DNA of 64,000 nucleotides from Candidatus Giovannonibacteria bacterium (GTDB lineage: Bacteria > Patescibacteriota > Minisyncoccia > JACPKW01 > UBA11713). The stretch spans positions 10,917 through 74,916 of the forward strand of contig JACOXM010000002.1 of NCBI GenBank assembly GCA_016176285.1, given 5' to 3'. Shown one piece after another: positions 1 to 64,000 of this stretch (its first letter is position 1; each line of letters starts with the position of its first letter). The position numbers and the translations under genes were made by a program. Under the pieces are notes generated by a model. That model did not search any database. It was not told the DNA's origin and saw only the letters and a list, made by a program, of their open reading frames with translations.

Positions 1-230
1 GTAAATAGTGTCAAAAGCCAGAGACGACTTTCCTGACCCCGAAAGGCCCGTCATCACGACAATTTTATTTTTCGGTATGGAAACGGAAATATTTTTCAAG
101 TTATGAACCCGAGCTCCGCGAATATTTAGAAAATCTTTTGATGACCCCGCCATATGTAATATTTAAAGTCTTAATTATATAAACAAAGTCAAGTATTTTC
201 AATAGTCCGCAAGTTCTATATTATATTCGC

Positions 231-1481
231 ATGCTTAGACGTTCTGATTTCAAAAAAGCGCCGTCTGGCGCAGGGATTTATTTTTTCAGGGATAGTCGGG
301 GACGCATCATATATGTAGGCAAGGCACAGAATTTAAAACTGCGCCTTTTGAGTTATGCGGATTTTGGACGCGCGGAAATTCGTAAGCATAAAATGCTTAA
401 AGAAGCCATGACCATTGAATGGCACGAACTCTCAAGCGATATAGAGGCGCTGATAGAAGAAGCAATCGCAATCAAACAACATAGGCCGCGGTACAACATA
501 GTTTTCCGCGACGACAAGCAATATTTCTTCGTCGGATTTTCCAGGGGAAGATTCCCACGAATAATTTTAACGCACCAAAGAATAAAAGAATTTGATCTGA
601 TTGGGCCGTTTACCGACGGGGGTTCTCTGAAAAGCGTTTTAGGAAGTTTAAGGCGAATTTTCCCGTATTGCATCTGCAAGGAAAAGCACAAGCGCCCGTG
701 CGTGCGCTCGGAAATTGGGCGGTGCCTCGAAATATGCTGTCTTAAAAATCCTCCGGAGAACGACCAGCGCGAAAAAATATACAAAAAAAATATTCGCGCT
801 ATAAAAAATGTCCTCCGAGGCAAAAGGCAGGACGTTCTAAAATCACTGGAACGGGAAATGAAAGAATTTTCTAAAAAACAGAATTTCGAAGAAGCTAAAA
901 AACGCCACGATCAAATCCACGCCCTTGAAAATATATTCCGGCATAGGCATATAATCAGGCGCGAATTAAATCCCGAGCGAGCAAAAGCCCTCCTGCTCGC
1001 AAAAGATATTTTGGGCCTTCCCGATATACCCATTAGGATTGAAGGATATGATATCTCAAATCTTCAGGGCACAAATGCGGTCGGATCCATGGTGGTATTC
1101 GAAGAAGGAGAACCTAAAAAATCTGACTACAGATTATTTAAAATTCGTTTAAAAAATACGCCGGACGACACAGCCATGCATCGGGAGGTTTTGTCCCGCC
1201 GATTAAAGCATGAGGAATGGCCTCTGCCGGATTTGATTTTGATAGACGGAGGCCTCGGCCAATGGAATGCCACAAAAAAAGTTTTGAATAATTTCGAGCT
1301 TAATACCCCGCTCGCCTCATTAGCGAAAAAGGAGGAAGAACTATGGCTCGGAAAAAATAAAAAAATCCAGCTTAAAAAAATGCCCGTATCCCTTCTTCAT
1401 TTATTTCAGCATATCCGCAACGAATCCCACCGTTTCGCGATTAATTTCCATAGAAACAGCAGGTCAAAAAATCTATTTTGA
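231..1481 (+). CDS. uvrC: Excinuclease ABC subunit C (UvrC), short form lacking C-terminal (HhH)2 domain
   Basis: N-terminal GIY-YIG motif (GIYFF...IIYVGKAQNLKLRL). Cys cluster KRPCVRSEIGRCLEIC resembling the UvrC RPC..RC..PC motif. UVR-like segment (QNFEEAKKRHDQIHALENI). Endonuclease-domain signature IRIEGYDISNLQG...YRLFKI. Only 416 aa. Confidence 0.75.
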   Translation: MLRRSDFKKAPSGAGIYFFRDSRGRIIYVGKAQNLKLRLLSYADFGRAEIRKHKMLKEAMTIEWHELSSDIEALIEEAIAIKQHRPRYNIVFRDDKQYFFVGFSRGRFPRIILTHQRIKEFDLIGPFTDGGSLKSVLGSLRRIFPYCICKEKHKRPCVRSEIGRCLEICCLKNPPENDQREKIYKKNIRAIKNVLRGKRQDVLKSLEREMKEFSKKQNFEEAKKRHDQIHALENIFRHRHIIRRELNPERAKALLLAKDILGLPDIPIRIEGYDISNLQGTNAVGSMVVFEEGEPKKSDYRLFKIRLKNTPDDTAMHREVLSRRLKHEEWPLPDLILIDGGLGQWNATKKVLNNFELNTPLASLAKKEEELWLGKNKKIQLKKMPVSLLHLFQHIRNESHRFAINFHRNSRSKNLF

Positions 1482-1741
1482 CTTTAGGATTAATAAATGC
1501 TACTTTTAAACATATGTCTTTTCTCGCACGGGTTATGCCTTTTATTCAATTGGGTATATCAATCCTCTTAATTGTGACTATTCTTCTTCAGCAAAAAGGG
1601 TCAGGTCTTTCTGCGACTTTCGGCGGTGAAGGAAATACATATACGACAAAAAGGGGGCTCGAAAAAATCTTATTCAGGGCAACAATAATTCTGGCGATTA
1701 TTTTTTTAGTTTTGGCTTTTCTTAATTTACTGCTTCGTTAA
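1478..1741 (+). CDS. secG: Preprotein translocase subunit SecG (true start probably the internal Met near 1514)
   Basis: Two-TM small protein. LLIVTILLQQKGSGLSATFGGEG closely matches the SecG consensus (LLQ..KG.G....GG). Confidence 0.7.
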   Translation: MTLGLINATFKHMSFLARVMPFIQLGISILLIVTILLQQKGSGLSATFGGEGNTYTTKRGLEKILFRATIILAIIFLVLAFLNLLLR

Positions 1742-1747
1742 ATTTAC

Positions 1748-3457
1748 GTGGGTCTTTTATTAAACAGAATCCGTTATGCCTTGCGCTTAATGGGTGGGAA
1801 AGAGCGGGGGATATTATTAATTCTTTCGCTTCTTCTCTTTATAGGTTTCGTTGGAACGGCAAATTTAATAAACCAGCGTTTTTCGGTTATTGTTCCGGAT
1901 GAAGGGGGTACTATTAAGGAAGGAGTGCTCGGACAGCCGCATTTCCCGAATCCCCTTTTGGCTATTGCAGACACTGATCGCGATATTGTGAACCTTGTAT
2001 ATGGAGGGCTCATGAAGCCCGATGGAAAAGGCAATTTAATTCCGGAACTCGCTGAAAGGTATGAAATTTCATCAGATGGATTGTCTTACACCTTTTTTCT
2101 GCAAAAAAACGCAAAATTTCATGATGGGAAAAAAATTACCGCCGATGACATAATTTTTACAATTGAAAGCGCAAAAAACCCCGCGATAAAAAGCCCTTAT
2201 AGAGCGGGCTGGGAAGGAGTTGGAGTAGAAAAAATAGACGAAAACACAGTACGCTTCTGGCTAAAAAAACCTTACGCCCCGTTTCTTGAAAACACTACTA
2301 TCGGAATTCTGCCAAAACACCTTTGGAAAGATATTACGCCGGAACAAATCAGTCTTTCTGGGCTTACAATAAAGCCGATAGGCTCAGGTCCTTATAAAAT
2401 TTCGAGTATCTCAAGAAATGGATCCGTTATTAAAAAATATAATTTGAATTCTTTCTCCGGATATGTATCGGAAAAATCTTATATAAATAAAATTATTTTT
2501 ATCTTTTATCCATCTGAAGTTGAAATGATAAGCGCTTATGAACGCGGCGAAATTAACGCGATTTCGGCGGTTTCCCCCCAAAATCTGCAAAAAATTAAAA
2601 GAAAGGATGGAATTGTAAAAGGACTGAATCTTCCGAGAGTATTCGGGCTTTTCTTTAATCCAAACGAGCAAAATATATTTACAGAAAAAATTGTAAGACA
2701 AGCGCTTGAAATGTCCGCGGACAAAAAGAAAATTATTAAAGAAGTTCTCGGCGGATATGCCAAAGAAATCTCCTCCCCTATCCCAGAAGGAAGCTTCGGT
2801 GCGCTCACAAATAATGATTCAATTTACGATCCAGTCGGGGCAAAAGCGCTTCTTGAAAAAAACGGATGGAAATTTAACAACGGCTCGAAAACATATGAAA
2901 AAGCGGCAAAGGGCCAGCCAACAAAAGAGCTGAGTTTTTCAATTTCAACTTCCAACGCCCCGGATCTTGTGCGTACAGCAGACATATTGAAAAAAGGATG
3001 GGAAAACATAGGTGTAAAAGTTGAGATACGGGTATTCGAAAATGAAGATCTGAAACAAAATGTAATAAGGACAAGAAAATATGATTCGCTTTTATATGGG
3101 GAGATTGTCGGCCGCGATCCCGATCCGTTCGCTTATTGGCATTCTTCGCAAAGAAATGATCCCGGATTAAATCTTGCGCTTTATACGTCTTCCAAGGTCG
3201 ACAAAATTCTGGAGGATGCAAGAAGCATCGTCTCGCGTGAAGACCGGGCACAAAAATACGCCGACTTTCAAAAAGAAATTGCCGCAGATTCACCAAGTAT
3301 TTTTTTATACTCTCCGGATTTCATTTATGTTATCCCAAAAAGTTTAAAGGGATTCGAAAACATAAATATAGTCACGCCAGCAGAACGATTTAGCAGCGTT
3401 AATAAATGGTATTTCGATACGCGATATGTCTGGAAAGTCCTTTATAAGAAAAGCTAG
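1748..3457 (+). CDS. ABC transporter substrate-binding protein, family 5 (oligopeptide/dipeptide-binding, OppA/DppA-like)
   Basis: GTG start and an N-terminal signal anchor. Region YGGLMKPDGKGNLIPELAERYEISSDGLSYTFFLQKNAKFHDGKKITADDIIFT is typical of SBP_bac_5 proteins. Confidence 0.75.
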   Translation: MGLLLNRIRYALRLMGGKERGILLILSLLLFIGFVGTANLINQRFSVIVPDEGGTIKEGVLGQPHFPNPLLAIADTDRDIVNLVYGGLMKPDGKGNLIPELAERYEISSDGLSYTFFLQKNAKFHDGKKITADDIIFTIESAKNPAIKSPYRAGWEGVGVEKIDENTVRFWLKKPYAPFLENTTIGILPKHLWKDITPEQISLSGLTIKPIGSGPYKISSISRNGSVIKKYNLNSFSGYVSEKSYINKIIFIFYPSEVEMISAYERGEINAISAVSPQNLQKIKRKDGIVKGLNLPRVFGLFFNPNEQNIFTEKIVRQALEMSADKKKIIKEVLGGYAKEISSPIPEGSFGALTNNDSIYDPVGAKALLEKNGWKFNNGSKTYEKAAKGQPTKELSFSISTSNAPDLVRTADILKKGWENIGVKVEIRVFENEDLKQNVIRTRKYDSLLYGEIVGRDPDPFAYWHSSQRNDPGLNLALYTSSKVDKILEDARSIVSREDRAQKYADFQKEIAADSPSIFLYSPDFIYVIPKSLKGFENINIVTPAERFSSVNKWYFDTRYVWKVLYKKS

Positions 3458-4148
3458 CGACCTCTCCCCGGTTTTATTCGTGCCTTCGACGGATAAACGC
3501 GCAATTTATGAAGTCGAAAGGGAGCAAAACGACCCGGAAGAACAAGGGCTTTTACAAAAATTAAAAATAAGGTATGATATAACAACCATTTTCCCAGGAC
3601 TCATTGGAAACGAGCTCCCTAAAACCTTCGGGCATTACCATCCAAGGAATTTAAGCGGCGTTGCTTATCCGGAAATATACGAAGTTATTGAAAACCGCGC
3701 CTGGTATTTGATTCAGCGGCCGAATAAAAATCAGCCAAAAGTAATCGAGGAAGTTTACCTGATCGAAACCAAGCAAAACGAAAAAGCTTTGATTCCCCCG
3801 GGCTTCGGGCATGTAACCATCAACCCAGAAAATAAGAATCTTGTAATGGCAAATTTTGTAGCAAATGGGTTTGATTTTGACTATCAAACTTATGAAAATC
3901 TCAGGGGAAGCGCTTACTACCTTCTTCACGCGGATAAGGACGAGTTAGTACGCCTTGAAAAAAACTCATATTACGATAAAGTTCCTGAAATAATAAAACT
4001 AAAGCCCAAGGAAATACCTGAATTAGGAATCACGTGGGATGTGCCGCTTTATGACATGATAAAAAAGCCGGAGACATTGGATTTTTTGATCCATCCGGAA
4101 AAATATCTGGAATTACTAACAATAAAAAACTGCTTTACGAAAATTTAA
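3426..4148 (+). CDS. Cupin-type (archaeal-type) glucose-6-phosphate isomerase-like protein
   Basis: Metal-ligand pattern GHYHP...PEIYEV and ALIPPGFGHVTIN resembles Pyrococcus cupin PGI (GHFHAK..AEVYV; VPPYWAHRTVN). Overlaps the upstream gene by 32 nt, so the start may be later. Confidence 0.5.
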   Translation: MSGKSFIRKASDLSPVLFVPSTDKRAIYEVEREQNDPEEQGLLQKLKIRYDITTIFPGLIGNELPKTFGHYHPRNLSGVAYPEIYEVIENRAWYLIQRPNKNQPKVIEEVYLIETKQNEKALIPPGFGHVTINPENKNLVMANFVANGFDFDYQTYENLRGSAYYLLHADKDELVRLEKNSYYDKVPEIIKLKPKEIPELGITWDVPLYDMIKKPETLDFLIHPEKYLELLTIKNCFTKI

Positions 4149-4155
4149 TCTTTTA

Positions 4156-4360
4156 GGGCGAGTGGCGAAACTGGCAGATTCACCCTCCCACCAATGCCCT
4201 CCTGGCGGAACTGGTAGACGCGCTGGCTTCAGGAGCCAGTGGGAGAAATCCCGTGGAGGTTCGAATCCTCTGGAGGGCACACGAGGGCATTGGTGGGAGG
4301 GCAAGCGCTTCAGGAGCCAGCGGGGTCAAACCCATGGAGATTCGAATCCTCTCTCGCCCA
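4156..4360 (+). pseudogene. Degenerate/split second tRNA-Leu-like gene whose 5' and 3' parts flank the intact tRNA-Leu
   Basis: The 5' part (4156-4179) has acceptor GGGCGAG + TG + a D-arm-like GCGAAACTGGCAGA. The 3' part (~4306-4360) has TTCAGGA-GCCAGC, variable arm GGGG-TCAA-ACCC, a T-arm with TTCGAAT, and acceptor CTCGCCC + A exactly complementary to the 5' GGGCGAG. It lacks the 3' D-stem strand and the 5' anticodon-stem strand, and has A at the normally conserved G53 position. Confidence 0.45.
4196..4279 (+). tRNA. tRNA-Leu (anticodon CAG), class II with long variable arm, CCA not encoded
   Basis: Hand-folded cloverleaf. Acceptor GCCCTCC/GGAGGGC is perfect. 3-bp D-stem. Anticodon stem CTGGC/GCCAG with loop TTCAGGA. 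Variable arm GGGA-GAAA-TCCC. T-arm GGAGG-TTCGAAT-CCTCT. Discriminator A. Confidence 0.8.
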
Positions 4361-4390
4361 CGTAAATTATTTATCAACTAATAAGAGAAT

Positions 4391-6136
4391 ATGACACCAC
4401 AAAGACAATCCGTCGGACGGATTAAAACAAGAACGGCGCCCGCACTAAACGAAATGCCGAAACAAGCCGAAGGACCCGTTTTAAAATTTCTTCCACTGGG
4501 AGGATGCGGCGAGGTTACCAGAAGCTGCTACGTTTACGAATACAAAGATGACATTGTTATCGTGGACATGGGGCTGCAATTTCCGGAAGAGGATATGCCG
4601 GGAATAGATTACATTATTCCGAACGTGGAATATCTTATTCCAAAAAGAAAAAATATCCGAGGAGTGATCGTCACCCACGGCCACCTCGATCACATCGGGG
4701 CGATTCCCCACTTACTCGAGCCGTTGGGAAACCCCGTTATCTATACGAAACCCCTGACGCGCGGAATGATTTTGAAACGGCAGGAAGATTTCAGAGGAAC
4801 ACCTCACCCGAAAGTTGAACTCGTTGATGAAAACACTAAATTGAAATTAGGTTGTTTCGACGTGGAATTTTTCCATGTAAACCACAACATTCCGGATTCC
4901 ATGGGCGTCGTTCTTCGATCACCCGCGGGCACGGTCGTGCATACGGGCGACTGGAAATTCGATCACACTCCCGTGAATGAGCGTCCCGCCGACGTAGAGC
5001 GGCTCAAACAAATCGGCAAGGACAACGTGCTGCTTTTAGTTGCCGACTCGACCGGATCGCAATCCCCAGGAAAAACAATATCCGAATCGGAAATACAAAA
5101 AAATTTGGATGAAATTTTTACGAAAGCTAAGGGACGAATTATCGCCGCTACATTTTCATCCTTGTTAACGCGCGTACAGCAATTAATTTGGCTAGCGGAA
5201 AAATACGATAGAAAAGTTCTGATCGAGGGAACCTCAATGAAACAAAACGTTCAAGTTGCCCAGGAACTTGGATACCTGAAAATTAAAAAAGGCACAGTAA
5301 TCGGGCGCGAAGACCTCGCCCATACACCCAAAGAAAAAATAATAGTCGTATGCACCGGCGCGCAGGGCGAAGACAGGGCCGCGCTTATGCGCATCGCAAA
5401 CGGCGAGCATAAATACTTGCACTTGGAAAATACGGACTCCGTTATATTCTCTTCATCGGTAGTGCCGGGGAACGAAGCGTCCGTACAAAGATTAAAAGAT
5501 ATCCTATATAAAAAGGCTGAGAAGATTTTTCATTCAGAATCAATGGACATACATGCTTCCGGGCACGCAAAGGGAGACGATCTTAAAGAAATGATTCAAT
5601 TGATAAAGCCGAAATATTTCATTCCAATGCACGGCAATTATTTCATGTTAAAACTTCATTCCGATTTGGCAATTGATGCCGGAATAAAAAAAGAGAATGC
5701 TGTTATCGCGGAAGACGGAGAAATTATAGTTATGGATAAAAATGCCATTCGTAAATCCGGGCAAAAAGCCCCCGTAAACCTGATAATGGTTGATGGATTG
5801 GGCGTGGGAGACGTTAAAGAAGTTGTGCTTCGCGATAGGCAAATGCTCGCGGAAGACGGAATATTCGTAATTATATCCGTTGTAGATTCCGAAACCGGAA
5901 AAGTTAAAGGATCGCCGGATATTATTTCTAGGGGCTTCGTTTATTTGCGCGAATCCCGCGATCTCCTCTCGCAGGCAAGGCATTTAATTAGAAAAGTAAT
6001 CGAAGAATCCACCTCGCAAATGCACCCAATCAACTGGACCTTTCTCAAAGACGAACTCCGTGAAGAACTCGGAAAATTCTTATTCCGCAAAACAGAAAGA
6101 AGACCGATGGTATTGCCGGTGATCATCGAAGTCTAA
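4391..6136 (+). CDS. rnj: Ribonuclease J (metallo-beta-lactamase / beta-CASP RNase)
   Basis: HGHLDHIG zinc motif, beta-CASP region, ~580 aa and the typical RNase J N-terminus. Confidence 0.9.
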   Translation: MTPQRQSVGRIKTRTAPALNEMPKQAEGPVLKFLPLGGCGEVTRSCYVYEYKDDIVIVDMGLQFPEEDMPGIDYIIPNVEYLIPKRKNIRGVIVTHGHLDHIGAIPHLLEPLGNPVIYTKPLTRGMILKRQEDFRGTPHPKVELVDENTKLKLGCFDVEFFHVNHNIPDSMGVVLRSPAGTVVHTGDWKFDHTPVNERPADVERLKQIGKDNVLLLVADSTGSQSPGKTISESEIQKNLDEIFTKAKGRIIAATFSSLLTRVQQLIWLAEKYDRKVLIEGTSMKQNVQVAQELGYLKIKKGTVIGREDLAHTPKEKIIVVCTGAQGEDRAALMRIANGEHKYLHLENTDSVIFSSSVVPGNEASVQRLKDILYKKAEKIFHSESMDIHASGHAKGDDLKEMIQLIKPKYFIPMHGNYFMLKLHSDLAIDAGIKKENAVIAEDGEIIVMDKNAIRKSGQKAPVNLIMVDGLGVGDVKEVVLRDRQMLAEDGIFVIISVVDSETGKVKGSPDIISRGFVYLRESRDLLSQARHLIRKVIEESTSQMHPINWTFLKDELREELGKFLFRKTERRPMVLPVIIEV

Positions 6137-6141
6137 AAAAT

Positions 6142-6178
6142 AAAGAGGCGAGAATTTATTCTCGCCTCTTTATTTTTT
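6142..6178. terminator. Bidirectional rho-independent terminator between convergent rnj and the Cas2-fold gene
   Basis: Perfect hairpin AAAGAGGCGAGAA-TTTA-TTCTCGCCTCTTT, flanked by an A-run upstream and a T-run downstream. Confidence 0.6.
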
Positions 6179-6231
6179 AGAACTTACTCCTATAATACGC
6201 GATAGCGTAAAATAGGAACGGGTGAATAAAA

Positions 6232-6765
6232 TCAAATCAATTTAAATTTTTTTCTAAGATCATCATCTGGACTGATAGGAGCTTCGATATAATAAACATA
6301 ATCGGAAATATTGAAAAAGTTTATAATAAAATTTATTTCGTCTCTACAAAAATAAGGATATATAAAAATACTCTTCTGGAATTCTAAAAATCCGATGTCT
6401 TTTAATTTTTTGCGCAGAGCATCTCTAGCTTTTTTTCTTTGCTCTGGAATATCGAAAAGCACCATACGCCACTTTTTATCCCACCTTTTATTGCTAGGAA
6501 GTTTTAATTGTTTGAATATATACCATAAATTCCGCACCCTTCCCTTTTCTGTAAGGATTATTCTTTTATTATCTATTTGAATATATTTCAAAATTTTGAA
6601 TTTTCTTATTAAACTTTGCAGTTCTTTTTGATCTATCGTATTCCAGATATAATCAGCGTCTCTAATCAACTCTAATCTCTGCTGTTTATTTTTTGTAAAA
6701 CCTAACAAAGCGCCGGTGGCTAGTAGTTCTAAAACTTTTCCAGCAAAAGCACTATACCTAGACAT
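6232..6765 (-). CDS. PaaX-like putative regulator: N-terminal winged-HTH-like domain fused to a C-terminal Cas2-fold domain
   Basis: The C-terminal half (WRMVLFDIPEQRKKARDALRKKLKDIGFLEFQKSIFIYP...YVYYIE) fits the Cas2 / PaaX_C pattern (MLVLVTYDV...[24 protein letters not shown]). The N-terminus looks like a wHTH. There is no cas1 or CRISPR array in the window. Confidence 0.45.
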   Translation of the reverse strand: MSRYSAFAGKVLELLATGALLGFTKNKQQRLELIRDADYIWNTIDQKELQSLIRKFKILKYIQIDNKRIILTEKGRVRNLWYIFKQLKLPSNKRWDKKWRMVLFDIPEQRKKARDALRKKLKDIGFLEFQKSIFIYPYFCRDEINFIINFFNISDYVYYIEAPISPDDDLRKKFKLI

Positions 6766-6839
6766 ATACTTATATTAAGCGATAGCATTGTATAAGTACA
6801 AGTCTTTATGATTATCGGATTTGATAGTAAAATAAGAAA

Positions 6840-7823
6840 ATGGTAAAACCAGTAGCCGTTTCGGGCGTACAGCCCTCCGGGGAAATTCATATAGGAAATT
6901 ATCTAGGTGCGATTAAACAATTCGTAGAATTGCAGGAAAAATATCAAACATATTTTTTCATTGTTGACTTGCACGCGCTTACAGAAAATCCCGACCCGCA
7001 AAAATTAAGGGAACAAACTATTTCTTTGGCGGCCCTGTATCTAGCCTGTGGACTTAACCCAAAAAAGACTACCCTCTTTATTCAATCCCATGTTCCCGCT
7101 CACACTGAGCTCGGGTGGATTTTAAACACCTTAACACCACTCGGCGAACTGCAAAGAATGACGCAGTTCAAGGATAAAAGCGAGAAGCACGGGGTTCTCG
7201 CGGGGTTATTAAATTATCCCACCCTGATGGCCGCCGACATTCTTTTATATCGGCCTGAAGTTGTGCCGGTGGGAGAGGATCAAGTTCAACACTTGGAACT
7301 CACGAGGACGCTCGCAAGAAAATTTAATTCAAAATACGGAAAAACTTTTATCGAACCGAGGGCGCTAGTCGAAAAAGATGTTGCCAGGGTGATGGGACTC
7401 GATGACCCTACCAAAAAGATGTCCAAATCCGCCGCAAATCCGAATAATTATATTAATATTTCAGACAGCCCTGATGTTATCAGAAAGAAAATAAAAGTTG
7501 CTGTTACGGATTCCGGAAGCGAAATAAAATACGACTTGCAAACAAAACTGGGAATCTCGAACTTGCTTTCCATTTACAGCGTCTTCTCGGGAAATTCCAT
7601 AAAAAGCATCGAATTTAAATATTCGGGAAAAAATTACGGCATTTTCAAATCCGATCTCTCGGAATTACTTGTCGAAAAACTCTCCCCCATTCAGAAAAAA
7701 TATGAATCCTTTTTGAAAAATAAAAAAAGTCTGATGAAAATTTTAGACGACGGATCAAAAAAGGCGAATAAAACCGCGGAGAAAACATTAAAGGATGTGC
7801 GCGAAAAAATAGGGTTGATATAA
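6840..7823 (+). CDS. trpS: Tryptophanyl-tRNA synthetase
   Basis: Class I HIGH-type motif (SGEIHIGNYLG) and KMSKS. ~327 aa, typical of TrpRS. Confidence 0.9.
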   Translation: MVKPVAVSGVQPSGEIHIGNYLGAIKQFVELQEKYQTYFFIVDLHALTENPDPQKLREQTISLAALYLACGLNPKKTTLFIQSHVPAHTELGWILNTLTPLGELQRMTQFKDKSEKHGVLAGLLNYPTLMAADILLYRPEVVPVGEDQVQHLELTRTLARKFNSKYGKTFIEPRALVEKDVARVMGLDDPTKKMSKSAANPNNYINISDSPDVIRKKIKVAVTDSGSEIKYDLQTKLGISNLLSIYSVFSGNSIKSIEFKYSGKNYGIFKSDLSELLVEKLSPIQKKYESFLKNKKSLMKILDDGSKKANKTAEKTLKDVREKIGLI

Positions 7824-7831
7824 ATTTTAAC

Positions 7832-9208
7832 TCACGCGGGCTCGATGCCGCGGGAGGCAAACAAGGTGAAAAGTTCCTCCTCTTTTTCGTGAAAAGTTTT
7901 TTCGTCGTTGGCTTCCAGAACAAGCCGCAAAACGTTTTCAGTATTGGAAAATCTCGCATTAAACCACCAGTTTTTGTATCTAAAAGTGATGCCGTCAAAA
8001 TAGTCTCTTTCGGCGTCGGCATATTTTTCTTCGAGCGCCGACATCAATCCTTCCCGGTCTTTAATTGCAAAATTTTTCTCCCCGGAGTGGGTGTAGATAA
8101 AATAGGGCTTTAATAACTCTGAAAGTTTTGCTTTCGAGGAAGAGATGATGTGAAGAACTTTCAGGGCGGCCAAGATAGAGCTTTCGGAAAAAAAGAATTC
8201 CTTGAAATAAAAATGACCCGACAACTCCCCTCCCAAGGCGGAATCTTCCTGGCGCATTAATTCCTTGAAAAATGAATGTCCAACGCGTGATTTATGGCAC
8301 TTGATCCCGTCTTTCGCTAAATCTTCCACTAAAACCCGGGAAGCCCTGACATCATACACGACGCTTTCTCCCGGTTGGACAAATTTTTTTGCCAAAAGCC
8401 ACAGCACGGCATCGCCTCTTATTACATTTCCAAGCTCATCCAATACAATAATTCTGTCGCCATCGGGGTCGAAAATAAAGCCGACTTCGGCTTTATTTTC
8501 GAGCACCGCCTTACGAGCATTAACTTGCGCTTCCGGTAAAAGCGGATTTGGCTCCCTGACTACCATGGAAGGATCTGGTTCGAGGTTTAAATTAATATCG
8601 TGTATTTTTTCTACGCTCTTCAAGAGTTCCGATAAAATCGGGCCCACCGCTCCCCCGCCGGCATCAAAAACGGCTTTAATATCCTTCGGCAAATTAACTC
8701 TTTCCAGAAGAAATGAGATGTAATCTTTTAGAAAATTTTTTTCTTCAAGACTTCCTTTCGGACCCGAGTAATCCGTAATTCCCTTTTTAATTATTTCTTT
8801 GATTTCGGGATAACCATTTTTTTCATTTAAAGGCTGAACCCCCTTATAAACTTTAAAGCCATTATATCTTACGGAATTATGCGAAGCCGTTATCATTATT
8901 CCTGCCGGCATTCCGCTCAAGTAAAGCGAATATGCAAAAAGGGGCGTAGTAGCGGCACCGATATTGACCACATCGATTCCCCTTTCCCGCAGCTTATTTA
9001 TTACTACATTTGAAATTTCCGATGAGCTCCACCTGACGTCTTCGCCGACCAAGCATTTTTTTCCTCCGAATGATTTAAAATATTGCGCTGCGCCCTCAAC
9101 AAAAATTTCGATAGTGTTCAAATCCAGCTCCTCTGGATATAAACCCCTGATATCGTAAGCCTTGAAAACTTTTTCGTTAAAAGCCTTTAACCTGATATTT
9201 ACGTCCAT
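7832..9208 (-). CDS. Phosphoglucomutase/phosphomannomutase family protein (possibly GlmM-like)
   Basis: Active-site TASHNS(V)RYNGFK (TASHNP motif), GGELSGHFYF sugar-binding loop, ~458 aa. Confidence 0.8.
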   Translation of the reverse strand: MDVNIRLKAFNEKVFKAYDIRGLYPEELDLNTIEIFVEGAAQYFKSFGGKKCLVGEDVRWSSSEISNVVINKLRERGIDVVNIGAATTPLFAYSLYLSGMPAGIMITASHNSVRYNGFKVYKGVQPLNEKNGYPEIKEIIKKGITDYSGPKGSLEEKNFLKDYISFLLERVNLPKDIKAVFDAGGGAVGPILSELLKSVEKIHDINLNLEPDPSMVVREPNPLLPEAQVNARKAVLENKAEVGFIFDPDGDRIIVLDELGNVIRGDAVLWLLAKKFVQPGESVVYDVRASRVLVEDLAKDGIKCHKSRVGHSFFKELMRQEDSALGGELSGHFYFKEFFFSESSILAALKVLHIISSSKAKLSELLKPYFIYTHSGEKNFAIKDREGLMSALEEKYADAERDYFDGITFRYKNWWFNARFSNTENVLRLVLEANDEKTFHEKEEELFTLFASRGIEPA

Positions 9209-9235
9209 TGATTAATATTTTACCATAAGAAAATT

Positions 9236-10138
9236 ATGTCGTTAAAAATAGGAATCGTAGGCCTGCCAAATGTCGGAAAATCAACCCTTTTTCAGGCGCT
9301 CACAAAAAAAGAGGTAGATAGGTCTAATTACCCATTCGCCACAATAGACCCGAATGTCGGAGTAGTCGAAGTTCCGGATTCGAGGCTCGAAAAACTTGCC
9401 GAGCTTTCGCACTCAAAAAAAGTAGTTCGGGCGGTAGTTGAATTCGTGGATATAGCCGGGCTTGTAAAAGGGGCGTCCCAGGGAGAAGGGCTTGGCAATA
9501 AATTTTTGGCGCACATAAGGGAAGTTGACGCGATCCTGGAAGTCGTTCGCGCGTTTGAAGACGAAAAAGTAATACACGTCAACGGCAAACCTAATCCGGC
9601 ATCGGATATTGAAACCATCCAAATAGAACTAGAACTGAAAGACCTTGAAACTAAGGAAAAAGCAAAAGATATATCCCAACTGCAGTTACTTTCCTCGAAA
9701 CCTATTCTATATGCCTTCAACACCTCGGATAAAGATAACGCGAAAATTCCCGATATTCCAAATTCTGTATCCTTGGACATAAAAAAAGAATTTGAAATAA
9801 GCGAACTTGATGAAAGCGACAGAAAAGAATTAAATTTGGCTTCCCGCCTGCCGGAATTGATACAAAAGGCCTACGAAATTTTAGGATTGATAACTTTTTT
9901 TACTACCGGAGAGGATGAATCGAGAGCATGGACCATACCCAAAGATTCTAAAGCCCCGAGGGCCGGCCGCGCCATACACGCAGATTTTGAAAATAAATTC
10001 ATCAGAGCGGAGGTTATCTCGTACGAAAAATTCCTGGAAGCAGGCACTTGGTCTAAGGCCCGTGAGATGGGACTGTTAAGGACAGAAGGAAAAGAATACA
10101 TCGTTAAAGATGGCGACATAATTGAATTTAAAATTTAA
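9236..10138 (+). CDS. ychF: Ribosome-binding ATPase YchF (Obg-family GTPase, OLA1)
   Basis: KIGIVGLPNVGKSTLFQALT P-loop, the DPNVGVV motif, and a C-terminal TGS-like domain. Confidence 0.85.
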   Translation: MSLKIGIVGLPNVGKSTLFQALTKKEVDRSNYPFATIDPNVGVVEVPDSRLEKLAELSHSKKVVRAVVEFVDIAGLVKGASQGEGLGNKFLAHIREVDAILEVVRAFEDEKVIHVNGKPNPASDIETIQIELELKDLETKEKAKDISQLQLLSSKPILYAFNTSDKDNAKIPDIPNSVSLDIKKEFEISELDESDRKELNLASRLPELIQKAYEILGLITFFTTGEDESRAWTIPKDSKAPRAGRAIHADFENKFIRAEVISYEKFLEAGTWSKAREMGLLRTEGKEYIVKDGDIIEFKI

Positions 10139-10156
10139 TTTTGCTATACTTCTCCC

Positions 10157-10561
10157 ATGAATTCTGAACCAAAATTATACGAAATTTCCCTGATTTTAAA
10201 GAGCGACGCCGACGAATCTACGGGAAAAGTCTTAGAAAACATAAAAAAAACTTTAGAGACTAAAAACGGCAGAAGCGCCGATGAATCAAGGCTCACAAAG
10301 AAACGGCTTGCGTACCCAATAAATAAATGGACAGAGGGTTCTTTTATCAGCATGAAATTCTTTCTTAAACCGGAGGATCTTTTGGATTTCAGTTCTGTAT
10401 TAAACGCTGATAAGGAAATAATCCGTTATATGATAGCTTCACCCACCCCCCAAAAAGATCACAGGGGAACAGGCAAAAAAATAAAGCGGGTATCAGCAGA
10501 AAAGAAAAACGCAGACATGAAGGAAATTGATAAGAAACTTGAGGAAATACTGGGCCAATAG
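10157..10561 (+). CDS. rpsF: 30S ribosomal protein S6
   Basis: YEISLIL start and the RLAYPINKW motif. Sits immediately upstream of ssb, the canonical operon position. Confidence 0.8.
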   Translation: MNSEPKLYEISLILKSDADESTGKVLENIKKTLETKNGRSADESRLTKKRLAYPINKWTEGSFISMKFFLKPEDLLDFSSVLNADKEIIRYMIASPTPQKDHRGTGKKIKRVSAEKKNADMKEIDKKLEEILGQ

Positions 10562-10573
10562 TATAATTTCTAC

Positions 10574-11023
10574 ATGAATCTCAATAAGGTGCTATTGATC
10601 GGAAATCTTACGCGCGACCCGGAAATGAGGGCGCTCCCCTCCGGCCAGAACGTCGCCACATTTGGAATCGCTACAAACAGAGTCTTCAATCGGGCAGGAA
10701 AACAGGAAAAACAGGCCGAATTCCACAATATCGTTGCCTTCGGAAGGCTCGCGGAGATATCCTCGCAATACTTATCGAGAGGTAAAATGGTTTTTATAGA
10801 AGGGCGAATACAGACAAGGAATTGGGAAGCAAAAGACGGGACAAAAAGAAACCGCACGGAAATAGTCGCGGAAAAAATGCAGATGGGCCCCCGAACGGGC
10901 GGATTTGAGAAGCCAGCCGATAGAGAACCCGCCGCAAATCCTCCAGACAAACAGGCAGATAAGGAGGAAGTCGAGACAATAGACTATTCAGAAGACATAA
11001 ATCCAGACGAAATTCCTTTTTAG
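10574..11023 (+). CDS. ssb: Single-stranded DNA-binding protein
   Basis: OB-fold N-terminus MNLNKVLLIGNLTRDPEMRALPSGQNVATF, the EFHNIVAFGRLAE motif, and an acidic tail ending DEIPF. Confidence 0.9.
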   Translation: MNLNKVLLIGNLTRDPEMRALPSGQNVATFGIATNRVFNRAGKQEKQAEFHNIVAFGRLAEISSQYLSRGKMVFIEGRIQTRNWEAKDGTKRNRTEIVAEKMQMGPRTGGFEKPADREPAANPPDKQADKEEVETIDYSEDINPDEIPF

Positions 11024-11027
11024 TAAA

Positions 11028-11642
11028 ATGAAAAATAAATTTCTGACTTCTAATCCAAGGGTTGTTTCTTTTGTATCAAATTGGTTTCACCACATGATCA
11101 TGCGAAGGGTGAAGCACGGAAAATGGCTCGGCAAACCTATTGTAAAATTTCCGGAAGACTTGATGGTGTTGCAGGAAATTATATGGGAGACCAGACCAGA
11201 TACTATTATCGAATGCGGAACAAAATACGGCGGATCTGCTTTGTTAATGGCCTCTATTCTTGACCAAATCAGCAAGGGTAAAATAATAACTATTGATAAT
11301 AAAAACAGAGGAGAATTAAAGCATCCCCGGATTAACTATATTACGGGTAACAGCTTAGAGCAGGACATCAGGCCGGATGGCGAGACTATGGTTGTCTTGG
11401 ATTCTGACCACAGCTACACGCACGTTTTACATGAATTGGAAAAATACGCGCCAATGGTTACCAAAGGACAGTATCTGATTGTAGAGGACACTACTTATTC
11501 AAGCCAATATGAAGGGGGTGGGCCAGCTAAGGCCGTGAGCGAATTTCTAAAAAATCACAAAGAATTCGAAATTGATCGGAATCGCGAGAAATTTTTGATT
11601 ACCATGAACAGGGGTGGATATTTAAAAAGGCTTAATATATAA
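11028..11642 (+). CDS. CmcI-family class I SAM-dependent methyltransferase (cephalosporin hydroxylase / macrocin-O-MTase-like)
   Basis: WLGKPIVKFPEDL...RPDTIIECGTKYGGSALLMA...GKIITIDNK matches the CmcI family pattern. Confidence 0.6.
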   Translation: MKNKFLTSNPRVVSFVSNWFHHMIMRRVKHGKWLGKPIVKFPEDLMVLQEIIWETRPDTIIECGTKYGGSALLMASILDQISKGKIITIDNKNRGELKHPRINYITGNSLEQDIRPDGETMVVLDSDHSYTHVLHELEKYAPMVTKGQYLIVEDTTYSSQYEGGGPAKAVSEFLKNHKEFEIDRNREKFLITMNRGGYLKRLNI

Positions 11643-11650
11643 TTCGTTTC

Positions 11651-11854
11651 ATGGAAAAACAGTGTTATTTTTGCACATCCAATATAAAAAGCGTAGACCA
11701 CAAAGACGTTGAAAGCTTAAAGCGCTTTTTGGACCCTCAATTTAGAATCGTCCCAAAAAGGCGTTCCGGGCTTTGCTCGCTCCACCAAAGGAACCTAGCA
11801 AGAGCTGTAAAAAGGGCGAGAGTAATGGCAATGCTGCCCTTTGTCGTAAGGTAA
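11651..11854 (+). CDS. rpsR: 30S ribosomal protein S18
   Basis: CYFC...VDHKDVESLKRFL...CSLHQRNLARAVKRARVMAMLPF matches the S18 consensus. Confidence 0.85.
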   Translation: MEKQCYFCTSNIKSVDHKDVESLKRFLDPQFRIVPKRRSGLCSLHQRNLARAVKRARVMAMLPFVVR

Positions 11855-11857
11855 TAT

Positions 11858-12532
11858 CTACCCGGTCCACTCTTTTAGGATAGCTTTTAAATGTTCGGAG
11901 CTGCCCGGGTTTTTTGTGATACCTTCTTCCAAAATAGATTTAGCCCTAACATCATCTTTCAATTTAAAGCGGTATAACTCGTATAGTTTTTGATATAGAA
12001 TGCCCGCTCCGTCATCCACTTTTATGCCCATCTTGTAATTCGCTTCGGCTTTTTTGTAGTCGTTCAGATTATATGTATATAGATCGCCTAAATTGTTGTA
12101 TGGCACGTAATAATTCGGTTTTAAATAACTTGCGTATTCCCAGGCCTCCTTGGCGCCCATAAAGTCCCCTATGAACTTTCTCTGGAGACCTAGATCCACC
12201 CAAAGATCATCTATGCTGGGATCTTGTCTTAATTTATTAGTAATCGTTTCGATTTTGGTAAGCGCCATTTTTTTGGAGTCCTCTGAAAGTTCTGCCCTAA
12301 TCTCAACGGGAAACGGAAGGGCAGGAACGGCTTTTTTAACTACGCTTGGAGTGGGACTTGGTTTATTTTGATTTGATGGCGTTGGTGTCGGGGTTGGCGT
12401 CGGGCCAACGGAAATATTTTCCCCGGGTTTATTAATTTTTCCTATATCTTTCCAGATATAATAAGCACCCCCTAATACGGCTATGGCAATTATAACCGCC
12501 CAAATATAAATGGTTTTATTGTCGCGAATCAT
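11858..12532 (-). CDS. Membrane-anchored TPR-repeat protein with Pro/Thr-rich linker
   Basis: N-terminal TM, a (TP)n linker TPTPTPTPSNQNKPSPTPS, and C-terminal TPR-like repeats (AWEYASYLKPNYYVPYNNLGDLY...). Confidence 0.55.
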   Translation of the reverse strand: MIRDNKTIYIWAVIIAIAVLGGAYYIWKDIGKINKPGENISVGPTPTPTPTPSNQNKPSPTPSVVKKAVPALPFPVEIRAELSEDSKKMALTKIETITNKLRQDPSIDDLWVDLGLQRKFIGDFMGAKEAWEYASYLKPNYYVPYNNLGDLYTYNLNDYKKAEANYKMGIKVDDGAGILYQKLYELYRFKLKDDVRAKSILEEGITKNPGSSEHLKAILKEWTG

Positions 12533-12557
12533 AGGAAAATTATATAGAATTTCACCC

Positions 12558-12594
12558 CTAAAAACAATCCAGCCCCGGCATATGCCGGGGCTGG
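12558..12594 (-). terminator. Rho-independent terminator downstream (minus strand) of the giant surface-protein gene
   Basis: Perfect 26-nt palindrome CCAGCCCCGGCATATGCCGGGGCTGG, followed on the minus strand by ATTGTTTTTAGG. Confidence 0.5.
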
Positions 12595-12632
12595 ATTTGA
12601 GTGACTTGCGTCACCTAGAAACTTCAATCCCT

Positions 12633-13280
12633 TTAGTTAGGAGATGTGAGAGTTTCTGAGGTCATGTTGTTGGTCGGTAGACCAGGCAACTGATAGCCGT
12701 TGGTGTAGTCGAAGTCTGCAACAGTGTTCTGGGTTGTCGTAGAAATCGGCGACCAGATGAAGTCGTTGTTGGTAATGTTGTCGATACCAGTTACCTGGGT
12801 TTCAATAACATTTCCAGACTGACCCATTTCACCACCATAAGTCAAGGCTGCACCTTTTCCTGTTATTGCTGACTGATGTCCTGCCGGGAAAGCGGCATCA
12901 CCCTCAAGTTGGACCGAGAACGATTCCTGACCGGAAACATTCTCTACTGAGCCGACAGTAGCGGCGAATCTGAAGTATCTTGTCTGTCCGGAAGGCACAA
13001 CGTAAGTCGTTGTAGCGTTAGCCGTGTTACAAGCGGTAGCATTTTTGTCCATGAAGATCTCTACAGGCGCGCTGGAATTCGGGTTAACGTCAGTTCCGAT
13101 TCTTTCGCCTACATTGTCCGTAACATTCGGCTTGACTCTCGCACATTGCGATGCGTTCAAGAGACCATCAGAGCTGAATGTTGTATCAGCCTGTGAGAAT
13201 CCTGAATCAGTAAACGCATATAGCGAGAAGAGCGATGTGGTCGCACCGGCTTGGCCAGCAGGAGCAGTTGAAGAGCTCAC
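12633..13280 (-). pseudogene. C-terminal continuation of the surface protein in a different frame (split or frameshifted gene)
   Basis: Same strand, 35 nt downstream of the 1038-aa ORF's stop, with the same T/S/G/N-rich composition. The frame is open from 13346 so a single indel would fuse the two. GTG start in the ORF track. Confidence 0.4.
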
Positions 13281-13315
13281 TAGGAAGCTAAGCTTGAATA
13301 GAGCGACATCGCCAC

Positions 13316-16300
13316 CTACATAACCGAGAACTTGTAGAGAGTCTTGTCAGCCGTTGTACCTGCGGTCAAGGTCTTTTCCGTGGATGATAACGTAATGTGT
13401 GCAAGTTCTGGATACGCTCTGAAGATTCTAACTCCGGAAGAACTTGTGTCTGTCGCGCTCGGGCTTATGTTTGAGCCTGAAGCAACGCCTACACCGTAGT
13501 TTCCGTTAATTCCAACGTTCTGTCCGTCGTAATCCACTTTCAGGAAATCACCGGACTTGTTGTTATCACAAGAGTTACAAATATTCGAGATATCTCCTTT
13601 TACAACCACTACTTTCGAACTGTCTTTAGTAATTCTGAATGTTCCGGAAGCAATTGCTGAAGATGTAGCAAAGTCTTCCTGGGCTGTCGTGAATTCGGCT
13701 GTTCCAAGTGATACGCCGTCGGTTGTCCATAGTGTAACGCGCCTGCCCACAAGGTCATTTGCCGTGTTTGAAGCAGTGCCAGTAAGTTGAAGGGCTACTT
13801 GCCTCAAATCAACATCTTCGTTAGCCGCAGAGAATCTAATTCTCGCGAGCTCAACGTTCGTGGCTCCTGCATTTACAACTTTGTATCCTGGGCTGTTTGC
13901 ATCCAATACAGCGGTTAATGTCCCGCCGGAAGATGCGGCCATGATCTGACCATTTGCCTCTGTCAAAGTTTCAACAATAGTCTGTCCGGAAGTTACACCA
14001 GTGGCGCCGGTAAATGCAGCCTGCTGACCGTTGTCCAGACCCCAGAGGTATGCACCAGTGGATCCGGAACGAACATTACATTTCAAGCTTAATGTCTTTG
14101 CTGTTCCTTTCGTTAAGGTCAAGCCAGTTCCATCAAACGTAAATGTAGTTGAAGAAGATTCAGCTGTCGGGTCAACTATATTCGAAGAATTGACTACAAC
14201 GGGCCCGTCGTAAAGTTTACAACCAGTTAAGTCATTGGCTGCTCCAGTTGTCGGGGCATGTGCAACACCATAAGCCAATGGGATAGTAGTAATTCTGACA
14301 TCCTCACCGGAAGCTGTTGCGTCAAATGTGTATCTGGCGAATTCGAATTGAGATGAGCCAGCAATAACGCTTTGCGCTATCGGTACGGACTGAACGCTAA
14401 CCGATAAGGCTCCTGATTTAACTGTCATTCTCGGTAAGTTTAGAGCCGAAGATGGGCTTGGAGTAATAGTATTTGATGTCGTCAAGCCTCTTACTGTCCC
14501 CCACCCTGATGGAGTGGTTGAAGCAGCAATTGTTGTACCGCCATCAATATCCGATCCTATTTTTGCTTTAAGTGTGTACGTGTGTGCTCCTGTCGGGAAT
14601 GTAATGGTGTCAGTGAATGGAATTGTTCCTTCATTTCCGCTGCTGTCAGTAGCTGAACCATCTACCGGTCCCGCAACCACTGTTCCTGTTTCATCCACCA
14701 GTATGGCATTCGTAATATCGTCAACATCGTCGTTTGCTCCCTCTCCAACCAATGAAACCTGGAAGGTTATGCTGGCAACTGAGATTGGTTCTCCCTTTAC
14801 GTCAACCGAAAGTGCTCCTAACGGCTGGCTCAAAAGATTAACTCCAATGTTTTGCGCGGCAACCGCAGTGGCGACTGAAACGTTCATAGTTCCAGTGTTT
14901 ACGGTTACTTGTGCCGCATCGTAGTAGTAGTCATCCGCATTGTTGAAGGCGGCTCCATCGGCAGAGGCGGCAGAACCAGCTAGAGGAGGAATAATTCCGA
15001 AGCCCCAGTTTGGTCCGCTAGCGCCCTTGCTAATTTCAGCCCCGTAAAGGCCGATATCAGTTCTCTTCGCGATGTCGAAGTCAACAGTTCTTGAAGAACC
15101 CCCGACGATATCACCTTTAATGGAAATATCTACGGAGAATCCTTTGTCAACTAGGATTCCGTTTCCTGGGAATGTTGATGTGTAATATTTACCGTCTGAA
15201 CTGACCACCGTGTCGTAAGCGGTTCCGTCAACGTAAGTTTTTACGTTGGCAAGGTCTGCAGTTCCGACAGAACCTGTCTGGTTCCAGCGAATACTTGATA
15301 GGTAAACTTTTTCAGCCGATCCGGCTGTGATTTTAACTGACGAGAAGGTATAGCCGGTAGTTCCAACATTCTTTGTCTGTGAAGCTCCCGGGTCCAATGA
15401 TCCTCTGGAAGTTGTTACAGATCCAATCGTTAGAGCGGCGTTTATTGTGTGCGCAGCTCCTGTTATCGGAAGTGATCCCGATACGGTTGCCGCCGTGTTT
15501 ATTCCAATTACGGAGAACGTCGCGACGTTTCCAGCGTCGTCAGCCAAGTTGGTCTTGGTGTCCATGTTGCCGCCAATCGTAAGCGTTCTTGTTTGACCAG
15601 CTTTTACGACAAACGGATCTCCAACTACCGCCTGGTGAGTGGAGTTCAAAGTCTTTGCGATTCCGATCTGCGTGCCATTTTCGTCTACAAGCGTTACTCC
15701 AATGAATGCGCCATCGGCAGCAGGTCCACCTCTTTCGACTGTGACCCCGTTTACGGTTATATCGCCATCATTAGAAGCAGTGAGTTTGAATACCGTGAAA
15801 GGTACTCTCGCCGCCGCTCCCGGGGCGATGTGATTAGCGGGCTGCGTTCCAGCGCTAATCATTAAGCCAGTGCCAACAATTGTTGGTGTTGGCGTAGCGC
15901 CGTCGGTCGGGATAGGTGTTGGTGTAGTTCCTCCTGATACAAGTGATACATATTTAGCTCTTGAAATTGGTCCGAAGTATCCAGCCGCAGGGGTAATTCC
16001 ATAATTTTGCTGCCATTTTCCAACGGCTGTTCTTGTCAATGGACCAAAGTAAGTTGTTTCATTTCCGGGGGAGCCAGCGCCGGAAGCAGCAACCGTGAAC
16101 CCCGAAGAGTTCAAATATTGCTGAAGGCATGTGACATCAGAACCGGTAGAACCAACTGTAAGACTTCTTGTGAAGTTGCAGTTTCCAGTCTGTGCTGGAG
16201 GCGTTGTGGTAGGCTGGCCACGCAATGACGCATTTACGTTATTGATAGTGGCTGCATCAGCTCCAAACGACTGAAGCAATTGAAGAATCGACTGGATTTG

Positions 16301-16432
16301 CGATTCCGATAAGGCGGCGTTTGCCACCAACGGAACAGTTAGTGAAGCTCCCGACAGAAATATTGCTGTCGAAAAGCTTAAGAAAGTCACGGCAATTTTA
16401 TTCGCCATGCCATTCTTTGTTCGAATACTCAT
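13316..16432 (-). CDS. Giant secreted cell-surface protein with N-terminal peptidoglycan-binding domain and long Thr/Gly/Ser/Ala-rich beta-rich region
   Basis: Signal peptide, then a PG_binding_1-like segment (GSTGSDVTCLQQYLN...YFGPLTRTAVGKWQ), then ~900 aa of low-complexity T/G/S/A/V-rich sequence. Visibly GC-richer than its neighbours. Confidence 0.65.
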   Translation of the reverse strand: MSIRTKNGMANKIAVTFLSFSTAIFLSGASLTVPLVANAALSESQIQSILQLLQSFGADAATINNVNASLRGQPTTTPPAQTGNCNFTRSLTVGSTGSDVTCLQQYLNSSGFTVAASGAGSPGNETTYFGPLTRTAVGKWQQNYGITPAAGYFGPISRAKYVSLVSGGTTPTPIPTDGATPTPTIVGTGLMISAGTQPANHIAPGAAARVPFTVFKLTASNDGDITVNGVTVERGGPAADGAFIGVTLVDENGTQIGIAKTLNSTHQAVVGDPFVVKAGQTRTLTIGGNMDTKTNLADDAGNVATFSVIGINTAATVSGSLPITGAAHTINAALTIGSVTTSRGSLDPGASQTKNVGTTGYTFSSVKITAGSAEKVYLSSIRWNQTGSVGTADLANVKTYVDGTAYDTVVSSDGKYYTSTFPGNGILVDKGFSVDISIKGDIVGGSSRTVDFDIAKRTDIGLYGAEISKGASGPNWGFGIIPPLAGSAASADGAAFNNADDYYYDAAQVTVNTGTMNVSVATAVAAQNIGVNLLSQPLGALSVDVKGEPISVASITFQVSLVGEGANDDVDDITNAILVDETGTVVAGPVDGSATDSSGNEGTIPFTDTITFPTGAHTYTLKAKIGSDIDGGTTIAASTTPSGWGTVRGLTTSNTITPSPSSALNLPRMTVKSGALSVSVQSVPIAQSVIAGSSQFEFARYTFDATASGEDVRITTIPLAYGVAHAPTTGAANDLTGCKLYDGPVVVNSSNIVDPTAESSSTTFTFDGTGLTLTKGTAKTLSLKCNVRSGSTGAYLWGLDNGQQAAFTGATGVTSGQTIVETLTEANGQIMAASSGGTLTAVLDANSPGYKVVNAGATNVELARIRFSAANEDVDLRQVALQLTGTASNTANDLVGRRVTLWTTDGVSLGTAEFTTAQEDFATSSAIASGTFRITKDSSKVVVVKGDISNICNSCDNNKSGDFLKVDYDGQNVGINGNYGVGVASGSNISPSATDTSSSGVRIFRAYPELAHITLSSTEKTLTAGTTADKTLYKFSVM

Positions 16433-17076
16433 GATGATTCTTTTTTATTAATTAATTAAGCATAGATTTCTCGGATTCGACTCCACCTCATCGGCGGACC
16501 AAAAACTCCATGCGTTAGTAAACAACTGATAAATTTATTCTAATCTTAGGAGCCAAGCCATATTCCTTTGCGATATCTCGAAAATTCGATATATCGAGCT
16601 GGATCGACCGGACTCGAGACTCCAGTTAATTACCAAGGGTTATATATTATTATCTGACACAATAAAACTTCTATTCGTGCAACAGTTGATATTCATATGT
16701 CAAAGTTCCATCTAAAAAAGCAAACCTCCCTAAACATCGGGGGATAAGCTCTGTTGTCTTTTTCATTATAGGTAAACATACCTAAAACACACAAGGGGCA
16801 AAGATAATTTCGTTTGTGGATAACAAACTTCTTACAATAAAACTATCTGGCAAATTCGTCAACGGATTGCCAATTTTTTTAATTTTATCTTTAATTATAA
16901 GAATTTTTAGACAATCAAATTGAAAAATTGTCATTAAATGGAAAAAATTTGCTAAAATTAGAAATTAATTGTGAAATTAATAAAGTTTTTTTTATTTAGA
17001 AAAAAATTGAAAAAATGGCTAATAAATGGTAAAAAAACGAGATAAACGCTAAAAAACGTTTATCATACAATAAAAT

Positions 17077-17150
17077 TGCCGGGTCGTCTAATGGTAGGAC
17101 GTCGCGCTCTGGACGCGAAAATCGGGGTTCGAGCCCCTGCCCGGCAGCCA
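17077..17150 (+). tRNA. tRNA-Gln (anticodon CTG), CCA encoded
   Basis: Hand fold. U1:A72 acceptor TGCCGGG/CCCGGCA. Anticodon stem TCGCG/CGCGA with loop CTCTGGA. T-arm CGGGG-TTCGAGC-CCCTG. Discriminator G, then CCA. Confidence 0.75.
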
Positions 17151-17252
17151 CATAAAGTGGATAATGTGACTTATCCTTGATATAATAATTAAGGATTGTA
17201 AAGGAGCCTTTTTAAAGGTCGTAACTAAGTTTCTAACTAACTTTAAATACAA

Positions 17253-17468
17253 ATGAAAGCACTGCACATGATCGCCTTCGTCTTGTTGGTGGTAGGCGGT
17301 TTAAACTGGTTGCTTGTGGCATTTAACTACAACCTTGTGGATATGATCTTCGGCAAAGGAAGCATAGTAGCGACTATCGTGTACGTTCTCGTCGGACTCT
17401 CCGCGATTTGGGAAGTGATAACGCATTCATCGAACTGCCGGGTCTGCGGAAAACAAGCAGCAATGTAG
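17253..17468 (+). CDS. DUF378-family small membrane protein
   Basis: MKALHMIAFVLLVVGGLNWLLVAFNYNLVDMIFG is the characteristic DUF378 pattern. Two TM segments. Confidence 0.6.
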   Translation: MKALHMIAFVLLVVGGLNWLLVAFNYNLVDMIFGKGSIVATIVYVLVGLSAIWEVITHSSNCRVCGKQAAM

Positions 17469-17480
17469 TAAAAAAGCAAA

Positions 17481-17506
17481 AAACCCCGCATTTGCGGGGT
17501 TTTTTG
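17481..17506 (+). terminator. Rho-independent terminator
   Basis: CCCCGC-ATTT-GCGGGG hairpin followed by TTTTTT. Confidence 0.6.
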
Positions 17507-17531
17507 CTTAAAAACAAGTTTTTATCTAAAT

Positions 17532-18149
17532 ATGGAAAGCCTAATCCCCCTTTTGCTTAAATATAAATATCTTATACTTTTTCCAATTGCAGCTTTTGAG
17601 GGCCCAGTCGTGGCTTTCACTGCCGGGTTCCTGGTCTCGCAAGGATATCTTAATTTTTTTATTACTTACGTAATACTGATATTTGGGGATATTATACCTG
17701 ATTCTACTTACTATTCCCTCGGCAGATTTGCCGAGGGAAATGCTTTTGCCAGTAAATATGCCCGTAAAATTGGGCTTACGCCAAGACGGCTTGAAGCAAT
17801 GAAAAAGCTTTGGCACAAACACACCGCAAAGACTATGATCATTACCAAGCTCGCATACGGGCTAAGCACTCCCCTTTTAATCGCTTCCGGTTACGCGAAA
17901 ATTCCTTTCAAAAAATTTATAACTTATTCGACATTGCAAAGCCTTGTCCAATACGCCATTTTTTTATTCCTGGGCTTTTATTTCGGGAATTCGTATGATC
18001 TTATTTTTAAATATTTTAACAACGTCCAAATGATCGTTGCGGCGGCAGTTATTATCTTTGCCATTATTTACTACGCAGGCACCATTACCTTGAAAAAAGT
18101 TATCGCCAAAAAAGAGAAACTAAACAATGAAAATAGCGATTTGCACTGA
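17532..18149 (+). CDS. DedA/SNARE-associated (VTT-domain) membrane protein
   Basis: VAFTAGFLVSQGYLNF...ILIFGDIIPDS...GRF pattern and ~200-aa polytopic topology. Confidence 0.7.
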   Translation: MESLIPLLLKYKYLILFPIAAFEGPVVAFTAGFLVSQGYLNFFITYVILIFGDIIPDSTYYSLGRFAEGNAFASKYARKIGLTPRRLEAMKKLWHKHTAKTMIITKLAYGLSTPLLIASGYAKIPFKKFITYSTLQSLVQYAIFLFLGFYFGNSYDLIFKYFNNVQMIVAAAVIIFAIIYYAGTITLKKVIAKKEKLNNENSDLH

Positions 18150-19281
18150 TATTTATCTTCCCCAGCTAAGCGGGGTGGCAGATTCAATATACATTCTGTC
18201 TGGGAATCTCAAGAAAAATGGTCACGAGGTGAGAATTTACGCGCCGAATCTAAAAAATGCTGAAAAAGATCCGGATATTTTTAGAGTTCCTTCTTTTTCC
18301 GTTCCTGGCTCTCAAAACAGTCTTTTATTCGCCTTCCCGTTCGGTATGGAGAAAGATTTGGAATTATTCACACCGGATATACTGCATATCCACACGTTTT
18401 CCACAATAGGAATTAAAGCAGTCAAAATCGCAAAAAAACTCAATAAGCCCATACTGGGAACGGATCATACCTTCCCGGCAGATTTTCTCCCGTACATAAA
18501 AATGGATTTCAATTTTTTGCGGACTTATGTCAAAAAAATTGCATCGAAGCACTATAATAACGCCGAGCTAGTAACTGCGCCGAGCCAAAGTATGCTCGAT
18601 GAATTGATAGAATTCGGACTAACAAAGCCAACCCGAGTTATATCTAACGCAATAGACTCAAATTTCTTCAGACCCCCCGATAATAAAAATGAAACGGGCA
18701 AGACAATTATAGTTTTTGGGAGATTGGCGCCAGAAAAAAATCTCAATACAGCTATGGATGCTTATTTGGAAATAATTAAATCTCATCCGGACGCCAAACT
18801 GGTATTTATAGGCGAAGGCCCATACAGAAAAGAGCTTGAGAAAAAAATTAAACAGCTCGGACTCGAAAATAAAATCAAATTACTCGGAGCACTCCAAGGA
18901 GACAGGCTGGTCAAGGCTGTAAATTCTGGTGATATCCTCCTTATTACCAGCACCTCCGACACGCAATCCATGACAACGCTTCAAGCAATGGCCTGTGAAT
19001 TGCCGGTAGTAGCGGCCCGAGCGGGAGGACTCCCCGAGTATGTGGAAAACGATGTAACGGGATTTCTAGTTGAACCAAAGAATATAGCGGGGTTTGCTCA
19101 AAAAATAGTACTTCTCCTAGAAAACCCAAATTTGCGCAAAAAATTAGGCGAAGAAGGGAGAAAGAAGGTTTTGCAATATTCGCCCGAAAATATAACAAAA
19201 AAGTTCGAAGAAGCATATAATGAAGCTATAAACATTTTTATAAAGAGACATGAAAATAAGCCTTATAATACCGGCTCATAA
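18127..19281 (+). CDS. Glycosyltransferase family 4 (GT-B, group 1)
   Basis: C-terminal domain FGRLAPEKN...GEGP...E(x7)E-type pattern, ~384 aa. Confidence 0.8.
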   Translation: MKIAICTDIYLPQLSGVADSIYILSGNLKKNGHEVRIYAPNLKNAEKDPDIFRVPSFSVPGSQNSLLFAFPFGMEKDLELFTPDILHIHTFSTIGIKAVKIAKKLNKPILGTDHTFPADFLPYIKMDFNFLRTYVKKIASKHYNNAELVTAPSQSMLDELIEFGLTKPTRVISNAIDSNFFRPPDNKNETGKTIIVFGRLAPEKNLNTAMDAYLEIIKSHPDAKLVFIGEGPYRKELEKKIKQLGLENKIKLLGALQGDRLVKAVNSGDILLITSTSDTQSMTTLQAMACELPVVAARAGGLPEYVENDVTGFLVEPKNIAGFAQKIVLLLENPNLRKKLGEEGRKKVLQYSPENITKKFEEAYNEAINIFIKRHENKPYNTGS

Positions 19282-19957
19282 CGAAGAGGGATACCTGGAG
19301 AATTGCCTCGAGGGCGCGATTCGGAATATGGAGGACCTTTTCGAAATAATCGTGGTTGATAATGCCAGTACGGATAAAACCGCAGAGGTCGCAAGAAAAT
19401 TCCCTGGAGTTAAAGTCGTACACGAAGCTTCCAAGGGTCTAACCAAGGCGCGGCAAAGAGGATTTTTGGAAGCGAGAGGAGAAATATTGGCCTACGTAGA
19501 TGCCGATACAAAAATGCCGTTGGGGTGGGCGAAAAGAGTGCGGGAAATGTTTGAAAAAGATTCAAAAATTGTCTGTGTTAGCGGGCCGTATAAATATTAT
19601 GATCTTTCGGCAATTGGGAATTTTCTGGTCTGGTTTTATTGGCATCTGGGCATGATTGCCTATTTTTTCACCGGATACATGGTAGTGGGAGGAAATTTCG
19701 CCGCCAGGAAGGACGCGCTTCAAAAAATTGGCGGCTTCGACTTAAATGTAAGTTTTTACGGAGAGGACACTAATATCGCGAGGAGGCTACACAAAGTCGG
19801 AAAAGTTAAATTCAAAAAAAGCCTTTTTATACCGACCTCCGCAAGAAGGTTTCATGGAGAAGGGATTATCGTGACCGCCGCAAGGTATATCCTTAATTTC
19901 GGATCCGAGGTCCTCATTAAAAGGCCACTAACTAAAAAATATCGTGACATACGCTAG
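19250..19957 (+). CDS. Glycosyltransferase family 2
   Basis: N-terminus ISLIIPAHNEEGYLENCL...VVDNASTDKT...YVDADT (the DxD region). Confidence 0.8.
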   Translation: MKISLIIPAHNEEGYLENCLEGAIRNMEDLFEIIVVDNASTDKTAEVARKFPGVKVVHEASKGLTKARQRGFLEARGEILAYVDADTKMPLGWAKRVREMFEKDSKIVCVSGPYKYYDLSAIGNFLVWFYWHLGMIAYFFTGYMVVGGNFAARKDALQKIGGFDLNVSFYGEDTNIARRLHKVGKVKFKKSLFIPTSARRFHGEGIIVTAARYILNFGSEVLIKRPLTKKYRDIR

Positions 19958-20612
19958 CATCGCTATAAAATCCAGATACAAGCCATACGTAATTCATAAA
20001 GGATTTTTATATTCGACCCTCTTCTCTTTCTTTATGTTAGCTGCCGCTATCTTGATAAATTTTCAAGCGGGAACTTATGCAACAGAGAAAGCAAGCAACC
20101 CCGTGACGGATTTAATTCTTGATAATATTCCAGTATTCCAGCTTGATGGCACATTTATTTACGGCGCATTTATACTCTGGGTTTTTTTCACGTTCATCTG
20201 CCTGAAAAATCCGCGGGTTATTCCCTTTTCCTTAAAGAGCGTGGCTTTTTTCACCCTGGTCCGCTCGCTTTTCATAAGTTTGACACACATAGCACCCTTC
20301 CCAACCCAAATTTCCATTGATGTTAAATACAATTTACTTGAAAAGCTTACCTTCGGGGGAGATCTCTTTTTTTCCGGACACACCGGCCTCCCGTTCCTTT
20401 TGGCATTAATTTTTTGGGACAACTTCCGCTTGAGGATAATTTTTATATCTTCTTCAATCCTCTTCGGTGCCGTTGTTCTACTGGGGCACTTGCACTATTC
20501 GATTGATGTTCTTGCGGCATTTTTCATCTCTTACGGAATTTTCCGGATGTGCGAAATTATCTTTAAAAAAGACCGCGAGATATTTTTTAAAGGAGTAGAG
20601 GCTCGAAGCTAA
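19944..20612 (+). CDS. PAP2-superfamily membrane phosphatase-like protein
   Basis: PAP2 motif II/III-like FSGHTG and HYSIDVLA (HxxxD), multi-TM. Confidence 0.5.
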   Translation: MTYASIAIKSRYKPYVIHKGFLYSTLFSFFMLAAAILINFQAGTYATEKASNPVTDLILDNIPVFQLDGTFIYGAFILWVFFTFICLKNPRVIPFSLKSVAFFTLVRSLFISLTHIAPFPTQISIDVKYNLLEKLTFGGDLFFSGHTGLPFLLALIFWDNFRLRIIFISSSILFGAVVLLGHLHYSIDVLAAFFISYGIFRMCEIIFKKDREIFFKGVEARS

Positions 20613-20617
20613 TATAA

Positions 20618-21115
20618 ATGGACATTATTTCGCACGGCCTTTGGGGGTCCTTGGTTTTTGGCAGGAGTAATAAAAAAAGCTTTTGGAAAGCTTTTTTGTT
20701 CGGGGTAGCGCCAGATTTTATTCCTTTTGCGCCCTTTTTTATTTTAATGATCTTCGGTTTTGCAAAATATCCCGGGTTTTCGACGGAACCTCCGGTAGCG
20801 GGTGCTATCCCGGATTATGTCTATTTTCTTTATAAAATAACGCATAGCCTTGTTATATTTGCCGTAGTTTTTTTCGGCGCATGGCTAATAAAAAGAAAAT
20901 TTTTCTGGCCAATGGCTGCTTGGGGTATACATGTACTTCTCGACATCCCCACACATAGTTATAAATTTTTTCCAACTCCGTTTCTTTGGCCAGTCGCAAA
21001 TTTCGAAATAAACGGAATACCCTGGGCCGACCCCATAATATTTTTCCCAAACGTGCTGATACTGGCGATTCTTTATTATTATTTTTTCGTTTACAGAAAA
21101 AGATATGCTAAATAA
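20618..21115 (+). CDS. Membrane-bound metal-dependent hydrolase-like protein (YdjM/DUF457-like)
   Basis: N-terminal MDIISHGLWG and a later DIPTHS His-containing motif. Polytopic. Confidence 0.4.
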   Translation: MDIISHGLWGSLVFGRSNKKSFWKAFLFGVAPDFIPFAPFFILMIFGFAKYPGFSTEPPVAGAIPDYVYFLYKITHSLVIFAVVFFGAWLIKRKFFWPMAAWGIHVLLDIPTHSYKFFPTPFLWPVANFEINGIPWADPIIFFPNVLILAILYYYFFVYRKRYAK

Positions 21116-21677
21116 TATTTCCGCAAAAAATTATATCTTGGCGAGCCTCGTGTTACTCGGCTTGTTTGCGCTGGCGCTGAATTTCATGGGACAAATCTGG
21201 ATTTGCAAATGCGGATATGTGAAATTCTGGCACGGCATAACTTACAGCTCGGAAAATTCCCAGCATTTAACAGATTGGTATACGTTCTCGCATATAATCC
21301 ACGGATTTATTTTTTACTGGATCGCTTGGCTCGTCGGCAAAAGATATGGCTGGCCCATCGGCTTTCGCCTCTTATTAGCATTACTTGCGGAAATATCGTG
21401 GGAACTATTCGAAAACACGGATTTCGTGATAAACCGCTACCGTGAAGTTACAATTTCACTAGATTATTACGGGGACACCGTAATTAATTCCGTTATGGAT
21501 GTTCTGGCGATGGTATTTGGATTTTTTCTGGCTTATCGCCTGCCGGTATGGTCCATAGTGGCCCTTACAATCGCTATGGAAATATTCGTAGGCTACACTA
21601 TCCGCGACAATCTTACGCTCAACATAATAATGCTTATTTTCCCATTAGACTTTATTTTAAAATGGCAGAGCGGTTAA
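21105..21677 (+). CDS. UPF0314/DUF2585-like membrane protein
   Basis: Recalled family pattern CKCGYVKFWHG...SSENSQH..DWYTFSHIIHGF. ~190 aa, polytopic. Confidence 0.4.
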   Translation: MLNNISAKNYILASLVLLGLFALALNFMGQIWICKCGYVKFWHGITYSSENSQHLTDWYTFSHIIHGFIFYWIAWLVGKRYGWPIGFRLLLALLAEISWELFENTDFVINRYREVTISLDYYGDTVINSVMDVLAMVFGFFLAYRLPVWSIVALTIAMEIFVGYTIRDNLTLNIIMLIFPLDFILKWQSG

Positions 21678-22750
21678 CATTTTTATTTTTATTTGTTCTT
21701 GCCGCATTCCCGCTCGTATCTACCGGACAAGAACTTTACCAAGACACAAAAGGAACCTTTCGAGCAAAGGTTCTTGAAATTATTTCTGAAGAAAAAACTA
21801 TATTGCCGGTAACGGAAACAGAAGTCCTGGTTCAGACGCTTAGCGCGGAAATTCTTGACGGCAATAAAAAGGGCGAGATAATCACTATCGAAAATGACTT
21901 CGTTAAGCTCTCGAAAGGAGATGAATTTTTTGTTAATTATCTCGTAACTATCGACGGACAAGAAATATACAGCGTATTCGAGCCCGACCGGCGGCAAACT
22001 CTCTGGATATTTTTAGTGATCTTCATGGTGGTTGTGATTTTTTTCGGTGGATTTCAGGGAATCAGATCTTTATTCAGTCTCGCGGCAGGTTTTTTTGTAA
22101 TAATTTATTTTCTCCTTCCCTCTATTTTGCGCGGCGTCTCGCCTCTCCTTGCCGGAATCGGATTTTCTATCCTGATTCTCGCGTTCGCGATGTATCTCAC
22201 ACACGGATTTAAGAGAAGAACGCATGCCGCCTTCATCGGAACGGTTTTAACCATCATAATTGTCGGTATACTCGCGTCTCTCGCCGTCTCATCCGCAAAA
22301 TTGAGCGGCTTCGCATCCGACGAAGCTGTTTATTTAAATCTGGACACCCGGGGAAAGCTGAATTTCGCCGAATTGCTTGTGGTCGCCATAATTATCGGGG
22401 CCCTGGGTATTTTGGATGACATTGCGATAACTCAAGCATCTGTAATCGAAACCCTTAAAAATAACTTGCCAGACATAAAAAGAAGGAAAGCTTACCTGGA
22501 AGCCCTAAAAGTCGGCAGAGAACACGTTGGGGCGCTAGTAAACACATTGGCGCTTGCATATGTTGGAGCATCCTTGCCGCTCCTGTTGCTCTTTTATGGG
22601 ACAGACCAAACTCAAAGCTGGTCCATTATTACAAACAGAGAAATTTTCGCGACAGAGATAATCCGCACGATAGCCGGTTCCATCGGCTTGATCCTTGCCG
22701 TCCCCATCACAACCGCCCTCGCGGTATTGATGCTTATAAGAAAAAGCTAG
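21662..22750 (+). CDS. YibE/F-family membrane protein (start corrected to the internal Met at 21662)
   Basis: The ORF-track start (21548) overlaps the upstream gene. MAERLTFLFLFVLAAF is a plausible signal. The YibE/F-like TM bundle follows. Confidence 0.55.
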   Translation: MAERLTFLFLFVLAAFPLVSTGQELYQDTKGTFRAKVLEIISEEKTILPVTETEVLVQTLSAEILDGNKKGEIITIENDFVKLSKGDEFFVNYLVTIDGQEIYSVFEPDRRQTLWIFLVIFMVVVIFFGGFQGIRSLFSLAAGFFVIIYFLLPSILRGVSPLLAGIGFSILILAFAMYLTHGFKRRTHAAFIGTVLTIIIVGILASLAVSSAKLSGFASDEAVYLNLDTRGKLNFAELLVVAIIIGALGILDDIAITQASVIETLKNNLPDIKRRKAYLEALKVGREHVGALVNTLALAYVGASLPLLLLFYGTDQTQSWSIITNREIFATEIIRTIAGSIGLILAVPITTALAVLMLIRKS

Positions 22751-23270
22751 TCTTTAAAAAATTTTCTATATTCTTCACAACTACGGGAATTTGAATATTG
22801 GTCGTATCGATTGTGAAATCAAAATTCTTGTCAGAGAAGTCATCAATTCCGTAATAATTTTTATATCTCTCGAAAATCGCATCTTCACGGAAAACTGTGT
22901 GCTCTTTCGCGGTTTCGAAAAAAATCGCTTCGCGGTTCGCGATACGGTTTATCCTAGTATCAAAATCGCAGTCCAATTTTATTTTTACCGAATCCGGTAT
23001 AAAGTGCCACGCAAGGCGGCTTTCAATTATAAAATTATCATTTTCTTCGCCGAATTTCTTTATTCTCTGGTCAAGCTCCAGATCAAATTTATGCTCTTTT
23101 TTGCACAAGTCTTCGAATTCGCCGAGGGTCATTTTGTTTTCTTCGGCCATTTTCCTAAAAATATTTCCCGAAGACAGAAATTGGTACCCCATGTCCCCTG
23201 CTAAAATTTTACCCACGGACGTCGTTCCCGTTCCCGCAAGCCCGAATATCGTAATTTTCGCCATAATCAA
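22734..23270 (-). CDS. Archaeal-type cytidylate kinase-like P-loop kinase
   Basis: ITIFGLAGTGTTSVGKILA P-loop, ~178 aa. Confidence 0.55.
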   Translation of the reverse strand: MIMAKITIFGLAGTGTTSVGKILAGDMGYQFLSSGNIFRKMAEENKMTLGEFEDLCKKEHKFDLELDQRIKKFGEENDNFIIESRLAWHFIPDSVKIKLDCDFDTRINRIANREAIFFETAKEHTVFREDAIFERYKNYYGIDDFSDKNFDFTIDTTNIQIPVVVKNIENFLKTSFFL

Positions 23271-23944
23271 TTCTTATCCCCTCTCGTTCCCATTAAATTG
23301 CCTATCAAAAAAGTCAGCACAGCTAGACCGAAAGAGTAGTAAGCCGACTGGGCATAAAAAGGACTTTTCACGGGAAAATAAAAATAAATAGGTAACGCCA
23401 TTAATAAAGCCGAAAAGGCTAATATAAAACTCCGTATTTTTAGTCGAGTGCTGTTTAGTTTTGAAATTGATGAAAAAAACTTAACAGCGAAACCTAGTGC
23501 CGAGATTAAAAGGGGAACCCTTGCGAGAATTCCAATAAAATAATTTTGCTGCCATAAAATAAAACCCGAATTAATTACTGGTATTTCAAAAAGAAAAATA
23601 TAAAGCAAAATTATAAAAAGACCATATAAAAGAAATAGCAAGTTAATAGTAAAAATTATTTTTTTATTCTGTAATGTAAGCCTCAGCGCGACTTGAAACG
23701 CAGAAAAGGCGCAGAGTACAAGAAAAAAATAAGCTATGATAAAACTCACACCCCACACCCAATTAACGGGGTAAAAAAACATCGGAATAAATAAGAAAAA
23801 ATTATAAAAACTTATTAAAAGAAAGAAAAGAAAGTAATAATTGATTGTAGAGTTTTGTTTCCGCCTGGGATACAAATATAAAACACTTCCTAAAGTAAGT
23901 AGTAGTGCAAGCCCCCTAAACCAGAAATCTAAAGAGTAGACCAT
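23267..23944 (-). CDS. Polytopic membrane protein, unknown function
   Basis: Six or more hydrophobic segments. No recognisable motif. Confidence 0.4.
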   Translation of the reverse strand: MVYSLDFWFRGLALLLTLGSVLYLYPRRKQNSTINYYFLFFLLISFYNFFLFIPMFFYPVNWVWGVSFIIAYFFLVLCAFSAFQVALRLTLQNKKIIFTINLLFLLYGLFIILLYIFLFEIPVINSGFILWQQNYFIGILARVPLLISALGFAVKFFSSISKLNSTRLKIRSFILAFSALLMALPIYFYFPVKSPFYAQSAYYSFGLAVLTFLIGNLMGTRGDKN

Positions 23945-24131
23945 AAAACTATTATTGAAAATTTTTCGAATTTTTGCTAGACCGAAGGATCTAGTTTTCT
24001 ATTGTTTATCAGGCCGATTATTATTACCGCAATAATTGATGCGATAAGCCCGCCGATTGCAAACCAAAATGCATAAATAGTTCCCTAGAAGACGCTCAAA
24101 GAGAGAATTCCCATAATCAAATGGAGTAAAA

Positions 24132-24599
24132 TTGTGTTTGGCGCTATCATTTTTCCATTATATCCTTAAATTAATGATAATAAATTGCCCGTTTTGCAGT
24201 ATAGATGAGGATAAAACACGAATAATAGAGGAAAAAGAGAGAATCGTGGTGATTTTAAGCAGTCCCAGCCTTATGCCTGGGCATATTTTAGTTATTCCCA
24301 AAAGGCATATTGAGAAAATTTCCGAATTAAATCCAGACGAAAGGGCTGATCTTTTTGATACTGCGATCGAATACCATAAAAAAATAATTGAACGTTTTTC
24401 AAAGGGCTGCGACATGCGCCAGCATTATCGCCCATTTTTAGCCCAAAGCGACGTTAAAGTTGACCATGTGCATATCCACCTCCTTCCACGTGAAAACGAA
24501 GACGAACTTTACCAAAAAAGCATGCAGTTCGAAAGAGATATGTGGCAGCGCCCCGACGAAATCGAATTACAAAAATTTGTTGAGCTTTTCGGAAAATGA
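24132..24599 (+). CDS. HIT-family hydrolase
   Basis: Histidine triad HVHIHLLP and upstream HILVIPKRH. Confidence 0.75.
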   Translation: MCLALSFFHYILKLMIINCPFCSIDEDKTRIIEEKERIVVILSSPSLMPGHILVIPKRHIEKISELNPDERADLFDTAIEYHKKIIERFSKGCDMRQHYRPFLAQSDVKVDHVHIHLLPRENEDELYQKSMQFERDMWQRPDEIELQKFVELFGK

Positions 24600-25198
24600 T
24601 AGAAGTTGAAAAAAAATTCACCTTAACCGAAGAGGAGCGGGAAAGATTGTTGGATAGCGCCGAGCTTATTGCGGAGAAAAGCTTTACGGATGCTTATTAT
24701 GATGACGAAAAATATTCTTTAACCACACAAGATATCTGGCTGCGGCAGCGCGATGGGGATTGGGAGTTAAAAATCCCGCTTCACAAAGGCGGAGCAGACC
24801 GTATCGGCGATCAGTACGAAGAACTCACTACGGAAATCGAGATAAGAAATTTTTTGAAAATACCGAAAATAGAAAACCTTGAATCAGATTTGAATCAAAA
24901 AGGGTTTTCAATTTTTTCAAAATTCACAACAGGAAGAAAAAAATATGAGAAAGACGGATTCACGATCGATCTCGACCTTGTTGACTTCGGGGATTTCAAG
25001 TTCGAGATTGGAGAAATAGAGCTGATGGTAAATAAGCACGAAGAAATGGGAGAGGCTCTCGAAAAAATAAAAAATTTTGCAAAAGAAAACGGCCTCCAAA
25101 TAACACACGTACGCGGAAAAGTAATGGAATATCTTAAGCGCAAACGCCCCGAACATTTCAGAAAATTAGTCGAAGCGAATGTAGCTAAAGACAACTGA
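24596..25198 (+). CDS. CYTH-domain protein (triphosphate tunnel metalloenzyme)
   Basis: N-terminal EVEKKF (the ExExK motif) and acidic patches. ~200 aa. Confidence 0.6.
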   Translation: MIEVEKKFTLTEEERERLLDSAELIAEKSFTDAYYDDEKYSLTTQDIWLRQRDGDWELKIPLHKGGADRIGDQYEELTTEIEIRNFLKIPKIENLESDLNQKGFSIFSKFTTGRKKYEKDGFTIDLDLVDFGDFKFEIGEIELMVNKHEEMGEALEKIKNFAKENGLQITHVRGKVMEYLKRKRPEHFRKLVEANVAKDN

Positions 25199-25218
25199 TC
25201 GTTTTATAATCCCGATAT

Positions 25219-25788
25219 ATGAACCGCGCTATTATTATCCATTGCTGGGAAGGGTATCCGGAATATTGCTGGTATCCTTACGTAAAAAAGGAACTCGAAG
25301 CAAAGGGGTTCGAAGTAAAAGTTCCCGCATTTCCCGATACAGATAATCCCAAACAAGATGCCTGGGTTGCTTTGCTTGAGCAAGAAATCGGAATTCCAGG
25401 CGAAAATCTTTACCTTATAGGGCATAGCATCGGGTGCGCGGCAATTTTGAGATATTTGGAAATAATAGACGAATCTGAAAAAATCGGCGGAGCCGTTTTT
25501 GTGGCAGGATTCACGGAAGAAATCGGCTATAAAGAAATAGAAAACTTTTTCGAAAATCCCTTCGATTTTGAAAAAATAAAACGCGCATCAAAAAATGGCT
25601 TTGTCGCCATACATTCGGACGATGATCCTTATGTAGACTTAAGATTTTCGGATATTTTCAAAGAGAAACTGGACGCTGAGGTTATTGTTAAGAAAAATAT
25701 GGGGCACTTCTCCGGGGCAATAGAAAATGAAAAAGCCTGCCTGGAATTGCCAGATGTCGTCGAGGGCATATTAAAAATAGCAAAATAA
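25219..25788 (+). CDS. RBBP9/YdeN-like alpha/beta serine hydrolase
   Basis: IIIHCWEGYPEYCWYPYV... and the nucleophile elbow LIGHSIGC. ~190 aa. Confidence 0.6.
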   Translation: MNRAIIIHCWEGYPEYCWYPYVKKELEAKGFEVKVPAFPDTDNPKQDAWVALLEQEIGIPGENLYLIGHSIGCAAILRYLEIIDESEKIGGAVFVAGFTEEIGYKEIENFFENPFDFEKIKRASKNGFVAIHSDDDPYVDLRFSDIFKEKLDAEVIVKKNMGHFSGAIENEKACLELPDVVEGILKIAK

Positions 25789-25792
25789 TAAA

Positions 25793-26248
25793 ATGAAAAA
25801 GAAAATTATTATTGCAGTTGGGATAATTATAATAGCGGCACTGACCGGGTTCTTTCTTATTAAGAACAAAATCAAAAATGACAATGCCCGCTACAAGGAC
25901 TACACAACAAGAGCTTCTGTAAAAGCATTATTCAATATGAACGCCTCGCAAAAATGCACTGTGCGGCCGCAGGGGTCATTAAGGGAAGGGAATATTTTTG
26001 TTGGGGGCGGGAAACTCCGCGGAGACTTTAAAACATCCTCTTCAAGAACTTCTTTCGGGCATATTATTATGGATCGCGAGAATGTATATACCTGGACGGA
26101 TTCGGGCGACACGGGCGCAAAAATCCCAATCGGCTCTTTCCAGCTAAACCAGTCGAGCGAAAGCTTTCAGTGGAAATGCGAAATATGGGAGCCGGAAAAA
26201 TCTTTATTCGAACTGCCAAAAAATATCAATTTTTCCGAAACTAGTTAA
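25793..26248 (+). CDS. Membrane-anchored hypothetical protein
   Basis: N-terminal TM (IIIAVGIIIIAALTGFFLI). No motif recognised. Confidence 0.35.
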   Translation: MKKKIIIAVGIIIIAALTGFFLIKNKIKNDNARYKDYTTRASVKALFNMNASQKCTVRPQGSLREGNIFVGGGKLRGDFKTSSSRTSFGHIIMDRENVYTWTDSGDTGAKIPIGSFQLNQSSESFQWKCEIWEPEKSLFELPKNINFSETS

Positions 26249-26251
26249 TCC

Positions 26252-27208
26252 GTGAAAAAAGGTATCGATGAAAAATTATCAAAAAAGCTCGTCCTGGATG
26301 AGCTTTTTGACTTAACGCTTTATAGGGCTCTCGCGAGATTCGCGGGAAAGGATGAAAAAATAATTCTGGATAAATTAATCCCCGTCGAAGAAAGGCACTT
26401 TGAATTCTGGAAAAGTTTTTTTGGAATCACTGAAGTATATCTTAATCTCGGGAGAAAAATTAGGCTTAAAATTATCACACTTTTTTGCAGAATTTTCGGT
26501 CAGGCCGGAATACATATAGTGCTCGAAGCAATCGAAATCTACGGTATAAAAAAATATCTGAATGTCTGGAATCATTACAAAGACGAGGAATTGGGTTCTG
26601 CCGTCAGGCGCGTCCTTGAAGACGAGTTTAAGCATGAGGATGAAATAGTTTCCGCTTCAAAACGAACAAAAATTTTTCCGGAGCGGGTACGGGATATTTT
26701 TTTGGGACTTAACGACGGCCTAGTTGAAATTCTTGGCGCTGTTTCGGGATTTTTCGCCGCCTTTTCCAATACAAGTTCTGTTTTAATAGCCGCGCTCACA
26801 GTTGCGGTTGCGGGTTCAATCTCAATGGCGGCAAGCGCTTTCGCGGCGCTAAGCTCCGCCCTCGAAGTGGAAAGCACGGAGAACGAAAAGCAAAAATTTC
26901 TCGGCACTGCCACCGAAGACGATGGGAGTAAAATTAATCCTTATGGATCCGCCCTTGTTGTCGGCATATCTTATCTTTTCGGAGCGCTTGTGCCGGTAAT
27001 TCCAGTCATATTCGGAGCAAAAAATATCCTCATTTCTATGATAGCGTCCACAATTGTAATAATAGCCGTATCCTACATAGTGGCATTTCTATCCGGAATG
27101 GACGCAAAAAAGCGTATTTTACTTAATCTCCTTATCATTTTCCTGGCCGTTGGAATATCATATATTTTGGCAACAACGGCGAAGCAAGTATTCCATATTG
27201 ATATTTAG
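26252..27208 (+). CDS. Ferritin-like (erythrin) domain fused to VIT1/CCC1 iron-manganese transporter domain (MbfA-like)
   Basis: N-terminal ferritin-like helices, then VIT1 signature GLNDGLVEILGAVSGF and C-terminal TM helices. Confidence 0.65.
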   Translation: MKKGIDEKLSKKLVLDELFDLTLYRALARFAGKDEKIILDKLIPVEERHFEFWKSFFGITEVYLNLGRKIRLKIITLFCRIFGQAGIHIVLEAIEIYGIKKYLNVWNHYKDEELGSAVRRVLEDEFKHEDEIVSASKRTKIFPERVRDIFLGLNDGLVEILGAVSGFFAAFSNTSSVLIAALTVAVAGSISMAASAFAALSSALEVESTENEKQKFLGTATEDDGSKINPYGSALVVGISYLFGALVPVIPVIFGAKNILISMIASTIVIIAVSYIVAFLSGMDAKKRILLNLLIIFLAVGISYILATTAKQVFHIDI

Positions 27209-27285
27209 CGGAGTCCGTGCTATACTGCCTGTAATAATTAACTCTAGTCAAGTGTAATTATTTTTAGTCAATTAGTGCGCAATAA

Positions 27286-27618
27286 ATGGCAACTAAACTA
27301 TTTGTTGGAGGATTATCTTGGGACACTACGGACGACAAGCTTCGTGAGTTTTTCTCATCGGCTGGAACCGTTGTTTCCGCAAATGTAATCACTGATAAAT
27401 TCACCGGTAAATCCAAGGGTTTTGGATTCGTAGAAATGTCTTCGGATACAGAAGCTGAAGAAGCAACCCAGAAATTGAACGGACAGAATTTGGACGGCCG
27501 CAAAATCGTTGTTAACGAAGCGCGCCCGTTGGCGCCAAGAGAAAACCGCTTTAGAGGCGGTGGCTTCTCAAGAGGCGGCGGCGACAGGCGAGAATTCGGA
27601 AACAGGGACCGAGGCTAA
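27286..27618 (+). CDS. RRM-type RNA-binding protein with RGG tail
   Basis: RNP2 KLFVGGLSW and RNP1 KGFGFVEM, then RGGGFSRGGGDRR. Confidence 0.85.
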   Translation: MATKLFVGGLSWDTTDDKLREFFSSAGTVVSANVITDKFTGKSKGFGFVEMSSDTEAEEATQKLNGQNLDGRKIVVNEARPLAPRENRFRGGGFSRGGGDRREFGNRDRG

Positions 27619-27639
27619 GTGATATAAATCCAACACAAA

Positions 27640-27667
27640 ACACCCCGCAGCTCTGCGGGGTGTTTTA
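27640..27667 (+). terminator. Rho-independent terminator
   Basis: ACACCCCGCAG-CT-CTGCGGGGTGT hairpin followed by TTTT. Confidence 0.6.
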
Positions 27668-27689
27668 ATTTATTATTATTTAATTACGT

Positions 27690-28661
27690 CTATTTCTCCC
27701 GCAAATAACGCCTCGTCGCAATTAAGCTCGAAATAACTCCGAGAACTATTCCAACCGCGAGCAGCATCAATGTTATCCAAATAATATTAGACAGGAAATA
27801 TACAAATAAATCCGGACCGCCAAAAAATTGCGAGGTACTCACGCCTGAAACGTTGAAAACCGGGGAAAGCGGAACAAAGAGAAATAAAAGCTGCTCGTGC
27901 CCCAGCCACAATAAAACCCAAAAAATCGCCATGGCGGCAGCTGTTGCCAAAATACCGTGTATAACGCCTTCAACTATAAAAGGTCCGCGAATGTAATTAT
28001 TAGTAGCCCCCACAAGGCGCATAACGGAAATCTCATCCCGGGAAGTATAAATAGCAAGCCGTATAGTATTAAATGCGACAAGAGTCGCTATTATAGCGAG
28101 GACTATCGTGGAAGTAAGCCCCGACGCCCTCGAAGATTGTATCATGGAATTAATCCCGTCAATTACAACCTGATTTTTTTTGTAATTTATTTCGTCAACT
28201 ATACTTTGATTATTTTGGGATTCTAAAAATTTTGAAATTGACTCGTATTGGCTTGGGTCTTTCGCCGTAATATTTATACTCGCCCCCAAAGGATTCGACC
28301 CAAGTTCTTCTAGCGATTGGGTTATTAATGCGTTTTCCTTATGCCTTTCTTTGAAATTTTCGAGCGCCTGATCCCTCGTAACATAGTTTACGCTTTTCAC
28401 TTCTGAAAGTTTTTCAACGGAAGATTTCATCGCTAAAATTTCTTCTTCGGGGGCAGTGGATTTGAAATAAACGCTAATGTCGACCTTGTCCCCCAGATTT
28501 TTAAGCGCGGAGGTCAAAAGAACATTTGAAAAGAAAAGCGACCCGAAAACAAAAAGAGTTAAAACCATAACCAGAACCGTAGCCAGAGAGACCCAGCCAT
28601 TTCTCCAGAAATTAATAAACCCCTGTTTTATATTTCTCTTAAACTGTACAACAATTGCCAT
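27690..28661 (-). CDS. ftsX: Cell division permease FtsX
   Basis: FtsX topology (N-terminal TM, periplasmic domain, C-terminal three TMs) and position downstream of ftsE. Confidence 0.8.
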   Translation of the reverse strand: MAIVVQFKRNIKQGFINFWRNGWVSLATVLVMVLTLFVFGSLFFSNVLLTSALKNLGDKVDISVYFKSTAPEEEILAMKSSVEKLSEVKSVNYVTRDQALENFKERHKENALITQSLEELGSNPLGASINITAKDPSQYESISKFLESQNNQSIVDEINYKKNQVVIDGINSMIQSSRASGLTSTIVLAIIATLVAFNTIRLAIYTSRDEISVMRLVGATNNYIRGPFIVEGVIHGILATAAAMAIFWVLLWLGHEQLLFLFVPLSPVFNVSGVSTSQFFGGPDLFVYFLSNIIWITLMLLAVGIVLGVISSLIATRRYLREK

Positions 28662-28677
28662 AATTCAATAATATAAT

Positions 28678-29358
28678 TTATAAAACGTAGCGCCCGCGCT
28701 TTTCATCCCGAACCATTCGCCCATTTTCGAGGGTTATTACGCGACGCTTCAAAGAGTTAATAACGTCTTTGTCGTGCGTAGCGAGGATTACGGTAGTCCC
28801 AAGTTCGTTAATTTTTTCAAGAAGATTAATAATTTCCCAAGTGTTTATCGGGTCCAAGTTTCCCGTAGGCTCGTCCGCGATAATTACGTCCGGACGGTTT
28901 ACAATTGCCCTAGCAATTGCGACCCTCTGTAACTCCCCCCCAGAAAGTTCCGAAGGAAAATGCCAGGCCTTATCCATCAAGCCCACTAACTCCAAAACCT
29001 GCGGAACATCCTGCTGTATCTCCTCTTCGATCTTTCCCGCAGCTTCCATCGCAAAAGCGATATTTTCATAAGCTGTTTTTGTGGGCAGAAGTTTGTAATC
29101 CTGGAAGATAACGCCCATACGCCTCCGGACTTTCGGCAAATCGCTGTTTCTCACTCTATGCATGTCCAAAGATTCAAAAAAAACTTTTCCAGACGAGGGC
29201 TTTTCCTCTGCGAGCAGAAGTTTCAATAAGGTGGATTTGCCCGCCCCTGATTGTCCGACAATGGAAAGAAATTCCTGCGGCTCGATAGAAAAAGAAACTT
29301 CTTCCAGGGCGACGGAAGTCGGAGAATATATTTTTGAAACGCGGTCAAAATAAATCAT
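28678..29358 (-). CDS. ftsE: Cell division ABC ATPase FtsE
   Basis: Walker A GQSGAGKST, ABC signature LSGGELQRVAIARA, Walker B IIADEPT. Confidence 0.85.
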   Translation of the reverse strand: MIYFDRVSKIYSPTSVALEEVSFSIEPQEFLSIVGQSGAGKSTLLKLLLAEEKPSSGKVFFESLDMHRVRNSDLPKVRRRMGVIFQDYKLLPTKTAYENIAFAMEAAGKIEEEIQQDVPQVLELVGLMDKAWHFPSELSGGELQRVAIARAIVNRPDVIIADEPTGNLDPINTWEIINLLEKINELGTTVILATHDKDVINSLKRRVITLENGRMVRDEKRGRYVL

Positions 29359-29390
29359 CGTATTAACATATAATGCCTAAATTTTTGTCT

Positions 29391-30474
29391 CTAATCAATG
29401 CCTAGTTCAGCTTCAACAAACATATCAAGCTTTCCGTCAAATATTCCTTCTATATCCGATGCTTCCGCGCCAGTTCGCGTATCTTTCACTAATTTATAAG
29501 GATGCAAGACGTATGACCTTATCTGGTGTCCCCATTCAATTTCCAGAGATTTCGATGTTCTTAAAAAATCCTTTTCCTCTTTTTGGCTCTTGGCGCGGAG
29601 TTTATAAAGGTGTCCCCTCAAAAGTTCGAGAGCCTTTTTTCTGTTTTGGTCCTGCGAGCGCTCGGTTGAAATATGAACTTGTATGCCTGTGGGCTTGTGA
29701 ACCACGCGCACCGCAGTCTCTCTTTTATTCACATTTTGCCCGCCTGCGCCGCCGGAACGCGCAAAACTAAACTCGATGTCTTCATCTTTTATCTCCACTT
29801 CTCCGGGATCCACAAATTTAGGCATAACTTCGACGAGCGCAAAAGAAGTATGCCTGCGCTTATTGGAGTCAAAGGGTGAAATCCTGACCAAGCGATGCAC
29901 GCCGGATTCGTTTTTTAAATACCCGTATGCAAATTTTCCTTCTATTTCGGTTGAAGCATTTTTAATTCCGTTCATGTCGTTAAAGTGCTGGTGAATTATT
30001 TTCACTTGCCACCGTTGCCGCGCCGCATATTTTTGATACATTTCTAAAAGAATCCTCGCCCAATCTTCCGCATCATCCCCTCCGGCGCCCGCCACGATTG
30101 TTATGACTGCGTCCCCCTTGTCATATTTTCCGGAAAGAAATGCTTCCTTTTTAGATCTCTCAAATTTCAGATTCAGTTCATTTATCCTCTGCTCTATTTC
30201 TTTTTCATCCTCTTCACTTTTAGAAATCGAAGCTAGTTCCGACAAAGAAAAAATATCGGAAGATAAATTTTCCCAAAAAGAAACGAATTCTTTCAGTTCG
30301 GAAATTTTTTGAGTTATTTCGCCCGCGCGCTTGGGATTATCCCAAAAATTGGGGTGAATTGTTTCAGATTCAAGTTTTATTAATTCCTCTTTTTTTCTAG
30401 CTAAGTCAAAGGCGGTCCGTTAAGCGACGGACTTCGCCCTCCAACTTTTCAATTTTTTCTTTCGGTATTTCCAT
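29391..30474 (-). CDS. prfB: Peptide chain release factor 2 with +1 programmed ribosomal frameshift
   Basis: ORF1 (30474-30406) encodes [22 protein letters not shown] and ends at the canonical CTT TGA C shifty site (30411-30405, minus strand). The +1 frame continues [31 protein letters not shown]..., joining the 284-aa ORF that carries the GGQ motif ([17 protein letters not shown]) and SPF. Confidence 0.85.
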
Positions 30475-30507
30475 AAATTCATTATAACACGGCTTGGAGT
30501 ATTTATA

Positions 30508-30551
30508 TGACTGCGCTCGCAGTTGACACAGAATGTAGTTGGGAGTAAGAT
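30508..30551 (+). promoter_or_regulatory. Putative sigma70-type promoter with overlapping inverted-repeat operator upstream of the ArsR gene
   Basis: Inverted repeat ACTGCG-CT-CGCAGT at 30510-30523. Perfect -35 TTGACA at 30523-30528. A 17-nt spacer, then TAAGAT at 30546-30551. The ArsR ATG is at 30581. Confidence 0.4.
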
Positions 30552-30580
30552 TTAAGTAATTACGCAAGTGCTTAACTGAT

Positions 30581-30910
30581 ATGCTAACAAAAGAACAAAT
30601 AAATAAAATAAAGAAAGAGTTGCCGGATGAAAAAGATCGAATGCCTATCATTCTTGGCGCATTGGGCGACCCTGGCAGGTTTCGGATTTTCAAACTGCTC
30701 TCGGAACACCATGATATTTGCGTGACGGATGTCTCAAATATCTTTGATATTACGGTATCGGCGGCGTCCCAACAATTACGGGTTCTGGAAATGCTGGAAC
30801 TGGTAGAAAAAATGAGAATGGGACAAATGGTCTGCTATGAATTAAAGAAAGACAATCCCACCGTTAAACAACTGATACAATTTATAAAGGTCGGGCGAAT
30901 AAATAATTAA
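30581..30910 (+). CDS. ArsR/SmtB-family metalloregulatory transcriptional repressor
   Basis: wHTH segment CVTDVSNIFDITVSAASQQLRVLEMLELV, ~109 aa. Confidence 0.7.
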   Translation: MLTKEQINKIKKELPDEKDRMPIILGALGDPGRFRIFKLLSEHHDICVTDVSNIFDITVSAASQQLRVLEMLELVEKMRMGQMVCYELKKDNPTVKQLIQFIKVGRINN

Positions 30911-30919
30911 AATAAAAAT

Positions 30920-31156
30920 ATGCAAAAAGTAACTATCTATACAACCCCGACATGCGTGTACTGCAAAATGACCAAAGCGTTCTTCAAAGAGAATAATGTT
31001 CAGTACGAGGAAAAAGACGTGTCGACTGACCGCACCGCGGCGGATGAAATGATCAAAAAATCTAACCAGATGGGTGTGCCTGTCGTTGATATTGACGGGC
31101 AGATTCTTGTCGGTTTCGATAAGGAAGGCTTATCTCGTCTGCTCAATATTAAGTAA
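30920..31156 (+). CDS. Glutaredoxin-like protein (NrdH/Grx fold)
   Basis: CVYC active site in a ~78-aa thioredoxin-fold protein (TIYTTPTCVYCKMTKAFF). Confidence 0.7.
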   Translation: MQKVTIYTTPTCVYCKMTKAFFKENNVQYEEKDVSTDRTAADEMIKKSNQMGVPVVDIDGQILVGFDKEGLSRLLNIK

Positions 31157-31202
31157 CACAATATCGTTAAAAAACAACGTGAATGAAATAAAAAATACTC
31201 AT

Positions 31203-31560
31203 ATGACGGTGTCGGCCGCGATTATTGTCGATGTGGATATAAAGAACGAACCCTTTATCGGCGATCCGAATGCCCCTGTGACGATTGCCTACTGGTCTGA
31301 TTTTCAGTGTCCGTTCTGCCAACGCTTTGAACAAAACACACTGCCGACTCTTGTCGATCAATATGTAAAAACAGGCAAGGTCAAGATCGTGTTTAAGGAT
31401 TTTCAATTCCTCGGACCCGATTCACAGGACGCCTTCTATAGACGCGGATAAGATCGCAAGGCAGGTGGACGAGCAACGTGCCGCCTATCAGCAAAGCTGG
31501 ATGCCGATAAAGCCGAGGGCGCAAAATTTGGCATATTGAGTGTTATTATTTTGAGCGCAT
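31203..31560 (+). pseudogene. DsbA-family thiol:disulfide oxidoreductase remnant (truncated/frameshifted)
   Basis: The N-terminal part with its CPFC active site is intact (PVTIAYWSDFQCPFCQRFEQNTLPTL...KIVFKDFQFLGPDS), but it stops after ~85 aa. The downstream sequence in another frame still reads like a DsbA C-terminus (LDADKAEGAKFGI). Confidence 0.5.
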
Positions 31561-31621
31561 CCATCTATTTGGTTTACCGGAAGATAAATGATCCTCTTAT
31601 CTGTAAACCATCACAAAGAAT

Positions 31622-32239
31622 ATGAATGAACAAATAATGAAACAAGAAAAGCGAGAAATTCGCAGACAAGAAAAAGAAACGGGACAGCACGCGCGGCGGC
31701 GCAATCTTTTTGTGCGCAAAATCAGAAACTACGCAATCATTTTTGGAGTCATTGCTTTTGCGGGTTACGGCCTGTATTTATTGTCACAAAGCAGTGCGAC
31801 GAAGGGAGAAGATTCGAGCCGCGTGATTCCTTTAATGGAAGCAACTCATGTCACTGTGGGTAGTCAACTGCCCGAATATACCTCCAATCCGCCGACGTCG
31901 GGACCGCATTACGGCCAAACTGCTCATTCCGGGTTCCGTGAAGAAACAATTCCTGACCAGCATATTATTCACAATCTTGAACATGGCGATATTTGGATTG
32001 CGTATCATCCGCGTGTCGCAGACGAGATAAAAGAAGAGTTGAAACAATTCGGAGCGGCAAAAGTCATCATCACGCCGCGCGAAGCAAATGAAACCGATAT
32101 CGCGCTTGCCGCGTGGGGACGACTTGATGTGTTTAATATAGAAAATAATACCTTGCCGGTTGAAAGAATAAAAGATTTTATTAAGCGATACACCAATAAA
32201 GGCCCCGAGAAAGTGCCTGGGGCAAGCGGAGGAATATAA
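31622..32239 (+). CDS. Membrane-anchored protein, DUF3105-like (recalled family; unverified)
   Basis: N-terminal TM, then TSGPHY and HNLEHGDIWIAYHP His-rich motifs. Confidence 0.4.
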   Translation: MNEQIMKQEKREIRRQEKETGQHARRRNLFVRKIRNYAIIFGVIAFAGYGLYLLSQSSATKGEDSSRVIPLMEATHVTVGSQLPEYTSNPPTSGPHYGQTAHSGFREETIPDQHIIHNLEHGDIWIAYHPRVADEIKEELKQFGAAKVIITPREANETDIALAAWGRLDVFNIENNTLPVERIKDFIKRYTNKGPEKVPGASGGI

Positions 32240-32305
32240 TTAGTAATCTAAAAGATAGATGGATAATTAGTGGGAAATGTAATCGCGAAGAGTTAAAAAT
32301 AAAAT

Positions 32306-33304
32306 ATGATTTCTCAACAAAAGACGGTCATTATTATAGCGACAATTATAGGAATTTCAGCGATTTTTATTTTATCGCGCGCGGTTTTTAGAAATGATTT
32401 TAAGGATAATGGCAATCAATCTTTTTCAACAAAAGAAATCATGATAACCGATGGCGTAAAACACAGTGTTCCGCTTGATGAGATTCTGGGCGGCGGACCG
32501 CCAAAGGACGGTATTCCATCCATAGATAATCCCAAATTTGTTTCTATTGCTGACGCAGGAAACTTTTTAAGTGATAGTGAGCCGGGTATTGCTCTCGATA
32601 TCAATGGCACCGCACGATTCTATTCATTCCAAATTTTGGTCTGGCATGAAATCGTCAACGACACGATAAATGGCGAGCGCGTGCTCGTAACCTACTGTCC
32701 GCTGTGCCTTTCAGGTATTGTGTTTGATCCTGCGGTGCAAGGCGAGCGCGTCGAATTCGGTACGTCCGGAAAATTGTGGAATTCTAATTTGGTAATGTAC
32801 GACCGCAAAACCGATTCGCTCTGGTCGCAGATTTTAGGCGAGGCGATTGTCGGAGAGATGACCGGTATAGAGCTCAAAGTCCTTCCCTCGGACATGATCA
32901 GATTCGGCGAGTTTAAAAAACAGCATCCGAAGGGCTTCGTGCTTTCGCGCGACACGGGAGCAACGAGATTTTACGGCCAGGATCCTTATGGGAATTACTA
33001 TACTACCCCGGGTACTTTTTTTCCGGTTGACAATAAAGATAACAGGCTTCCAGAGAAGGATTTTATCTTGGGTATCGTGGTAAATGGAAAAGCAAAAGCA
33101 TACTGGCCGGAAGCGATCAAAAAAGTCGGCGAAGTTATAGACCAGTTTGAAGGAAAAACCATTATCGCCAGATATGAAAAAGATATCGACGCAGTCAGGC
33201 TTTTTGAGAAAAAAACCGATGGCACGCTCGAGCGCTTAAATCCATTCGGCGCATTCTGGTTTTCGTGGGCGGCCGCGCATCCTGAAACGGAATTGTATAA
33301 ATAA
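32306..33304 (+). CDS. DUF3179-like secreted protein (recalled family; unverified)
   Basis: N-terminal TM, then the PKDGIPSIDNPKF motif that I associate with DUF3179. Confidence 0.45.
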   Translation: MISQQKTVIIIATIIGISAIFILSRAVFRNDFKDNGNQSFSTKEIMITDGVKHSVPLDEILGGGPPKDGIPSIDNPKFVSIADAGNFLSDSEPGIALDINGTARFYSFQILVWHEIVNDTINGERVLVTYCPLCLSGIVFDPAVQGERVEFGTSGKLWNSNLVMYDRKTDSLWSQILGEAIVGEMTGIELKVLPSDMIRFGEFKKQHPKGFVLSRDTGATRFYGQDPYGNYYTTPGTFFPVDNKDNRLPEKDFILGIVVNGKAKAYWPEAIKKVGEVIDQFEGKTIIARYEKDIDAVRLFEKKTDGTLERLNPFGAFWFSWAAAHPETELYK

Positions 33305-33390
33305 TTTAACGTCACTTATATATATTGCGCCTTCTTTACAAGACTGAGACTTTAAAAAGGTCGATAAAATTAATAAAAAAACAAAAAAAT

Positions 33391-33828
33391 ATGTCAATAA
33401 TAAAAATTGAATCAGAGCATATAAATGCAGGCGTGATTTCGGGACTTATTGCCGGAGTTGTTTTCGGGGCCATGATGGCCATGATGGGGATGCTGCCTAT
33501 GATTGCAAAACTTCTCGGGGGCAGTTCGGCGCTGTTCGGATTTGTTTTGCATCTTATCTTCAGCATGGTCATTGGAGCTATCTTTGCAATTTTTCTTGGA
33601 CACGCCGCAGCGGATAGAATGAAAGGAATAACGCTGGGAATTATATACGGAGTAATATGGTGGTTTTTGGGGCCTCTTACCCTCATGCCTTTATGGCTTG
33701 GAATGGGAATACAACTGTCGCCGGAAGGAATGCAAGCGGCTTTGCCAAGTTTGTGGGGACACTTGGTTTATGGTTTTATCTTGGGCCTCATCTATCCAAT
33801 GATAGTGGGATTAAAACCAAAAAATTAA
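33391..33828 (+). CDS. Small glycine-rich four-TM membrane protein
   Basis: Start corrected to the internal Met (MSIIKIESEH). Four hydrophobic helices. No motif recognised. Confidence 0.4.
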   Translation: MSIIKIESEHINAGVISGLIAGVVFGAMMAMMGMLPMIAKLLGGSSALFGFVLHLIFSMVIGAIFAIFLGHAAADRMKGITLGIIYGVIWWFLGPLTLMPLWLGMGIQLSPEGMQAALPSLWGHLVYGFILGLIYPMIVGLKPKN

Positions 33829-33839
33829 TCGAGAGATAA

Positions 33840-35093
33840 ATGGTAAACGGAAAAAAACCTGTAAGAATTGTGATTCTGGGCGCGGGATTCGGGGGATCTT
33901 ATGCGTTTAAACGCCTGCATAAATTCTTCCATAAAGACCAAAGCGTCGAACTTATTCTCGTGGATGCCAGAAATTACTTTCTCTTCACGCCCTTACTTCA
34001 TGAAGTCGCGACAGGCAGCGTAGCGAGGGAAAACATCGTCGAGCCTCTTAGAAAAGTGCTGGGGTGCTGCCTGGCGGAGTTTTGCTTGGCTGATGTTAAA
34101 AGAGTTGAATTACAGAGCCGCCGTGTCATTACAACAAATGGATCCATTTCTTATGATTATTTGATTATGGCTTTAGGAGCTGAGACAAATTTCTATAATA
34201 TTCCCGGAGCACGGGAACACTCTTTCACTTTGAAATCACTCGAAAATGCGGTCCGCCTGAAAAATCACTTTATTAAAAAATTCGAAGAAGCGGCTGCAAC
34301 CGACGACGAAAATCTTCTGAAAAATAAGCTTTGCTTTGTTGTCGTCGGAGGCGGGCCAACGGGCGTTGAATTAGCCGCAGAGATGTCCGAATTGTTTTAC
34401 CACACATTCAGCAAATATTACGGACGCCATTTCTTTTATCAAAAAGTAAAAATAGCCTTAGTGCAAAACAATAAAGAACTCCTGCCTCGATTCTCCAAAA
34501 AACTTAGAGACAAAAGCCTTTCTGTTTTGCAAAGCAAAAAAATCGACGTCAAGCTCGGTGTAAATGTAAAAAGAGTTGTAAAAACTTTTATTGAGCTAAG
34601 CACCGGAGAAATACTCCCGACAGAAACCGTAATCTGGGTTGCGGGAGTAAAACCGCGGGATGTGCTTTTTGACCGAAAAATTGAACGCGATTCTAAGGGA
34701 AGAATACGCGTAAACGAATACTTGCAAATGTATGAGTCGCCCGAAGTGTTCGCATTAGGGGATATAGCGGCGTTCGCTCAAAATAAAAAAGAACTGCCGG
34801 AATTTGCTCAAGTCGCAACCAAGCAGGCTCGAGGCGTGGCGGAAAATATTAAAAATTTAATTGACGGAAAACCAGCCAGACCTTTTCATTACAGACATAC
34901 CGGAGATTTAATTTCTTTGGGACAGTGGATGGCAATCGGAGAGATTGGAGGTTTTCCATTCTGGGGCCGCTTTACCTGGTGGCTATGGAGAACAGTGTAT
35001 CTTTCAAAACTCATATCGTTCCCAAAAAAAGTTAAAGTGGCGGTCGACTGGACGTTTAATCTATTCATGCCTCGGGATATATCGCAATTATAA
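33840..35093 (+). CDS. ndh: Type II NADH:quinone oxidoreductase (NDH-2) / FAD-dependent pyridine nucleotide-disulfide oxidoreductase
   Basis: Two Rossmann motifs (RIVILGAGFGGSY and FVVVGGGPTGVELAAE), ~417 aa. Confidence 0.75.
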   Translation: MVNGKKPVRIVILGAGFGGSYAFKRLHKFFHKDQSVELILVDARNYFLFTPLLHEVATGSVARENIVEPLRKVLGCCLAEFCLADVKRVELQSRRVITTNGSISYDYLIMALGAETNFYNIPGAREHSFTLKSLENAVRLKNHFIKKFEEAAATDDENLLKNKLCFVVVGGGPTGVELAAEMSELFYHTFSKYYGRHFFYQKVKIALVQNNKELLPRFSKKLRDKSLSVLQSKKIDVKLGVNVKRVVKTFIELSTGEILPTETVIWVAGVKPRDVLFDRKIERDSKGRIRVNEYLQMYESPEVFALGDIAAFAQNKKELPEFAQVATKQARGVAENIKNLIDGKPARPFHYRHTGDLISLGQWMAIGEIGGFPFWGRFTWWLWRTVYLSKLISFPKKVKVAVDWTFNLFMPRDISQL

Positions 35094-35164
35094 AAGATAT
35101 GAAGAATGATATTATTAATTTATAAGGTCAAAAGGCGAATTAAAAGCTAATTTTTATTAAGAAT

Positions 35165-35548
35165 ATGTTATTCGAACTAAATCAATACAGTGATATTGCG
35201 TTTCTAATCTTGCGCTTGGCAATAGCGGCAATTTTTATTTATCACGCACTGCCGAAACTAAAGGGCGCAAAAATAATGTCGCAGGAGATGGGCATGCCCG
35301 CCGGAATGATATTTATGCTTGGCGGAATAGAACTTCTGTCGTCCGCAGGATTGGCGCTCGGTGTCTATACGCAACTTGCCTCGGCACTCCTTGCTTTCGT
35401 GATGATTGGAGCCATTTACTTTAAAATGGTGAAATGGCACGTGCCGTTTGGGGCAATGGATAAAACCGGATGGGAGTTTGATCTTATTCTCTTGGCAGCC
35501 AGCATCTTCATCCTCGTGAACGGCGGAGGTGCGATAGGAATACAGTAA
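35165..35548 (+). CDS. DoxX-family membrane protein
   Basis: ~127 aa, four TMs, and the LRLAIAAIFIYHALPKL pattern typical of DoxX. Confidence 0.65.
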   Translation: MLFELNQYSDIAFLILRLAIAAIFIYHALPKLKGAKIMSQEMGMPAGMIFMLGGIELLSSAGLALGVYTQLASALLAFVMIGAIYFKMVKWHVPFGAMDKTGWEFDLILLAASIFILVNGGGAIGIQ

Positions 35549-35552
35549 TTTT

Positions 35553-36518
35553 ATGCAATACGATCTTATTATCATAGGCTCTGGCGCGGCCGGTCTGGGG
35601 GCCGCAATCTATAGCGGTCGCTACCGCATGAAAGTTCTTGTTGCGAGCAAAGAATTCGGCGGCGAGACTGCGAAAGCGGGCGTTATTGAAAATTATCCCG
35701 GCATCAAAGCCATCGATGGCTATGAGCTTATGGGGGCGATGTGGGAACAGACAAAAAGTCTCGCAGTTGAGATAATTGACGAGGAAGTTAAAGACGTTAA
35801 GCGGCAAGGACATTGTTTTGAAGTCTCGACAAAAAATGCGACGTATCAAACGCACGCAATTATTTTTGCTTTAGGTGCCGAACGCCGCCGGCTTGGTTTG
35901 CCTAACGAAAAAGAATTGACCGGCAAAGGCGTGCATTATTGTGTGACTTGCGACGGTCCAGTATACGGCGGAAAAACCATAGCCATGGCCGGCGGAGGTG
36001 ATGCTTCAGTAAAAGGCGCGATTCTTGCGGCCGAATATGTTAATAAGGTATTTCTGATCGTCCGCGGCAAAGAAGTTCAAGCAGAGCCGGTTAATCTGGA
36101 GCGAATGAAAAAACTCGGAGATAAAATTGAACTGCTCTTGGATACAGAAGTTAAAGAAATTGCAGGCGAAAAGAAACTTGAAAAGCTGATTCTTTCGCGC
36201 GAATTTAAAGGGTCATCCGAGCTGGTTGTTGACGGCTTGTTCGTAGAAATAGGCGCGGTACCTAATGTCGAACTTACAAAATCGATTGGCGTGGAACTTG
36301 ATGAACGCGGATACATTAAAACTGACGCCATGATGCAAACGAATATTGATGGAGTGTTTGCGGCCGGTGACGCGGTCAATCATTTCGGCTCTTTCAAGCA
36401 GTGTATTACTTCCGCGGCCATGGGAGCAGTCGCTGCTACCTCCGCTTACAACGACCGCAAAATTCACGGCGAAATTTGTCCGATACACGCCAAACCGCAA
36501 TTAACATTAAAAAAATAA
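35553..36518 (+). CDS. trxB: Thioredoxin-disulfide reductase
   Basis: FAD motif YDLIIIGSGAAGLGAAIY, redox-active CVTCDG (CxxC), and NADPH motif AMAGGGDAS. Confidence 0.85.
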   Translation: MQYDLIIIGSGAAGLGAAIYSGRYRMKVLVASKEFGGETAKAGVIENYPGIKAIDGYELMGAMWEQTKSLAVEIIDEEVKDVKRQGHCFEVSTKNATYQTHAIIFALGAERRRLGLPNEKELTGKGVHYCVTCDGPVYGGKTIAMAGGGDASVKGAILAAEYVNKVFLIVRGKEVQAEPVNLERMKKLGDKIELLLDTEVKEIAGEKKLEKLILSREFKGSSELVVDGLFVEIGAVPNVELTKSIGVELDERGYIKTDAMMQTNIDGVFAAGDAVNHFGSFKQCITSAAMGAVAATSAYNDRKIHGEICPIHAKPQLTLKK

Positions 36519-36553
36519 AGGCCGAAAATTAATAATTTAAAATTTAATTTATT

Positions 36554-36727
36554 ATGAACGAATCAGAAAAAAAATGCTCAACATGCGGCGGCAAAGCCGC
36601 GGGATACAAGTGCGATTCGTGCGGCGTTGAAGCCGCAGAGCACGACGAGAAGCATAGCTGCGGCGGGAATCATTGCGTAGCAAAATGTGCAAACTGCAAT
36701 CAAGCGGAAACTAAATGCGCTTGCTAA
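36554..36727 (+). CDS. Unannotated small cysteine-rich protein (57 aa, 10 Cys), possible metal-binding / metallothionein-like
   Basis: Not in the ORF track. Translation is MNESEKKCSTCGGKAAGYKCDSCGVEAAEHDEKHSCGGNHCVAKCANCNQAETKCAC. Its stop overlaps the next gene's start. Confidence 0.4.
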   Translation: MNESEKKCSTCGGKAAGYKCDSCGVEAAEHDEKHSCGGNHCVAKCANCNQAETKCAC

Positions 36728-37248
36728 ATGTGAAAAAATCTTTAGTAATCGCGAGTATTGTCACATTAAGCCTCGTAGGCATCGGCTTGTTAGTAATTTC
36801 TAACCGCAACGTCCCCGACCAGTCAGATCGCCAAACTCCCGAAAAAGCGCCTGACTTTAATTTGCAGAATTTTGAAGGCAAGATTGTGCGCCTTACGGAT
36901 TTTACAGGGAAGCCGCTTGTGATAAATTCGTGGGCCGCATGGTGTCCGTTCTGTCGCAAAGAACTGGTTGATTTTGCAGCGGCGCAAAAGGAATTTGGCG
37001 ACAAAGTAACAATTATAGCGATTGACCGATCGGAAGCGCTGAATGTGGCGAAAAAATATACAGACGAACTGGGAGTAACCAATGAGCTTATCCTTCTTCT
37101 TGATCCATCGGACAACTTTTATCAATCAATTGGAGGTTTTTCGATGCCGGAGACGATTTTTATAGATAAAAATGGGGAGATAATCGAACACAAGCGCGGA
37201 CCAATGGACGTAAATGAGATGCGCTTAAAAATAGAAAAGATCTTGTAA
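36715..37248 (+). CDS. TlpA/ResA-like periplasmic thiol-disulfide oxidoreductase (thioredoxin fold)
   Basis: Signal anchor, then WAAWCPFC (the WCxxC motif) in a redoxin-fold context. Confidence 0.75.
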   Translation: MRLLNVKKSLVIASIVTLSLVGIGLLVISNRNVPDQSDRQTPEKAPDFNLQNFEGKIVRLTDFTGKPLVINSWAAWCPFCRKELVDFAAAQKEFGDKVTIIAIDRSEALNVAKKYTDELGVTNELILLLDPSDNFYQSIGGFSMPETIFIDKNGEIIEHKRGPMDVNEMRLKIEKIL

Positions 37249-37254
37249 CAAAAT

Positions 37255-37914
37255 ATGTATCACCCAAAACCTTATCAGAAATGCGAAATGCCGGAGTTTA
37301 GCGGAACTCTTGGCGTTTTGGTGCTGAACGGCTCACTGAAACATAAAAGCGAATCATCAAATACGGAAGAATTAGCCGAATTAGTTATAGAAAACATGAA
37401 AAGCCATTCGGAAATCGATTATGAAATCATTAGGCTCGCGGATAAAAATATTCCGGCTGGCCTTGGTTTTAAAGAAAGCGAAGATGACGAGTGGCCGAAG
37501 ATTGCGGAGAAAATTAAAAAAGCTGATATTGTTTTGTTCGCGTCGCCTATCTGGTGGGGTGGAAGATCAAGTCTTATGCAGCGAATCATTGAACGTATGG
37601 ATGCGTTCGATGAGGAATATATACATGGCGGCAGAAACACTTTACTCAACAAAGTCGCCGGTATTGTCATAACCGGTAGCGAAGACGGAGCGCAAGCAAC
37701 CCTTAGCTCCCTTATGAGTATGCTGACATTTATGAATTTCGCTTTGCCGCCGCAATGCGCCGCTTACTGGGTAGGCGAAGTCGGTCAAGATCCGAAAGAT
37801 GACCGCGAGAGAAGGCTCAAAAATAAAGCGGTTGAAAACATGGCCAAAACCATGGCAAGGAATTTAGTTTTTTATGCCAAATTATTAAAAGATCATCCTA
37901 TCATTGAAAAATAA
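37255..37914 (+). CDS. NAD(P)H-dependent FMN reductase / flavodoxin-like fold protein
   Basis: LGVLVLNGSLK..., then VLFASPIWWGGRSS and IVITGSEDGAQ, typical of the FMN_red family. Confidence 0.6.
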   Translation: MYHPKPYQKCEMPEFSGTLGVLVLNGSLKHKSESSNTEELAELVIENMKSHSEIDYEIIRLADKNIPAGLGFKESEDDEWPKIAEKIKKADIVLFASPIWWGGRSSLMQRIIERMDAFDEEYIHGGRNTLLNKVAGIVITGSEDGAQATLSSLMSMLTFMNFALPPQCAAYWVGEVGQDPKDDRERRLKNKAVENMAKTMARNLVFYAKLLKDHPIIEK

Positions 37915-37918
37915 CATC

Positions 37919-38080
37919 ATGGTTAAAACAATAAAAAATCAAAATAGGGAGCTGTATCAGTGCGAAGAATGCGGCTTGAAATACGAATCTAAAGAAATCG
38001 CGGAGAAATGCCAAGCATGGTGCAATGAACATAAAAGCTGCAATCTGGATATTATAAAAAACGCTGTGAAGGATTTATGA
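37919..38080 (+). CDS. Unannotated small zinc-ribbon-like protein (53 aa)
   Basis: Not in the ORF track. Translation is MVKTIKNQNRELYQCEECGLKYESKEIAEKCQAWCNEHKSCNLDIIKNAVKDL (CxxC...CxxxC...C). It shares an ATGA overlap with the next gene. Confidence 0.35.
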   Translation: MVKTIKNQNRELYQCEECGLKYESKEIAEKCQAWCNEHKSCNLDIIKNAVKDL

Positions 38081-38565
38081 GCGTCAATCACACGCAAGTT
38101 CAAGAGTTGGAATACAACTACATCACTGACGGCATTTATATCGGCACAAACCAGTGCTGCCAAACGCATTTCGACGAGAAACTAAAGAAAGAAGGTATCA
38201 TCGCCGACATTTCCTTGGAAGAAGACCGGCTCGACGCGCCCTTCGGCGTTGATTTTTATGTTTGGATTCCTGTAAAAAATCATGCGGCACCCAAACCTGA
38301 TCAACTTGAATTTGGAGTTTCAGTTCTGGAAAAACTGGTGTTGATGAAAAAGAAAGTATATGTGCATTGCAAAAACGGCCACGGCAGAGCGCCGACGCTC
38401 GCCGCCGCCTATCTCATTATAAAAGGAAAAAGTCCGGAAGAAGCTGAAGCATTTATTAAATCAAAACGTCCTTCCATGCATCTTCAAAAAATCCAAAAAA
38501 CTGTGCTTCAAAAATTTAGTCAAAAAAATAAATGGAATTTTCACTTATCATCCCGGCATTTATAG
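38077..38565 (+). CDS. Dual-specificity / protein-tyrosine phosphatase-like protein
   Basis: CX5R P-loop VHCKNGHGRAPT, ~160 aa. Confidence 0.6.
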   Translation: MSVNHTQVQELEYNYITDGIYIGTNQCCQTHFDEKLKKEGIIADISLEEDRLDAPFGVDFYVWIPVKNHAAPKPDQLEFGVSVLEKLVLMKKKVYVHCKNGHGRAPTLAAAYLIIKGKSPEEAEAFIKSKRPSMHLQKIQKTVLQKFSQKNKWNFHLSSRHL

Positions 38566-39287
38566 CCGGCATCCTTACCTTTCTTGCCCCCTGTACGCTT
38601 CCTTTGGTGCCGGGGTATTTGGGATTCATCAGTGGCGTTTCGGCAAACGACTTACAAGATCCGAATAAAGCAAAAATTGTGCGAGGAAAAATCTTTTTTA
38701 ACGGAGTTTTTTATGTAATTGGTTTTAGCTTGGTTTTCATAATTCTCGGAAGCCTTTTTGGACTCGGCGGCGCTGCTCTTTTTAAATACCGGATTTGGCT
38801 CTCGCGAATCGGCGGCATTTTTGTGATATTTTTCGGGCTCTTTATGACGGGCATTTTAAAACTTCCGTTTTTGAATTTTGAAAAACATCTCGGGGGCATA
38901 AAAGCCTTAAAACCCGGAAACCCTACAAGTTCACTGATTTTCGGAGCGACATTTGCTTTTGGATGGACTCCGTGCGTCGGTCCGATTCTTGGATCAATCC
39001 TTACGCTCGCTGCGGCATCGGCAACGGTCGGTCAGGGAGCGTTTCTTCTTTCGGTTTTCTCTCTTGGACTTGCGGTACCGTTCCTTATAATCGCTGCGGG
39101 CATAGGTTCTGCATCAAGCTATATCTCAAAACTGAACAAGTATCTCAATGTTGTTTCGATTATCGGAGGTCTTTTTCTTATTTTTCTTGGCATCCTTCTT
39201 TTCACAAACAAGCTCGGCGTGTGGATCGCATACTTTTATCAATGGTTCGATTTTACTAACTACGAACGATTGCTTGATTATTTATAA
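38532..39287 (+). CDS. ccdA: Cytochrome c-type biogenesis / thiol-disulfide transfer membrane protein CcdA (DsbD family)
   Basis: AGILTFLAPCTLPLVPGYLGFISG and a second Cys in TPCVGPILGSIL. Six TMs. Confidence 0.85.
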   Translation: MEFSLIIPAFIAGILTFLAPCTLPLVPGYLGFISGVSANDLQDPNKAKIVRGKIFFNGVFYVIGFSLVFIILGSLFGLGGAALFKYRIWLSRIGGIFVIFFGLFMTGILKLPFLNFEKHLGGIKALKPGNPTSSLIFGATFAFGWTPCVGPILGSILTLAAASATVGQGAFLLSVFSLGLAVPFLIIAAGIGSASSYISKLNKYLNVVSIIGGLFLIFLGILLFTNKLGVWIAYFYQWFDFTNYERLLDYL

Positions 39288-39494
39288 TTATGATTAGGAC
39301 GATAAAACAAAACGAAAAAGAGACACACACACAACCTTTTTAGCCAACCGCGAAGCGCGCCTCTGCGCGCCGAGCGGAAAGGATTCGTCGTTCAAAAATC
39401 GGAATCTCTAATCTTGGAGCCACCTCCCGGATTCCTCGCCTGTAAAAGCTATGCTTTAGCATTGTGGGCAGGGAACCGGCGACTTCTTAATTTG

Positions 39495-39566
39495 AGCCGG
39501 AGAGAGGATTTGAACCCCCGACCTTACCCTTACGAAGGGTCTGCTCTACCACTGAGCTACTCCGGC
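39495..39566 (-). tRNA. tRNA-Thr (anticodon CGT)
   Basis: Hand fold of the reverse complement. Acceptor GCCGGAG/CTCCGGC, D-arm GCTC-AGTGGTA-GAGC, anticodon loop TTCGTAA, T-arm GGGGG-TTCAAAT-CCTCT. Confidence 0.75.
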
Positions 39567-39584
39567 TTGTATTTTTTAATACAG

Positions 39585-39655
39585 TGCGAGTGGCGGGAAT
39601 TGAACCCGCGTCCCTTGCTTGGGAAGCAAGTATATTGCCACTATACTACACTCGC
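39585..39655 (-). tRNA. tRNA-Gly (anticodon CCC)
   Basis: Hand fold. Acceptor GCGAGTG/CACTCGC, anticodon stem CTTGC/GCAAG with loop TTCCCAA, T-arm GCGGG-TTCAATT-CCCGC. Confidence 0.75.
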
Positions 39656-39660
39656 AATTT

Positions 39661-40200
39661 TTAAAACCTCCTTTTTAATTCATTATCCGACCATTTCCAT
39701 CGTAAAAGATATATAGAAATATTAGCTTCACTCATGGATTTTTCAAGCCATTTCTGGGGATCCCTTTTTTCTTTTTGAAGCTCTTCCATCCAAAGTATCC
39801 TACGGGCTTGCGGATATAAAACAAAATTCTTAAAATCCTCAACCGTCCAGCCGTAAAGATCGCCGATGGATTTCTCTAATTTAACGGAGTCCCTTTCGGA
39901 TATCGTACCATTAACGATTTTATCTTCCGTTTCACTGCTGCTGCCCGCCTTTTTTAGTTCATTTTTGATAAAAGCGTCTTCGATAAGTGAAAGCAGGATC
40001 CCCTTTTCAATATCCAAATCGGATGCATTTTCTCTGTTTAAATCTCGAAATCGGACTAAACCTTCCTTATTTTTTTTAAAATTTTCATAAGATAAATTCA
40101 CGCCCTGCGCCCTCAGGACAGGTAAAGAGTTGCGAACTTTAAAAAAAAGCGCGGTAAGCAATATTAGGCACAATAATGATACAACAAGCTTGCGATTCAT
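39661..40200 (-). CDS. Secreted hypothetical protein
   Basis: N-terminal signal peptide (MNRKLVVSLLCLILLTALFF). No motif recognised. Confidence 0.35.
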   Translation of the reverse strand: MNRKLVVSLLCLILLTALFFKVRNSLPVLRAQGVNLSYENFKKNKEGLVRFRDLNRENASDLDIEKGILLSLIEDAFIKNELKKAGSSSETEDKIVNGTISERDSVKLEKSIGDLYGWTVEDFKNFVLYPQARRILWMEELQKEKRDPQKWLEKSMSEANISIYLLRWKWSDNELKRRF

Positions 40201-40201
40201 C

Positions 40202-40582
40202 TTATCTGAAAATATTCTTAATATAGTCCCATAATCGCGCGATTGGCGGTTTCGCGGTTTCTTTGTCCTCCAGGGGCTTGTTTTCCACTATAACTAAAAC
40301 CTTCTCCCCTGGCGCTGTTTTATTAAAGCGTTTTTTTGCCTCTTTTTCCAGGTTATCCGGATCCCCCAAATATTTTATTTTTCCATCAATTCTTTCTTTC
40401 TGGGAAAGCAGTTTTTCGTATTCCGCTTCCGTACTTTTTTTGGCTTTGTAAGATTGGTATGCCCTTAAGCCGATATTTAGTGAGGCAACCAATAAGATTA
40501 GAACAAAAACTCCGAGTGCCGACAAAAAAATCCTCGAATGAAGAAATCTGTTGATTTTTTTTCGTTCTTGATAAATCTGCAT
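40202..40582 (-). CDS. Septum formation initiator-like protein (FtsB/DivIC/FtsL family)
   Basis: Single TM followed by a coiled-coil (YQSYKAKKSTEAEYEKLLSQKERIDGKIKYL). ~126 aa. Confidence 0.45.
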   Translation of the reverse strand: MQIYQERKKINRFLHSRIFLSALGVFVLILLVASLNIGLRAYQSYKAKKSTEAEYEKLLSQKERIDGKIKYLGDPDNLEKEAKKRFNKTAPGEKVLVIVENKPLEDKETAKPPIARLWDYIKNIFR

Positions 40583-40707
40583 ACTTAAACTAAAATTTTC
40601 TTATGGCAACCCAACGCCAAAAAAGAAGAAATCAATTCATTTGGACTACTATAACTATTCTAGCTGTTTTATCGATGGTTGTTTACCTCTTTAATCCGGT
40701 TTTATAA

Positions 40708-42492
40708 TTATTTTTTTATCATCTGAACAAAAACATCCGGCGGGATTGTAAAGCGCGCCTCTTCCTCAAGGCGTTTTTTCCCCTCTTTCTGCTTTTTCCA
40801 TAATTTCATTTTTCTCGATCTGTCGCCCCCGTAAAGGTAGCCGGTAACATCTTTGCGCAAAGCTTTCAGCGTCCTTGAAGATAATATCCTTCCCATGGCT
40901 TTTGCCTGGATTTTGAGCGAGAAAAGCGCTTGTGGGAGAATTTTATATAATTTTTCCACGGCCCTCTCCGCTTCCTCCTCTACACGTTTCTTGGGAACAA
41001 TTTTCGAAAATGCTGGGACAATTTCATCAGCAATCAAAATATCAAGCCTCAAAAGATTTCCAGGGCGGTTTTCCAGAAATTCGTAATTTAAGGACGCATA
41101 ACCCTGCGAGACGCTTTTTAAATCGTCAAAAAAATCCCTCATCAGCTCCCGGAGAGGCATTTGCGCCTCAAGCTTCAAGCGCGATTCGGAAAATTTATGT
41201 GTTTCTCCTACTATCGCTTCATGCTCCTGCAAAAGTTTCAGCGCCGGTGAAATTTTTTCAGGCGGAAGAAGAATTTCGAGCTTCAGCCAAGGCTCTTCGA
41301 CCTCGAGAACCTCCCCCTCGTCCGGAAATTTGTGCGGCGAATATACTTCCATGGTATTTTTTTTAGTCTTGACGGAATAGCGCACGGTCGGCGTGGCTAC
41401 AATTGTTTTTACCCCAAAATCCCTTCTCAAGCGCTCAACCACTATTTCCAAATGCAGCATCCCCAAAAATCCGCAGCGAAATCCTCTTCCCAAAACTCCT
41501 GATGATTCTTCCTCAAAAGAAAGGGAGGCATCTGAAAGTTTCAGCCTCTCGAGCGATCTTCGAAGCTCTTCAAAATCATCCTGCTCTTCCGGGAATAAAG
41601 AAGAAAAAACTACGGGCTTTACATCTTTGTAGCCGGGCAAAGGCTCCAAAGACGGGTCAAGGACAGTATCGCCTACCCGCACTATTCTAGCCTCTTTAAT
41701 ACTTGTAACAACGTATCCTATTTCGCCTGCGGAAATTTTTTCAGACAGCTTTAACTCCGGCTTAAAAAACCCCGTCTCGCCGACAATAAAATCCTCGCGG
41801 GACGCGAATAAGCGCAAGCGCTCCCCCCTTTTTATTTCTCCGTCAAAAACTCGCACATGGGCGATAACGCCACGATGAAGGGAATAATCGAAATCAAATA
41901 TTAAGGCCCTTGTTTTCTTGGAAACCGAGTTTCCACTTGGAAACTCGGTTTCCAAGTGTTTCGGGGCAGGAATTTCTTTTATTATTTCGCTAAGTAAATT
42001 TTCAACCCCATCTCCCGTCCTCGCAGAAACTTTCAAAATTTTGGAAGATTCCCCTAATAAATTTCTTATTTCCTCCTCCGTTTCCTCCACCCTTGCGTGC
42101 GCAAGATCAATTTTATTAATCACCGGGATTATTTTCAGATTTTGCGCCCTCGCCTGTTCCACGGTTGAAAGCGTCTGCGCCTGCACCCCCTGCGTCGCGT
42201 CCACAAGCAAAACCGCCCCCTCCACAGCGGCAAGAGCTCTCGAAACTTCATAAGAAAAATCTATGTGCCCGGGGGTATCAATTAAATTTAAAATATAGCC
42301 CTTCCACTCCATCCTTACGGGCTGCATTTTTATCGTAATCCCGCGCTCCCGCTCCAGGGGCATCTGATCCAAAAACTGCTCCTTCATTTTCCGCGCTTCC
42401 ACGGTTTTCGTAACCTCAAGCATCCTATCCGCGAGAGTAGACTTACCGTGGTCAATATGGGCAATTATAGAAAAATTGCGTATTTCAGACAT
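40708..42492 (-). CDS. lepA: Elongation factor 4 (LepA)
   Basis: IRNFSIIAHIDHGKSTLADR G-domain, ~594 aa, and a LepA-type C-terminus. Confidence 0.9.
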   Translation of the reverse strand: MSEIRNFSIIAHIDHGKSTLADRMLEVTKTVEARKMKEQFLDQMPLERERGITIKMQPVRMEWKGYILNLIDTPGHIDFSYEVSRALAAVEGAVLLVDATQGVQAQTLSTVEQARAQNLKIIPVINKIDLAHARVEETEEEIRNLLGESSKILKVSARTGDGVENLLSEIIKEIPAPKHLETEFPSGNSVSKKTRALIFDFDYSLHRGVIAHVRVFDGEIKRGERLRLFASREDFIVGETGFFKPELKLSEKISAGEIGYVVTSIKEARIVRVGDTVLDPSLEPLPGYKDVKPVVFSSLFPEEQDDFEELRRSLERLKLSDASLSFEEESSGVLGRGFRCGFLGMLHLEIVVERLRRDFGVKTIVATPTVRYSVKTKKNTMEVYSPHKFPDEGEVLEVEEPWLKLEILLPPEKISPALKLLQEHEAIVGETHKFSESRLKLEAQMPLRELMRDFFDDLKSVSQGYASLNYEFLENRPGNLLRLDILIADEIVPAFSKIVPKKRVEEEAERAVEKLYKILPQALFSLKIQAKAMGRILSSRTLKALRKDVTGYLYGGDRSRKMKLWKKQKEGKKRLEEEARFTIPPDVFVQMIKK

Positions 42493-42587
42493 GACTAGAG
42501 TTTATATAAAAATTAAGAAATAAAAAAGGTACGAATATTAAAAACGCAAACCGTAAAAATACTTGCGATAGCAAACAAATTTACGAT

Positions 42588-44276
42588 TTATGGCAGCTTC
42601 TCCGGTTCGGAGGCGACGACAAATATCATCTTCCAAATCCTATCCCGGAATGCCTCATAGAATTCCGTGAATTCGCGGTTATTGAGCCACATTAATATGG
42701 CGCCTGCGAAGGCAAGGCCGAATATTCCCGCAATAAATCCCTGCAGAAAAATTCCTATAAACGTTTCTAAATTTAAGTAGGGGGCTAAAAGATTTAGGCT
42801 AACGTAAGAGACAATCCCCAAAACCGCGCTCGCGAGAACCGAATCGCGAAAAGACTTTGCCATAAATGAAAATGATTCTTCTTTATGAAAAATATTTTTG
42901 AATGATACGGCCAGAACAAGAAGGTTAATTAAACTCCCCAAGGAAACGGCTAAAGGCAGAACCAGAACCCCTCCCGCCCGAATGTCCCCAACTCTCAATA
43001 TTTCCAAAAACCACATGCGAAAAATTTCTGAATTATTAAAAAGATTTAGCAGCCACCAAGCGGAAAAAACCGTAACCGCAGAAGATATGATATTAACGAG
43101 TACAGGCAAAAAAGTGCGCCCGGCGGCGTAAAAAGCGCGTATATAAAGCATCATTAACCCCTGCGTAAGGATGGATAGCGCTAAAAGGAAAAGCGCCGCC
43201 GCGGTGAGTCTTGTATCAAGCCAGGAAAATGCCCCTACTCCTAGAATCACGCGGACAATTTGCGCACGCAAAATAATAAACATAACGGTTACGGGCAAAG
43301 ACCAGAAAAAAATGTGCCTGAATGCGAGCGAAAAATGGCCCAAGAAATCTTTATTTCCATTTTTTGCGTATGACGATGCGAGAGTCGGGAAAGCTGATAC
43401 GGAATAAGAAAGCGCAATAACTGAAAGCGGCACGGATTGAAGATTGAAAGCAAAATTCAAAATTGATACCGCACCCGCGCCTAAGGTGCTCGCGAAAGCC
43501 GTTATGACACTCATCACAATTTGGTTTAACGAAAGCCCGAGAGTCCTCGGTAATGAAAATTTCAAAAGCCTAATTACATCGTATGAAAATTTAGGCCTGC
43601 GGAATTTCAAAGAAAACCCCAAGGAAAAAAGCGTCGGAATTTGTATTGCAAAATGCATAACGGAACCTATTACAACACCCCAGACTATTCCTTCGATCCC
43701 CTTTGAAGGAACGAAAAAGATTATGCCGATTATTATTCCCAAATTATAGAAAAGGGGCGAGGCGGCATAGACATAAAACCTGCGGAATGACTGGATTACC
43801 GATGACAAAAGGTTCGAAAGCCCGAGAAAAAAGGGAGAAACAAGCAATAGGCGGCTTAAATTCACCACCTGAATTTTTTCTTCTCCGGAAAAACCTGGCG
43901 CAAAAAGCGGGACAAGCTCCTTCATAAAAATAAAAGCGAGAGAGACCAGCAAAACCGTGGCAATACTGAAAAATGAAAAAATATTTCCAAAAAATTCTTC
44001 GGCATCTTTCCTATCCTCGGAAATTTTTTTGAGAAGTACGGGAATAAGCGCAGTGGAAGCCGCAAAAAAAAGCGTGAGGGTGTAAATAAAGTCGGGTATT
44101 CTAAATGAGGCGTAATAAACATCAAGCGATCTTGATGCTCCAAATTCCGAAGCTAGAAGCCTGTCGCGAAAAAGCGAAAGAATATCCGCAAATATTCCAG
44201 CCAACGCCAAAACAAGAGCGGTTCTTGTGACGCTTTTAAGCTCACCCCCAAAAAGAGAAAATAATTTTTTAGCCAT
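42588..44276 (-). CDS. murJ: Lipid II flippase MurJ (MviN)
   Basis: FGASRSLDVYYASFRIPDFIYTLTLFFAASTALIPVL, plus the 14-TM MOP-superfamily pattern. Confidence 0.85.
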   Translation of the reverse strand: MAKKLFSLFGGELKSVTRTALVLALAGIFADILSLFRDRLLASEFGASRSLDVYYASFRIPDFIYTLTLFFAASTALIPVLLKKISEDRKDAEEFFGNIFSFFSIATVLLVSLAFIFMKELVPLFAPGFSGEEKIQVVNLSRLLLVSPFFLGLSNLLSSVIQSFRRFYVYAASPLFYNLGIIIGIIFFVPSKGIEGIVWGVVIGSVMHFAIQIPTLFSLGFSLKFRRPKFSYDVIRLLKFSLPRTLGLSLNQIVMSVITAFASTLGAGAVSILNFAFNLQSVPLSVIALSYSVSAFPTLASSYAKNGNKDFLGHFSLAFRHIFFWSLPVTVMFIILRAQIVRVILGVGAFSWLDTRLTAAALFLLALSILTQGLMMLYIRAFYAAGRTFLPVLVNIISSAVTVFSAWWLLNLFNNSEIFRMWFLEILRVGDIRAGGVLVLPLAVSLGSLINLLVLAVSFKNIFHKEESFSFMAKSFRDSVLASAVLGIVSYVSLNLLAPYLNLETFIGIFLQGFIAGIFGLAFAGAILMWLNNREFTEFYEAFRDRIWKMIFVVASEPEKLP

Positions 44277-46591
44277 TATTGCTCGATTGGCGCGCCTTTT
44301 CTTTTTTCCGGCAATGGTCCTGGCGGAGAAATGCCCGCGAGGGGTTCCTTTCCTTCTGAAAGATTGGCTACGATTCTCCTGACTTCGCTATTATTAGGGT
44401 TGAGTTCGCCTATTTTTTTAAACTCGTCAAGCGCCTTTGGTTTGTCACCCTGTTTGTAATAGATAAGTCCGAGAAAATAACGCGCATTTGAATAATTAGG
44501 GGCAATACTAACCGCCCTCTCAAAGACAAACCTTGATTCGTTTAATTTATTTTCCTGATAATACAACAGACCCAACTGGAACAATACGCCTATGTCATTT
44601 GGCTGAAGAAAAGCTGTGGTTTCGGCGCTCTTTATTGCCAAATCAATATTCCCGGTTGTTGCCTCAAGTTGGGCAAGAAGAAAATGCGCCTGAGCATAAT
44701 CATTTTTAAGCCCGATGGCTTTTTTAAGGAAGTCGCGCGCGCGAGGAAGATCATTTTTCAAAATTTCCACCCTCGCCGAAGCAAGAAAAACATCAGGACT
44801 TGTCGGTGATTTCTCTGCTGCTTTGACATAAGAATCCTGCGCCCTCTCAACAACGCCCTGAATTTGAAACGGCATAACGGATTCAAAAACTCTGCCTAAG
44901 TTAATCCAATTTAATCCGTCAGCTGGATTTAGCTTTACCGCCTCGTCCGCATTTTGAATCGTTTGAGTAAGCGCATTCTGAAATTTTATCCTTATCTCAT
45001 CAGGATTTCCGCCAGACCCTACAATTTGCTGAAGCTTTAGCATGCCAAGATCAGTAAAACTTCTTAAATAAGCGTCTCTCTTATCGAATTTCAACGCGCG
45101 CCTGTACAGATCTTCCGTCTTTTCCAAATTGCCCGCGGCAAGTGCCTTATTTCCTTCTCCAAAAAGAATAGCCGCGTAATATTTTTGGGCCATAATAGAA
45201 AACCAAGAAGCGCCGAGAACAATCAGGAGAATTAACACAAGCGCGCCTATAAACCCCGCGCCGGAACGCTCAAATATAAAAATTTCATACTCTTCAATCA
45301 CGCCCTTTTCCATTGCCAAACCTACAAATAATCCGGTCAAAAGAAACATTGGAAAAATCAAAGAAAAACTTCCCGGATAGATGAAAGAAAAAATCCACAA
45401 ATATAAAGCCCCGCCAAAAGTAGCTAAAATCAAAAAGGATGAAGCCGCAGAGGATTTTATCAAAGATTTGAATCCGTAATACAAAAACATTCCAAGAAAT
45501 GCGAGCAGGGCTAACAGGCCTATAAGCCCAGACGTGACAAGGAGCGTAGGAATAAATCCAAAACCGGCGTTAAAACGAGTCTGCCAAAAAGGAGTTGATA
45601 AAATGTCCGAGGGGCGGAAATTAAACCAAGCATAGGTAAAGGTATTGGGCCCGTATCCGAAAGCCGCATTCCCTCCAAGAGACTTCGAAGCTGTTATCAT
45701 CGTAAATTCAAGATTCGGGCGGGCTTCCAAAAAAGTTATTCCGAAATTTTCCAGAAGGTCGGTTACGATACCTCCTGAAAAAATCATTATCAGGGAAAAT
45801 ATCAAAACAGCAAATGAAACTCTAAAAATGCTTTCGGAATTTCTCTTCCGGGAATAATGGTAAGCCAAAAAGATTGTTAGGATCACCGTAAGCACCCACC
45901 AGACAAAACTGAAATTCACTAGAATTGAAATAACCAAAGATAGGGCGAAAACAAACCACAGTGCGACTTTCACATAAGATTTGGGGACATATTCCAAGAA
46001 AATCGAAGAAAGCAAAAGAATAAGCCCGGAAAATATTCCAAGCTCATTCCAGGATCCGAAAAGATTAAATACTAAATCCTTTCCAAATAGCGCAATTGGC
46101 GGGACCCTCAAAATGGTCTGGAAAATCTGGAAGATCGCAAGAACGGCAAAAGAGCCAAAAAGAGCCAAAAATGCCCTAAAAACTTTTTCCTCCGCATCAA
46201 AAACTAGAAAACCAATAATCAGCGCCGAAATAAAAATCCCTATAGCGCTTAATGTCCCCGACTCTGAACCCAGACCCAAAAAAGAAACATGCGGAGATAC
46301 AGAAAGAAGACTCGACACCGCTAAACAGGCAAGAAATGCAAAAAGAAAAATTCCGGCAATTGTTTTTGGAATTTTAACCTTGCCCGACTGTAAAGTTGAA
46401 ATAAGATAAATAATTCCAGCCAAAAGCAACCCGAAGTAGATTAAATAGCTTTTATTTAAATCAACGGGCAAAATTGTGAGCGGAAGCGCAAAAAAAGAAA
46501 AAACGAATATCAACGAATACAGCAGCCATTCTGACGCCTTTGATCCTAGCCCTGTAACGTAAGCAACTTGTTCACGAAATCCATCCGCCAT
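44276..46591 (-). CDS. Polytopic membrane protein with O-antigen ligase/Wzy-like region and C-terminal TPR repeats
   Basis: ~14 TMs, then a cytoplasmic or periplasmic TPR-rich C-terminus (AYLRSFTDLGMLK...NYAQAHFLLAQ...NYSNARYFLGLIYY). Confidence 0.5.
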   Translation of the reverse strand: MADGFREQVAYVTGLGSKASEWLLYSLIFVFSFFALPLTILPVDLNKSYLIYFGLLLAGIIYLISTLQSGKVKIPKTIAGIFLFAFLACLAVSSLLSVSPHVSFLGLGSESGTLSAIGIFISALIIGFLVFDAEEKVFRAFLALFGSFAVLAIFQIFQTILRVPPIALFGKDLVFNLFGSWNELGIFSGLILLLSSIFLEYVPKSYVKVALWFVFALSLVISILVNFSFVWWVLTVILTIFLAYHYSRKRNSESIFRVSFAVLIFSLIMIFSGGIVTDLLENFGITFLEARPNLEFTMITASKSLGGNAAFGYGPNTFTYAWFNFRPSDILSTPFWQTRFNAGFGFIPTLLVTSGLIGLLALLAFLGMFLYYGFKSLIKSSAASSFLILATFGGALYLWIFSFIYPGSFSLIFPMFLLTGLFVGLAMEKGVIEEYEIFIFERSGAGFIGALVLILLIVLGASWFSIMAQKYYAAILFGEGNKALAAGNLEKTEDLYRRALKFDKRDAYLRSFTDLGMLKLQQIVGSGGNPDEIRIKFQNALTQTIQNADEAVKLNPADGLNWINLGRVFESVMPFQIQGVVERAQDSYVKAAEKSPTSPDVFLASARVEILKNDLPRARDFLKKAIGLKNDYAQAHFLLAQLEATTGNIDLAIKSAETTAFLQPNDIGVLFQLGLLYYQENKLNESRFVFERAVSIAPNYSNARYFLGLIYYKQGDKPKALDEFKKIGELNPNNSEVRRIVANLSEGKEPLAGISPPGPLPEKRKGAPIEQ

Positions 46592-46635
46592 AAAATTTCC
46601 TTACCAATTAACTAATGATATCATAATCCTATAAA

Positions 46636-46845
46636 ATGTCTGCGAGAGAGTATAGTGAATATCTGAAAATACAAGAAGCGGCTTTTTTTCTTGGGGTAAG
46701 CAACGCCACAATGCGCCTTTGGGATAAAAATAAAAAATTAGAACCTTCCAGGCATCCAAAAAGTAAATACAGGCTATATAAAATCAGCATTCTTCAGAAG
46801 TTTAAAGAAAAAAGAAAAAAGAAATATCACAAGTCAGACAAATAA
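46636..46845 (+). CDS. Small MerR-superfamily / excisionase-like HTH DNA-binding protein
   Basis: HTH segment LKIQEAAFFLGVSNATMRLWDKNKKL, ~69 aa, basic tail. Confidence 0.5.
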   Translation: MSAREYSEYLKIQEAAFFLGVSNATMRLWDKNKKLEPSRHPKSKYRLYKISILQKFKEKRKKKYHKSDK

Positions 46846-46846
46846 A

Positions 46847-46878
46847 TCAAAAACCGCTCCTTTAAAGAGCGGGTTTTT
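46847..46878. terminator. Bidirectional rho-independent terminator (serves the HTH gene on + and rnpB on -)
   Basis: ACCGCTCC-TTTAAA-GGAGCGGT 8-bp hairpin flanked by CAAAAA and TTTTT. Confidence 0.6.
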
Positions 46879-46886
46879 GATTTATA

Positions 46887-47294
46887 GATACGCCTGTAAG
46901 CCGAATTCTGTTCACCTTCGCTTTTGCAAAGGATCGGCGATCATTTATCTCGAATCCATCTTGCGATGGAAGCTGAAGCGGCACTTCCCACTCGATATAT
47001 CGATATTCGAAATTTCGAGCGGGACACGGCCTTGCACCGGGCAGGGTTTTCCACGATATGGCGTTGCCGACATATCGATCCCGCTTTTAGCGGGAACTTT
47101 TCACCTTTTATCTCGACTTTATATCAAGATTAGTATTGTCTCTGTGGCACTATTCCCGTCCCGACTTGCATCGGGAGGTGGGCGTTACCCACTGCCTTTT
47201 TCATCAACAAGAAGGGATCTTGCCCTCGGCTTGTCGAAGGGTGTTCGGACTTTCCTCTCTAATTTTTTGAATTAGAGCGATCGCCAAGCGTATC
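46887..47294 (-). ncRNA. rnpB: RNase P RNA, bacterial type A
   Basis: The minus strand contains GAGAGGAAAGTCCGAACACCC (the P4 5' strand GGAAAGUCCG) preceded by a P3 hairpin, the 3' conserved GGTGAACAGAATTCGGCTTACAGG (ACAGAAxxCGGCUUA), and a P1 helix GATACGC/GCGTATC. ~410 nt. Two spurious plus-strand ORFs overlap it. Confidence 0.8.
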
Positions 47295-47301
47295 AATTCG
47301 C

Positions 47302-47329
47302 ATTATATACAAAAAACAGAAATTGTCAA
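47302..47329 (-). promoter_or_regulatory. Strong sigma70-like promoter for rnpB
   Basis: Minus strand reads TTGACA (47329-47324), a 16-nt spacer, then TATAAT (47307-47302), ~8 nt upstream of the inferred P1 5' end. Confidence 0.55.
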
Positions 47330-48468
47330 ATCTTCTTAGACCTTCTTAAAAAAGCCGGAATTGAATCCCATTCGGAGCTTTCCGGTTCGGAATTTTCCGC
47401 TTCTTCCGGGGAATTAGATTTTTCAATTCTGGCAAACTGCGAATCCTGGGAAAAAAGCGAAGCGTTTCTGCCGAAACTGTTAGGAAATCCCGAAGCAATT
47501 ACCGTTACTTTAACCTGCCCGTTCTTAAGCCTGTCGTCGCGTACCGCTCCGAAAATAATTTTCGCCTCCTTGTCCACATTTTCCGTTATCAGTTTGGCGG
47601 CTTCCTGCACTTCCCACATCGAAAGGTCTTCCTTTCCTGAAATCGTAAATAAAACTCCCTTAGCCCCTTCGGCGGAAACTTCAAGCAAAGGCGAATGTAT
47701 TGCGAGGCGCGCCGCTTCCTGCGCGCGGTTTTTACCCTGGGAAATTCCAATTCCAATTATTGCCGAACCTGAATTGGATAAAACCGTCCTCACGTCCGCA
47801 AAATCAACATTTATTATTCCCGGCGTTATGATCAAATCCGCAATTCCTTCCACGGCTTGCCGTAAAACTTCATCACACATCGCAAAAGCCTCCAAAAAAG
47901 GAGTGTCTCTTTCGACTATGTTTAAAAGCCGGTCATTGGGGATTACAATCATCGCGTCCACTGCTTTTCGCAAACGCACCAACCCTTCATCCGCAATACT
48001 TCTTCTGACATCTCCTTCGAAAGAAAATGGTTTCGTTACAATCGCAATCGTAAGCGCTCCTAAATTTTTTGCCGTCTCCGCAACAATCGGCGCACCTCCC
48101 GTACCGGTGCCGCCTCCAAAACCGCACGTTACAAATACCAAGTCAGCGCCCCTGACAAGTTCCTCAATTTCGCGCTTTGATTCCTCCGCAGCCATTCTTC
48201 CCAAATCCGGATTCATCCCCGCGCCAAGCCCCCGTGTAACTTCTTTCCCCATATGGAACTTTCTCGTAGCTAGGGAATTGTGAAGATCCTGGGCATCCGT
48301 ATTAATGGAAATAAAGTCCACTCCCTTTACTTTGGAACGAATCATGTGGTCCACTGCATTCTGTCCGGAACCACCGACTCCGATCACTTTTAGCCTTGCG
48401 GCTGTTTCAAATTCTGGCTTAACTTGCGGCATAATATTAAATCGTATACCTAAGAGTAGCCTCCCCAA
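47326..48468 (-). CDS. ftsZ: Cell division GTPase FtsZ
   Basis: Tubulin signature GGGTGTGGAPIVAE and IKVIGVGGSGQNAV. The true start is probably the internal Met (MPQVKPE). Confidence 0.9.
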   Translation of the reverse strand: MGRLLLGIRFNIMPQVKPEFETAARLKVIGVGGSGQNAVDHMIRSKVKGVDFISINTDAQDLHNSLATRKFHMGKEVTRGLGAGMNPDLGRMAAEESKREIEELVRGADLVFVTCGFGGGTGTGGAPIVAETAKNLGALTIAIVTKPFSFEGDVRRSIADEGLVRLRKAVDAMIVIPNDRLLNIVERDTPFLEAFAMCDEVLRQAVEGIADLIITPGIINVDFADVRTVLSNSGSAIIGIGISQGKNRAQEAARLAIHSPLLEVSAEGAKGVLFTISGKEDLSMWEVQEAAKLITENVDKEAKIIFGAVRDDRLKNGQVKVTVIASGFPNSFGRNASLFSQDSQFARIEKSNSPEEAENSEPESSEWDSIPAFLRRSKKI

Positions 48469-48508
48469 AAAAACCAGTCAAGGAGGATTTTTGAATTTAA
48501 TTTTTTAT

Positions 48509-48808
48509 CTATTTTACGCCCAAAACCGTTCTCAAGCGCAAGATTTCTTCTGATATAGCGTGTTCGATTTTGTCCGCGAGTCCGGGAACCCTTACGGCAA
48601 TTTGGGCCACCGTTTCCTCTAGATCAACTCCTTCATGAAGAGCATTTTGAATTTTGACCGCGTCTTCATCCGAAATATTCGAAACCAAAACGCTTATCAA
48701 AACTTCATTGAGCCTCTCATCAACTTTTTTTAAAATCTCCTCCCGGTCGTTCTCCGGAAGTTTTTCGAGATTCAAAGCTTCGGCAAGTTTATTTAGGTTT
48801 CTTGGCAT
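48509..48808 (-). CDS. Hypothetical small acidic protein
   Basis: ORF only. Overlaps the upstream ORF's end by 20 nt on the same strand. Confidence 0.3.
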   Translation of the reverse strand: MPRNLNKLAEALNLEKLPENDREEILKKVDERLNEVLISVLVSNISDEDAVKIQNALHEGVDLEETVAQIAVRVPGLADKIEHAISEEILRLRTVLGVK

Positions 48809-51647
48809 TTCTTCTTTCGTTAATAATATCGCGAATCATTCCTAATCTCGGATTATAAGCTTCTAACATTCCATCGATTCTAATAGTTCTTTCGTCTTTC
48901 TGACCTGCTTTAACATTTTTGTCCGCCGGAATTGCATCTCTAATATCACTTATCAAACCATCCCTCTCCCCTCTAAGTCTTTGCTCTTCAGTGGAAAGAT
49001 CGAGATCACTCATGCTTTCATATCTAGCTTTTTGCTCCGATATTTCTTTTACTCTTTTTTCTTCCAGATCTTTTAGCAATTCCTCCGAACTTTTTTCGGG
49101 TATTTTTTCTTCGTCTGAATTAATAGGTATCTTAACCGTTTTAGACTTTTTTATTTTTATTTGCTCCCTTTTCTTAGTAGCAATTTCGCCAAAAGAAGCC
49201 GTTAATGGCGGGGAATATTCGTTTTTCGTTCCGATATTTATCGCATCCGCAACACCCCTTATCGTTCTTTCCATATCTTTCATTTCTATATCCTTATTTA
49301 TTTTATTATTTTCGATATTAACGGTCTTAGAGTTATAATCGTTTCCCATTTCAGGATTTCTCAAACCCTCGTCTCCTTCGTATGGCGGCGGCTTTTTAAA
49401 TTGCTCATCAATCGTCGCTCCCGAGTCGCCAAGCCCATATTGCGAACCGAACGCATCACCCATTCCCCGCCTTAAGGCGCGCGCTCCGTCCTCGTCTTCG
49501 ATCCTATTCTCAACCTTCAGATCCTTCCCCTCGTTTCCCATATCCGGGCTTCGTGTTTCTTCATCCGGATGAAAGGGGCGCGAAGAAGCCGCTTTTTTAA
49601 AATCGCTGAAGAGTTCCCTATTCATTTTTTTCATCTGATTAAAAAAACCTTTTCTAATTTCCGCGTGATTTTTTAAATAGTTCTGCAAGGGCTGCGGTAT
49701 AGATAGATATATCGGTTTATTTTTTGCATCCTTATTCTTATTAATGACCCATTTTCTTTCCTCCTCCGGAAGCGTTCCATACCACTCAACAACCTCGCCG
49801 TAATTTCCCTTCCTCATATAATTTCCGGACGAGTGATCAAGAACATAATATTCTATGTCCCCCGGCATTAATTTATGAATTTTTCCATCCCGCTCGGTTT
49901 TCAAATCAATATTTTTTCCTTCAAGATATTCATAAAGCGGGTCTTCTTTTACATTATCCAAATACTCATCGGACTCGCGGACGGTTTTCATGGGCTCGTC
50001 GAAGTATGGTTCATCGGATTCAATATCCGATTCTTTCAGATCAATAATCTCTGGTTCCGGTTTTTTCTTTTCCTCTGTTTTTCTAAAACTTTTTACCTTT
50101 TCTTTCGCTCCATTATATATTTCTTTAGTTTCTTCTTTGTACGCGTAAACTCCTGCCGCACCGATTCCCGCCCCGTAAACCAAATACTGCTTCCAATTTT
50201 GAGATAGCCAGGACTCCGCCGCCGCCTCGACTGCTTTTTTCTCCCCCGCACTTGCGTACGCTATTTCCGGAGGAATACTTTTTACCGCTTCTTTCGCCGC
50301 GGCAAGACCCTTTTCCTCTGCCTCCTTTAAAATCGCGCCCGAAAAATCATTTGCGGAGTTATATTTCAGGTCATAATTTGTGACTTCCTCCCACACCCTT
50401 TCTCCAATTTTTGAAACGTATTCATTTTTAATGTGTTCCTTCCCGGCGTCAGTTAATAATTTCGCCTTATCAATCGCGGATGAGATTTCTCCTCCGGTTA
50501 ATTGGAAAGGGTCACCCGGGCGAATAACTTGCCCCCCGAAAAGATTTTTCAGAGAATCTTCGGCGTAAATAAGCTGGCTTTTATCAAGATTTAGATCAAT
50601 GCCCAATTCCTGTTTTTGCGAAATATAATCGTGTATTAATTTTCTTGAAATGTGCGTAAATCCATCGCCCTTATCCGCAACTGCGGTAAAAGTTTCTCCA
50701 TCGAGCCCCGCGGCACCCGCAGATTTTACACCCTCGACAGTTTCTCCGTATGAACTATATGCAATCCCCTTCGTATCTTCGCTGATGTTTTCGCCTATGC
50801 CGCCTGCAATAGCCTCCTTCGGACCCGCGGAAACATCACTATGAGAGAAATAATCCCCGACAATTCCCGCGACGTAAGCCCCTGCCGCCCCAACCACGGC
50901 TCCCTTCAAAGCGCCCTTCGCAACTTTTTTCCATTTATTTGAATCTAGCTTTAATTCTTTTCTAAGACTTTTAAATAAATCCTCCTTTTCTTTGCCCATC
51001 TCCGGCAATATTTTTTCCATCCGCCCCAGCTCCAAATATTTTTCAAGTTTTTCCTTGGTACTGGCGTTTTCCGCGCCGAGGCCATCCACAATTTTTTGAA
51101 GTTCATTCTGATTTTCTGCAAATTCCCGAATTTTCCTAGACTCCCTAACATAAATCTTGCTACCTTCCCAAATCGCGCCGGCGGAAGCTCCCGCGAGGAT
51201 GCCGTAGCCAAAAGCACTATTCGCGATCCATCTTACCGCCGATCCCGCCGCCATGCCGCCTAAAAAAGTTCCTATTTTTGATCCAAAAATTTTTTTCTTC
51301 TCTAATTTGGCAAGCGCTTCCTCCGGATTAAAATTGAAATTTTTAATTTTTTCTTTGGCGTTTTTTCCGAACGCCAAAAAATCTCTACCAAGTTCTTTCC
51401 AAGCCTCTTTTGCCCCTATCCCGAGGCCGCTCTCATCAAAAAAATCTTTAATTTTGCCTTGCGTATTTTTTATTGACGCGAAAAATTTGCCCCACCTACC
51501 ATCCTTTTTTTCTTCCTCGATCCGAAATTCCGCATCCTCGGCGTTATTTTTTTCTTCTTCGGTCAGCGGTTTAACCTTCTCCGCGGCATGTACCCTTTGT
51601 CCTTTTACATCTTCAAAATTATTTGCGTTCGGAGATTCTACTGTCAT
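48789..51647 (-). CDS. Large (952 aa) membrane protein with three Gly/Ala-zipper hydrophobic segments and long charged low-complexity regions
   Basis: Segments GGMAAGSAVRWIANSAFGYGILAGASAGAIWEG, GALKGAVVGAAGAYVAGIVG and YLVYGAGIGAAGVYAY. The rest is K/E/D-rich. No catalytic motif recognised. Confidence 0.4.
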   Translation of the reverse strand: MTVESPNANNFEDVKGQRVHAAEKVKPLTEEEKNNAEDAEFRIEEEKKDGRWGKFFASIKNTQGKIKDFFDESGLGIGAKEAWKELGRDFLAFGKNAKEKIKNFNFNPEEALAKLEKKKIFGSKIGTFLGGMAAGSAVRWIANSAFGYGILAGASAGAIWEGSKIYVRESRKIREFAENQNELQKIVDGLGAENASTKEKLEKYLELGRMEKILPEMGKEKEDLFKSLRKELKLDSNKWKKVAKGALKGAVVGAAGAYVAGIVGDYFSHSDVSAGPKEAIAGGIGENISEDTKGIAYSSYGETVEGVKSAGAAGLDGETFTAVADKGDGFTHISRKLIHDYISQKQELGIDLNLDKSQLIYAEDSLKNLFGGQVIRPGDPFQLTGGEISSAIDKAKLLTDAGKEHIKNEYVSKIGERVWEEVTNYDLKYNSANDFSGAILKEAEEKGLAAAKEAVKSIPPEIAYASAGEKKAVEAAAESWLSQNWKQYLVYGAGIGAAGVYAYKEETKEIYNGAKEKVKSFRKTEEKKKPEPEIIDLKESDIESDEPYFDEPMKTVRESDEYLDNVKEDPLYEYLEGKNIDLKTERDGKIHKLMPGDIEYYVLDHSSGNYMRKGNYGEVVEWYGTLPEEERKWVINKNKDAKNKPIYLSIPQPLQNYLKNHAEIRKGFFNQMKKMNRELFSDFKKAASSRPFHPDEETRSPDMGNEGKDLKVENRIEDEDGARALRRGMGDAFGSQYGLGDSGATIDEQFKKPPPYEGDEGLRNPEMGNDYNSKTVNIENNKINKDIEMKDMERTIRGVADAINIGTKNEYSPPLTASFGEIATKKREQIKIKKSKTVKIPINSDEEKIPEKSSEELLKDLEEKRVKEISEQKARYESMSDLDLSTEEQRLRGERDGLISDIRDAIPADKNVKAGQKDERTIRIDGMLEAYNPRLGMIRDIINERRNAKKPK

Positions 51648-51669
51648 TAATATTATTAAATCACAAAAA

Positions 51670-52056
51670 TCACCCTAAGTCATTCAAATCCTGTGCAATG
51701 CCTTCTTTGATTACGGTCAATTCTTCTTCTGGAACGGAGAGAAGACTTGTAAAAAATTCAAAGCGCTCTTTATCGTCTAAATTCGGGTTTAAAAGCATTT
51801 CTGCTATTTTTTCTCTTTCCTCTTCGAAAATAAAAACTCTATAATTTCCGCTCCGAAGATTACCCACTACCGCCCAAAAATAATTTTCATCGTCCGCCGT
51901 AATTTCTTCGGATAAAATCGTGCCACCTTCGTCCCTCATCAGGGAAACCGGCCCCGAAACCAATCTTTTTATTAAAAAATTGCCACCAAGATTCTCATCT
52001 TTTAAAAAACTCCCCAAATATTTTTCTTCCTTGTCGAATATATATGCTTTCATCAA
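51670..52056 (-). CDS. Hypothetical protein
   Basis: ORF with a 4-nt overlap to the downstream gene, which suggests an operon. Confidence 0.3.
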   Translation of the reverse strand: MMKAYIFDKEEKYLGSFLKDENLGGNFLIKRLVSGPVSLMRDEGGTILSEEITADDENYFWAVVGNLRSGNYRVFIFEEEREKIAEMLLNPNLDDKERFEFFTSLLSVPEEELTVIKEGIAQDLNDLG

Positions 52057-53072
52057 TATAACTTTTTATTAGGATTGCCTAATTTTATTTCGGGAATATT
52101 CTGTTTATTTTCTTTATCAAGGTAATCACCAACAAGCTCTCGATCCTTTTTAGGGAGGGCATTTCCGTAGAATAAACTAACTTTTACTATTTCAGCCCAA
52201 TATTCATTGGTTTTATGCATCAACTCCGCTTTTTTATCCTTATTATTAATTGCCTCCACATATTCGGAAAAGTAGCGATCTTTCGAGGTGACCCTCTCTA
52301 TTGTTCTTGCAAACAAATCGATCCTGGATGGCATATCGCGTCTTCTATTCACCCAGCTATTCGCATGGCCCATTTCATGATGAAGAGTAGCTATGACTCC
52401 AGTTTCGGTCCAATAATTTTTATAATAACTAATTTTAGATCTGTGTTTTTCATTATTGAAATTAAAGTTAGCTATCGGTATTCTTCTTTTGACCCCATAC
52501 TCTTTTAACATTTCTAAATCTTTATTTATAAAATTTATTTCATCCACGCTTTCAATCCACGAATGGGGGAAATGATTTAATTCCTCCTGGATAGTACGGG
52601 GATCAATGCCAATTTTCCCGGCTTCGATGGAATTAATATTTGGAAAATTTAATATCTTATCCTTGAATCTCCCCTTTACTTCTTCATCCTCCCCAGCAGT
52701 TCCAAAATAAATATCAAAATTGTCGCGGCCAATTTTTTTTTCGATATATCTCGCTTGTTTTATAGTTTTTTCGATTTTGTTTCTTTCTTTGACATCCATC
52801 CCGCCTTCTTTAACAGATTTATCCGCGTTTTTCACATATTCCGTAACGCTCTGCTTTTGCCCTAGCATCCCCTCAACGGCCTCCCTATTAAAACCGATAG
52901 TCGCCGGGGATATGAGAGACGAAGCCACATAAATAGAAGAAATTGCCACTGTTCTTGAAATCGCCCTTTTAAACCTTCCTCGAATTGAAGTAATCGCCCC
53001 TTCACGTTTTTCTTTTCCGGATGGCTTTTCCGGTGTTACTGGCGTTATATCTCTAGCATTTTCGAAACTCAT
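52053..53072 (-). CDS. Membrane-anchored putative zinc metallopeptidase (HExxH)
   Basis: N-terminal TM (VAISSIYVASSLISPATIGF) and an ATLHHEMGHANSW zincin-like HExxH motif. Confidence 0.45.
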   Translation of the reverse strand: MSFENARDITPVTPEKPSGKEKREGAITSIRGRFKRAISRTVAISSIYVASSLISPATIGFNREAVEGMLGQKQSVTEYVKNADKSVKEGGMDVKERNKIEKTIKQARYIEKKIGRDNFDIYFGTAGEDEEVKGRFKDKILNFPNINSIEAGKIGIDPRTIQEELNHFPHSWIESVDEINFINKDLEMLKEYGVKRRIPIANFNFNNEKHRSKISYYKNYWTETGVIATLHHEMGHANSWVNRRRDMPSRIDLFARTIERVTSKDRYFSEYVEAINNKDKKAELMHKTNEYWAEIVKVSLFYGNALPKKDRELVGDYLDKENKQNIPEIKLGNPNKKLY

Positions 53073-53073
53073 A

Positions 53074-53325
53074 TCATCTGTAAATGTCTTTTCTATGACC
53101 TAATCTCAAAACAAAAATATTATCGCCGGAAACATCAAAAATAATTCTATAATCCCCGATTCGAAAACGGAATTGCCCAAATTGACTGTCTTTGAGCTGT
53201 TCGGAATAACGAAGTGGATTTTTTTGAGAAATAAAATATTCGAGTTTTGCGCGAATCTGATCTCTTACCTTACGATCGAGCTTAAGCCAGTCTTTTTTTG
53301 CCCGATTCGTAAAAAATACTTTCAT
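53074..53325 (-). CDS. Type II toxin, RelE/ParE family
   Basis: MKVFFTNRAKKDWLKLDRKVRDQIRAKLEYF...FRFRIGDYRIIFDVSGDNIFVLRLGHRKDIY is the canonical RelE/ParE pattern. Start corrected to the Met 4 nt after the antitoxin stop. Confidence 0.75.
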   Translation of the reverse strand: MKVFFTNRAKKDWLKLDRKVRDQIRAKLEYFISQKNPLRYSEQLKDSQFGQFRFRIGDYRIIFDVSGDNIFVLRLGHRKDIYR

Positions 53326-53329
53326 CTTT

Positions 53330-53575
53330 TTATTTATATTTAGTTTTTTTGAAACGTCCCGTTTTAAAGTCGAGTTCAAATAATTTCCCATGTGCTATAT
53401 CCCGCCTTCCTTCTTTTACGGCCTTCTGAAAAGATAAAGAATTTCGCATTTCCTCTTCTTCCATTAATAGTTCCAATTTTTTCCAATCTTTTAGGGAAAC
53501 TATAACTACCGGCTCTCCTTTAAAGTGGGTTTTCTCAATTTTTCTATTTAACATTGTGATGTTTCTCGAAGCCAT
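53330..53575 (-). CDS. Type II antitoxin, Phd/YefM-like
   Basis: GEPVVIVSLKDWKKLELLMEEEE resembles the Phd/YefM core. Sits immediately upstream of the toxin. Confidence 0.6.
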   Translation of the reverse strand: MASRNITMLNRKIEKTHFKGEPVVIVSLKDWKKLELLMEEEEMRNSLSFQKAVKEGRRDIAHGKLFELDFKTGRFKKTKYK

Positions 53576-53670
53576 ATATCAACTATAGACGAAAAATCCC
53601 CCAAAGTCCAACGCGGATTTTTGTCCGCGTCAGAGGGAAATAGAAATCCTCACTCTCAAAACTTATAGAC

Positions 53671-54921
53671 TTATTTTTTTCTCAACAATTCTTTACTTTG
53701 TTTATAATCAGAAACGTGTTTCCTAATTTCTTCCGCGCTCACAGAGCCATCTATTACAGATCCGTCCTTATTGACATCATAAACCCCAAAAGACGTAATA
53801 CCTATAATTTCCGGTTCGCCTTCGCTATCTAATAAGATTAAGGGACCTCCGCTCATTCCCGGTATATTGTCACCCTTTTTAGCAGAAAGGGAGGAGTTAT
53901 TTTCTTCGCTTGGAGGAATGTCAAATACCTGCAATTTTGAAAATCTCTTATCAGCTTTATGTAAAATCGCGTTCGGCTTAGAACGTTCGGTATAATCAAA
54001 TAAGCCTCCTGTGATTTTTTCTTTGCGTTCGAATTCTTTTATGGAAACTTCAAATGGAAAGCCGAAAGGATGCCCCACCGAGGCAAGTTTACTTCCGCGC
54101 TTTAATTTGCCTACGGATTTTTCCGAAGCGATTTTCAAGGCTTTTGCAGTTTCCCCGCCTATAGTTTTTTCAAAATTCTCCTCCGGCTCCACTATAGCGA
54201 GATCATTTGCCTCATCGGAAAAAACCCGTCGTCCTTTAAAATTTTTACCATCGATTGTAAAAAAAGAAAAATCATTTTCGTCGTTCATCGCAACATGATA
54301 ATTTGTAATGATGACTTTGCGTTCGTCCGCATCAATTATCGCTCCGCTTCCAGCAAATTTATTTCCTTTGAATAAGATAACCGTTCCCTTCATAACTTTC
54401 TGTATTCTTTCCATATACCTATGTGCCTCTTTGGGATGACTGTAGATAAACTCCTTTCCTAAAATGATATCCGGCTTCGAAAAATAAGGAACCTCACCAT
54501 TGGCAGCCTTACTAATCGCCAGCATTCTAACCACATCAGGTAAAATTTTGTAAGTCGTTTCTAGCTGCGGAGAAACTTCCAAACCGCCGCGCTCTTCGAA
54601 TGCTTTATTCACACGCTTGAATAACTCCATATTTTCATCGTCCAAAATCGTACGTTCAAATTCTCTTGGGTTCGATTGAGCTACTACGTATTCCTCCGTA
54701 GTTTCCGGTGCTACCGCTTCTTTTTTTGCCGGTGAGAAAACCGTAATTCCCGCCAAAACCAAAGCAGCTCCTAGGCGTGAAATTTTTTTTAAGAATGAAC
54801 CATCTTCAGGTTTTTCTAAAATCTGGGCAAACCTTTCCTTTAATTCAATGATCTCTCTCGACTCCGTTTGTGAATTTCTTTCCGGACCAGTTTCTTGTGG
54901 TTTTTCTGGATTAAACGCCAC
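53671..54921 (-). CDS. Membrane-anchored trypsin-like (S1/chymotrypsin-fold) serine protease
   Basis: Catalytic triad contexts: TNYHVA (His), ANDLAIV (Asp) and GMSGGPLIL (Ser, the GDSGGP-like motif). N-terminal TM. Confidence 0.6.
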   Translation of the reverse strand: MAFNPEKPQETGPERNSQTESREIIELKERFAQILEKPEDGSFLKKISRLGAALVLAGITVFSPAKKEAVAPETTEEYVVAQSNPREFERTILDDENMELFKRVNKAFEERGGLEVSPQLETTYKILPDVVRMLAISKAANGEVPYFSKPDIILGKEFIYSHPKEAHRYMERIQKVMKGTVILFKGNKFAGSGAIIDADERKVIITNYHVAMNDENDFSFFTIDGKNFKGRRVFSDEANDLAIVEPEENFEKTIGGETAKALKIASEKSVGKLKRGSKLASVGHPFGFPFEVSIKEFERKEKITGGLFDYTERSKPNAILHKADKRFSKLQVFDIPPSEENNSSLSAKKGDNIPGMSGGPLILLDSEGEPEIIGITSFGVYDVNKDGSVIDGSVSAEEIRKHVSDYKQSKELLRKK

Positions 54922-55056
54922 TTTCTTCAGTTAAAAATTTATCGATGGCTTCGGCCATCTCCATCAAAGAGATTTCGTCCTTTTTTAATTTCTCTGCCAA
55001 TTCCTTGGAAAGTTTTCTTGCTTCTTCCTCTTTTTTTAAATTTTTCTTGTCCATAA

Positions 55057-57498
55057 TTATCCTGAATTAATCAAACTCGCCCCTGCATGCCTAATTCTAA
55101 TCTCCTCCTCCACTTCCTCGCGGGGGCGGGCGTATTTGGAGCGGGAAAGCTGTTTAATATATTGCGCCATTTCGGGGTTGCCGGTTTCGGGGCGGATTGT
55201 TTTAAGGTTAAACGGCTTCGAGGTTTGGCCGTCAATTAAAAGTTTCATGTAAGCGTTAAAGTTATCGATATTTAAGAGATCGTAAGAATTAAATACCGGC
55301 TCGAATTGTTTTTCCATATATTCCCCGTCGTCGGAGCCGATTCTAAAAGAGCAAATCGAACCTACGTTTCCAAAGACAGCTTTTTTAATATCCTCGTCGA
55401 GCTGTCCTATAAATTGATGCACTAGAGTCAGATTCAATTTATACTTTCTCGCCTCGGAAAGAATTGTGGCAATGGATTTTGTGGTCACGTTTTGGAACTC
55501 ATCAATATATAGATAAAAATCTTTGCGGTCCTCCTCCGCGCTGTCTACGCGGGATAATGCCGCCATCAGAATTTTCCCGACCATTATTAATCCTAGGAGG
55601 CTCGCGTTAAGTTCGCCAAGCCGCCCCTTGGATAAATTCAACAAAAGAATTTTTTTCTGGTCCATCGCCTCGCGGACATTGAACGCTGATTTTTCCTGCG
55701 CGATAATCGGGCGCATAATTTCGTTCGCGAGGAAAGTATCGAATTTCGAAACCACATAAGGAACCATATTTTGCAAAGATGCTTCGCCCCCCGCCTTCTC
55801 CGCGATCTGCTTCCAAAAAGTGTCAACGACGATATTTTTCGAACGCGAAAGCTTATAGTCCCGGTATGCCTTATCCGCGAGCACCCGTTCGATTTCAAGA
55901 AGAGTATTTCCGGATTCCGGGTCCTCCATTACAAGCAAAGTCGCGTTTCTGAAATATTGCTCGAACATCGGCCCGCCAGAGACCGACATATTGAAAAGTT
56001 TATTGAAAATTTCCAAAAGTTCATTCACTATCATAGTCTTCTGTTCGGGACGCATAGGATCATATTCGAGCATGTTGAGGCCCATCGGATATTGAACATC
56101 ACCCGGATCAAAATAAATTACATCTTCGGCTCTTTCTTGTGGTATTAATCCCAAAATTTTTTCTATCAACTCTCCGTGCGGATCAATTACCGCAACACCT
56201 TCGCCATTTTTAATATCTTGCGCGATCATATTATGCATAAGCGCGGATTTCCCGGTGCCGGTCTGCCCGATGATATAGAAGTGCCGCCTCCGGTCGTCTT
56301 TTTTTATGTAAACATTTCCCAGTTCGCCGCGGAAAGAACTATTCCCCAAAAGAACGCCCTCCCTCGGCATATTTACGGGCGGGGTCGCTTCGCGGGCCTT
56401 AAGCATCCTAACCTGCGGGGCGGCTTTTTTTGAATAAGGGAAATGATACAAGCTTGAAATTTCCTCCACATTCATAGGCATCGCCTCGCTTTCATCAAAG
56501 AATCGGAAAGAAAAATTTTCAGTTAATTTTTTAAGCCCTGCGCCAAAAACATTTTTTATTTTAAAGGCATTCCCCTCGGGAATCGAAAATTGGTAAAACC
56601 CGGCTTCGAACTCTTTCATTATCCTGTCAACTTCCTCGTTATTTTCGGCGGAAACTATCAGGCGTACATTTACGTCGAAAGTGATTTTAGAAACTTTTTC
56701 CTCAAGAAGCTTCACCAATTCCTCGTCGTAAACGGGGGCATTGGTTTTTTCTTCTGGTTTAGGTTTTTTCTGCTGTTTGAAAACGTCTATCGTGTGCTCC
56801 GCGATATTCTTCTCACCCAAAACATCCCGCCTTTTCTTCCCTTCTTTTAACCTTTCTATAACTTTGTGGATGGGCTTCTCTAATTTTTTCCCCGCCGGGC
56901 GCAAAACTATCTGCAGCGCCGCACCCTCTCCGAATTCCTTGATTTTTGAAAAAGCGGAAGTGATGGTCTCGACCGGATCGGACTCAATTTTCTGGTAAGT
57001 TTTAATGGGAAGAAATTTATTTCTCTCTAACCCCAAAAGTGCCCCGCGAGAAACTCCGTTCGGATGAAAAATATTATAATCCTCCACTTTTTCGATTTTC
57101 GCGTCGGGGTAAGCGCCATGAATCTGGCTTTCAAGCAATTTCGCAAATTTCCTTGGAAACGCTACATAAAAAAAGATCTCCGACCCGTCGTTGTGCGCGG
57201 CGAGTTCCAGCGCGAAAGAATTGCCCTTGCCGAAAATTTCCCCGAAAATAGTTCCGCTCTTTAAACCCGAAAGTCCCATGAGAAATTTTTCCATATGCGC
57301 GATGAAATTTTTCCTGGCTTCCGTTGGATTTTCGTTTTTTTCTTCGCGGTTTTCCGGAAGCGAAACTAAAAAAAGCTGCTCCGAGAGGCTCGAAGAGATC
57401 GAATTTATCCGCTTATATCTTAAAAAAACGTATAAAATTAAAAGGATCGGCAGAGCCGCGAAAAACAAAATCGTGAGAAGCAGATAATCAGAACTCAT
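55057..57498 (-). CDS. Membrane-anchored FtsK/HerA/VirB4/TraG-superfamily P-loop ATPase (813 aa)
   Basis: N-terminal TM. Walker A HFYIIGQTGTGKS followed by VAVIDPHGE (DPxGE, as in HerA/TraG-type ATPases). Walker B FYLYIDEFQN. Post-Walker-B segment KYKLNLTLVHQ. Confidence 0.5.
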   Translation of the reverse strand: MSSDYLLLTILFFAALPILLILYVFLRYKRINSISSSLSEQLFLVSLPENREEKNENPTEARKNFIAHMEKFLMGLSGLKSGTIFGEIFGKGNSFALELAAHNDGSEIFFYVAFPRKFAKLLESQIHGAYPDAKIEKVEDYNIFHPNGVSRGALLGLERNKFLPIKTYQKIESDPVETITSAFSKIKEFGEGAALQIVLRPAGKKLEKPIHKVIERLKEGKKRRDVLGEKNIAEHTIDVFKQQKKPKPEEKTNAPVYDEELVKLLEEKVSKITFDVNVRLIVSAENNEEVDRIMKEFEAGFYQFSIPEGNAFKIKNVFGAGLKKLTENFSFRFFDESEAMPMNVEEISSLYHFPYSKKAAPQVRMLKAREATPPVNMPREGVLLGNSSFRGELGNVYIKKDDRRRHFYIIGQTGTGKSALMHNMIAQDIKNGEGVAVIDPHGELIEKILGLIPQERAEDVIYFDPGDVQYPMGLNMLEYDPMRPEQKTMIVNELLEIFNKLFNMSVSGGPMFEQYFRNATLLVMEDPESGNTLLEIERVLADKAYRDYKLSRSKNIVVDTFWKQIAEKAGGEASLQNMVPYVVSKFDTFLANEIMRPIIAQEKSAFNVREAMDQKKILLLNLSKGRLGELNASLLGLIMVGKILMAALSRVDSAEEDRKDFYLYIDEFQNVTTKSIATILSEARKYKLNLTLVHQFIGQLDEDIKKAVFGNVGSICSFRIGSDDGEYMEKQFEPVFNSYDLLNIDNFNAYMKLLIDGQTSKPFNLKTIRPETGNPEMAQYIKQLSRSKYARPREEVEEEIRIRHAGASLINSG

Positions 57499-57891
57499 TT
57501 ATTTCAGTTTTCTCGCGTCCAAAAGCTTTTGATAATATTTATCCGCCAAAGTGTCATGGAATTCGTCCATTAAATGGGGGTTATTAAGAGACCGGGCAAC
57601 CTTAAAGGCGGAAGCCAGATCTTTTGAAAGCGCCACATTCACGAGCCCTTCGATTATTTCGTGATGCTTTTTTTCCTGTAAATCCGCCGAAGTTTTTTTT
57701 GCATCATCGTCGGAAATAGTTGATCTTGCCGGAGGCGGCAGAGTCGTCGCCGTGGGAACTTCTTTAATTACGTCTTTTACAATTTCCCTCTCTTCTTTTG
57801 ACTCCACGCCGGAAGCCACAAGCTCGCGTTTTTTTGCCTCGAGCCGCTCCTCAAGCCATTTTATATCTTCATGTATTTGTTCCTGTGCCAT
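57499..57891 (-). CDS. Hypothetical coiled-coil protein, translationally coupled to the ATPase gene
   Basis: Its stop abuts the ATPase start codon. Charged, helical composition. Confidence 0.3.
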   Translation of the reverse strand: MAQEQIHEDIKWLEERLEAKKRELVASGVESKEEREIVKDVIKEVPTATTLPPPARSTISDDDAKKTSADLQEKKHHEIIEGLVNVALSKDLASAFKVARSLNNPHLMDEFHDTLADKYYQKLLDARKLK

Positions 57892-57924
57892 AGACTTATT
57901 TTAACCTATTGTTAAAATTAACGC

Positions 57925-58482
57925 ATGGAAAAAACACCAGGCCCTGAACAGCCACCCACACAGGAGGAGATTATTCAAAAAGAGGCCTTAAGAACTGAAA
58001 AAATCTCATCTAACTTATTAAATATAAGCACCGATAGGGAAAAGAATAAATTTTATCCTCTCTTAAATTTAAATTTTGACTTAAAACCATATATAAAAGA
58101 AATTATTCCGGAGAAAAAAGGGAATGAAATACAAGGTGAAAGTGAACTAAGGGATGCGCAGAACAAAACTATAAGTCTCATCTTTGAATCTGCCGCGCAG
58201 ATCGCGATGGATAAAAAATCGCAGATAAAAATAGTTCGAGATGATCCTAATTCTCTAATGGCCTTATACCAAGCAATGAATGTGGGACAAAGATATTATG
58301 AAGAACTTAGCCATAGCCGACCGGAAGAAATTAAATCGGTTTTGGAAAACCTACTCATTAAGAGCAAAAGAAAAGAAAAACCAAAGGAAAATGAAATTAT
58401 AGAATTTTCTAAAATACTTACTAAGGCACAACTATCATTGAGAAAAAGAATAGAAGCTCTGCGCGGATATCAAGGCAGATAA
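57925..58482 (+). CDS. Hypothetical protein
   Basis: ORF only. Divergent from the ATPase operon. Confidence 0.3.
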   Translation: MEKTPGPEQPPTQEEIIQKEALRTEKISSNLLNISTDREKNKFYPLLNLNFDLKPYIKEIIPEKKGNEIQGESELRDAQNKTISLIFESAAQIAMDKKSQIKIVRDDPNSLMALYQAMNVGQRYYEELSHSRPEEIKSVLENLLIKSKRKEKPKENEIIEFSKILTKAQLSLRKRIEALRGYQGR

Positions 58483-58484
58483 AC

Positions 58485-59648
58485 TTACGGAATCAGCGAT
58501 CTCAGCCAGGCGGAAATTTTTTGGCGCCACTCCGACGGTTTTTTCGATTCCGGCAGAGATTCCTGATCTAAGCCTATGAGCGCAGCTCCCAGGGCGGAAG
58601 ACCAAACCGGATCCTGCAATCTGTGCCCGCTTGCCAGCTCTTCACATGTCCCAAGAGTTACAGGAAGCCTTAATGCGTATTTTGAGAATTCTTCAAGCCC
58701 CGTGAGCTTGGAAGCACCGCCGGACAAAACCACTCCACCCGGCAAAAGCCCCTGCCGCCCAATTTTTTTCAGGTGATTATCTATAAGCTCGAAGGTGTCT
58801 TCAAGCCTCGCTTCAACAATATGCTGAAATTTTTTCTTTGCCTGCGCCGTTTCGTCCGGAAGCTTCATCTCCATTTTAATTTCCTCGGCTTTATCCAGGC
58901 TTATTTGAAAGCCAAGCGCGATGTCATTCGTAATGTGCGATCCCCCATACGGGAAAACCGCGACGGAATAAGGCATATTCTCCTCAAAAACTGCTAGATC
59001 GGTCGTATCTGACCCGATATCCAAAACAAGCGCTCCCGCTTCCTTCTGCCTCTGCGTGAGTAATGATCTCGCCGCGGCTATCGGACCCGGTATTACGTCA
59101 TCAATTATTACGCCCGCCTCCTCAACCACAGAAATCATTTCTTTTAGCGGCTTTAACATAGAAGTTATGAATAACACCTCCGCCTCCAAATTTTCTCCCC
59201 TGATACCGACGGGGTCCCTGAAGGCCAATTCCGAATCAACGCTATAATTAAGTCCGTATGTATCTAAAATTTCCTTGTTTGATAAATCTTTGGAGGAAGG
59301 CTTCGCCTGCGCCAAAACCCTTTCTACGTCATAATGCCCAACCTCCCCGGATGCTTGGGCAATAGCGATACGCGCCCTTACTTTGTTAAAACTTATTGCC
59401 GGGGTTCCAAAAGCCAAAAAGGCATGTTTAAAAGGGATCCCGGAGAATCTTTCAACTTCCTCAATTGCCGACTTTAACCTTTTTAATAGAAGCTGTGGGG
59501 AATTAACCATCCCTCTCCTAACCCCCTGCGAAGGCACTAGGGAAGCGCCCAAAATATGAATGCCGGAATCAGGCGACTTCCTTTCCGCAGTTAATACTTT
59601 AATTCCGTGTGAACCGATATCTAAAACGTGGACTATATTCCTAGGCAT
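58485..59648 (-). CDS. Actin-like ATPase, FtsA-like (alternatively PilM-like)
   Basis: HVLDIGSHGIKVL phosphate-1 motif, then VLDIGSDTTDLAVF and GVVLSGGASKLTGL. Confidence 0.55.
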   Translation of the reverse strand: MPRNIVHVLDIGSHGIKVLTAERKSPDSGIHILGASLVPSQGVRRGMVNSPQLLLKRLKSAIEEVERFSGIPFKHAFLAFGTPAISFNKVRARIAIAQASGEVGHYDVERVLAQAKPSSKDLSNKEILDTYGLNYSVDSELAFRDPVGIRGENLEAEVLFITSMLKPLKEMISVVEEAGVIIDDVIPGPIAAARSLLTQRQKEAGALVLDIGSDTTDLAVFEENMPYSVAVFPYGGSHITNDIALGFQISLDKAEEIKMEMKLPDETAQAKKKFQHIVEARLEDTFELIDNHLKKIGRQGLLPGGVVLSGGASKLTGLEEFSKYALRLPVTLGTCEELASGHRLQDPVWSSALGAALIGLDQESLPESKKPSEWRQKISAWLRSLIP

Positions 59649-60001
59649 AACTTATTCTCTAACACTTCCATTTTTTTTCCATGTGAATACCCCTTTAAAT
59701 GCAAAAGTCCGTGTATGTAAAGCGCCCAAAGGTGCTTTTTATAACTTCTATTGTATTTTAATAATTCTTTTTTGATAAAATCTGGTTCGAGAACTATCTG
59801 GCCATGCCCGGAATCAATATTAAACGACAAAACGTTGGTACTCTTCGGAATATTTCTGTAAATAGTTGAAATCTTTTTCATATAACTGGGGGTTGCAAAA
59901 ATAAGGTCTAATTCATATTTTTTCCCAAACATTTTACGAAGCGCCTTTTCATACGGCAAAAATGGCGTCTTCGCCCTCGTCATTCTTACAAAAGTTAACA
60001 C
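59633..60001 (-). CDS. ybeY: rRNA maturation RNase YbeY
   Basis: HGLLHLKGYSH metal-binding motif, ~122 aa. Confidence 0.85.
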   Translation of the reverse strand: MLTFVRMTRAKTPFLPYEKALRKMFGKKYELDLIFATPSYMKKISTIYRNIPKSTNVLSFNIDSGHGQIVLEPDFIKKELLKYNRSYKKHLWALYIHGLLHLKGYSHGKKMEVLENKLCLGI

Positions 60002-60471
60002 TAGTTTATAAGGAGCTTTTTTAACAATGTGGAAATTCTGTCGCCGGAAGCCTTTCCCTTCAATATCGGCATTGATGACTTCATAACTTTTCCAAAATCT
60101 TTTTCTCCGGAAGCTCCTGTTTCCCGTATACCCTCTTTTAAAATCCTTTCGAGCTCCGCATCGGAAATTTCAGCCGGGAGATAAGCTTGAATGATTTTAA
60201 GCTCGTCATTTTCTTTATCCGCAAGATCATCCCTTCCTGCCTTATGAAATTCTTGGGCGGCATCCTTTCTCTTTTTTGCCTCACCCTTTAAAACTTCGGC
60301 AGTCTCTTCATCGGAAAGGCCAGTCTCCTTTTTTAGGAGCTGGATCGCTTTGTTATGGATGGCATTTTGCGACATCCGCAGAGTTGATACCTTGAGAGAT
60401 TCCCCGGCCTTCAGCGCCGATTTCAAATCATCTTCAATTTTCTGGGAAAGCTCTCCTGGCATATTATTCAA
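60001..60471 (-). CDS. GatB/YqeY-domain protein
   Basis: N-terminal pattern LKSALKAGESLKVSTLRM and the usual YqeY helical bundle size. Confidence 0.65.
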   Translation of the reverse strand: MNNMPGELSQKIEDDLKSALKAGESLKVSTLRMSQNAIHNKAIQLLKKETGLSDEETAEVLKGEAKKRKDAAQEFHKAGRDDLADKENDELKIIQAYLPAEISDAELERILKEGIRETGASGEKDFGKVMKSSMPILKGKASGDRISTLLKKLLIN

Positions 60472-60682
60472 TTTTACCTAATTTCCTCTGCTTCTCCATG
60501 TCTTTCTGCCAAGCCATCCGCCTTAGCGCCTCTTTTTTCTTTTTATAGTTGGACTTGCTTCTCGCCCTGTATTGGCGCGATCTGGCTTCGACTAAAACTT
60601 TGGAACGCATTATTTTTTTTGTGAATCTCCGAAGAAGCCCTCCGATTGACTCACTATCCCTTCTTTTAACTTCTACTGCCAT
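60464..60682 (-). CDS. rpsU: 30S ribosomal protein S21
   Basis: MAVEVKRRDSESIGGLLRRFTKKIMRSKVLVEARSRQYRARSK fits S21. Confidence 0.75.
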   Translation of the reverse strand: MAVEVKRRDSESIGGLLRRFTKKIMRSKVLVEARSRQYRARSKSNYKKKKEALRRMAWQKDMEKQRKLGKIE

Positions 60683-60684
60683 AA

Positions 60685-61026
60685 TTATACTTCAATATTA
60701 TCTGGCTTATCATTCCATCCCCCCAAAAGATGGAGATGGACATGATCAACTACCTGCCCACCCTTTCGACCTACGTTAAAAACTAATTTATAACCTTCTA
60801 AATTCCGTGATTTGGCTATTTCTTTCGCCGCCAGAATCATTTCTCCTGGTAAGCGCGGATCGGAAGAATCCAAATTCTCTACAGATGATATATGCTCTTT
60901 AGGAATAATTAAAGCATGAAACGGCGCTTTTGGCATTATATCTTTAAAAGCCAAAAGGCCCTCTTTTTCATAAATAATTTCCGCCGGCATTTCTTTATTT
61001 GATATTTTACAAAATACGCAATCCAT
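60685..61026 (-). CDS. HIT-family protein (Hint-like)
   Basis: FHALIIPKEH and the histidine triad HVHLHLLGG. Confidence 0.8.
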   Translation of the reverse strand: MDCVFCKISNKEMPAEIIYEKEGLLAFKDIMPKAPFHALIIPKEHISSVENLDSSDPRLPGEMILAAKEIAKSRNLEGYKLVFNVGRKGGQVVDHVHLHLLGGWNDKPDNIEV

Positions 61027-62353
61027 CAGCCGATGATTCCTTTAGTTTTAATTTAAGTCTTTCGATCGCCCTATCGACAGGGAGAGTTTCCTGCATGCCG
61101 GAATCCATATCCCGCAAGATTATACTTCCATCCAAAGCTTCCTTCTGTCCAATTATCAAACTGTATAGAACCCCGAGTTTTGAAGCGAGCCGCAGCTGTC
61201 CGCGGATTGAATCCTTTGAAAGGGACTGCGCTAAAGGTATTTTTGCTTTTCTTAAATCTTCCATTAAACCAAGCGTCCTTCTTTTAGCCGCCACCCCGAG
61301 CTGAATCAAAAAGACCTTAGGTTTTTCCTTTTTTGTAAATTCTTCGCGGCCATTTTCGTCCAACTTTTCCATCAAAACCGAAACAACGCGGTCAAGGCCG
61401 ATGCCCCCTCCCGCTCCCGGCAAATCTTTTCCGCCTAAAACTTGCGCCAAATAGTCATAGCGCCCGCCCCCAGCCACGGAAAGATTTTTCACCTCTTCAG
61501 TACCATCCTCTTTTACGGTTTTTATATTCGCGACAAATTCAAAAACCGTCCGGGTGTAATAATCAAAGCCCCGCACGAGATTGCCATTCAGCCTGTATGG
61601 TATTTCAAGCGCGTCCATAAATTCCAAAACCTCCTTGAAATGCGCCTTGCATTCATCGCATACATATTCGAGCATTTGGGGAGCTTTCGCCTTAAATTCC
61701 TGGCATACCGCCTCCTTGCAATCAAGGAGCCTCATGGGGTTTTCTTTAAATCTGCGCTTGCAGTCCTTGCAAAGTTTTTCCAAGTGTTTGCGGTAGTAAG
61801 ATGTAAGTTCTTTTCTCCAGGATCCGCGGCATTCCTTGTCGCCCAATGTGTTTAATTCGAGGCTCGTATCAATTCCCAGTTCTTTGAATATGATGCTGAA
61901 AACCCGGATGACAGTTGCCTCCGCCACGGCTAAATCTTCACCCAAAATTTCAACATCGAACTGCCCGAACTCCCTGAACCTTCCCCGCTGGGGAGATTCG
62001 TGCCTAAAAAAAGAACCGTTCTCGTAGAGTAAAACCGGTTGCGGGAGTGACTGCATTCCATGTTCAAAATATGCCCGTACAATCGGAACGGTCGCCTCCG
62101 GCCTTAAAACAAGTGAATCGCCTCCCCTCGTTTTAAAAGTGTACATTTGTTTTTCAACAACATCAGTCGTGTCTCCAAGTGAAGCCGAAAAAAGTTCCGA
62201 GTGTTCAAAATGCGGAGTTTGGATTTCCGAAAAACCGTAATAACGCGCAATTTCTTCCGCTATACCCGAAACTCTTTTCCAAATTTCTAATTCTTCGCCG
62301 ATCAAATCCCTCGTCCCCCGCGGAGTCTGCAGCAGCTCTTTCTTTACTTTCAT
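61007..62353 (-). CDS. hisS: Histidyl-tRNA synthetase
   Basis: Class II motifs, including motif 3 GGGRYDYL. ~448 aa with an HisRS-type anticodon-binding C-terminus. Confidence 0.9.
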   Translation of the reverse strand: MKVKKELLQTPRGTRDLIGEELEIWKRVSGIAEEIARYYGFSEIQTPHFEHSELFSASLGDTTDVVEKQMYTFKTRGGDSLVLRPEATVPIVRAYFEHGMQSLPQPVLLYENGSFFRHESPQRGRFREFGQFDVEILGEDLAVAEATVIRVFSIIFKELGIDTSLELNTLGDKECRGSWRKELTSYYRKHLEKLCKDCKRRFKENPMRLLDCKEAVCQEFKAKAPQMLEYVCDECKAHFKEVLEFMDALEIPYRLNGNLVRGFDYYTRTVFEFVANIKTVKEDGTEEVKNLSVAGGGRYDYLAQVLGGKDLPGAGGGIGLDRVVSVLMEKLDENGREEFTKKEKPKVFLIQLGVAAKRRTLGLMEDLRKAKIPLAQSLSKDSIRGQLRLASKLGVLYSLIIGQKEALDGSIILRDMDSGMQETLPVDRAIERLKLKLKESSADGLRIL

Positions 62354-62904
62354 AAACTATAATTAAAATTTCCTGGTAAAAAATCAATTCTTGGCGGCGG
62401 CCATAATCTTATAAAGGCCCTGCCCACAATTAAGCTCTCGTTCAATATGCCCCATTTTCTGGAATCATGCGAAAATAATCGATTGTCTCCGAGCATGAAA
62501 TATTCTTTTTCTCCAAGATTAAAAATTCCATCAGGAGTGGTAAGCGCTTCCCTTAAAAAGGGCTCTCTAAGCTCCTCGTCCTTATCTCCTTTTACGAGAA
62601 AAATCTTATTATCTTTTATTCTAATCGTCTCTCCGGGAAGCCCGATAACTCTTTTTATAAAAAATTTAGAAGGATCCACCGGGTACCTGAAAACCAATAC
62701 TTCCCCGCGCTCGGGAGAACGCAAGTTAAGAGTCAATTCATCTATAATCAAATACTCCCCATCCTCAAATGTGGGCTCCATGGATGCCCCTTTTACTAAA
62801 AAAGGCTGGGCTACCCAGGTCCTTACAGGAATTATTATGATAGCGGCAACTATGATAAAGCGCAGAAAATCCCTCCAAAAAGAATTTTGAGACATATTTA
62901 ACAA
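62350..62904 (-). CDS. lepB: Signal peptidase I
   Basis: N-terminal TM, catalytic Ser context VKGASMEPTF and Lys box GDNRLFSHDSR. Confidence 0.8.
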   Translation of the reverse strand: MLNMSQNSFWRDFLRFIIVAAIIIIPVRTWVAQPFLVKGASMEPTFEDGEYLIIDELTLNLRSPERGEVLVFRYPVDPSKFFIKRVIGLPGETIRIKDNKIFLVKGDKDEELREPFLREALTTPDGIFNLGEKEYFMLGDNRLFSHDSRKWGILNESLIVGRAFIRLWPPPRIDFLPGNFNYSL

Positions 62905-62953
62905 AAGTAATAAATTTCTTCGAAATAATCAAGAGCCATGATAAAATTCGCTT

Positions 62954-63496
62954 ATGTCTGCTTATTGTATAGTGGGTCTCGGGAATCCAGGAACGGAATA
63001 TGACGACACTCCGCATAATACGGGGAAGTTTATGGCCGAGCTTTTTTCTAAGAAATACGAGGAGAAAAAGGCTAAAATAATCTTGCCTAGTGTTTTTATG
63101 AACCAGTCCGGGAAAGCAGTTAAAGGAATCCCCGCAAAGTGGCTTATTTTACTGCATGACGATATTGATTTGCCTCTTGGGAAATTCAAAATAGTCTTTA
63201 ATCGCGGCTCAGGCGGGCATAAGGGGGTGGAATCCGTGATCCGCGCGATTGGATCGCAGAAGTTTCTCCGGATAAGGATTGGGATTTGTCCGCCCAAGAA
63301 ACCTGCCCGCAATGCTACGCATAGCGTTGCAGGCGGGAAACCGAACCACAGGGAACTTATGAAATTCCTCACACATAAATTCAAACCGTCTGAATCGGCC
63401 GCGATCAAAAAAATATCCAAAAAAATCCTAGAAGCTCTCGAGACAATCATCACCGAAGGGCCCGAAAAAGCGATGACGCTTTATAATAATAATTAA
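62954..63496 (+). CDS. pth: Peptidyl-tRNA hydrolase
   Basis: IVGLGNPGTEYDDTPHNTG N-terminal signature. Confidence 0.85.
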   Translation: MSAYCIVGLGNPGTEYDDTPHNTGKFMAELFSKKYEEKKAKIILPSVFMNQSGKAVKGIPAKWLILLHDDIDLPLGKFKIVFNRGSGGHKGVESVIRAIGSQKFLRIRIGICPPKKPARNATHSVAGGKPNHRELMKFLTHKFKPSESAAIKKISKKILEALETIITEGPEKAMTLYNNN

Positions 63497-63500
63497 TTAT

Positions 63501-64000
63501 ATGAATGGGCCCTCCTAAAACACTCAACGAAATAATAATTTTTGCACCTACCCCGTCTTTTCTGGAACGGGGTGATTTGAGTTTGGATAAAAATTTGGCT
63601 GAATATAAAAAACTTCGCGCGCACAATAATTTTTGGCGAAGAAATACTATTTTTATAGAAATAGGAGAAACAAGAAAGCCTTCTGAATTAATCCGCGAAT
63701 TGTCGGACATGGGCTACGCTCGGCACATGGGGGATTTGCACAAAGGCGAATTTTTTCAGCAGGGCGGACTCATCACCATTTTCCCGATCAATAGCGAAGC
63801 GCCAGTAACTATCGAGTTTAATGGAAATATAATTGCGCATATCCGCGAAGCAAAAATAATTCCGCATGAGAAAAAATTACCGAAGATCGCGAAGCACGAC
63901 TTACAACCAGGCGATTATGTGGTCCATGAAGACCATGGGATTGGCATTTTTAGAGGAAAAGTTAATGGTTATTTGGTGCTCGAGTATGCTCCGGCTAGAA
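63501..64000 (+). CDS. mfd: Transcription-repair coupling factor (Mfd), N-terminal part; runs off window end
   Basis: Not in the ORF track because it has no stop within the window. Contains GDYVVHEDHGIGIFRG, the Mfd GDYVVHxxHGIG motif. Sits in the canonical pth-mfd position. Confidence 0.6.

Follow-up and report, generated by a model that had tools for sequence, protein, structure and literature searches.

An intact tRNA-Leu(CAG) gene within a split tRNA-Leu(CAG) in a Giovannonibacteria genome, a probable scar of tRNA gene replacement

In a genome of Candidatus Giovannonibacteria, the spacer between the genes for a cupin-type glucose-6-phosphate isomerase (GPI, 3426-4148) and RNase J (4391-6136) contains a complete tRNA-Leu gene that is enclosed by two sequences which together resemble another tRNA-Leu. 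This arrangement raises the question of whether the locus represents an unusual form of tRNA gene, an error of assembly, or the remains of an insertion; an earlier note on the sequence had left these readings side by side. Positions given here refer to the window, i.e., the whole 64-kb stretch of DNA that was analysed, and the contigs and loci used for comparison are cited by L numbers. The locus is most likely a scar left by selfish DNA and not a new kind of tRNA gene.

Structure of the GPI-RNase J spacer

The spacer is 242 nt long, and its features are listed in Table 1. The insert between the two halves of the outer gene comprises ~127 nt. Genes in the neighbourhood encode housekeeping functions, including UvrC, SecG, a solute-binding protein, GPI, RNase J, and a class I Trp/Tyr-type aminoacyl-tRNA synthetase, and no integrase or transposase was found among the genes flanking the nested tRNA locus. 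The RNase J of the window is 100% identical to a protein assigned to Candidatus Giovannonibacteria. A class A bacterial RNase P RNA is encoded in the window, as identified by Rfam. A loose search for D-arm and T-arm motifs across the window revealed no further tRNA pieces, and a promoter/terminator consensus scan near the nested locus returned nothing usable.

Table 1. Features of the nested tRNA-Leu(CAG) locus, with positions in the window.
Feature	Position	Strand	Description
Outer (putative resident) tRNA-Leu(CAG), 5' piece	4156-4178	+	Acceptor GGGCGAG, U8 G9 (TG), D-stem GCG, D-loop to ..GGCAGA (~position 21); spelled GGGCGAG TG GCG AAACTGGCAGA (direct reading)
Junction filler TTCA	4179-4182	+	From outer D-loop to inverted repeat (direct reading)
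Inverted repeat, 5' arm	4183-4204	+	13-nt leader CCCTCCCACCAAT (4183-4195) and first 6-9 nt of inner tRNA
Inner tRNA-Leu(CAG), intact	4196-4279	+	Anticodon 4230-4232, discriminator A73 at 4279, CCA not encoded
Inverted repeat, 3' arm	4280-4301	+	CAC GAGGGC ATTGGTGGGAGGG
Junction filler CAAG	4302-4305	+	Direct reading
Outer (putative resident) tRNA-Leu(CAG), 3' piece	4306-4360	+	CGC, anticodon loop TTCAGGA (4309-4315), 3' anticodon-stem strand, variable arm, T-arm, CTCGCCC, A73; spelled CGC TTCAGGA GCCAG C GGGGTCAAACCC AT GGAGA TTCGAAT CCTCT CTCGCCC A

The inner gene was the sole tRNA called in 4050-4450 by ARAGORN and Rfam (4196-4279/80), with an RF00005 score of 53.3 bits against a gathering score of 29. 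It is of class II, carries A73, and has the features of a canonical tRNA, as had been claimed for it from the sequence. Two other Rfam hits in the same region, to the SAH riboswitch (19 bits) and to flavivirus xrRNA (16.9 bits), were regarded as noise. The inner tRNA is of the GCCCTCC type, and its best match was the tRNA of L015 (89%), a locus whose RNase J is 66% identical to that of the window. Its identity to the GGGCGAG-type tRNAs of relatives such as L009/L030 (RNase J 80%) was 70-77%. Judged by these identities, the inner gene is a foreign allele with affinity to a distant lineage. It is presumed to be the functional copy that supplies tRNA-Leu(CAG).

The outer gene was called by neither ARAGORN nor Rfam in 4050-4450. 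Its acceptor strands (4156-4162 and 4353-4359) are perfectly complementary, and the repeat search revealed 88% identity of 4163-4178 to the inner D-arm and an 85% direct repeat between 4307-4352 and inner positions 4226-4271, bearing out the view that the flanks are the halves of a tRNA-Leu. Within the latter, a 14-nt block over the anticodon loop, GCTTCAGGAGCCAG, is identical in the inner gene and the outer 3' piece. When joined, the outer pieces exhibited 92% identity (70/76) to the intact tRNA-Leu(CAG) of L009 and L055, with a gap of 6 nt in the stretch from the D-loop to the anticodon loop; compared with these intact orthologues, ~6 nt are missing, and not the ~10 nt estimated in the earlier note. 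All 23 nt of the 5' piece are identical to the intact syntenic tRNA of L009/L030 (GGGCGAGTGGCGAAACTGGCAGACGCGCACGCTTCAGGAGCGTG...CTCGCCCA), which occupies the same position beside an RNase J gene whose product is 80% identical to that of the window. Close variants of this tRNA were detected in L055, L018, and L032.

In the T-stem of the outer copy, G53 is changed to A, as had been noticed before, and an A53·C61 mismatch replaces the G53-C61 pair. The variable loop contains two extra bases relative to L009/L055. The joined pieces thus lack the full D-stem plus anticodon stem and the G53-C61 pair of a canonical tRNA. In the neighbour-joining tree of RNase J, the window groups with L001 and L030 (GGGCGAG type), and GGGCGAG is therefore the tRNA type expected for its clade. 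Because of the 92% identity to syntenic intact genes, the 6 missing nucleotides, and the A53·C61 mismatch, we infer that the outer gene is the resident tRNA-Leu(CAG), now split, dead, and decaying as a pseudogene.

The nested structure is real and is no assembly artefact. The identical GPI protein was found on contigs independently assembled from three sequencing runs (Logan; SRR12113424, SRR12113430, and SRR12113384). The contig L100, obtained from a separate run with a separate assembler, runs through the entire nested structure and on into RNase J, a stretch of 794 nt without a mismatch, and two further contigs (L101 and L102) match the left junction and then stop just past the shared block GCTTCAGGAGCCAG. 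The junctions of the nested structure (4178/4179 and 4305/4306) lie outside the sequence common to both copies, so a repeat-induced chimera is not expected to make them. The collapse or chimeric joining of two tRNA-Leu paralogues during assembly, a reservation made in the earlier note and prompted again by the finding that two of the three Logan contigs of this organism and several assemblies of relatives break within the tRNA, is accordingly given a negligible probability in view of L100, the supported left junction, the position of the junctions, and an analogous nested arrangement in the independent genome L012.

The inverted repeat that bounds the insert is perfect over 19 bp (4183-4201/4283-4301) and extends to 22 bp with one mismatch (4183-4204/4280-4301, 95%). 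Its 19-nt core occurs once in the window, with 0.01 matches expected in shuffled sequence. No homologue of the repeat was found at any locus examined; searches with junction 9-mers over more than 100 loci gave chance matches only, and two matches in viral contigs were rejected as lying in unrelated coding sequence. The insert is flanked by CA..CA, which at 2 nt is ambiguous, and its terminal inverted repeat was present in a single copy where searched. The 3' arm holds two more copies, partial or complete, of the inner 3' acceptor strand. It starts right after A73 of the inner tRNA and is the exact reverse complement of the leader and the first tRNA bases. Because the arm directly abuts A73 and mirrors the leader and tRNA start in this way, fold-back priming on a single-stranded copy, through the self-complementary ends of the tRNA, is suggested as one possible origin of the repeat.

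In predicted folds of the transcript, the 5' strand of the inner tRNA has two alternative partners, the 3' strand of the same tRNA and the duplicated GAGGGC at 4283-4288. The minimum-free-energy fold pairs the 3' arm with 4183-4201. The predicted conformer with the 19-bp helix had -102.1 kcal/mol, as against -97.1 kcal/mol for the cloverleaf with a 13-bp leader-trailer helix, and the folding z-score was -4.96. Folding of prefixes predicted the cloverleaf to be the first to form during transcription. The perfect 19-bp alternative helix described from the sequence was recovered by the repeat search, and it is thermodynamically competitive according to predicted folding.

The same locus in related Giovannonibacteria

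The gene order solute-binding protein, GPI, tRNA-Leu(CAG), RNase J, and class I aminoacyl-tRNA synthetase is kept in relatives, and in many of them the tRNA abuts the start codon of RNase J (..GCAC TATG..). In the nearest relative that was found, represented by the overlapping contigs L103 and L001 and 87% identical in RNase J, the site holds a single ordinary tRNA-Leu(CAG) of the GCTGGAG type without additional pieces.

A different content of the spacer was found in L006 and L007, which have metagenome twins (L024/25 and L027/28). There, a tRNA 5' piece is followed by a GIY-YIG ORF and then by an intact tRNA-Leu(CAG) of the GCCGCGG type. The 5' piece spans tRNA-Leu(CAG) positions 1 to ~41 and contains a perfect 20-nt palindrome, CCTGCCTGCCGGCAGGCAGG, which sits exactly between the end of the D-loop (..GGYAGA) and the 3' D-stem strand CGC. 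The acceptor strands of these upstream pieces match the types of intact relatives, namely GCCCAGG in L006 (cf. L060) and GGGCAGG in L007 (cf. L002). The ORF encodes 77-78 aa and matches only the GIY-YIG catalytic domain (PF01541, E=1.3e-16), the match to SLX1 being weak.

Reduced forms of this arrangement were also identified. In L064, the GIY-YIG ORF at the same locus is gone but for its last codons. In L002, a D-arm piece with a different hairpin (..GGTAGA TTTA GCCGCCTTTGGCGGC CGC..) abuts the intact tRNA, and this piece is also present in L007. The TTCA filler of the window (4179-4182) is similar to the TTTA junction of "fragment A" in L002/L007. A second nested case was found in L012, which contains a GGGCGAG 5' piece with the palindrome, a tandem second piece, an intact GCTGGGA-type tRNA, and a 3' piece (..GGAGGTTCAAATCCTCTCTCGCCCG); its outer pieces carry GGGCGAG at the 5' end and CTCGCCC at the 3' end.

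Of nine 5' pieces compared, including that of the window, eight are interrupted at the same D-loop/D-stem junction, and the inserted DNA is hairpin-forming in each of the compared pieces. The site is polymorphic for the insertion: it is uninterrupted in L009, L055, and L060, bears the ORF in L006/L007, retains a nearly deleted ORF in L064, and lacks the ORF in L002, L012, and the window. Same-site presence and absence together with decay intermediates, as expected of a homing cassette, are therefore observed here. A nuclease ORF in or beside the insert, a further mark of such cassettes, is present in L006/L007 and lacking in the window; a search of all window ORFs with a local HMM of the GIY-YIG ORFs found neither the ORF nor a remnant of it in the 64 kb. 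The palindrome CCTGCCTGCCGGCAGGCAGG is likewise absent from the window. In the ORF-bearing relatives, the inserted tRNA is not placed in a hairpin and no resident 3' piece is left, and the exact architecture of the window is matched loosely, by L012 only.

The tRNA-in-tRNA insertion scar that the earlier note had listed among its explanations was corroborated by the syntenic intact versions of the outer gene, the single tRNA of the nearest relative, and the cassettes and decay forms in relatives. The note had held that single tRNA-Leu genes in relatives, combined with flanks lacking tRNA likeness, would speak against a nested gene; single tRNAs do occur in relatives, whereas the flanks are 92% tRNA-like.

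In addition, the tRNA alleles at this locus differ in history from the neighbouring gene. Identity of the tRNA was weakly correlated with that of RNase J (r=0.32, 325 pairs of loci). L032 and L034 share 91% identity in RNase J and 68% in the tRNA, and the ORF-linked GCCGCGG allele is 97.6-98.8% identical across lineages with RNase J identities of 71-80%. These values indicate that tRNA alleles at the GPI-RNase J locus turn over independently of RNase J. Successive replacements by mobile alleles appear to account for this pattern better than vertical inheritance accompanied by compensatory changes.

GIY-YIG cassettes at other tRNA genes and known systems

The GIY-YIG ORF had 462 homologues at E<=1e-8, found in CPR, Bacteroidota, and Ignavibacteria. 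All three sampled homologue contexts, in Doudnabacteria (Leu-CAA), another bacterial contig (Leu-TAA), and Paludibacter propionicigenes (Leu-TAA), adjoin a tRNA-Leu and a palindrome-interrupted partial copy; in P. propionicigenes the partial copy is a 3' piece, with the palindrome in the T-arm. The palindrome adjoins the GIY-YIG ORF in L006, L007, L096, L104, L106, and L107. Among these, L096 is a contig from a viral collection that contains a tRNA-Lys-like 5' piece with the same palindrome and junction, an 88-aa GIY-YIG ORF, and a second tRNA copy. A group I intron-like insert adjoins the GIY-YIG cassette on this contig.

The palindrome is also dispersed away from the ORF. It lies in frame within the synthetase gene of L002, and exact copies were detected in 35 viral contigs, one of them in the variable loop of a tRNA-Met. 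Homologues of the GIY-YIG ORF itself were essentially not found in viral contigs with single-sequence and alignment queries. No description of an association between tRNA genes and small GIY-YIG proteins was found in the searchable literature, and the tRNA-Leu-associated GIY-YIG/palindrome cassette of the relatives looks undescribed.

Several known systems share some of these features. Ssn proteins, small and with a single GIY-YIG domain, are site-specific ssDNA nucleases paired with gene-flanking hairpin repeats (NTS/SRM), and the report describing them makes no mention of tRNA genes (Nat Commun 2025, PMC11893778). As in Ssn systems, the relatives encode a GIY-YIG-only protein of ~80-95 aa with a conserved 20-nt hairpin repeat beside its gene, and the repeat is found elsewhere as well (the L002 synthetase gene and the 35 viral contigs). 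In contrast, the window has neither the ORF nor the 20-nt repeat, while an Ssn system is recognised by a cd10448-type GIY-YIG domain and a flanking cognate repeat.

In fungal mitochondria, GIY-YIG ORFs leave duplicated gene ends. Further, segB in the tRNA cluster of phage T4 is a free-standing homing-endonuclease cassette that displaces part of its target gene (PMC2330249). The cassettes of the relatives resemble such free-standing homing cassettes in having a small GIY-YIG ORF beside the target, in the polymorphism of the site, and in the decay of the ORF; flanks that are co-converted or imported and the persistence of displaced dead gene pieces are further points of likeness. They differ in that the target is a cellular bacterial tRNA-Leu, a whole replacement tRNA is delivered, and the partial copy bears a conserved 20-nt palindrome. 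The window differs additionally in lacking the ORF and in having its insert bounded by an inverted repeat.

Integrative elements at tRNA genes produce attL and attR sites with a duplicated tRNA 3' end. The present locus is similar in that a tRNA gene is targeted and a partial copy stands beside an intact one, but there is no integrase or island, both 5' and 3' pieces are left, and the insert is ~127 nt. Split and intron-containing tRNAs are known from archaea, as in Nanoarchaeum and in genes with bulge-helix-bulge introns. As in these, the halves are separated by an intervening sequence and could be juxtaposed by a long helix; unlike these, the host is bacterial, there is no bulge-helix-bulge, the halves are incomplete, and the intervening sequence is a complete tRNA. 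[quoted passage not shown] They occur in the same phylum and likewise are selfish elements interrupting tRNA genes, whereas the insert of the window is at the D-loop, contains no ribozyme according to Rfam, and is not removable.

Origin of the nested structure

The nested structure is probably the scar of a tRNA gene replacement, an event for which a small GIY-YIG cassette was most likely responsible and after which the ORF of this cassette would have been lost. The resident GGGCGAG-type tRNA-Leu(CAG) would have been broken at the D-loop/D-stem junction (~position 21/22) by the ~127-nt insert, which is bounded by the inverted repeat and bears the complete foreign GCCCTCC-type tRNA-Leu(CAG); the 19-22 bp repeat would be part of the inserted DNA. 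By analogy with the relatives, the driver was most likely a free-standing GIY-YIG cassette that targets tRNA-Leu and travels with its own tRNA copy, and the ORF would have been lost afterwards from the lineage of the window. Transcription of the inner tRNA presumably starts at the former promoter ahead of position 4156, and the tRNA would be released by RNase P and 3' processing, followed by addition of CCA. In the transcript, the leader-trailer helix may compete with the inner acceptor stem.

Since the window has neither the ORF nor the palindrome, the role of the GIY-YIG/hairpin cassette as vector in this lineage rests on analogy, i.e., on the same junction and the same locus, and within the scar model its chances may be put at about even. 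One observation runs against the scar reading: the repeat is perfect while the outer gene is decaying, and selection on the helix, which a pure scar does not predict, is possible. There is also a small chance that the unit 4183-4301 is itself a mobile, hairpin-ended mini-cassette carrying a tRNA-Leu in its loop, which was placed at position 21/22 by the Ssn-like GIY-YIG nucleases that would also have put the 20-nt palindrome there in relatives, killing and replacing the resident gene. If true, it would be a tRNA-replacing selfish element of an undescribed kind.

tRNA genes are classical integration sites, and the scar might have been left by another mobile or recombining element without any GIY-YIG protein, such as a tyrosine-integrase element that had its att site in the anticodon-loop region of tRNA-Leu and was itself deleted later, or a miniature transposon with terminal inverted repeats that happened to carry a tRNA. 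The 14-nt block GCTTCAGGAGCCAG shared over the anticodon loop resembles an att core, the insert is bounded by a perfect inverted repeat with a CA..CA flank, and the window contains no nuclease ORF. However, the neighbours are housekeeping genes without an integrase or transposase, the hallmark of an att scar, an integrase or island between direct repeats from the 3' end of the tRNA, was not found, and a 5' tRNA piece is not a product of standard integrase recombination. Moreover, the window holds a single copy of the repeat, none was found at the other loci examined, and the GIY-YIG ORF is the sole mobility gene seen at this locus in relatives. An origin of this kind is considered unlikely.

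It is similarly doubtful that the scar has been co-opted, with the 13-19 bp leader-trailer helix, perhaps together with the outer 3' piece upstream of the RNase J start, acting in RNA processing, for example as an entry site for RNase III-type or RNase P/Z activity, which would govern when the inner tRNA is released or where the RNase J mRNA begins. All 19 bp of the helix are intact despite the mutated outer gene, the two predicted conformers are <=5 kcal/mol apart, the folding z-score is -4.96, and the abutment of the tRNA on the RNase J start in many relatives suggests co-transcription. On the other hand, the helix is found in no relative and hence shows neither covariation nor conservation, its perfection is accounted for equally well by a recent origin, and the relatives do without it. 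Further, maturation is expected to be hindered, not helped, when the RNase P site is sequestered in a helix.

A functional nested, split, or intron-containing tRNA, in which the inner gene is excised and the outer halves are ligated or used as a two-piece tRNA, is very improbable. The perfect complementarity of the outer acceptor strands and the long helix joining the halves, in the manner of Nanoarchaeum, would suit such a gene. However, with 6 nt missing, the D-stem and the anticodon stem cannot both form, and the T-stem is broken by the change of G53 to A. The 19-bp helix is continuous, without 3-nt bulges or a bulge-helix-bulge, and the host is a bacterium with a class A RNase P RNA. As the two copies share their anticodon, nothing would be gained from the outer one, and the nearest relatives carry a plain gene. 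On 4100-4420, the intron (-i0,300), overlapping-intron, and pseudogene (-ps, -ps90) modes of ARAGORN detected the inner tRNA only and no outer tRNA, and Rfam gave no match to the group I intron model (Intron_gpI) in 4050-4450 at E<=10. In an exhaustive set of 1216 splice joins made artificially, ARAGORN returned 10 weak calls, as Leu(CAG) in 3 cases; the call that was checked did not correspond to a sound cloverleaf. The -ps80 mode reported a "tRNA-Ser(gga)" at 4285-4361, which was rejected as spurious, as it runs over the 3' arm and the outer 3' piece. These results speak against the intron or permuted pre-tRNA that had been suggested.

For annotation, the locus comprises one presumably functional tRNA-Leu(CAG) with a pseudogene as its flanks, and its structure is no misassembly. 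Breakage and replacement of the tRNA-Leu(CAG) that lies between GPI and RNase J appear to have occurred repeatedly in Giovannonibacteria. Small GIY-YIG ORFs stand beside a tRNA-Leu with a palindrome-interrupted partial copy in several phyla, namely CPR lineages and Bacteroidota. The GIY-YIG/palindrome cassette of the relatives is a more interesting lead than the scar in the window itself. Should this association be confirmed, the turnover of tRNA genes would be tied to the hairpin-directed small nucleases of the GIY-YIG family that were described recently, and the surprising divergence of acceptor stems between orthologous tRNAs of reduced genomes would be explained.

A recurrent cassette of a GIY-YIG-only ORF, a partial tRNA and an intact tRNA

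A recurrent cassette was identified, consisting of a small GIY-YIG-only ORF (77-95 aa), a partial copy of a tRNA, and an intact tRNA, which was Leu-CAG/CAA/TAA or Lys (see table below). The partial copy was split by a conserved palindrome of ~20 nt (CCTGCCTGCCGGCAGGCAGG and variants). The hosts were CPR lineages and Paludibacter (Bacteroidota). No description of this cassette was found in the searchable literature.

Coordinates of cassettes and other features in the window and the compared loci
Feature	Locus	Position	Strand	Remark
Cassette	L006	1405-1800		
Cassette	L007	1290-1752		
Cassette	L104	633-1022		
Cassette	L106	637-1028		
Cassette	L107	561-1010		
Cassette	L096	490-870		
Palindrome-bearing tRNA-Met(CAT)	L089	2239-2330		palindrome in variable loop
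Palindrome-bearing tRNA-Met(CAT)	L066	~8570-8680		palindrome in variable loop
Contig breaks	L001, L004, L061	contig starts		
Contig breaks	L101, L102	contig ends		
Run of N	L063	161-178		
ORF, PaaX central/Cas2-like domain	window	6232-6765	-	between RNase J and synthetase gene
Class A RNase P RNA	window	46881-47296	-	

Probable scars at tRNA-Leu loci, and their surroundings

In L012, a tandem duplication of ~99 nt (2105-2303) was located upstream of the intact tRNA, with D-arm motifs at 2115, 2214 and 2313; each duplication unit contained a palindrome-bearing tRNA-Leu 5' piece and an AT-rich spacer. In L036/L037, the functional gene was of the GCTGGGA type and was surrounded by faint remnants of a GGGCGAG-type tRNA-Leu at 1745-1775 and 1895-1925 (AGCGCGCACGTTC on the upstream side, ..TTCGCCCG on the downstream side), suggesting an older and more decayed nested scar.

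In several independent assemblies, contigs broke at or inside the tRNA-Leu locus (or, in L063, carried a run of N), a pattern that fits assembly being hampered by repeats where tRNA pieces are crowded together.

In many relatives (L010, L018, L032, L034, and L060), the RNase J start codon lay only 2-3 nt past the tRNA-Leu 3' end (..GCAC TATG ACA CC..), and a tRNA-mRNA co-transcript is therefore implied in them. In this part of the window (region 4360-4393), the dead outer 3' piece was followed by a spacer of 30 nt. The window, L001, and L064 shared the ORF with a PaaX central/Cas2-like domain, which L002, L060, and L062/L063 lacked. The hit to class A RNase P RNA was 416 nt long against 367 model positions, and thus carried extra inserted sequence.

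Dispersed palindromes and possibly stacked elements

The same perfect 20-nt palindrome was also dispersed, at L002 4794-4813 and in 35 contigs from the viral collection (L065-L099). The L002 copy was in frame in the N-terminal part of the aminoacyl-tRNA synthetase gene downstream of RNase J (..N LPAGRQ V..). Many unrelated viral contigs contained exact copies; some were flanked by short direct repeats (CACAGAGA in L067 and TTGCGGA in L083), others by inverted extensions. In its behavior, the dispersed palindrome resembles a tiny mobile hairpin repeat.

For tRNA-Met(CAT), the ARAGORN call persisted in L089 (92 nt) with the palindrome included, and such a hairpin insertion may be tolerated by a functional tRNA. 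Further, at 820-1100 in the viral contig L096, the GIY-YIG ORF was followed by a second copy of the tRNA-Lys, which ran into a structured insert after the 5' strand of the anticodon stem; the insert contained an HNH-like ORF (..CERCGYNRCLEALEFHH..). Since the insert resembles a group I intron that encodes a homing endonuclease, one tRNA would bear two stacked selfish elements.

Follow-up and report, generated by a model that had tools for sequence, protein, structure and literature searches.

The stretch of DNA analysed here (the window, 64 kb) carries on its minus strand, at 6232..6765, an open reading frame with an ATG start that encodes a 177-aa protein made of a winged helix (wHTH) and a Cas2-like (PaaX_M) domain. 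An identical protein is recorded as HYT00_00465 in a MAG assigned to Candidatus Giovannonibacteria. Its convergent neighbour, by synteny only, is rnj (RNase J; 4391..6136, plus strand), and its divergent neighbour is trpS (tryptophanyl-tRNA synthetase; 6840..7823, plus strand), the intergenic region between them being 74 nt long. At 6132..6181 lies a perfect inverted repeat of 24+24 nt, G+C-rich in its core and with A/T runs on either side. From its sequence it is likely to be a bidirectional intrinsic terminator common to rnj and the ORF, outside the module described below. What is new here is the pair of 36–42 bp palindromes that brackets the gene. No feature of the locus is more informative than this pair, which the first-pass annotation overlooked.

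The ORF encodes a real winged-helix plus Cas2-like protein, which is not CRISPR-related. The first-pass annotation had read the C-terminus as following the Cas2 pattern and the N-terminus as a small wHTH, in a PaaX-type architecture, and the peptide it quoted, MVLFDIPEQRKKARDALRKKLKDIGFLEFQKSIFIYP, is present in the 177-aa ORF. These readings held: the C-terminal half, over residues 93–163, matches the Pfam model PaaX_M ('PaaX central Cas2-like domain') at 82.6 bits (E=2e-23; cut-off 24), and the AlphaFold2 model (pLDDT 85) consists of three helices, a beta-hairpin wing and a linker helix, followed by a beta-alpha-beta-beta-alpha-beta fold. PaaX is the best structural match to the protein and Cas2 the next, and VapD (3UI3) is also among the matches. 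The Cas2-fold domain (residues ~93–165; 6271..6489, minus strand) is the conserved half of the protein, with a mean pairwise identity of 63% across the family, whereas the N-terminal half (6502..6765, minus strand) is variable (35%). Residues W95, D96, W99, R100, F104, D105, E108, R114, Q130, K131, S132 and P137 are invariant in this domain. D105 aligns with the Asp that closes beta1 in Cas2, and the Q-K-S-x-F stretch aligns with the Cas2 motif Q-x-S-x-F. In the alignment, E. coli PaaX has neither the invariant Cas2-type Asp nor the Q-K-S motif. A PDB sequence search with the single protein as query gave no match, and a PHROGs search returned nothing meaningful.

With PaaX_M above threshold and a winged helix in front of it, the protein belongs to the PaaX_M superfamily. 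That it is an orthologue of PaaX itself, the phenylacetate catabolism repressor that responds to phenylacetyl-CoA, would agree with this domain, with the top structural match and with the IMG label 'PaaX' given to homologs. However, the PaaX equivalog model TIGR02277 scores 26.1 bits against a cut-off of 264.55, and neither PaaX-N (PF07848) nor PaaX_C (PF08223) was detected beside PaaX_M (PF20803), although all three were detected in E. coli PaaX by the same domain test. In addition, no paa genes were found near any of the family members surveyed. For practical purposes the orthologue reading is already refuted. The first-pass suggestion that a Cas2-fold domain of this kind could be an effector-binding domain does not fit either, as the middle domain of PaaX is described as a dimerisation motif and the ligand domain is missing here (PMC9493321).

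The same data bear on whether the gene is a true CRISPR cas2 that has been orphaned, or codes for the VapD-like toxin of a toxin-antitoxin system. Eight PADLOC Cas2 models match the protein (E=8e-7 to 6e-4), some database records call family members 'CRISPR-associated endonuclease Cas2', and VapD appears in the list of structural matches. However, the score of 21.6 bits falls just below the cut-off of CRISPR_Cas2 (PF09827; 23.8) and below that of the TIGR cas2 model (TIGR01573; 24.5), and the protein has double the size of Cas2 and includes a fused wHTH. The first-pass annotation found no CRISPR locus in the 64-kb window, and we agree: tandem, direct-repeat and 18-mer array scans revealed no repeat array, and a PADLOC scan of the 71 window ORFs revealed neither cas1 nor another core cas gene. 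A survey of homolog neighbourhoods, as it had proposed, covered 80 related loci of up to 20 kb each (1.30 Mb in total) and yielded no CRISPR-like array and no conserved cas neighbour; repeat-array scans extended to 96 loci gave nothing relevant. No conserved small partner gene was found within ±5 genes at the 80 loci, and the evolutionary rate is housekeeping-like (see below). An orphan Cas2 or a VapD-type toxin is thus very improbable and already largely refuted. As between the regulator and the toxin-like RNase that the first-pass annotation had put forward, the regulator is the better guess and the VapD-like toxin is not sustained.

Patescibacteria (CPR) are uncultivated bacteria with tiny genomes and few recognisable regulators. 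The protein belongs to a large, previously uncharacterised family of these ultra-small bacteria, whose members are ~180 aa long and form 610 clusters (50% identity) at E≤1e-30. Database records label them 'hypothetical', 'Cas2' or 'PaaX', and a literature search, mostly outside subscription journals, returned no account of the family or of its palindromes. Genomes carry several paralogs each, and these paralogs are old (35–58% identity). When the ±5 genes around the 80 family loci were clustered, no conserved neighbour emerged, only scattered unrelated housekeeping genes. ThrRS was found near 10 of the 80 loci. Adjacency to rnj is kept only in close Giovannonibacteria orthologs, and a functional link with rnj, as the first-pass annotation had entertained, is therefore not borne out. 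In slightly more distant relatives (TrpS 63–74% identical), rnj and trpS abut, and both the gene and the palindrome are absent. Orthologs retain synteny and are 70–76% identical, compared to 55–87% for the neighbour genes; as judged from these sequences, the gene is stably inherited and under purifying selection.

The upstream cognate palindrome (6760..6805) is composed of the arms AGACATATACTTATA and TATAAGTACAAGTCT around the centre GCGATAGC (6779–6786). It overlaps the ATG (6763–6765) as well as a -10-like TAATAT (6772–6777, minus strand), and its end lies ~35 nt from the divergent trpS start; trpS may be a secondary target. The block is kept in three orthologous loci, and in the orthologs a TATAAT-like box is located inside the right arm, 6–7 nt before the ATG. 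A consensus promoter scan called no promoter at the upstream palindrome, and the assignment is that of the -10-like hexamer only; family-wide, such hexamers were found in the right half of 16 and the left half of 14 upstream palindromes, so that a side preference is unclear. The downstream cognate palindrome (6188..6217; TCCTATAATACGC-GATA-GCGTAAAATAGGA, with the core ACGCGATAGCGT at 6197–6208) lies between the ORF stop codon and the shared terminator. The sequence GCTATMGCNTAWWATA occurs twice in the 64 kb (0.05 expected), on the strand of the gene and once on each side of it. Both palindromes are conserved at orthologous loci, whereas the remaining intergenic sequence is not. A third palindrome of the same class (42548..42589) is present in the gap from the murJ stop to the start of lepA; it has the centre GCGATAGC and 10/14 arm pairs, but its arms are not cognate to the ORF (21–32% arm identity), and presumably it belongs to a different paralog.

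The association between gene and palindromes holds across the family. The 80 loci contain 118 centre-anchored palindromes, compared to 0 in shuffled sequence, and 94 of the 118 lie in the flanks of family genes, with median positions of -46 relative to the start and +36 relative to the stop; the non-flanking ones number 22 in about 1.26 Mb. At least one flanking palindrome was found in 60 of the 80 loci and both in 32, the downstream copy being commoner than the upstream one (51 loci versus 41). The palindromes are 36–42 bp long, with a conserved centre, C[G/T]AT[C/A]G, and locus-specific arms: the identity between upstream and downstream arms of one locus has a median of 0.79, compared to 0.36 between loci (95th percentile 0.57). 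Cognate information peaks 9–17 bp from the dyad. Within the same MAG, a paralog is flanked by a palindrome pair of its own. Six distal sites match the arms of the local gene at 0.79–1.0, and two pairs of syntenic genomes, L054/L026 as well as L057/L041, share the position of the distal site. The conserved distal sites are located upstream of an operon encoding an HTH protein, an ECF sigma factor and a DUF5667 protein, or beside a Sigma70_r4 gene. Between the two genomes of either pair, the upstream, downstream and distal sites differ in concert. Taken together, these data show that the association of gene and palindromes is statistical, cognate and co-evolving.

Several simple roles for the palindromes were considered. 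The downstream copy as an intrinsic terminator was rejected, a T-tract following only 5 of 52 copies. It is not simply the operator of the next gene either, since the gene downstream of the family gene is co-directional (25) about as often as convergent (24). DNA looping between the paired palindromes was rejected because the pair shows no helical phasing (Rayleigh p 0.3–0.9). Finally, duplication of an earlier palindrome as a target site was rejected, as the empty rnj-trpS sites of relatives, inspected for a pre-existing palindrome, contain none.

The reading that we favour, at a probability of roughly 55%, is that the protein is a minimal PaaX-type dimeric DNA-binding autoregulator with the cognate palindromes as its operators. 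A gene placed between its own ~40-bp palindromes suggests a self-contained module of regulator plus operator. A variable winged-helix reading head would be joined to the highly conserved Cas2-fold domain, which, by analogy with PaaX and Cas2, would form a homodimer; the dimer would bind the cognate 36–42 bp palindrome, its paired winged helices reading the locus-specific arms, where the information peaks, and its conserved core sitting on the conserved centre. This division of labour is suggested by the match between a variable N-domain and variable arms on the one hand, and between a conserved C-domain and a conserved centre on the other. The overlap of the upstream palindrome with the start codon and the -10-like box of the gene argues for autorepression, and a second copy is located shortly after the stop codon. 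Other genomes have additional cognate copies beside other operons, notably those of sigma-factor genes, which could constitute a small regulon: action in trans is proposed because the six distal sites match the local arms and because, in the two syntenic pairs, the distal site holds a shared position. Likewise, as paralogs of one genome carry different arms, they may be orthogonal regulators.

The protein is linked to the palindromes by their co-occurrence and co-variation; that it is the factor that binds them, as a dimer on duplex DNA, and that it represses transcription is inferred. In the main competing explanation, the protein would be an enzyme or binder specific for nucleic-acid hairpins, and the palindromes would be stem-loops in mRNA or in single-stranded or cruciform DNA. 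Its Cas2-like domain, in which the Asp is retained, would bind or cleave these stem-loops and so provide post-transcriptional autoregulation, for example through 5' and 3' hairpins on its own mRNA, the window copy sequestering the start codon. The invariant D105, E108 and Q-K-S, which align with Cas2 hallmarks lost in E. coli PaaX, agree with this explanation, as does the position of the ATG inside the upstream arm. Palindromy also persists through stretches that differ between the cognate sites of one genome (L054), which resembles compensatory change. A slight sense-strand excess of G.T over A.C mismatches (52:32) points the same way, but distal sites, for which the transcript orientation is arbitrary, show an equal ratio (15:9), and a sense-RNA hairpin was rejected on these grounds. 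Moreover, 58% of the arm mismatches are of the non-wobble type, and most arm mismatches not being G.T argues for duplex DNA. The would-be loop, the central 4 nt, is preferentially self-complementary: the dyad-symmetric forms GATC (56 observed, about 48 expected) and TATA (16, about 8) exceed expectation and the mixed forms number 22 (about 38). At one locus (L014) the centre is inverted in one palindrome relative to the other, and downstream copies generally lack T-tracts, both of which again favour DNA over RNA. In the orthologs, the TATAAT-like box in the right arm would leave the left arm untranscribed, and at 70–76% protein identity the sequence of the arms is conserved, not their pairing alone. 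Hairpin recognition is in our view unlikely.

Several observations nevertheless weigh against the autoregulator. First, a repressor can do without a site 3' of the gene that encodes it, but the downstream copy is the commoner one; it is not simply an operator for the next gene, and looping is unsupported. Second, palindromy maintained through divergent stretches (L054) would be expected if a hairpin or cruciform were required, although template-switch 'quasipalindrome correction' could be an alternative source. Third, arm similarity does not follow wHTH identity globally (rho 0.007) and tracks it only among close orthologs. Fourth, the Cas2-type Asp and the Q-K-S motif hint at chemistry beyond dimerisation. 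Fifth, the upstream promoter is assigned by a -10-like hexamer that the consensus scan did not support.

The tight bracketing of the gene (median centre-to-centre distance of 640 bp) also raises the question of a selfish or formerly mobile palindrome-gene-palindrome cassette, whose protein would recognise its palindromic termini as RAYT/REP or IS200/IS605 elements recognise their ends, a Cas2-like domain replacing the HUH domain. In the window, the block 6188–6805 nearly fills the 6182–6819 interval, and since the rnj-trpS junction of relatives contains neither gene nor palindrome, the block appears to have been gained or lost as a unit; this presence/absence polymorphism, the several paralogs per genome and the unconserved neighbourhood across the family would all suit a cassette. 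However, identical family proteins always occur in one genomic context each (24 and 15 contigs read), the orthologs are syntenic and evolve at housekeeping rates, and the divergence of the paralogs is that of old rather than recent copies. The scarcity of non-flanking sites in the loci sampled leaves no REP-like dispersal, and distal sites hold conserved positions across genomes. Pfam revealed no transposase or HUH signature, the conserved columns contain neither His-hydrophobic-His nor an invariant Tyr, and 2.9 million viral contigs gave a single match to the family, which was weak and without palindromes. Mobility is on this evidence distinctly doubtful. A related, still more speculative idea, to which we give little credence, is that of an autonomous module in which the acidic site of the Cas2 fold would nick, recombine or copy its own 36–42 bp palindromes. 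Such chemistry would explain the paired copies, the gain or loss as a unit, and arms that are kept alike within a genome but switched from one lineage to another. If true, the module would be related, as a free-living form, to the repeat-handling half of CRISPR adaptation; alternatively, it would be a new REP/RAYT-like system devoid of an HUH enzyme.

If the family consists of regulators whose operators can be read from the gene flanks, regulons of uncultivated CPR bacteria would become predictable by sequence, the palindromes beside sigma-factor operons being an example. Recognition of the family would also correct a recurrent Cas2 misannotation that inflates the counts of 'CRISPR' components in CPR genomes. 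With Cas2 signature residues within the architecture of a DNA regulator, the family stands between Cas2 and PaaX and bears on the recruitment of the Cas2 fold for, or from, DNA-binding roles.

Cas2 (e.g., SSO8090, 3EXC; S. pyogenes, 5ZYF) is a homodimer lying along duplex DNA within the Cas1-Cas2 complex. The ORF protein shares with it the beta-alpha-beta-beta-alpha-beta fold, the Asp at the end of beta1 and the Q-x-S-x-F motif; it differs by its sub-threshold scores on Cas2 models, its fused wHTH and its doubled size, and no family gene among the 80 loci adjoins cas1 or a CRISPR array. RAYT/REP and IS200/IS605 elements resemble the module in having one gene between palindromes, in a palindrome class that co-varies with the gene and in that multiple gene/palindrome classes may share one genome. 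In contrast, the ORF protein lacks an HUH/Y1 transposase domain, the palindromes are not spread as high-copy repeats and have distal copies at conserved positions, and the family genes show no sign of recent movement. Lrp/AsnC (feast/famine) regulators, which are typically autoregulated, also combine an N-terminal wHTH with a C-terminal beta-alpha-beta-beta-alpha-beta oligomerisation domain. However, there is no sequence or profile match to them, only low-ranked structural matches (4CZD), and the C-domain here is of the Cas2/PaaX_M type rather than the RAM/ACT type, which makes this an analogy and not a membership. The closest comparison is with PaaX (PDB 8A39; also 3L09 and Rv0674/3KFW), in which an N-terminal winged helix likewise precedes PaaX_M. 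PaaX is composed of a wHTH, a dimerisation motif and a C-terminal ligand-binding domain said to bind phenylacetyl-CoA; it represses its own promoter, and its operator, TGATTC-N27-GAATCA, is a 39-bp dyad (PMC9493321), comparable to the 36–42 bp palindromes described here. PaaX is, however, 316 aa long compared to 177 aa, and the ORF protein lacks PaaX_C, has an N-domain that the PaaX-N model does not recognise, has no paa genes nearby and retains the Cas2-type Asp and Q-K-S that E. coli PaaX is missing. Here, moreover, palindromy extends over the full site, whose centre is conserved, and such a site is found on either side of the gene.

The ORF at 6232-6765 (minus strand) starts with ATG, encodes 177 aa including the peptide quoted in the first-pass annotation, and its product is an exact match to HYT00_00465 from a Candidatus Giovannonibacteria MAG. 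Residues 93-163 matched the Pfam PaaX_M model ("PaaX protein central Cas2-like domain") with E=2e-23 and 82.6 bits for a cut-off of 24, while Pfam Cas2 scored 21.6 bits over the same residues, slightly below its cut-off of 23.8; PaaX-N and PaaX_C were not detected. For comparison, Pfam assigned PaaX-N, PaaX_M (only 33.5 bits) and PaaX_C to E. coli PaaX. A confident AlphaFold2 model (pLDDT 85), computed from 40 homologs, predicts three helices and a beta-hairpin wing, a linker helix, and then a beta-alpha-beta-beta-alpha-beta fold. Foldseek searches of the PDB concurred with the profile matches: E. coli PaaX (8A39) and Rv0674 (3KFW) ranked first, followed by a long series of Cas2 structures, and VapD was also among the matches. 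The location, the C-terminal Cas2-fold and the winged-helix N-terminus given in the first-pass annotation were thus confirmed. A solo Cas2-fold ORF is in itself ordinary, a matter of a known Pfam domain and of misannotation.

Homologs are proteins of ~180 aa with PaaX_M as sole domain, from Patescibacteria (Parcubacteria-type lineages), named "hypothetical", "Cas2" or "PaaX" in the source databases. With clustering at 50% identity, an exhaustive profile search returned 610 clusters at E<=1e-30 and 3,047 at E<=1e-10. Proteins of the top 150 are almost all 160-240 aa long, apart from a few shorter fragments. Contigs taken from one genome per species yielded 494 confirmed family loci; several genomes of this sample have two or three paralogs, and the source MAG encodes at least one further paralog, P0011 (58% identity). 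Mean pairwise identity is 63% in the C-domain versus 35% in the wHTH. The C-domain bears the motif WDKKWR-V-FDIPE...RDALR-KLK-LGF-EFQKS-F-P, in which D105, E108, R114, Q130, K131 and S132 are invariant. D105 and Q-K-S-x-F align with the Asp and the Q-x-S-x-F of Cas2 SSO8090, and both are missing from E. coli PaaX in the profile alignment; judged by these residues, the sequence of the family resembles Cas2 more than that of PaaX does.

Repeat scans detected no CRISPR array in the 64-kb window, and a PADLOC scan of its 71 ORFs found no cas1 or other core cas gene, in line with the absence of a CRISPR locus reported earlier. PADLOC did match mad3 (E=6e-32), mad8 (two ORFs, 1e-15), pVip-kinase (4e-26), VakA and Csa3-like (3e-12) models, which possibly reflect generic kinase, ATPase and HTH domains. 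Neither a CRISPR array nor a conserved cas neighbour was present in 80 related loci (1.30 Mb). A CRISPR Cas2 was rejected on these grounds, and because the Cas2 models remained below threshold (NCBIfam cas2 on the C-terminal half: 21.6 bits, cut-off 24.5) and the protein is double the size of Cas2, with a fused wHTH. An orthologue of PaaX was likewise rejected: PaaX_M is the sole Pfam domain, the NCBIfam PaaX equivalog model gave 26 bits for a cut-off of 264.55, and no paa genes lie near the ORF or across the family loci.

The 80-locus survey of homolog neighbourhoods, which yielded neither a conserved cas neighbour nor phenylacetate genes, showed that family-wide neighbours are unrelated housekeeping genes. 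As no partner gene is conserved, the toxin of a toxin-antitoxin pair was rejected, and the VapD-type, toxin-like RNase proposed initially did not hold. Nor did a functional tie to the convergent RNase J gene, rnj, the adjacency being synteny only: the order trpS, ORF, rnj, with trpS divergent, is kept in three orthologous Giovannonibacteria loci, and in slightly remoter relatives rnj and trpS abut with nothing in between. In one ortholog lineage, the family gene and rnj are separated by an inserted 134-aa HTH_3 (Xre-type) ORF (L088, 6656-7060); the downstream palindrome was not detected at this locus. Ten of the 80 loci have a threonyl-tRNA synthetase-like gene no more than five genes away from the family gene, a frequency above chance expectation that may merely represent synteny common to related genomes.

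The ORF is bracketed by two related inverted repeats. The upstream one (6760-6805; 15-nt arms, centre GCGATAGC) overlaps the ATG and the -10-like TAATAT; the downstream one (6188-6217) lies between the stop codon and a terminator hairpin common to rnj. Their shared motif, GCTATMGCNTAWWATA, occurs solely at these two places in 64 kb (0.05 expected), both times on the gene's strand. The hairpin itself, a perfect 24+24-nt inverted repeat with 2 nt between arms (6132-6181) and A/T runs on both strands, located between the convergent rnj and ORF, looks like a bidirectional intrinsic terminator; it was not called by a simple terminator scan. The intergenic region diverges between orthologous loci except for a conserved block around the upstream palindrome; the downstream copy is likewise present in these loci, and the -10-like box reads TATAAT, TATTAT or TAATAT, 6-7 nt 5' of the ATG. 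A third palindrome of the same class (42548-42589), again centred on GCGATAGC, is found between the stop of murJ and the start of lepA. Non-cognate to those flanking the ORF and without obvious match to those of P0011, which has its own palindrome pair, its arms suggest at least a third arm specificity in the source genome; the site presumably serves another paralog.

A site was defined by a C[G/T]AT[C/A]G centre and pairing at 10 or more of 14 arm positions. The 80 family loci contain 118 such sites; shuffled sequence gave none. Family genes have 42 of them immediately upstream (centres at a median of -46 relative to the start) and 52 immediately downstream (median +36 relative to the stop); 2 fall within a family gene and 22 elsewhere. 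At least one site is present in 60 loci, and both in 32. A motif-free scan agreed, as 62 of 186 strong palindromes fell within the ~3% of sequence flanking family genes, and 51 of these 62 have the C[G/T]AT[C/A]G centre, versus 14 of the 124 elsewhere. Palindrome length is 36-42 bp. Both palindromy and cognate identity are 0.7-0.95 as far as 17 bp from the dyad, dipping at positions 5-8 and forming a plateau over 9-17, and reach baseline beyond 22 bp. Median arm identity is 0.79 between the upstream and downstream sites of one locus, versus 0.36 between loci (95th percentile 0.57).

Six of the 22 non-flanking sites have arms matching those of the local family gene (0.79-1.0). Two pairs of syntenic genomes each have the distal site at the same position. 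In the first pair (L054/L026), a palindrome cognate to the nearby family gene lies ~85 nt 5' of a conserved operon (L054 15955-18186; L026 14844-16760) for an HTH_DeoR-domain protein, an ECF-type sigma factor and a DUF5667 protein, followed by a large surface-type protein; in the second (L057/L041), the site is flanked by a Sigma70_r4/HARE-HTH gene on one side and a small ORF on the other. Arm sequences differ from one genome of a pair to the other, and upstream, downstream and distal sites agree within each genome. Such concerted change is predicted for a locus-encoded specificity factor, for which the bracketed family protein would be the obvious candidate.

PaaX is described as having three parts, namely a wHTH, the Cas2-like middle domain as dimerisation motif, and a phenylacetyl-CoA-binding C-terminal domain; its operator is the 39-bp dyad TGATTC-N27-GAATCA, and it represses its own promoter (PMC9493321). 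As the ORF protein corresponds to the first two modules of PaaX minus the ligand-binding domain, we propose that it forms a homodimer joined through the Cas2-like domain. Each of the two winged helices would recognise one variable arm, in which information is highest 9-17 bp from the dyad, with the conserved protein core positioned over the conserved centre; we infer this pairing from the matching patterns of variation in protein and palindrome. The overlap of the upstream site with the start codon and the -10-like box suggests a leaderless transcript, autorepressed through this site. Sequence features favour duplex DNA over RNA as the form of the palindrome: (i) the central tetranucleotide is preferentially self-complementary (GATC 56, TATA 16, mixed 22; ~48, 8 and 38 expected from half-site frequencies), (ii) the L014 centre is inverted between its two copies, (iii) 58% of arm mismatches are non-wobble, (iv) the weak G.T excess (52:32) is equalled at sites of arbitrary orientation (15:9), and (v) T-tracts follow only 5 of the 52 downstream copies.

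Several observations are left unaccounted for by this regulator model. The downstream copy is commoner than the upstream copy; it was rejected as operator of the next gene, which is co-directional in 25 cases and convergent in 24, and, mostly lacking T-tracts, as a canonical terminator. No helical phasing of the upstream/downstream pair was found. In L054, cognate sites of the genome differ in some segments, and palindromy is maintained across these; this fits a hairpin or cruciform requirement, and also template-switch correction of quasipalindromes, a known process. A pure dimerisation scaffold would have no use for the invariant Cas2-type Asp and Glu. Finally, arm similarity tracks wHTH identity only above ~60% identity, a decoupling that weakens the proposed reading of arms by the wHTH; rapid specificity switching between paralogs would explain it.

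The palindrome-gene-palindrome block is gained or lost as a unit. It is present in metagenomic relatives with TrpS 79-82% identical to that of the window and in the ortholog locus L091 (84%), whereas relatives at 63-74% have adjacent rnj and trpS with neither the family gene nor any palindrome. At these empty junctions, rnj and trpS are 7 to 164 nt apart or separated by an unrelated segment of ~1 kb (L099/L101, 2978-4000), richer in G+C and with a 190-aa minus-strand ORF; insertions may recur at this junction. The block of the window (6188-6805) takes up nearly all of the interval from the rnj terminator end (6181) to the trpS promoter region. There was no sign of recent movement: identical family proteins occurred in a single context each time (24 and 15 contigs read), and viral contigs contained essentially no family members. 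Identity between orthologs is 70-76% for the family protein, within the range of its neighbours (TrpS 79-84%, RNase J 79-87%, SSB 70-78%, phosphoglucomutase 55-64%), indicating that the orthologs evolve like their neighbours. Just 5' of rnj, tRNA-Leu(CAG) (4196-4280) is followed after 27 nt by an 85%-identical, 46-nt copy of its 3' half (4307-4352), which could be an integrase-type insertion/excision remnant or a decayed tandem tRNA; orthologous loci vary in the matching region, where adh_short fragments and a GIY-YIG ORF occur. Elsewhere in the window, a bacterial type A RNase P RNA (46881-47296, minus strand, 171.8 bits) has a 69-aa MerR/HTH_17-like ORF just upstream (46636-46842, plus strand).

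No description of the family or of its palindromes was found in the searchable literature, whose coverage is incomplete. The family merits experimental work for the cognate palindromes that bracket its genes, for its size in CPR genomes and for its retention of the Cas2 signature. Among known kinds, the PaaX_M regulator superfamily comes closest; the family is a truncated, more Cas2-like branch of it, distinguished by its putative paired cognate operator, and the ligand-binding domain of PaaX was either lost or never present. The analogy to Lrp/AsnC regulators is one of function, and that to RAYT/REP systems one of layout.

What the first reader, a model, noticed from the sequence alone, without database searches (positions are those of the whole stretch)
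12633..16432. Giant GC-skewed surface protein with a peptidoglycan-binding domain, apparently split by a frame change near its C-terminus
A 1038-aa ORF has a signal peptide, a PG_binding_1-type domain and ~900 aa of T/G/S/A-rich repetitive beta-type sequence. It is markedly more GC-rich than surrounding genes. It ends in ...TLYKFSVM*.

The adjacent 215-aa ORF has identical composition, and its frame is open from 13346. A single indel in 13281-13346 would make one ~1260-aa protein. Two motifs look related across the break: TLYKFSV in one frame and ALFKLSFLV in the other.

Such giant wall-anchored proteins are candidate host-attachment factors in episymbiotic small-genome bacteria. The frame break could be a sequencing error, phase variation, or pseudogenisation.
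Basis: partly seen in the sequence, partly recalled or inferred. Interest (0 to 1): 0.5.

Follow-up and report, generated by a model that had tools for sequence, protein, structure and literature searches.

The report
Frameshifted Parcubacteria wall-anchored surface protein gene
The two reading frames are one roughly 1,266-residue cell-wall-anchored surface protein gene, conserved across the Parcubacteria, that is broken in this assembly by a 4-base deletion inside its last domain; it is a damaged or mis-assembled copy of an existing family, not a new kind of gene.

Summary
On the minus strand, a 1038-aa ORF (13316-16432) and a 215-aa ORF (12633-13280; frame open from 13346) are two pieces of one gene.

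More than 1,400 homologs of 1,130-1,280 aa cover both pieces without a break. The closest (83% identical) is 1,266 aa. Compared with it, the window lacks 4 nt at about 13317-13322, in the hairpin ...LYKFSV-KA-VGGDVALFKLSF...

The downstream piece is still under purifying selection (dN/dS about 0.11). The lesion is therefore either recent or an assembly artefact. There is no repeat tract or slippery site, so phase variation and programmed frameshifting are unsupported.

The protein has a signal peptide, a helical linker and a PG_binding_1 domain. Five homologous beta-sandwich modules of about 160 aa follow, then a more variable C-terminal module that has been exchanged between lineages.

The higher GC lies at codon position 2, so it reflects amino-acid composition. 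GC skew is unremarkable.

76 of 80 species-level relatives carry one intact ORF. A membrane-anchored TPR gene usually lies just downstream.

The likeliest role is an S-layer-type major envelope protein. Host attachment is not excluded.

GenBank annotates the two pieces as separate proteins. This is a new, broken member of a known but uncharacterised family; interest is modest.

The parts
13322..16432 (-). Piece 1 of the gene (ORF A up to Val1037). It encodes the signal peptide, helical linker, PG_binding_1 domain, modules M1-M5 and the first two strands of module M6. As assembled, this frame then reads Met and TAG at 13316-13321.
   Evidence: ORF list. tblastn of the reconstructed protein: residues 1-1037 map to 16432-13322 at 100%. 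Homologs cover it fully.
13316..13322 (-). The frame break. The window reads GTT-A|TGTA-GGT where the 83%-identical ortholog reads GTC-AAA-GCA-GTT-GGT (S-V-K-A-V-G-G). This is a 4-nt gap, net -1 base. The premature TAG is at 13316-13318.
   Evidence: DNA alignment of the window against L001. All homologs read ..LY(K/R)FSV(K/T)A(V/N)GGDVALYK.. as one stretch. No repeat or homopolymer here.
12633..13319 (-). Piece 2 of the gene (ORF B frame, from VGGDVALFKLSF... to the stop codon). It holds the remaining roughly 80% of C-terminal module M6, including the family's conserved C-terminal motif DFIWSPISTTT...DYTNGYQLPGLP.
   Evidence: Frame translation. 80% aa identity and dN/dS 0.114 against the intact ortholog. 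In other proteins, matches to it end at or within about 3 residues of the C-terminus, apart from a few weak short-motif hits. GenBank lists it separately as hypothetical protein HYT00_00510.
16316..16432 (-). Predicted Sec signal peptide (residues 1-39, cleavage after VANA).
   Evidence: Read from the sequence: a basic start, a hydrophobic core, then A-N-A. The AF2 model of the homolog has a low-confidence N-terminal helix here. No signal-peptide predictor was available.
15941..16183 (-). PG_binding_1 domain, which binds peptidoglycan non-covalently. The Pfam core is 15989-16147.
13433..15874 (-). Five homologous beta-sandwich modules of about 160 aa each: M1 15425-15874, M2 14897-15424, M3 14423-14896, M4 13931-14422, M5 13433-13930.
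12636..13432 (-). C-terminal module M6 (residues 1001-1266). It is a beta-sandwich, the least conserved module, and has been exchanged between lineages. The break lies inside it.
   Evidence: AF2 model of the module: pLDDT 87.1, pTM 0.88. The break falls in the hairpin between strands E20-35 and E39-50. Mean pairwise identity is 0.47 against 0.55-0.64 for M1-M5. Body and M6 identities disagree between lineages.
12566..12597 (-). Intrinsic terminator: a perfect 16+16-nt palindrome (the scan counts a 14-bp stem with 10 G-C pairs) followed by a T-run. It lies 36 nt after the ORF B stop. No terminator-like site on this strand lies between ORF A and ORF B.
   Evidence: Terminator scan. Inverted repeat I1, 100% complementary.
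16433..17076 (-). Long AT-rich (about 30% GC) upstream region, probably a leader and promoter. It is conserved in the closest relative.
   Evidence: GC 0.30. The upstream 868 nt (16433-17300, which also takes in the tRNA-Gln gene) aligns with the region upstream of the L001 ortholog at 70.6% identity, although synonymous sites in the gene are near saturation. Rfam found nothing here except the neighbouring tRNA.
11858..12532 (-). Downstream gene for a 224-aa protein with an N-terminal membrane helix and TPR repeats. It is a conserved neighbour and possible partner.
   Evidence: Sub-threshold TPR matches: TPR_17 at 24.2 bits against a cutoff of 24.4; TPR_8 and TPR_1 weaker. A homolog lies downstream of the surface-protein gene, on the same strand and mostly within a few hundred bases, in 58 of the 83 loci held.

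Best explanation
Window 12633-16432 (minus strand) is one gene for a secreted, cell-wall-anchored surface protein of about 1,266 aa. The mature protein is about 125 kDa with pI 4.6. The source is a Candidatus Giovannonibacteria (Parcubacteria/Paceibacteria) metagenome-assembled genome.

Shown:
- It belongs to a large, well-conserved family of 1,130-1,280-aa proteins.
- The architecture is a PG_binding_1 domain, five homologous beta-sandwich modules of about 160 aa, and a divergent C-terminal beta-sandwich module.
- In this assembly the frame is broken by a 4-nt gap (net -1) inside the first hairpin of the C-terminal module.
- The downstream part still carries the signature of purifying selection.

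Inferred:
- The protein is exported by Sec and tethered to the cell's own peptidoglycan through the N-terminal domain. The modules then extend outward as beads on a string.
- Its most likely role is the S-layer-type major envelope protein of these cells (my estimate about 0.55). Host or particle attachment through the variable distal module is the main alternative (about 0.25).
- The break is either a very recent inactivating mutation carried by the assembled population or a local assembly or consensus error. I rate these about equally likely.
- If the break is real, the product is truncated at residue 1038 and lacks a folded C-terminal module. ORF B has no signal peptide and no convincing start site, so it could not reach the cell surface on its own.
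For: One gene:
- Homologs of 1,180-1,277 aa cover up to 100% of the reconstructed protein. P0001 is 83% identical and exactly 1,266 aa. Its locus is syntenic with the window.
- The only gap near the junction in the DNA alignment is 4 nt, at 13317-13322.
- The junction peptide LYKFSV-xA-VGGDVALYK is continuous in the full-length homologs inspected.
- It forms a beta-hairpin inside a confidently modelled domain (pTM 0.88).
- Matches to ORF B end at or within about 3 residues of the C-terminus of the hit proteins, apart from a few weak short-motif hits.
- One strong terminator follows ORF B, and no terminator-like site on this strand lies between the two ORFs.

Recent or artefactual break:
- ORF B against the ortholog gives 80% aa identity and dN/dS 0.114. 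The upstream part gives 0.063, with dS about 1.3-1.5.
- 76 of 80 species-level relatives have one intact ORF.

Architecture:

S-layer-type role:
- It has an N-terminal wall-binding domain followed by a string of beta-sandwich domains.
- It has an acidic pI and little Cys.
- The body is strongly conserved.
- Cryo-EM of a Parcubacterium shows an apparent S-layer.
- A published lattice-prediction survey lists Patescibacteria S-layer candidates of 1,131-1,274 aa.
- Proteins carrying a peptidoglycan-binding domain are among the most highly expressed genes of unknown function in three Paceibacteria.
Against: - No read data were available, so a real mutation and an assembly error cannot be told apart.
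- A 4-nt deletion outside any repeat is unusual for a simple sequencing error. That leans slightly towards a real variant or a local mis-assembly.
- The S-layer role is inferred only. Fold searches return generic Ig-, cohesin- and adhesin-like hits (PrgB, antigen I/II, pilins) alongside an archaeal S-layer. They do not separate an adhesin from an S-layer protein.
- I could not show that any accession in the published S-layer candidate list belongs to this family.
- The one highly expressed protein I could check in the metatranscriptome study is 2,079 nt, too short to belong to this family.
- The variable, swappable distal module would also suit an adhesin.
Confidence: 0.85

Rival explanations
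1. The break is a local assembly or consensus artefact. Co-existing strains share the conserved body of the gene but differ in the C-terminal module, and this confuses the assembler at that junction. On this view the organism's gene is intact.
For: - The C-terminal module has been exchanged between lineages. P0005 compared with the window is 0.73 identical in the body but 0.36 in M6. P0005 compared with a Harrisonbacteria protein is 0.59 and 0.54.
- Other assemblies fail at the same place. In one Giovannonibacteria MAG the gene is cut across two contigs near the M5/M6 boundary (L061 and L083). A partial protein, P0102, ends in the same region.
- GW2011_GWC1_45_13 has an out-of-frame deletion of about 70 nt exactly at the boundary.
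- ORF B shows no decay.
- ORFs flanking the gene match the lengths of their counterparts on the related contig L001, so the assembly shows no other obvious breaks nearby.
Against: - The gap lies 27 aa inside the module, not at the exchange boundary.
- Body and M6 identities to the closest ortholog are similar (0.86 and 0.81). The window sequence is therefore not an obvious chimera.
- No independent near-identical read-through fragment was found.
- Two or three breaks within about 50 aa of each other is not statistically compelling. By my rough estimate, chance would give this about 20% of the time.
Confidence: 0.45
2. The break is a real, recent loss-of-function or truncating mutation in the sequenced population. 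The cells make a 1,038-aa protein that lacks the distal C-terminal module. This could be drift in a small population, or selection to shed an exposed module, for example to escape a phage or to change partner.
For: - A 4-nt deletion in non-repetitive sequence is not a typical base-calling error.
- About 2.5% of species-level relatives also carry disruptions. One has an in-frame TAG (L026) and one a frameshift (L048). Inactivation therefore does occur in this family.
- M6 is the least conserved module and is exchanged between lineages, as expected for an exposed part.
Against: - ORF B shows purifying selection over nearly all of its divergence (dN/dS 0.114). Any inactivation must be very recent.
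- 95% of relatives keep the gene intact, which argues that the full-length protein matters.
- There is no population data.
Confidence: 0.5
3. The protein is a host-attachment adhesin of an episymbiotic bacterium, and not a structural S-layer protein.
For: - Structural neighbours include Gram-positive adhesin and pilin Ig-like domains and cohesins: PrgB, antigen I/II, RrgB, SpaP.
- The distal module is variable and swappable.
- The authors of a Paceibacteria metatranscriptome study proposed host attachment for highly expressed proteins carrying a peptidoglycan-binding domain.
Against: - The body is unusually conserved for a host-specific adhesin. Identity is 46-64% across many candidate phyla, and dN/dS is 0.04-0.06.
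- No second copy lies in this 64-kb window.
- The overall plan matches wall-anchored S-layer proteins.
Confidence: 0.25
4. The frame change is programmed, either as ribosomal frameshifting or as phase variation, so that both a short and a long form of the protein are made.
For: Two independent genomes have frame disruptions within about 45 aa of each other near the start of M6.
Against: - There is no slippery heptamer, homopolymer or short tandem repeat at the site.
- The required -1 shift has no tRNA re-pairing option on G-GTT-ATG-TAG.
- The two lesions differ in kind: a 4-nt gap here and a deletion of about 70 nt in the other genome.
- The closest ortholog and 76 of 80 relatives are in frame.
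Confidence: 0.03

Closest known systems
Uncharacterised Parcubacteria/Paceibacteria 'peptidoglycan-binding protein' family. NCBI names members 'peptidoglycan-binding protein'. UniRef names them 'Peptidoglycan binding-like domain-containing protein', for example A0A1F6ECN0, A0A1F5VF05 and A0A1F8GRA6.
   Same: - Same length class, with full-length colinear alignment at 46-83% identity.
- Same N-terminal PG_binding_1 domain, the same six-module body and the same C-terminal motif.
- Same downstream TM-TPR gene.
- ORF A itself is deposited as a 'peptidoglycan-binding protein' (P0002). ORF B is deposited as hypothetical protein HYT00_00510.
   Different: This copy is split by a 4-nt gap into pieces of 1,038 and 215 aa. 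76 of 80 species-level relatives are intact. No Pfam or NCBIfam model covers the roughly 1,050 aa beyond the peptidoglycan-binding domain.
Predicted Patescibacteria S-layer proteins in the SymProFold survey (bioRxiv 10.1101/2024.05.28.596244). Examples are Kaiserbacteria A0A0G1WWP5 (1,173 aa), Parcubacteria GMX59286.1 (1,185 aa) and Doudnabacteria A0A1F5NRV7 (1,264 aa).
   Same: Same phylum and same length class (1,131-1,274 aa). All are multi-domain Ig-like proteins picked as having a signal peptide and no assigned function. The survey's table lists a p6-type symmetry code (6+2,3 or 6+3) for each.
   Different: Membership was not shown. None of the accessions I could retrieve for this family matches that list, and the AlphaFold-database fold library was unavailable. 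No lattice prediction was run here.
Gram-positive S-layer proteins with an N-terminal cell-wall-binding region followed by beads-on-a-string beta-sandwich domains. [quoted passage not shown]
   Same: - The overall logic is the same: a signal peptide, a non-covalent wall anchor, then a chain of Ig-like domains.
- It has an acidic pI, little Cys and a size of about 125 kDa.
- It has a strong terminator and a long leader.
   Different: The anchor is a PG_binding_1 domain. From general knowledge, the usual anchors in those proteins are SLH or CWB2-type domains or a binding region for secondary cell-wall polymers. There is no detectable sequence homology in the body. Self-assembly is untested.
Ig-like-domain adhesins of Gram-positive bacteria: PrgB (8beg), antigen I/II (3qe5, 3opu) and pilins such as RrgB.
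   Different: Sequence identity is only 5-11%, and TM-scores are no higher than about 0.25. There is no LPXTG sorting signal or C-terminal membrane anchor, because the protein ends ...ETLTSPN. No ligand-binding head domain could be identified.

Membership tests
Parcubacteria ~1,200-aa PG_binding_1 surface-protein family (uncurated) | Full-length colinear homology to family members | tested here: met
   The reconstructed 1,266-aa protein is covered up to 100% by homologs of 1,180-1,277 aa at 46-83% identity, with E = 0 for more than 100 of the 120 listed hits. An alignment of 112 members shows 46 invariant columns.
Parcubacteria ~1,200-aa PG_binding_1 surface-protein family (uncurated) | N-terminal PG_binding_1 domain after a signal peptide | tested here: met
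Parcubacteria ~1,200-aa PG_binding_1 surface-protein family (uncurated) | Conserved C-terminal module ending in DFIW(S/T)PxSTTT...(F/Y)TNGY..GLP | tested here: met
   The motif is present in ORF B. W, P, S, T, D, N and G of the motif are invariant in the alignments. It lies at the C-terminus of the listed hits, apart from a few weak short-motif matches.
Parcubacteria ~1,200-aa PG_binding_1 surface-protein family (uncurated) | One uninterrupted reading frame | tested here: not met
   A 4-nt gap at 13317-13322 splits the frame. 76 of 80 relatives are intact. As assembled, this copy is therefore a disrupted member.
Bacterial S-layer proteins | Self-assembly into a two-dimensional paracrystalline lattice on the cell surface | not testable with these tools
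   No multimer or lattice prediction tool and no imaging were available. The only support is indirect: cryo-EM of a Parcubacterium and a survey of predicted Patescibacteria S-layer proteins.
Bacterial S-layer proteins | Very high abundance or expression | not tested
   There are no expression data for this genome. A study of other Paceibacteria reports proteins with a peptidoglycan-binding domain among the most highly expressed genes of unknown function. The one I could check is a shorter protein of 2,079 nt.
Bacterial S-layer proteins | Secretion signal plus a cell-wall anchoring domain and a multi-domain body; acidic pI and low Cys content | tested here: met
   A signal peptide (inferred), PG_binding_1, six beta-sandwich modules, pI 4.58 and Cys 0.7%. 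These features are typical of S-layer proteins but not exclusive to them.
LPXTG/sortase-anchored Gram-positive adhesins | C-terminal LPXTG motif followed by a hydrophobic segment and a basic tail | tested here: not met
   The reconstructed C-terminus is ...GLPTNNMTSETLTSPN, with no LPXTG motif and no hydrophobic tail.
Phase-variable or programmed-frameshift genes | A simple-sequence repeat or slippery site at the frame change, conserved in relatives | tested here: not met
   The break sequence is CTCGGTTATGTAGGTGG, with no repeat or homopolymer. The closest ortholog is in frame.

The most novel reading that the evidence does not exclude
This family may be the long-sought S-layer or major envelope protein of the Parcubacteria, with a cassette-like distal module. 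On this reading, out-of-frame lesions at the start of that module are real population-level variants that shed or switch the exposed module under phage or host pressure. The lesions seen are the one in this window, the one in GW2011_GWC1_45_13, and the contig breaks at the same place in other MAGs.
Probability: 0.08. Interest if true: 0.6.

Novelty: new member of a known kind. Interest (0 to 1): 0.3.

Why it matters
For this locus, the practical result is an annotation fix. Two GenBank proteins, a 1,030-aa 'peptidoglycan-binding protein' and hypothetical protein HYT00_00510, are fragments of one gene. They should be merged or flagged as a frameshifted gene.

The family itself is more interesting than the break.
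- It is a conserved protein of about 125 kDa. A pattern scan found it in at least 302 species-level genomes, almost all labelled as Parcubacteria or other Patescibacteria.
- No curated domain model covers it beyond the peptidoglycan anchor.
- It has a conserved membrane-TPR gene as neighbour.
- Its distal module is exchanged between lineages.

If it is the S-layer protein of these ultra-small, mostly uncultured bacteria, it would be a handle for imaging, enrichment and the study of cell-cell contact.

Tried and rejected
- Programmed frameshifting and phase variation: rejected. There is no slippery site or repeat, and the relatives are in frame.
- Foreign origin of the GC-rich gene: rejected. 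GC3 equals that of the neighbours, and the excess is at codon position 2.
- ORF B as an independent gene family: rejected. Matches to it end at or within about 3 residues of the C-terminus of larger proteins or fragments, apart from a few weak short-motif hits. The apparent stand-alone 228-aa protein P0246 sits at a contig end.
- Recurrent breakage as a biological signal: considered and left open. Only 2 of 80 species-level loci are truly disrupted, one by an in-frame TAG at about residue 708. The clustering near M6 is not significant.
- Linking the family to named S-layer candidates: failed. The accessions I retrieved do not match the published list, the afdb50 library was unavailable, and the supplementary tables of the metatranscriptome paper were truncated.
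- Search for an independent, near-identical read-through fragment of the junction: none found. That search scored only 395 candidates and did not even return P0001, so it is weak negative evidence.
- Paralogs in the window and DNA repeats in the gene: none.
- Rfam on the long upstream region: only the tRNA.

Full report

Yes. The minus strand carries a 1038-aa ORF (13316..16432) ending ...TLYKFSVM*. It is followed by a 215-aa ORF (12633..13280, GTG start) whose frame stays open back to 13346.

Pfam finds PG_binding_1 at residues 96-148, scoring 36.6 bits against a cutoff of 23. It finds nothing else. Thr, Gly, Ala and Ser together make up about 45% of the protein.

GC is 0.48-0.49 in the gene against 0.42 for the whole window. 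GC skew is flat, between -0.08 and +0.11, so 'GC-skewed' is a mislabel. The extra GC sits at codon position 2 (0.50-0.53 against 0.32-0.39 in nine neighbouring genes). GC3 (0.41-0.48) matches the neighbours at 0.39-0.50. The raised GC therefore follows from an amino-acid composition rich in Thr, Gly, Ala and Ser. It is not a sign of foreign DNA.

**2. One gene or two?**

One gene. I joined the two frames at KFSV|VGGD to give a 1,266-aa protein.

- This protein finds 1,415 relatives at E ≤ 0.001. The full-length ones are 1,180-1,277 aa, and many cover 100% of the query.
- The best hit, P0001, is 83% identical and exactly 1,266 aa. It lies on a 47-kb contig (L001) that is syntenic with the window.
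- A DNA alignment of the two genes is 76% identical. The only gap near the junction is 4 nt. The window reads GTT-A|TGTA-GGT where L001 reads GTC-AAA-GCA-GTT-GGT.
- The full-length homologs I inspected read ...LY(K/R)FSV(K/T)A(V/N)GGDVALYKxxF... without interruption.

They are the two consecutive strands of one hairpin. In a confident model of the C-terminal module (pLDDT 87.1, pTM 0.88), the break falls between strands E20-35 and E39-50.

I searched ORF B alone against 1.84 billion representative proteins. In the listed hits the match ends at or within about 3 residues of the protein's C-terminus, apart from a few weak short-motif matches. The one apparently free-standing 228-aa relative (P0246) sits 124 nt from a contig end.

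The database also identifies the source as a 90.7-kb contig of a Candidatus Giovannonibacteria MAG. GenBank lists ORF A as a 'peptidoglycan-binding protein' of 1,030 aa (P0002). It lists ORF B as 'hypothetical protein HYT00_00510' (P0401).

**3. What kind of lesion is it?**

The site (CTCGGTTATGTAGGTGG) has no homopolymer, short tandem repeat or slippery heptamer. The closest ortholog is in frame. Phase variation and programmed frameshifting are therefore rejected.

Against L001, ORF B keeps 80% amino-acid identity with dN/dS of 0.114. The upstream part gives 85% and 0.063, at a dS of about 1.3-1.5. The downstream piece has thus been under purifying selection for essentially all of its divergence. 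The lesion is either very recent or not real.

ORFs flanking the gene match the lengths of their counterparts on L001. This is an informal comparison, but it suggests the assembly is not error-prone in general.

I scanned one genome per species and kept 80 loci.

- 76 loci carry one intact ORF.
- L026 has an in-frame TAG.
- L048 has a frameshift.
- L058 has a scaffold gap of Ns.
- L073 is intact and has an extra fragment downstream.

L048 is GW2011_GWC1_45_13, also fetched as L002. There the gene is split into pieces of 993 and 225 aa by an out-of-frame deletion of about 70 nt, roughly 45 aa upstream of the window's break. In another Giovannonibacteria MAG the gene is cut across two contigs in the same region (L061 and L083).

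This clustering is suggestive but not statistically compelling. By my rough estimate, chance would give it about 20% of the time.

**4. Why might assemblies fail there?**

The C-terminal module (M6) has been exchanged between lineages.

| Comparison | Body identity | M6 identity |
|---|---|---|
| P0004 and P0005 vs window protein | 73-74% | 36% |
| P0005 vs Harrisonbacteria protein P0116 | 59% | 54% |
| P0003 vs window protein | 67% | 69% |
| P0010 vs window protein | 59% | 66% |

In those sequences, identity drops right after ...GVRI(F/M)(R/K)AYP, which is 27 aa before the window's break.

Co-existing strains with the same body but different M6 modules would create branch points for an assembler. 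This gives the artefact explanation a concrete mechanism. It does not prove it, and only reads can decide.

**5. What is the protein?**

An AlphaFold2 model of a 57%-identical, 1,197-aa homolog was built with a 112-sequence alignment. It is confident (mean pLDDT 87.2) and shows these parts:

- a signal-peptide helix;
- a short helical linker;
- beta-sandwich domains all the way to the C-terminus.

A recurring strand-turn-strand motif marks six modules of about 160 aa each. Profile-profile comparison shows that M1-M5 are homologous and in register: M2-M4 97.4%, M4-M5 97.5%, M1-M5 95.8%, M3-M4 95.3%. M6 is only weakly related (M5-M6 22%, E about 1e-3).

No Pfam or NCBIfam model covers the roughly 1,050 aa beyond the anchor.

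The mature protein is about 125 kDa with pI 4.58 and 0.7% Cys.

The gene is followed 36 nt later by a perfect 16+16-nt palindromic terminator. It is preceded by an AT-rich region of about 640 nt. The upstream 868 nt, which also takes in the tRNA-Gln gene, is 70.6% identical to the L001 counterpart, even though synonymous sites in the gene are near saturation.

A 224-aa protein with one membrane helix and sub-threshold TPR matches is encoded downstream on the same strand, mostly within a few hundred bases, in 58 of the 83 loci held.

**6. How does it most likely work?**

Shown: the architecture, the conservation of the family and the gene neighbourhood.

Inferred: Sec exports the protein, and the N-terminal domain holds it non-covalently on the cell's own peptidoglycan. 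The modules then project outward, with the variable M6 farthest from the wall.

I favour an S-layer-type major envelope protein (about 0.55), for four reasons:

- The plan mirrors wall-anchored S-layer proteins built as beads on a string. SbsC is an example (PMC13635256 abstract).
- The body is far more conserved than a host-specific adhesin would normally be.
- Cryo-EM of a Parcubacterium shows an apparent S-layer (bioRxiv 10.1101/2022.04.20.488981).
- A lattice-prediction survey lists Patescibacteria S-layer candidates of 1,131-1,274 aa (bioRxiv 10.1101/2024.05.28.596244).

I could not show that those candidates belong to this family.

A host-attachment role (about 0.25) remains possible through M6. 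A metatranscriptome study proposed this role for highly expressed Paceibacteria proteins that carry a peptidoglycan-binding domain (PMC10936435). The one such protein I could check is much shorter, at 2,079 nt.

If the frameshift is real, the cell makes a 1,038-aa protein with an unfolded stub in place of M6. ORF B has no signal peptide. Its only candidate start is a GTG with no visible ribosome-binding site. It would therefore not reach the surface.

**7. Verdict**

The finding is correct and well explained. It is a disrupted or mis-assembled copy of a conserved, uncharacterised Parcubacteria surface-protein gene. The instance itself is ordinary.

The family deserves attention for three reasons: its likely S-layer role, its exchangeable distal module and its conserved TPR neighbour. 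Interest is 0.3. I classify it as a new member of a known kind.

Noticed in passing
window 11858-12532 (-); also L001 13882-14562, L002 9690-10364, L083 882-1676: A protein of about 224 aa, with one N-terminal membrane helix, a Pro/Thr-rich linker and sub-threshold TPR matches, is encoded downstream of the surface-protein gene. It lies on the same strand, mostly within a few hundred bases, in 58 of the 83 loci held. It may be a dedicated assembly or anchoring partner.
   Followed up: partly
window 16433-17076 (-), upstream of the gene: An AT-rich (about 30% GC) non-coding region of about 640 nt lies upstream of the gene. The upstream 868 nt, including the tRNA-Gln gene, is 70.6% identical to the region upstream of the 83%-identical ortholog, although synonymous sites in the gene are near saturation. 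This looks like a conserved long leader or promoter. Rfam has no match for it.
   Followed up: partly
L002 8780-9620 (= L048; GCA_001001285.1, LCKG01000003.1): In Parcubacteria GW2011_GWC1_45_13 the same gene is split into pieces of 993 and 225 aa. An out-of-frame deletion of about 70 nt removes ...ISGPAGINGSAAASSQGVRIMKAYP, exactly at the boundary of the exchangeable C-terminal module.
   Followed up: yes
L026 5104-5106: A TAG stop replaces the residue before the invariant Cys in ...ATDL(T)NCKLYDG of an otherwise colinear ortholog. This is either a nonsense mutation or an error. Recoding was not examined.
   Followed up: partly
family-wide: P0004/P0005/P0006 and P0116/P0118/P0120 compared with the window protein, P0001, P0003 and P0010: The C-terminal module comes in at least two types. 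Their distribution conflicts with the relationships of the rest of the protein: body 0.73 with M6 0.36 in one comparison, and body 0.59 with M6 0.54 in another. This points to module exchange just after the ...GVRI(F/M)(R/K)AYP motif.
   Followed up: partly
proteins, e.g. P0265 (637 aa), P0280 (624), P0298 (724), P0311 (718): Many proteins of about 600-730 aa carry the same C-terminal module. They may form a shorter sister family that shares the distal module. That size range overlaps the 643-727-aa Patescibacteria S-layer candidates listed in the SymProFold survey. Some of them may simply be metagenome fragments.
   Followed up: no
window 11028-11642 (+): A gene of the rhamnosyl O-methyltransferase/CmcI family (PF04989, E 2e-49) lies between ssb and rpsR (ribosomal protein S18) in the S6-SSB-S18 cluster. 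No such gene was called at the matching position of the related contig L001.
   Followed up: partly
window 17077-17150 (+) and 17253-17468 (+): A tRNA-Gln (CTG anticodon) gene and a small DUF378 membrane-protein gene lie divergently upstream of the surface-protein gene.
   Followed up: no
L073 6721-7470: Directly downstream of an intact ortholog there is a second, partial paralog. It gives weak tblastn matches to the N-terminal linker and to module M4.
   Followed up: no
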